Origin: a virus
Lineage: Duplodnaviria; Heunggongvirae; Uroviricota; Caudoviricetes
Virus record (IMG/VR): IMGVR_UViG_2740892423_000003
Length of the DNA: 5,377 bases
Reading direction: 5' to 3' (one strand)
Shown here: one piece after another, positions 1 through 5,377 of the stretch
How the letters are laid out: each line of letters begins with the position of its first letter
Numbering within the stretch: position 1 is the first letter of the stretch
The notes under the pieces: generated by a model
Told to the model about the DNA's origin: nothing
What the model saw: only the letters and a program-made list of their open reading frames with translations
The model's database searches: none
Program-made: the position numbers and the translations under genes

Positions 1-638
1 GAGAAACGCGCCACACTCTGGCTGATGGACGCAATCTGAGCCTCACCGCTTACCCCCGCCTTAACCAGTGCGCTGAGTGACTCGCTGGTCTGGTCAAACG
101 TCAGCCCTGCCGCCTGCCCGGCTCTGGACAGGACCAGCATGCGATCTGCCGTCAGTCCCGCCTGATTGCCGGAAAGGACCAGCGTTTTGTTGAAATCGGA
201 CAGGGTTGAGTTGCCCTGATACCAGGCATACGCCAGCGCACCGGTCGCCACCGCCAGCGAGGTGGCCCCCACCATCGGCAGGGTGATCGCACCGGCAAGC
301 CCCCTGAACATGGGGATCATCCCGCCGAAGGAGTCCTTCACCTGCCCCCCCTGTTGCAGCAGGATCAGCCACGGACTTTGCCCGCCTGCAAGCTGCGTGG
401 CCACGTCGGTGAACTGTGCAGGCAGCATACGCATGGCGGCTTTATACTGCCCGACGGAAATCCCCGCTTTCTGTGCAGCCAGCGCCTGTCGGCTCAGCGA
501 CTGTTCAACGACTGCCGCTGTTTTTTTCGCATCACTTTCCGTACCGGAAAAATGACGCCTGACTCTGGCCATCTGCTCGTCAAATCTGGCCGCATCCAGA
601 CTCAAATCAACGACCAGATCGCCTACCGGTTCAGCCAT
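1..638 (-). CDS. H: Tail tape-measure protein H, N-terminal part only (about 212 codons); the gene runs off the window at position 1
   Basis: Reverse-complement of 600..638 translates MAEPVGDLVVDLS from an ATG at 636..638, preceded by AGGAGGAG. The frame stays open to position 1 and spot translations (GLAGAITLPMVGATSLAVATG, ALAYAWYQGNSTLSDFNKTLVLSGNQAGLTADRMLVLSRAGQAAGLTF) match lambda gpH as I recall it. It is absent from the ORF track because no stop lies in the window. Confidence 0.92.
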   Translation of the reverse strand, partial: MAEPVGDLVVDLSLDAARFDEQMARVRRHFSGTESDAKKTAAVVEQSLSRQALAAQKAGISVGQYKAAMRMLPAQFTDVATQLAGGQSPWLILLQQGGQVKDSFGGMIPMFRGLAGAITLPMVGATSLAVATGALAYAWYQGNSTLSDFNKTLVLSGNQAGLTADRMLVLSRAGQAAGLTFDQTSESLSALVKAGVSGEAQIASISQSVARF

Positions 639-1065
639 ACCGGACTCCTCCTGCGATCCCTTCTGATACTGTCATCAGCATTACGTCATCCTCCGTCATG
701 TCCGCCACATCCGGGGAAGCGGGGATAACTTCATTCCCGTCCGGGCCAAAGCGGACACCTCCGGCAAGCCCTGCCGCTTTCTGCATCAGCACATCATCTT
801 CAGGCTCTTCGTCAGCCTCGCGCCGGTTCAGCAGACTGAAATCCAGCGGATGCATATCCGGATCGCTGAAAAACAGGCTGAGCACGGTGTACGTCAGCCC
901 GGAAAAGTGCATATCCAGCAGAACATCATGAAAATAATGGGTACTGTAAAAGCGGTGCCAGTCGGCATACTCCGTGGATGACATCCCGGCAAGCATGGCA
1001 CGCCAGTCGGGTCGCCCCATCTCACGCGCCAGTTTCAGGGCAAAACTCAGCTCACCGTCGAACAC
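631..1065 (-). CDS. T: T-frame portion of the G-T tail assembly chaperone fusion, reached by -1 programmed frameshift from G; not an independently initiated gene
   Basis: The 144-aa ORF 631..1065 is in the -1 frame relative to G and overlaps the G 3' end at the slippery heptamer. Its translation (…FDGELSFALKLAREMGRPDW … GGVRYG) matches the lambda T region as I recall it. The track's initial M is a GTG inside the slip site, not a true start. Stop TGA at 631..633 overlaps the H start. Confidence 0.85.
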   Translation of the reverse strand: MFDGELSFALKLAREMGRPDWRAMLAGMSSTEYADWHRFYSTHYFHDVLLDMHFSGLTYTVLSLFFSDPDMHPLDFSLLNRREADEEPEDDVLMQKAAGLAGGVRFGPDGNEVIPASPDVADMTEDDVMLMTVSEGIAGGVRYG

Positions 1066-1469
1066 TTTCCCGCAGAAACAGGCTCTGCAGGCCCGGCGTC
1101 CTCTGCCTGTTCAGGTGCATCATTCACCACAAACTCATACATACCGGACAACCGGTACACCACGTTTTCAGCATGAGAAATTGCCTCTGTGGGCCAGGTG
1201 GTAAGCACTTCCTGCTCAATCTGTTTAACGGCTTCATTCATGGACGGCTGCGTTGTCTTCTGTGGATGGTTATGCCACAGGGACATCGCCACCACAAAAG
1301 CACCGGTTCTGATGGCGTCTTCCACAGTAAACTTCCGGTTGCTGTCTGACTCCGCCTGTTCTGCCTGCCGTTTCATCAGGGCGAGATGCTCAATACGCTG
1401 CAGGGCTGACAGTTCAGAAAGCGTGACGGTCACGCCGTTATGTTCAAATGATTCGGTTTTCAGGAACAT
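1047..1469 (-). CDS. G: Tail assembly chaperone G
   Basis: 140-aa ORF MFLKTESFEHNGVTVTLSELSALQRIEHLALMKRQAEQ…SAGKCSTVS, same length and near-identical to lambda gpG as I recall it. ATG at 1467..1469 is preceded by GGAGAA. Confidence 0.95.
   Translation of the reverse strand: MFLKTESFEHNGVTVTLSELSALQRIEHLALMKRQAEQAESDSNRKFTVEDAIRTGAFVVAMSLWHNHPQKTTQPSMNEAVKQIEQEVLTTWPTEAISHAENVVYRLSGMYEFVVNDAPEQAEDAGPAEPVSAGKCSTVS
1065..1071 (-). promoter_or_regulatory. -1 programmed ribosomal frameshift slippery heptamer G GGA AAG (G to G-T)
   Basis: Plus strand 1065..1071 reads ctttccc, i.e. GGGAAAG on the coding strand, sitting on the Gly-Lys codons of …SAGKCSTVS* nine codons before the G stop. This is the classic lambda G/GT slip position. 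Confidence 0.85.
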
Positions 1470-1484
1470 CGCTGATTCTCCGGA

Positions 1485-2225
1485 TTAACTGGCGGTGACG
1501 TTGATTTCTGCAACCGCAGCAAACTCACCATTACCGGATACGACCGGAATGTTGACCTTGCCTGCAGCAACACCTTTCACGGTGATGGTCATACCACTGA
1601 CCGACACGGTGGCTTTTGTTTTATCCGCAGACACTGCACGGAAGCTCTTGTCGGTTGCGCCTTCCGGCTGGAATGCCACGGTCAGCGTGGTGCTCTTCCC
1701 TTTCACCACCGAGGTGCTGGCAGGCGTCACGGTCATGCCGGTTGCCGCTGTTACCGTGCTGCGATCTTCTGCCATCGACGGACGTCCCACGTTGGTGACT
1801 TTCACCGTGCGGGTGATCACTTCCTTCGCCGTCACCGCCTTACCGATACTGCTGACCCAGCCGCGGAACACATCGACCGTGCCGTTCGGGAAGCGGATTT
1901 TATAGGCACGGGTATCCCCTTCATTAAACCACGCCAGCAGCGCCTGCTGCCCCTGCTCTCCGGGCATCCACGCCAGCGTGAAGCTGGTATCTCCGGCGGA
2001 TTTCTGCCCCTGTCCGGTCGCGGCCCAGTCCGGATCTTCATCATCGAGATAACTGTCGTCATAGGACTCTGCGGTCAGTTCGCCGGGCGTCAGGTCTTTA
2101 ACTTTTGCCAGACGCGACCAGTCAACGTCTGAAAGCGGGTTCGCATAAGGGTCACCGTTCCCCTTATAAACCCACAGAGTGGTTCCGGCCCCTTTCACCG
2201 GTGCCAGAGGATTTGGTGTTGGCAT
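1485..2225 (-). CDS. V: Major tail tube protein V (246 aa) with C-terminal Ig-like domain
   Basis: The track ORF 1485..2255 contains an internal ATG at 2223..2225 that gives [44 protein letters not shown]…, matching the lambda gpV N-terminus and its 246-aa length. GAGGA lies just upstream. The longer start at 2255 would overlap U by 23 nt and add 10 non-homologous residues. Confidence 0.93.
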
Positions 2226-2232
2226 ATCGTCC

Positions 2233-2628
2233 TCACATTTCATAGGTAATGACATAAGTCAGATCGGCTGAACTCCACAGGCCCGCATCATCGTCGCGCC
2301 GGTAGTCATAGCCACTGGCCACCATACTGGTGATCAAATCTGACAGTGCCGGGATATCGTTCATCACCGGATAAATCCGGGACTCCATCCACGCATCCAG
2401 CTCTGAATCCGGCACCTGAGCAGGCAGGAAAACTTCGATATGCAGCGCCGCCTGCCAGGTATCGCTGTCCAGCTCTTCGCCCGTGTATTCAGCGCCGGTG
2501 AGATAAACGGCAATTGCCGGAAAATCTTCCTCATCAAAAACAGCGGGGCGACCATCAAAAAGCGTCGCCCCGGTGTCATGCTTCTCCAGTGCATCCAGTA
2601 CGGCTGCACGGAGTTCAGTATGTTTCAT
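2233..2628 (-). CDS. U: Tail tube terminator protein U
   Basis: 131-aa [40 protein letters not shown]…[10 protein letters not shown], same length and near-identical to lambda gpU. Its ATG (2626..2628) overlaps the Z stop in an ATGA arrangement. Confidence 0.95.
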
Positions 2629-3203
2629 CGCTTTATTACCATTCTCAGTTGATGCTGCAGCGCATAGCCCAGCTCTTTCGGAAGACGTTCACGCCGTATC
2701 CGTTCAATATTCTGTTTAAACGCCGTGGTCAGCGGCACCGCCATCGGGATTTTCACCACATCAATGGGGTAACGGTTTTTCCCGGCCACACGCTGCATGA
2801 CATGCCACCGGCCATTTTTCAGTTGCTGAATAAACGCGCCGGGAATACGACGGTTTCCCACCACAAGCACACTGCCGCCACCTTTCAGGGCTGAACGCTG
2901 CCCCTTTTTACGACGCCTGCGTCGAGACAGGACAACCCGCGCGTTACCCAGCTTTATTACGGGCAAATCCCCCCGGCTAACCCTGATTCTGGCCTGCGGA
3001 TTTTTGACCGTGGCCCTTTTCAGCCTGGCCCTTTCCTTTACCAGTTTCCGGCGTACCTTTGTCTCACGGGCAACCTGTGCCACCGACTGCGATATCGCGG
3101 ATGAAGCAACGCGGTTAATGGCCATTGCGGCGGCACCGGGCACCGCCGTTCTGCTGATACGGCTGAGGTTTTCAACGGCCTGCTCAAGACCTTTTATGGC
3201 CAT
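2625..3203 (-). CDS. Z: Tail completion/assembly protein Z
   Basis: 192-aa ORF MAIKGLEQAVENLSRISRTAVPGAAAMAINRVASSAISQS…[11 protein letters not shown], same length and near-identical to lambda gpZ. ATG at 3201..3203 is preceded by AAGGGGGA. Confidence 0.95.
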   Translation of the reverse strand: MAIKGLEQAVENLSRISRTAVPGAAAMAINRVASSAISQSVAQVARETKVRRKLVKERARLKRATVKNPQARIRVSRGDLPVIKLGNARVVLSRRRRRKKGQRSALKGGGSVLVVGNRRIPGAFIQQLKNGRWHVMQRVAGKNRYPIDVVKIPMAVPLTTAFKQNIERIRRERLPKELGYALQHQLRMVIKR

Positions 3204-3214
3204 ACATCCCCCTT

Positions 3215-3568
3215 TCAGCGGCGACGGTTAACGGCAGGCGGTACGCCCCGCCCAAGCCAGAGATGACAGCTTCCGCCATCATCCGGCGAAATCCGGTCCA
3301 CCCAGAAGTTTTCCTCGCCGATGGTCAGTGTGTCTCCACGCCGCAGCTGCCGCACCTCATCAGTCCGGACAAACAGGGACGGGCTGGAGCCTTCAACGCG
3401 CACGCCCTGTCCGGCATAGCTGATATTTTCAGGGTCATCAAAAACACCACGTATCACAGCACCTGACTGCTCACCGGATGTCATGGTGGCTGACGTTCCC
3501 ATGTACCCGCGTATCGTTTCATCGGCGCGGGCAATGGCAGCATCGAACAGGTTATCGAAATCAGCCAC
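3215..3568 (-). CDS. FII: Head-tail joining (head completion) protein FII, complete copy
   Basis: 117-aa ORF MADFDNLFDAAIARADETIRGYMGTSAT…HLWLGRGVPPAVNRRR matching lambda gpFII. The start codon is GTG (plus-strand cac at 3566..3568), preceded by GGGAGG. Confidence 0.92.
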   Translation of the reverse strand: MADFDNLFDAAIARADETIRGYMGTSATMTSGEQSGAVIRGVFDDPENISYAGQGVRVEGSSPSLFVRTDEVRQLRRGDTLTIGEENFWVDRISPDDGGSCHLWLGRGVPPAVNRRR

Positions 3569-3863
3569 AGCGCCTCCCGTTATTGCATTCTGGCCAGGCC
3601 GCGCTCTGTCATTTCGGCTGCCACACCGGCAGAGACACGAAACGCCGTTCCCGGCAGCACAAATGCCACAGGTTTATCCCGCGTGGCGTGAAGTGCATCA
3701 GTATGCAGCGTCACCAGTGCCACGACCGTGACCAGTTCAGCCGTATCCTGAATCACGGTATCCGTCTGTGCTGATACCACCTCATTTTCATGTCCGGTCA
3801 GTGCATTTTCCGGGCTGACAGACGTGTCCTGACCGGCTGCGTCATCCGTGTCATCAAGCTCCT
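3299..3863. repeat. Direct repeat copy 1 (FII 5' part + FI-FII junction + FI 3' part), ~565 bp, abutting the gap
   Basis: Aligns collinearly with 3874..4435 at an offset of 572-575 bp. I counted about 16 substitutions and one 3-bp indel by eye, about 97% identity. Confidence 0.9.
3580..3863 (-). pseudogene. FI: FI 3' fragment (C-terminal ~93 codons), 5'-truncated at the N-gap; a diverged duplicate of 4155..4435
   Basis: Translation …ELDDTDDAAGQDTSVSPENALTGHENEVVSAQTDTVIQDTAELVTVVALVTLHTDALHATRDKPVAFVLPGTAFRVSAGVAAEMTERGLARMQ*. It is ~97% identical in DNA to the 3' end of the complete FI gene, with a 3-bp indel that adds one Gln. It is cut off at the N run, so it is either a contig-end partial or a gene fragment. 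Confidence 0.75.
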
Positions 3864-3873
3864 NNNNNNNNNN
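3864..3873. other. Assembly gap: run of 10 N
   Basis: Ten consecutive n characters in the sequence, a conventional placeholder for a scaffold gap of unknown size. Confidence 0.98.
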
Positions 3874-4143
3874 TATCCAGAAGTTTTCCTCACCGATGGT
3901 CAGCGTGTCGCCGCGCCGCAGCTGCCGCACATCATCAGTCCGGACAAACAGGGACGGGCTGGAGCCTTCAACGCGCACGCCCTGTCCGGCATAGCTGATA
4001 TTTTCAGGGTCATCAAAAACACCACGTATCACAGCACCGGACAGCTCACCGGATGTCATGGTGGCTGACGTTCCCATGTACCCGCGTATCGTTTCATCGG
4101 CGCGGGCAATGGCAGCATCGAACAGGTTATCGGAATCAGCCAC
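3874..4143 (-). pseudogene. FII: FII 5' fragment (N-terminal 90 codons), 3'-truncated at the N-gap; a diverged duplicate of 3299..3568
   Basis: Translation MADSDNLFDAAIARADETIRGYMGTSATMTSGELSGAVIRGVFDDPENISYAGQGVRVEGSSPSLFVRTDDVRQLRRGDTLTIGEENFWI, then N. GTG start at 4141..4143 with the same GGGAGG upstream as the complete copy. Differences from 3215..3568 are mostly synonymous. Confidence 0.75.
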
Positions 4144-4435
4144 AGCGCCTCCCGTTATTGCATTCTGGCCAGGCCATGTTCTGTCATTTCGGCTGCCACA
4201 CCGGCAGAGACACGAAACGCCGTTCCCGGCAGCACAAATGCCACAGGCTCATCCCGCGTGGCGTGAAGTGCATCAGTATGCAGCGTCACCAGTGCCACGA
4301 CCGTGACCAGAGCAGCCGTATCAATCACGGTATCCGGCTGCGCTGATACCACCTCATTTTCATGTCCGGTCAGTGCATTTTCCGGGCTGACAGACGTGTC
4401 CTGACCGGCTGCGTCATCCGTGTCATCAAGCTCCT
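3874..4435. repeat. Direct repeat copy 2 (FII 5' part + FI-FII junction + FI 3' part), ~562 bp, abutting the gap
   Basis: Same alignment as copy 1. The repeat begins exactly at the first base after the N run and copy 1 ends exactly at the last base before it. Confidence 0.9.
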
Positions 4436-4550
4436 CTTCCAGCTCTGCCACACGGAGCGCCAGTTCTTCTTTCGTCCCCGTCAGGCTGACATCACGGTTC
4501 AGTTGCTCACCCAGCGACCGGAGACGGGCAATCAGTTCATCTTTCGTCAT
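4155..4550 (-). CDS. FI: DNA packaging / head assembly protein FI (131 aa)
   Basis: The internal ATG at 4548..4550 gives MTKDELIARLRSLGEQLNRDVSLTGTKEELALRVAELEEELDD…GLARMQ, matching the lambda gpFI N-terminus and length, with GGAGGAG immediately upstream. The track's longer ORF starts at a GTG at 4589, inside the E-FI hairpin region, and is probably not used. Confidence 0.92.
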   Translation of the reverse strand: MTKDELIARLRSLGEQLNRDVSLTGTKEELALRVAELEEELDDTDDAAGQDTSVSPENALTGHENEVVSAQPDTVIDTAALVTVVALVTLHTDALHATRDEPVAFVLPGTAFRVSAGVAAEMTEHGLARMQ

Positions 4551-4560
4551 GAACTCCTCC

Positions 4561-4591
4561 ACAGAGAGAAAATGGCCCCGAAGGGCCACGA
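4561..4591 (-). terminator. Candidate stem-loop (UUCG tetraloop) plus U-rich tract in the E-FI intergenic region; a possible partial terminator or mRNA-stabilising hairpin
   Basis: Coding-strand RNA just 3' of the E stop reads UCGUGGCCC-UUCG-GGGCCAUUUUCUCUCUGUGGAGGAGUUCAUG. GGCCC/GGGCC forms a 5-bp GC stem closed as C(UUCG)G, extendable to about 7 bp, followed by AUUUUCUCUCU. Function is inferred, not shown. Confidence 0.35.
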
Positions 4592-5377
4592 TTACGCCAG
4601 TTGTACGGAAACGAACTCATCAGGGTCAGCCAGCAGCATCAGCGGTGCTGACTGAATCATGGTGAACTCACGCGCCGGATCGCCGGTGGTCACCCAGTTT
4701 TTCGGGTAACGGGCAGAGGCGTTAATGCCTTCGCGCTGTGCGTCCGCATCCTGAATGCAGCCATAGGTGCGCAGACCGCGAGCCTGAGTGTTCCCCAGCA
4801 CCATCGTGTTGTCCGGCAGGAAGTTCTTTTTGACGCCGTTTTCCACGTACTGTCCGGAATACACGACGATGGCCACATCGCCATACATTCCCTTATAGGA
4901 CACCGCTTTGCCCAGGTCTTTTACCGCTGTCTCCAGCTCGGAATGAGAGCCGCGACGGGTATCCAGCTTCTCCCTGACGGCTTTGAAGGAACGGAACAGC
5001 GCCCAGCCTTTCGGATCGAACACGATGATATTCACCACGCCGCTGGCGTTCAGCGCGTAGGCTTCGATATCGTCGGTCGGGTCATACGTGGACTTGTCAC
5101 GCTTGCTCCACTCCGTGCTGCCGGACTGCGTGATGTTGTTCGCCGCACTGCGGCCCATATCCACCTCAACCGGATCGAAGGCTTCACCGGTCATGGTGTA
5201 TTTGCCCTTGAGCACGGCAGAAACGGCCTGCATCTCTTCGACCTGAGCAATGGCCAGCTCTTCGTCTCGCATGTTCTGCATGATGATGCGACGGCGGCGG
5301 TAAGCCGGGTCCGCCAGATTCTGCGGATCTTCATCCGGCAGGCGACGCAGGGTCATCTGCGGATTCACCTCATGCTT
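4592..5377 (-). CDS. E: Major capsid protein E, C-terminal ~261 codons; the N-terminus lies beyond the window end
   Basis: Translation …KHEVNPQMTLRRLPDEDPQNLADPAYRRRRIIMQNMRDEELAIAQVEEMQAV…PLMLLADPDEFVSVQLA* matches the C-terminal two-thirds of lambda gpE as I recall it. The frame is open to the window edge at 5377. The track's M at 5368 is an internal GTG (Val), not the true start. Stop TAA at 4592..4594. Confidence 0.95.
   Translation of the reverse strand, partial: KHEVNPQMTLRRLPDEDPQNLADPAYRRRRIIMQNMRDEELAIAQVEEMQAVSAVLKGKYTMTGEAFDPVEVDMGRSAANNITQSGSTEWSKRDKSTYDPTDDIEAYALNASGVVNIIVFDPKGWALFRSFKAVREKLDTRRGSHSELETAVKDLGKAVSYKGMYGDVAIVVYSGQYVENGVKKNFLPDNTMVLGNTQARGLRTYGCIQDADAQREGINASARYPKNWVTTGDPAREFTMIQSAPLMLLADPDEFVSVQLA

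Follow-up and report, generated by a model that had tools for sequence, protein, structure and literature searches.

Heterotype false duplication, the placement of diverged allelic copies in tandem with a gap between them, has been described by Ko et al. (2022, Genome Biol 23:205, PMC9516828), and Kelley and Salzberg (2010) are cited there on the same phenomenon. Its diagnostic signs include a read depth over either copy of about half the flanking value and discordance of read pairs. A related source of error was described by Tang et al. (2012, PLoS One 7:e52038, PMC3528712), who traced scaffold gaps to polymorphism between coexisting near-identical sequences. The biological point of reference for the locus considered here is the late operon of phage lambda, with the gene order E-FI-FII-Z-U-V-G-T-H.

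The stretch of DNA that we analysed, referred to below as the window, is 5377 bp long and carries the same stretch of the FII/FI junction on both sides of a run of 10 N. Like the cases in PMC9516828, it places adjacent allelic versions and a gap on one scaffold and contains spurious gene fragments and a false gene model. Unlike those cases, which concern diploid vertebrate haplotypes, the source here is haploid, and the versions are most likely paralogous prophage copies or mixed template. As in PMC3528712, the contig ends at the gap overlap at less than 100% identity, as expected for strain or multi-copy polymorphism, and the gap can be closed in silico. However, that study dealt with a Newbler assembly of a two-strain metagenome, whereas the window comes from an isolate draft and its boundaries suggest a de Bruijn assembler.

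Gene order, gene sizes and Pfam families (PF03864, PF14000, PF05354, PF06763, PF06141, PF06894 and PF06223) match those of the lambda late operon. Once one copy of the repeat is removed, the window is 96-99.9% identical to Escherichia coli lambdoid prophages, and no biological difference from the lambda operon is left. We consider it very likely that the repeat is a false tandem duplication, made by the assembler from two unmerged graph bubbles, and that the true locus has a single FII/FI junction.

A repeated junction at a placeholder gap

The window is the entire WGS record JRGD01000106.1 of draft assembly GCA_000754845.1, reproduced end to end; a literature search found no paper that cites the JRGD accession. 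The record is an orphan mini-scaffold made of a 3863-nt piece (the left contig, 1..3863) and a 1504-nt piece (the right contig, 3874..5377), separated by 10 N (3864..3873) that stand for a placeholder scaffold gap. It is broken within H and within E, as in repeat-derived pieces. The lambda late genes lie on the minus strand and follow, in window order, as H (partial), T, G, V, U, Z, FII, an FI fragment, the N run, an FII fragment, FI and E (partial). Of these, H (partial) through Z, the complete FII and 284 nt from the 3' end of FI fall on the left contig. On the right contig lie 270 nt from the 5' end of FII, the complete FI and a 3' portion of E (4592-5377). The complete FII (3215..3568, minus strand) encodes a head-tail joining protein of 117 aa, for which the source has PF05354 on record and annotated homologues exist. 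The complete FI (4155..4550, minus strand) encodes the DNA-packaging protein FI of 131 aa, with PF14000 on record.

Elsewhere in the left contig, the motif CTTTCCC (GGGAAAG on the coding strand) occurs at 1065-1071, where the G ORF (1047-1469) overlaps the T frame (631-1065). We take GGGAAAG to be the slippery heptamer of the programmed -1 frameshift of lambda G-T, which appears to be conserved here.

Alignment and gene content bear out the claim of the earlier note that the same junction stands on both sides of the N run. The left copy (3299..3863, 565 nt) comprises the first 270 nt of the complete FII, the spacer and the last 284 nt of FI (3580-3863), and ends exactly at the gap. The right copy (3874..4435, 562 nt) starts at the gap, on the first variable base, and comprises the first 270 nt of FII (3874-4143), the 11-nt spacer and the last 281 nt of FI. 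Aligned with each other, the copies run from gap edge to gap edge; in other words, the suffix of the left contig is the prefix of the right contig. This dovetail at a placeholder gap, seen directly in the record, is the unmerged overlap of contig ends that the earlier note had read from the exact abutment of the repeat on the gap. It also matches the arrangement used in PMC9516828 to recognize false duplication, a pair on the same scaffold with a gap between, as both copies abut the 10-N run. A match of 565 nt at 97% identity cannot have arisen by chance.

The copies differ by 19 substitutions, of which 17 are internal and 2 lie in the first three bases (3299 and 3301), and by a 3-bp indel at 3748-3750 (4322/4323 in the right copy), giving an identity of 96.6-97%. 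The indel and the approximate identity of 97% had been reported correctly before; the earlier count of about 16 differences becomes 19 substitutions, a trivial discrepancy. The differing sites are gathered in two patches. Patch a has 7 sites, at 3299..3356 in the left copy. Patch b has 15 sites and spans 3464..3769 in the left copy and 4039..4341 in the right copy. Between the patches lies a stretch of 107 nt that is identical in both copies (3357..3463, equal to 3932-4038).

An ORF of 187 codons (3580..4143, minus strand) reads through the N run and joins residues 1-90 of FII, by way of XXXX, to the C-terminal 94 residues of FI. This artefactual product of the gene caller is a spurious protein. 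A gene with exactly this fusion product is on record solely on JRGD01000106.1 (L288 1235-1798), and the FII-FI fusion ORF is absent from a collection of 15 billion proteins. The ORF is in frame because the 10 Ns and 2 leftover bases add up to 12; without the Ns, the direct junction is 554 nt and out of frame.

Natural alleles and a single natural junction

If the tandem arrangement were real, a duplication of about 575 bp would have left extra fragments of FII (5') and FI (3') between FI and FII. The geometry, with unique sequence, one copy, a gap, the other copy and unique sequence again, is formally compatible with such an event, and the ORF through the Ns happens to be in frame, but that reading frame depends on an arbitrary number of Ns. 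We compared the window with related natural loci, 287 overall, of which 251 served for matching of the repeat and 240 for the states of the differing sites, with 124 distinct alleles among them.

The natural loci, directly observed, have a single junction. No second copy of the junction was found in any of the 287 loci, and none of the 251 gave a double match to the repeat. Searched against 5426 complete E. coli genomes, the window had at least 80% of its length covered in 3134; in the best 25 of these 3134, the matching region measures 4802-4805 bp, the length left when one copy and the gap are taken out of the window. A 39-mer common to both copies occurs once per locus among the matches listed (39 stretches from the genome collection, 120 from the viral one), and the annotated loci have one FI, of 131 or 132 aa, and one FII each. 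These sequences are common: the 565-nt segment occurs at 4619 places in 3227 E. coli genomes, and the exact Z, FII, FI and V proteins are widespread, with 140-439 blocks each. Thus, in better assemblies of relatives, which are strains other than the source, the junction is single copy, as it is when a duplication is false. A large mosaic breakpoint at the contig ends was also considered and is rejected: along its full 4.8 kb, the merged sequence aligns collinearly with the natural loci, at 96-98% identity.

The distribution of the shared 39-mer drew our attention to a separate matter. In the genome collection, 36 of the 39 listed species-representative genomes (L001-L039) are not Escherichia and include Amycolatopsis, Arthrobacter, Shewanella, Pseudomonas, Neobacillus, Leeuwenhoekiella and MAGs. 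Compared with each other, the contigs of these genomes reach 99.9-100% identity along as much as 8 kb, and several have a length of about 48.4-48.5 kb. The pattern suggests contamination of many public assemblies with laboratory phage-lambda DNA.

The differences between the copies are of natural origin. All 22 differing sites are natural polymorphisms of lambdoid prophage loci; for the 17 internal substitutions and the indel, both states segregate among the 124 natural alleles, and neither copy has a private state. The indel is the natural length polymorphism between a 132-aa and a 131-aa FI, and genes of 399 nt and 396 nt are annotated accordingly in complete genomes. Ten alleles are closer to the left copy than its partner copy is, and 50 are closer to the right copy. 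Taken with the lack of private states, these closer outside relatives lead us to reject both base-calling error and divergence after duplication as sources of the differences.

This bears on two explanations. A simple unmerged overlap of one locus, with base-calling errors at the contig ends, would produce the observed dovetail; however, errors are mostly private, and here every one of the 22 sites segregates in nature, including a codon-sized indel that corresponds to the two lengths of FI. We regard its probability as vanishingly small. The earlier judgement that the differences were too many for sequencing error agrees with this, and the copies carry real variants, as falsely duplicated alleles do. 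The second explanation is the real tandem duplication, whose copies should be each other's closest relatives and should meet at a defined novel junction. Instead, the copies are not sisters, each difference between them is a polymorphism that existed beforehand, and 10 N stand where the junction should be, so that the one sequence unique to a duplication is exactly what is missing. Its counterpart was found in none of the 287 natural loci and in none of the complete-genome matches listed. A real duplication is therefore very improbable, in agreement with the earlier note, which had ranked it as the less likely alternative; the single junction of natural loci speaks against it. We would give a similarly slim chance to a heteroallelic duplication of 575 bp, formed by unequal exchange between co-resident lambdoid prophages, at whose junction the assembler failed.

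Lineage of the flanks and phase of the patches

The two contigs share a nearest relative. L258, a metagenome scaffold of 20 kb whose genes follow the normal lambda-like order, carries both flanks contiguously. The left contig is 99.79% identical to it, with a single difference at 1-3298 (at position 2682), 7 at 3299-3356 (patch a), which are all the mismatches from 2900 onward, and none at 3357-3863. The right contig does not differ from L258 at 3874-4038, has 15 differing sites at 4039-4341 (patch b; 12 substitutions and the 3-bp indel), and has 2 differences at 4342-5377 (at 4974 and 5119), equal to 2 in the 942 nt beyond the overlap. Two isolate contigs, L255 and L259, behave like L258. In three otherwise intact prophages of the same lineage (L253, L256 and L260), an IS66-family element (TnpA/TnpB/DDE_Tnp_IS66) interrupts the portal gene.

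Departures from the L258 lineage within the repeat lead to a second lineage (L272 and L275). No mismatch separates it from the left contig at 3083-3355 or from the right contig at 3914-4373; outside these two tracts it differs by 2-3%. The copies are complementary mosaics, a pattern that is plain in the alignment: foreign sequence of the L272 type is limited to patch a in the left copy and patch b in the right copy. In patch a, the left copy departs from the L258 lineage at all 7 sites; the first 6 have the L272-lineage state, and the seventh, C at 3356, matches neither L258 nor L272. In patch b, the left copy has the L258-lineage state throughout, and the right copy has the L272/L277-lineage state, including the 3-bp deletion that gives the 131-aa FI, and is back to L258 by 4374.

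Among the 240 natural loci, none has all-left or all-right states at the 22 sites. The combination of right-copy patch a with left-copy patch b occurs in 12 of them, and the reciprocal pattern (left-copy patch a with right-copy patch b), site 3356 aside, occurs in 8. As drawn, the copies are 8 (left) and 4 (right) differences away from their nearest natural alleles. When patch a is exchanged between the copies, one resulting allele is identical to 11 natural loci and the reciprocal allele is within 2 differences of nature; a reconstruction of 4805 nt swapped in this way has 3 mismatches to L258, an identity of 99.94%. Each copy is thus probably a mis-phased mosaic, and the 107-nt shared stretch is the proposed graph node. 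A swap of phase at this node appears reasonably likely.

The ends of the foreign tract point in the same direction. None of the 240 natural loci has the right-copy combination of G and C (3765/3769) with T (3802). The foreign tract would accordingly stop no more than 32 nt from the last site at which the copies differ, and a tract that stops there on a shared backbone would account for the absence of this combination. Two loci, L160 and L271, combine left-copy states in patch a with mostly left-copy states in patch b, so the left copy as drawn is not impossible in nature. A 67-mer specific to the left copy has one match in the metagenome collection, again L160, which is 95-97% identical, and no match in the viral collection. 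Overall, the most economical account is a backbone present twice, with a single tract in one of the two copies.

Alternatively, each contig may be faithful to a different prophage, and the record may be a chimeric join of modules that are not linked. This was the first suggestion of the earlier note, which took the left and right contigs to come from two different but related prophages and the head and tail modules to be possibly unlinked. In favour of this case, the two alleles are both real, several regions of this kind are often found in one E. coli genome, and mosaic alleles exist in nature, with 68 haplotype patterns among the 240 loci. Counter to this, the flanks are not of different lineages, as a chimeric join would lead one to expect; both are nearest to L258, L255 and L259, with at least 99.9% identity, and the L258 lineage carries both flanks contiguously. 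A chimera would also need two independent, adjacent and complementary tracts, both ending inside the same 107-nt stretch, as well as tract ends that coincide with contig ends, and it would have to accept alleles 8 and 4 differences from nature where swapped alleles are 0 and 2 differences away. We consider such a join quite unlikely, and the claims of two source prophages for the contigs and of doubtful linkage are not supported. The second option raised in the earlier note, two alleles in an assembly-graph bubble, is the best fit. Under a false duplication, order and orientation of the contigs are most likely right as drawn, and the spurious part is most likely only about 572 nt and the Ns.

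Contig ends, assembly and meaning of the record

The positions of the contig ends may bear on how the assembly was made. A distance of 94 nt separates the last variable site of the left contig, 3769, from the end of that contig, and the right contig starts on the first variable site, 3299. The start of the record lies 94 nt before site 95, and a variable site at that position had been predicted beforehand from k-1 = 94. There, 129 of 143 natural loci differ from L258, which has the base of the record, and the modal class of loci (56/143) has its first mismatch at site 95. For the right outer end, a variable site had been predicted at 5283, and this failed. Only an alternative rule explains that end: position 5378, immediately beyond the record, is a common C/G site (G in 85 of 209 loci) and would act as a fork. 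Given a variable-site density of 7.5%, the chance of the three end coincidences is 0.0004 under the exact rules and 0.03 if any of five rules is allowed.

Node boundaries for k of about 95 and a postulated second copy would fit three ends, one of them predicted, and the fourth only under the alternative rule. Among the natural loci, none reproduces all four boundaries when used as the second copy (the maximum is 2/4), and no sampled locus equals the proposed second copy. Inside patch b, the longest identical stretch is 89 nt, compared with 107 nt between the patches; at k = 95, the longer stretch merges alleles and the shorter does not, which agrees with one switch of phase between the patches and none within patch b. 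Two presumed conventions of Velvet would fit the record: a gap estimated at <10 nt is set to 10 N, and the sequence of a later node is added minus its first k-1 bases. A literature search did not find documentation of the 10-N convention. We see about an even chance that the assembler was Velvet-like with k = 95. That contig ends coincide with variant sites is a further point against a real duplication.

The right end of the record is also 6 nt short of a structural breakpoint in E. All homology to the intact E gene stops at one point just past the window end (equivalent to 5383/5384) in about 27 natural loci, among them L257, L261, L265, L102, L071, L091, L122 and about 20 more. Past the breakpoint come a conserved ACATGAGTCAA and then variable sequence. 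The truncated E of L257, L261 and L265 adjoins an island with a D5_N primase, SSB, a Phage_cap_E capsid, an HDPD decoration protein, AlpA and a Nu1-like protein, with DUF2971, Abi_C and AF_1680 as variable cargo. The island looks similar to a phage satellite that encodes its own capsid and sits in or next to the capsid gene of the prophage.

Looking across the entire analysis, we suggest the following origin for the record. The sequenced DNA would have held two versions of one lambda-like late-gene region, the first L258-like throughout and the second with a foreign tract of the L272 type, 0.5-0.7 kb long, over the FII/FI junction (with bounds of 3299-3769 at minimum and 3083-3801 at maximum). 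Outside this tract, the two versions would be identical or nearly so within the record. In a de Bruijn graph with k of about 95, the tract would open two bubbles (3299-3356 and 3464-3769) separated by the 107-nt shared node. The assembler may then have left the bubbles unmerged and written one arm of each, a minimum-size gap of 10 N and then the other arms, with the arms paired the wrong way round during writing. The true locus would have one FII/FI junction, with head and tail genes linked as drawn.

The source of the two versions may be sought in one genome or in two. Two strains or clones in the DNA, through mixed culture or contamination, would give the same artefact, as the outcome for graph and scaffold is identical to that of two prophages, and strain polymorphism is a documented cause of scaffold gaps (PMC3528712). 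Counter to this, the record breaks inside prophage genes at common variable sites, which is typical of prophage regions that are multi-copy within one genome, a common situation, and a second strain would, in expectation, give bubbles throughout the genome, beyond this record. A mixed template seems unlikely. We favour two copies within one genome as the likely source, and the versions would most likely be two co-resident lambdoid prophages.

The significance of the false duplication is one of data hygiene only, without biological novelty. Through its spurious bases, its fusion ORF and copies that are probably mis-phased mosaics, the record misleads counts of FI and FII copies, inference of duplication and the use of its alleles. 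As for the organism, two lambdoid late regions that are nearly identical are probably present in the strain, one of them with a short recombination tract over the FII/FI junction. Such a tract is the usual mosaicism of lambdoid prophages and would be ordinary biology.

Follow-up and report, generated by a model that had tools for sequence, protein, structure and literature searches.

The spacer between the major capsid gene E and gene FI of a lambda-like prophage encodes a GC-rich RNA hairpin that, judged from its sequence, clearly looks like a selected, RNA-level and strand-specific element of terminator architecture, oriented for the late transcript. Selection at the RNA level is suggested because the position of the hairpin is kept in relatives whose stems are unrelated, because the loops are of the UNCG and GNRA types, and because the tail on the 3' side is enriched in T. 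As to its role, the reading that we favor, tentatively and with slightly less than even confidence, is that of a weak terminator which is bypassed under the control of the antiterminator Q and which, as a hairpin in the mRNA, shields E at its 3' end; we infer the read-through, the barrier function and the size of the effect. The hairpin by itself matters little, since the sequence is essentially that of phage lambda and homologues of the hairpin are annotated in other phages.

Setting and stability of the hairpin

The stretch of DNA analysed here, referred to as the window, is 5,377 nucleotides long. Its open reading frames identify it as the morphogenetic, or late, operon of a prophage resembling lambda, carried on the minus strand in the order E (the 3' three-quarters), FI, FII, Z, U, V, G and T, and continuing into H. 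The window is about 97% identical to positions 6375..11179 of phage lambda; many lambdoid phages also match, and 3,411 of 5,426 complete E. coli genomes contain sequence matching the window. The features around the E-FI junction are collected in Table 1. The E-FI spacer is the sole intergenic spacer longer than 15 nt within the window, and the V-G spacer, at 15 nt, has no comparable hairpin. Two nucleotides separate the E stop codon from the start of the hairpin, and the Shine-Dalgarno sequence of FI (GGAGGAG) is near-ideal and is followed by 3 nt (UUC) before the FI AUG. A first-pass annotation had described the spacer as GGCCC-UUCG-GGGCC, extended by U-A and G-U pairs and followed by AUUUUCUCUCU and then GGAGGAG; read on the minus strand, this description is exact.

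Table 1. Features at the E-FI junction, in window coordinates.
Feature	Coordinates	Strand	Basis or remark
Major capsid gene E, 3' part	4592..5377	-	Runs off the window end; ORF list and lambda E annotation
E stop codon UAA	4594..4592	-	Sequence reading
E-FI spacer, 41 nt	4591..4551	-	Sequence reading
Predicted terminator-type RNA hairpin	4572..4589	-	Lambda equivalent 7163-7180; folding and conservation
Stem 5' arm, GUGGCCC	4589..4583	-	
Loop, UUCG	4582..4579	-	
Stem 3' arm, GGGCCAU	4578..4572	-	
U/pyrimidine-rich tail UUUCUCUCUGU, interrupted U tract	4571..4561	-	Sequence reading, terminator scan
FI Shine-Dalgarno sequence, GGAGGAG	4560..4554	-	GGAG-type in relatives too
FI gene (DNA-packaging chaperone), 131 aa	4155..4550	-	Translation aligns end to end with lambda FI
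FI AUG	4550..4548	-	Sequence reading

The window also contains an apparent tandem duplication of 572-575 bp (3302-3863 and 3877-4435). The two copies are 97-98% identical, extend from the 3' portion of FI into the 5' portion of FII, and flank a run of 10 Ns at 3864-3873. The duplication gives rise to a chimeric ORF of 187 codons (3580..4143, minus strand) that joins the N-terminus of FII, across the gap, to the C-terminus of FI. It is absent from lambda and from the best-matching complete E. coli genomes, in which a 1451-nt query covers only about 876 bp. The duplication is most likely a scaffolding artefact produced from the overlapping contig ends of similar prophages, and not biology.

Folding with ViennaRNA gave the 18-nt hairpin a predicted energy of -12.6 kcal/mol alone and -13.2 kcal/mol in context, and its 5-bp core one of -9.6 kcal/mol. 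With 7 bp, five G-C pairs and a C(UUCG)G tetraloop, it is a G+C-rich stem-loop of the kind found in intrinsic terminators, whose stems have about 5-14 bp and whose loops have 3-8 nt. In a simple terminator scan it was the best of 8 sites in the window (7 pairs, 5 G-C, loop of 4, tail TTTCTCTCTG), and its antisense version lacks a U tail. Intrinsic terminators characteristically have an unbroken or almost unbroken U tract of about 7-9 nt right past the stem. The tail here, UUUCUCUCU, consists of three proximal U followed by alternating C and U; it is interrupted, yet it passes the scan at a lenient threshold of at least 5 T in 8. The U tract reads UUUCUCUC in the window and UGUUUCUC in lambda, and both are interrupted; the lambda tail is UGUUUCUCU, and the lambda hairpin differs from that of the window only by an A in place of a G in the outermost pair (A-U vs G-U). 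The earlier caution that an interrupted U tract argues against strong termination seems to us reasonable.

The energy of the hairpin alone is unremarkable for GC-rich DNA. Its 61-nt neighbourhood folded with z = -1.05, which is not beyond chance, and the number of terminator-like sites in the window (8 vs 4.4 +/- 2.6 in shuffles) is not significant. About 10 hairpins of -12 to -15 kcal/mol occur on the transcript strand of this GC-rich window. The E-FI hairpin is the second most stable 24-nt fold on that strand (top 0.2% of windows) and, among the listed top folds, the only one to fall in non-coding sequence. This rank, the location in a non-coding spacer and the retention of the position across relatives together argue that the hairpin is beyond chance.

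Two other folds on the transcript strand lie in coding sequence or touch a known signal. The most stable 24-nt fold (CGGCGGUGC-CCG-GUGCCGCCG, -15.2 kcal/mol) is at 3149..3126 of the minus strand, in the 5' part of Z. A hairpin of -13.0 kcal/mol (CCUGCAGAG-CCUGU-UUCUGCGGG) is at 1091..1068 of the minus strand, and its 3' arm overlaps the slippery sequence GGGAAAG (1073..1067) of the G-T frameshift.

Several other classes of element were considered for the E-FI hairpin. A search of the window with the Rfam 15 covariance models at E <= 1 returned no relevant family for it, and the only match in the window was to an irrelevant miRNA model (272..331, 22.5 bits against a gathering score of 60). An RNase III site was rejected on the grounds that the stem has 7 bp, that no longer helix is predicted around it, and that about 20 bp (two helical turns) are required. 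A REP/BIME element was rejected for want of likeness to the consensus of such elements. A DNA-level palindrome or protein-binding site was rejected as the primary reading in view of the strand-specific T-rich tail and of loops belonging to the RNA-stabilizing UNCG and GNRA types.

Conservation among lambda relatives

A search of viral contigs with lambda E returned only loci that are 99-100% identical in E and that are therefore informative on polymorphism only; wider diversity was drawn from species-representative genomes and phage records. The lambda-clade set comprised 80 loci (E 99-100% identical), which reduced to 12 spacer haplotypes. Nine of the 41 spacer sites vary among these haplotypes, and none of the nine is at spacer positions 4-20, which make up the stem-loop minus its outermost 5' base (p = 0.004). 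The single variable stem base changes between A and G and still pairs in all cases (A-U or G-U). Variation is concentrated in the tail and the Shine-Dalgarno sequence, the tail being the most variable part of the spacer.

A capsid-gene sequence 100% identical to lambda E also turned up in assemblies of unrelated organisms, often on low-coverage contigs; these include Chromatium, Neobacillus, Kitasatospora, Paenibacillus, Shewanella, Pseudomonas, Leeuwenhoekiella and others. Such copies are almost certainly contamination by lambda control DNA.

Relatives with alignable spacers came from Kluyvera, Citrobacter, Klebsiella, Enterobacter, N15, HK225 and others, and their capsid proteins are mostly 87-90% identical to lambda E, with one at 74%. 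In this group, the GGCCC/GGGCC core hardly varies, despite divergent flanks and changes in spacer length. The outer pairs covary: one is AU, GU or GC, and the other changes from UA to CG in four sequences. Altogether, 93.6% of cells in the alignment are paired, vs 38-58% when the 3' partner is slid; the 93.6% is slightly reduced by an Erwinia sequence that the MAFFT alignment of the GGCCC group shifts by one base.

Beyond these relatives, we found a GC hairpin at the same place in nearly all of 38 distinct E-family capsid loci, which span 26-100% protein identity. The stems of distant loci cannot be aligned and were therefore compared by position and energy, and the statistics over loci take no account of shared ancestry. 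Lambdoid prophages whose capsid proteins are 56-74% identical to lambda E carry different GC stems, located 0-29 nt past the stop codon; examples are ACGGGGGC-GAAAU-GCCCCCGU, CGGCGGG-GAAA-CCCGCCG, GAGCC-GAAA-GGCUC, GCAUGCCCC-UGAAU-GGGGCAUG and GGGGC-UUCG-GCCCC, and many of the hairpins in this group have canonical tails of U5-U8. Across 35 distinct loci, the best hairpin has a mean energy of -13.4 kcal/mol, vs -7.35 kcal/mol in shuffles. Even in Chi, Sano, Vibrio K242, UF_RH7 and RcMcLean, whose capsid proteins are 26-35% identical to lambda E, a strong GC hairpin follows the capsid gene in five of five cases, mostly with a poor U tail.

The loops and tails of the 38 loci also follow a pattern. 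UUCG (15 loci, on four unrelated stems) and other tetraloops of the UNCG and GNRA types make up most of the loops. The 8 nt on the 3' side of the stem contain a mean of 4.37 T, vs 2.24 in the 8 nt on the 5' side and 1.66 expected from coding composition (Wilcoxon p ~1e-6 for the enrichment across the 38 loci, with kinship among loci ignored). Tails vary widely, with at least 5 T in 8 in 18 of the 38 loci and at most 3 in 11, and the U tracts of relatives span U8 to none.

Annotated homologues and the hairpin before E

The E-FI hairpin is already known as a putative terminator through the annotations of relatives, and to that extent it is an ordinary feature. In the N15 record (AF064539), a stem_loop at 7053..7073, just past the gene for the major head protein, bears the label "putative rho-indep. 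transcription terminator", and the HK225 record (JQ086371) annotates the homologous hairpin at 7009..7028 as a "rho-independent terminator". The lambda reference record gives coding sequences only at this place, and the hairpin is unannotated there. The N15 and HK225 hairpins resemble that of the window in being placed between an E-type capsid gene and an FI-type gene, in their GGCCC/GGGCC core and in having a partner terminator between D and E. They differ from it in the loop (AUUC or UGUC vs UUCG), in the closing pair (G-C vs G-U), in the tail (CUUUCUGG, which is poorer still in U) and in the length of the spacer (45 nt vs 41 nt). The terminator annotations in both records are themselves predictions.

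Both records also annotate this second terminator between the D-type and E-type genes. In lambda, the D-E spacer (NC_001416, about 6080-6134, outside the window) holds a textbook terminator, AAAGGCCGCC-UGUG-CGGCUUUUUUU, made up of an A-tract, a GCCGCC-UGUG-CGGC stem and a U7 tract. An element of the same A-tract, GC-stem and U-tract composition lies 5' of the capsid gene in nearly all of the lambdoid loci, with varied stems and a mean energy of -12.1 kcal/mol vs -4.1 kcal/mol in shuffles. Gene E is thus bracketed by two predicted hairpins of terminator type, one in the D-E and one in the E-FI spacer.

Terminators of this kind have precedents in other phages. The P22-like phage L has a predicted intrinsic terminator within its antiterminated late operon, and such terminators are described as not unique to L and as having roles that are not known (PMC8022706). 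The L element is like that of lambda in being an intrinsic terminator just past capsid-building genes (a procapsid module) in a lambdoid late operon, but the capsid family is unrelated (P22 coat, not lambda E) and the elements share no sequence homology. In T7 (T-phi) and LUZ100, a strong terminator stands right past the major capsid gene and is thought to control capsid expression (PMC10134795). There too a stable hairpin terminator directly follows the most highly expressed structural gene. The T7-like terminators, however, are described as strong, act on the single-subunit RNA polymerase of the phage, are paired with a promoter close by and work without antitermination, whereas the lambda E-FI element is weak by sequence and lies in a Q-antiterminated transcript. 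Terminator-like hairpins are widespread in antiterminated phage late operons and recur right past the capsid gene (PMC8022706). The pair in the D-E and E-FI spacers of lambda is genetically tractable, and mutations in the two intergenic regions could separate effects on termination, mRNA stabilization and insulation.

Possible roles in the late transcript

The first-pass annotation had read the hairpin as a leaky intrinsic terminator or a barrier to 3' exonucleases, either of which might help explain the excess of E over FI. The assignment of the hairpin to the intrinsic-terminator type stands, on the basis of architecture, conservation and the N15 and HK225 annotations; its proposed share in the E:FI ratio is doubtful. 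Lambdoid late genes are transcribed by RNA polymerase carrying Q, for which neither intrinsic terminators nor Rho-dependent ones are an obstacle (PMC4914094); the RNA exit channel is narrower when Q is bound (PMC12360218). We reason that the D-E and E-FI elements are probably read through efficiently, because the better terminator of the two sits 5' of E, the gene whose product is needed most. Polarity on downstream genes is therefore unlikely as a purpose that the two elements share; if polarity were set in this way, it is the most abundant protein that would suffer. FI, with its near-ideal Shine-Dalgarno sequence, does not look like a gene that is kept at a low level. In addition, translation initiation is reported to control how strongly the lambda late genes are expressed relative to one another (Sampson et al. 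1988, PNAS 85:5439). In view of Q bypass, the stronger terminator before E, the FI Shine-Dalgarno sequence and translation initiation, the hairpin probably plays no major part in the surplus of E relative to FI. Data on transcript 3' ends, coverage or half-lives at the E-FI junction of lambda did not come up in our literature searches.

In the reading that we favor, the hairpin would be an intrinsic-terminator-type mark at the 3' end of the major capsid cistron of lambda-like late operons. During lytic growth, Q-modified polymerase would read through both the D-E and the E-FI elements, and termination at E-FI would amount to no more than a minor leak, caused by polymerases that never acquired Q or have shed it. 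The main effect of the E-FI hairpin would instead be post-transcriptional: the GC stem with its UUCG tetraloop would fold in the mRNA. If a 3' end then formed past the hairpin, whether because some polymerases still stopped in the U-rich tail or because an endonuclease cleaved the single-stranded U-rich stretch or a site beyond it, 3'-to-5' exonucleases would degrade the RNA back to the stem and halt there. The E segment would thus be longer-lived than the message downstream of it, and the D segment would be preserved likewise by the hairpin that follows it. The effect would probably be modest, because the large differences between late proteins would be set mainly by translation initiation.

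Stem-loops are known to act in this way in bacterial operons. The REP sequence between malE and malF of E. coli and the hairpins between pufA and pufL of Rhodobacter capsulatus block 3' exonucleases, so that the more highly expressed upstream cistron lives longer. REP elements recur at many places in the chromosome as longer, imperfect palindromes, and the mal and puf hairpins resemble the E-FI hairpin in the action proposed for it, which is a prediction here, and not by any sequence relationship.

As expected of a stabilizing hairpin, a stable stem-loop is found in the spacer 3' of E, and a partner follows D. The constancy of the hairpin and the variability of the U tail fit a function that needs the hairpin more than it needs RNA release, and loops of stability-enhancing types fit a barrier. 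D and E are, moreover, the two most abundant virion proteins, and a barrier reading fits the presence of hairpins after exactly these two genes when the other spacers of the window are at most 15 nt long. Read-through in the lytic cycle would be required, because a canonical terminator stands just 5' of E, and this agrees with the biology of Q. Several points count against a barrier. T-enriched tails suggest selection for actual termination, which argues against a pure barrier. Because the hairpin lies 2 nt past the stop codon of the heavily translated E gene, it has to be unwound again and again by terminating ribosomes. Gene V, which encodes the major tail protein, is also highly expressed and has no such hairpin. 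Any stability effect may also be small, because translation initiation is reported to control the ratios of late-gene products.

A bolder form of the proposal is that the D-E and E-FI hairpins constitute a conserved "capsid mRNA cassette", in which processed mRNA segments encoding the shell proteins, within an antiterminated polycistronic transcript, would be protected from exonucleases and the selected role would not be termination. This idea, possible but on the doubtful side, is suggested by the retention of a hairpin past the capsid gene at 26-35% capsid identity even where the U tract has been lost. If true, it would answer what the terminators within late operons are for.

Two alternatives keep termination itself as the function. 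The E-FI hairpin might be a leaky terminator that sets polarity, with some polymerases, even Q-modified ones, stopping at E-FI and leaving less mRNA for the genes past E. The hairpin and its U tail do pass the terminator scan, tails are T-enriched across the 38 loci with canonical U5-U8 in many relatives, and the N15 and HK225 homologues are annotated as putative rho-independent terminators; partial termination is also one of the two options offered for the terminators within the late operons of phages L and P22 (PMC8022706), and a strong T-phi-type terminator stands right past the capsid gene in T7-like phages (PMC10134795). However, the Q-loaded elongation complex, with its narrowed RNA exit channel, bypasses intrinsic terminators, the U tract is interrupted in the lambda clade, expression is still needed of every tail gene, all of which are located past the hairpin, and the stronger, canonical terminator 5' of E means that the two elements cannot both be there for polarity. 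We consider a leaky terminator unlikely. Read-through by Q-modified polymerase is no objection to the other alternative, namely that the pair flanking E serves as a safety device, keeping polymerases without Q from spurious or read-through transcription, whether in the lysogen or during early infection, and so confining capsid synthesis to times when Q is available. Conservation of the whole architecture, T-rich tail included, would be expected of such a device, and the D-E partner, with its A-tract and U-tract, looks bidirectional. Yet a safety function leaves unexplained why only two elements occur in a 20-kb operon, exactly past D and E; U tails are poor in 11 of the 38 loci and in most of the distant phages; the E-FI element of the lambda clade is weak by sequence; and the window contains 0 promoter-like sites that would need insulation. 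This explanation, too, strikes us as improbable.

That the hairpin has no function, being a chance palindrome in GC-rich DNA that persists by shared ancestry, can hardly be right. The unexceptional z score of the 61-nt neighbourhood, the roughly 10 comparable hairpins in the window and a count of terminator-like sites within the range of shuffles are what this explanation would predict, but it does not account for a position kept with unrelated stems at capsid identities down to 26%, for covarying outer pairs, for a stem free of polymorphism or for a T-rich tail on one strand. A role in translation is very unlikely, if less so. The hairpin might uncouple FI initiation from the ribosomes that terminate on E, whose stop codon is only 2 nt away, or the pyrimidine tail might mask the FI Shine-Dalgarno sequence: the minimum free energy (MFE) fold pairs UUUCUCU (4571..4565) with GGAGGAG (4560..4554) on the minus strand, through 7 pairs, and N15-type spacers have an outer helix, UCC(A/C)...(U/C)GGA, around the hairpin, which pairs with the downstream GGAG. 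The masking helix of the window is weak, though, with four G-U pairs and an MFE frequency of 0.21, and lambda is predicted to fold differently. In haplotypes that alter both tail and Shine-Dalgarno sequence (UGUCUCUCU with GGAGAAG), the changes, judged by eye, do not compensate for one another in that register. A pyrimidine tail is, by its composition, expected to complement a purine-rich Shine-Dalgarno sequence, and it is the GC hairpin that is conserved, not the tail. The outer helix of the N15 type, seen in the N15 spacer and also in loci L106, L108 and L111, may be either a structure that masks the Shine-Dalgarno sequence or an accident of composition.
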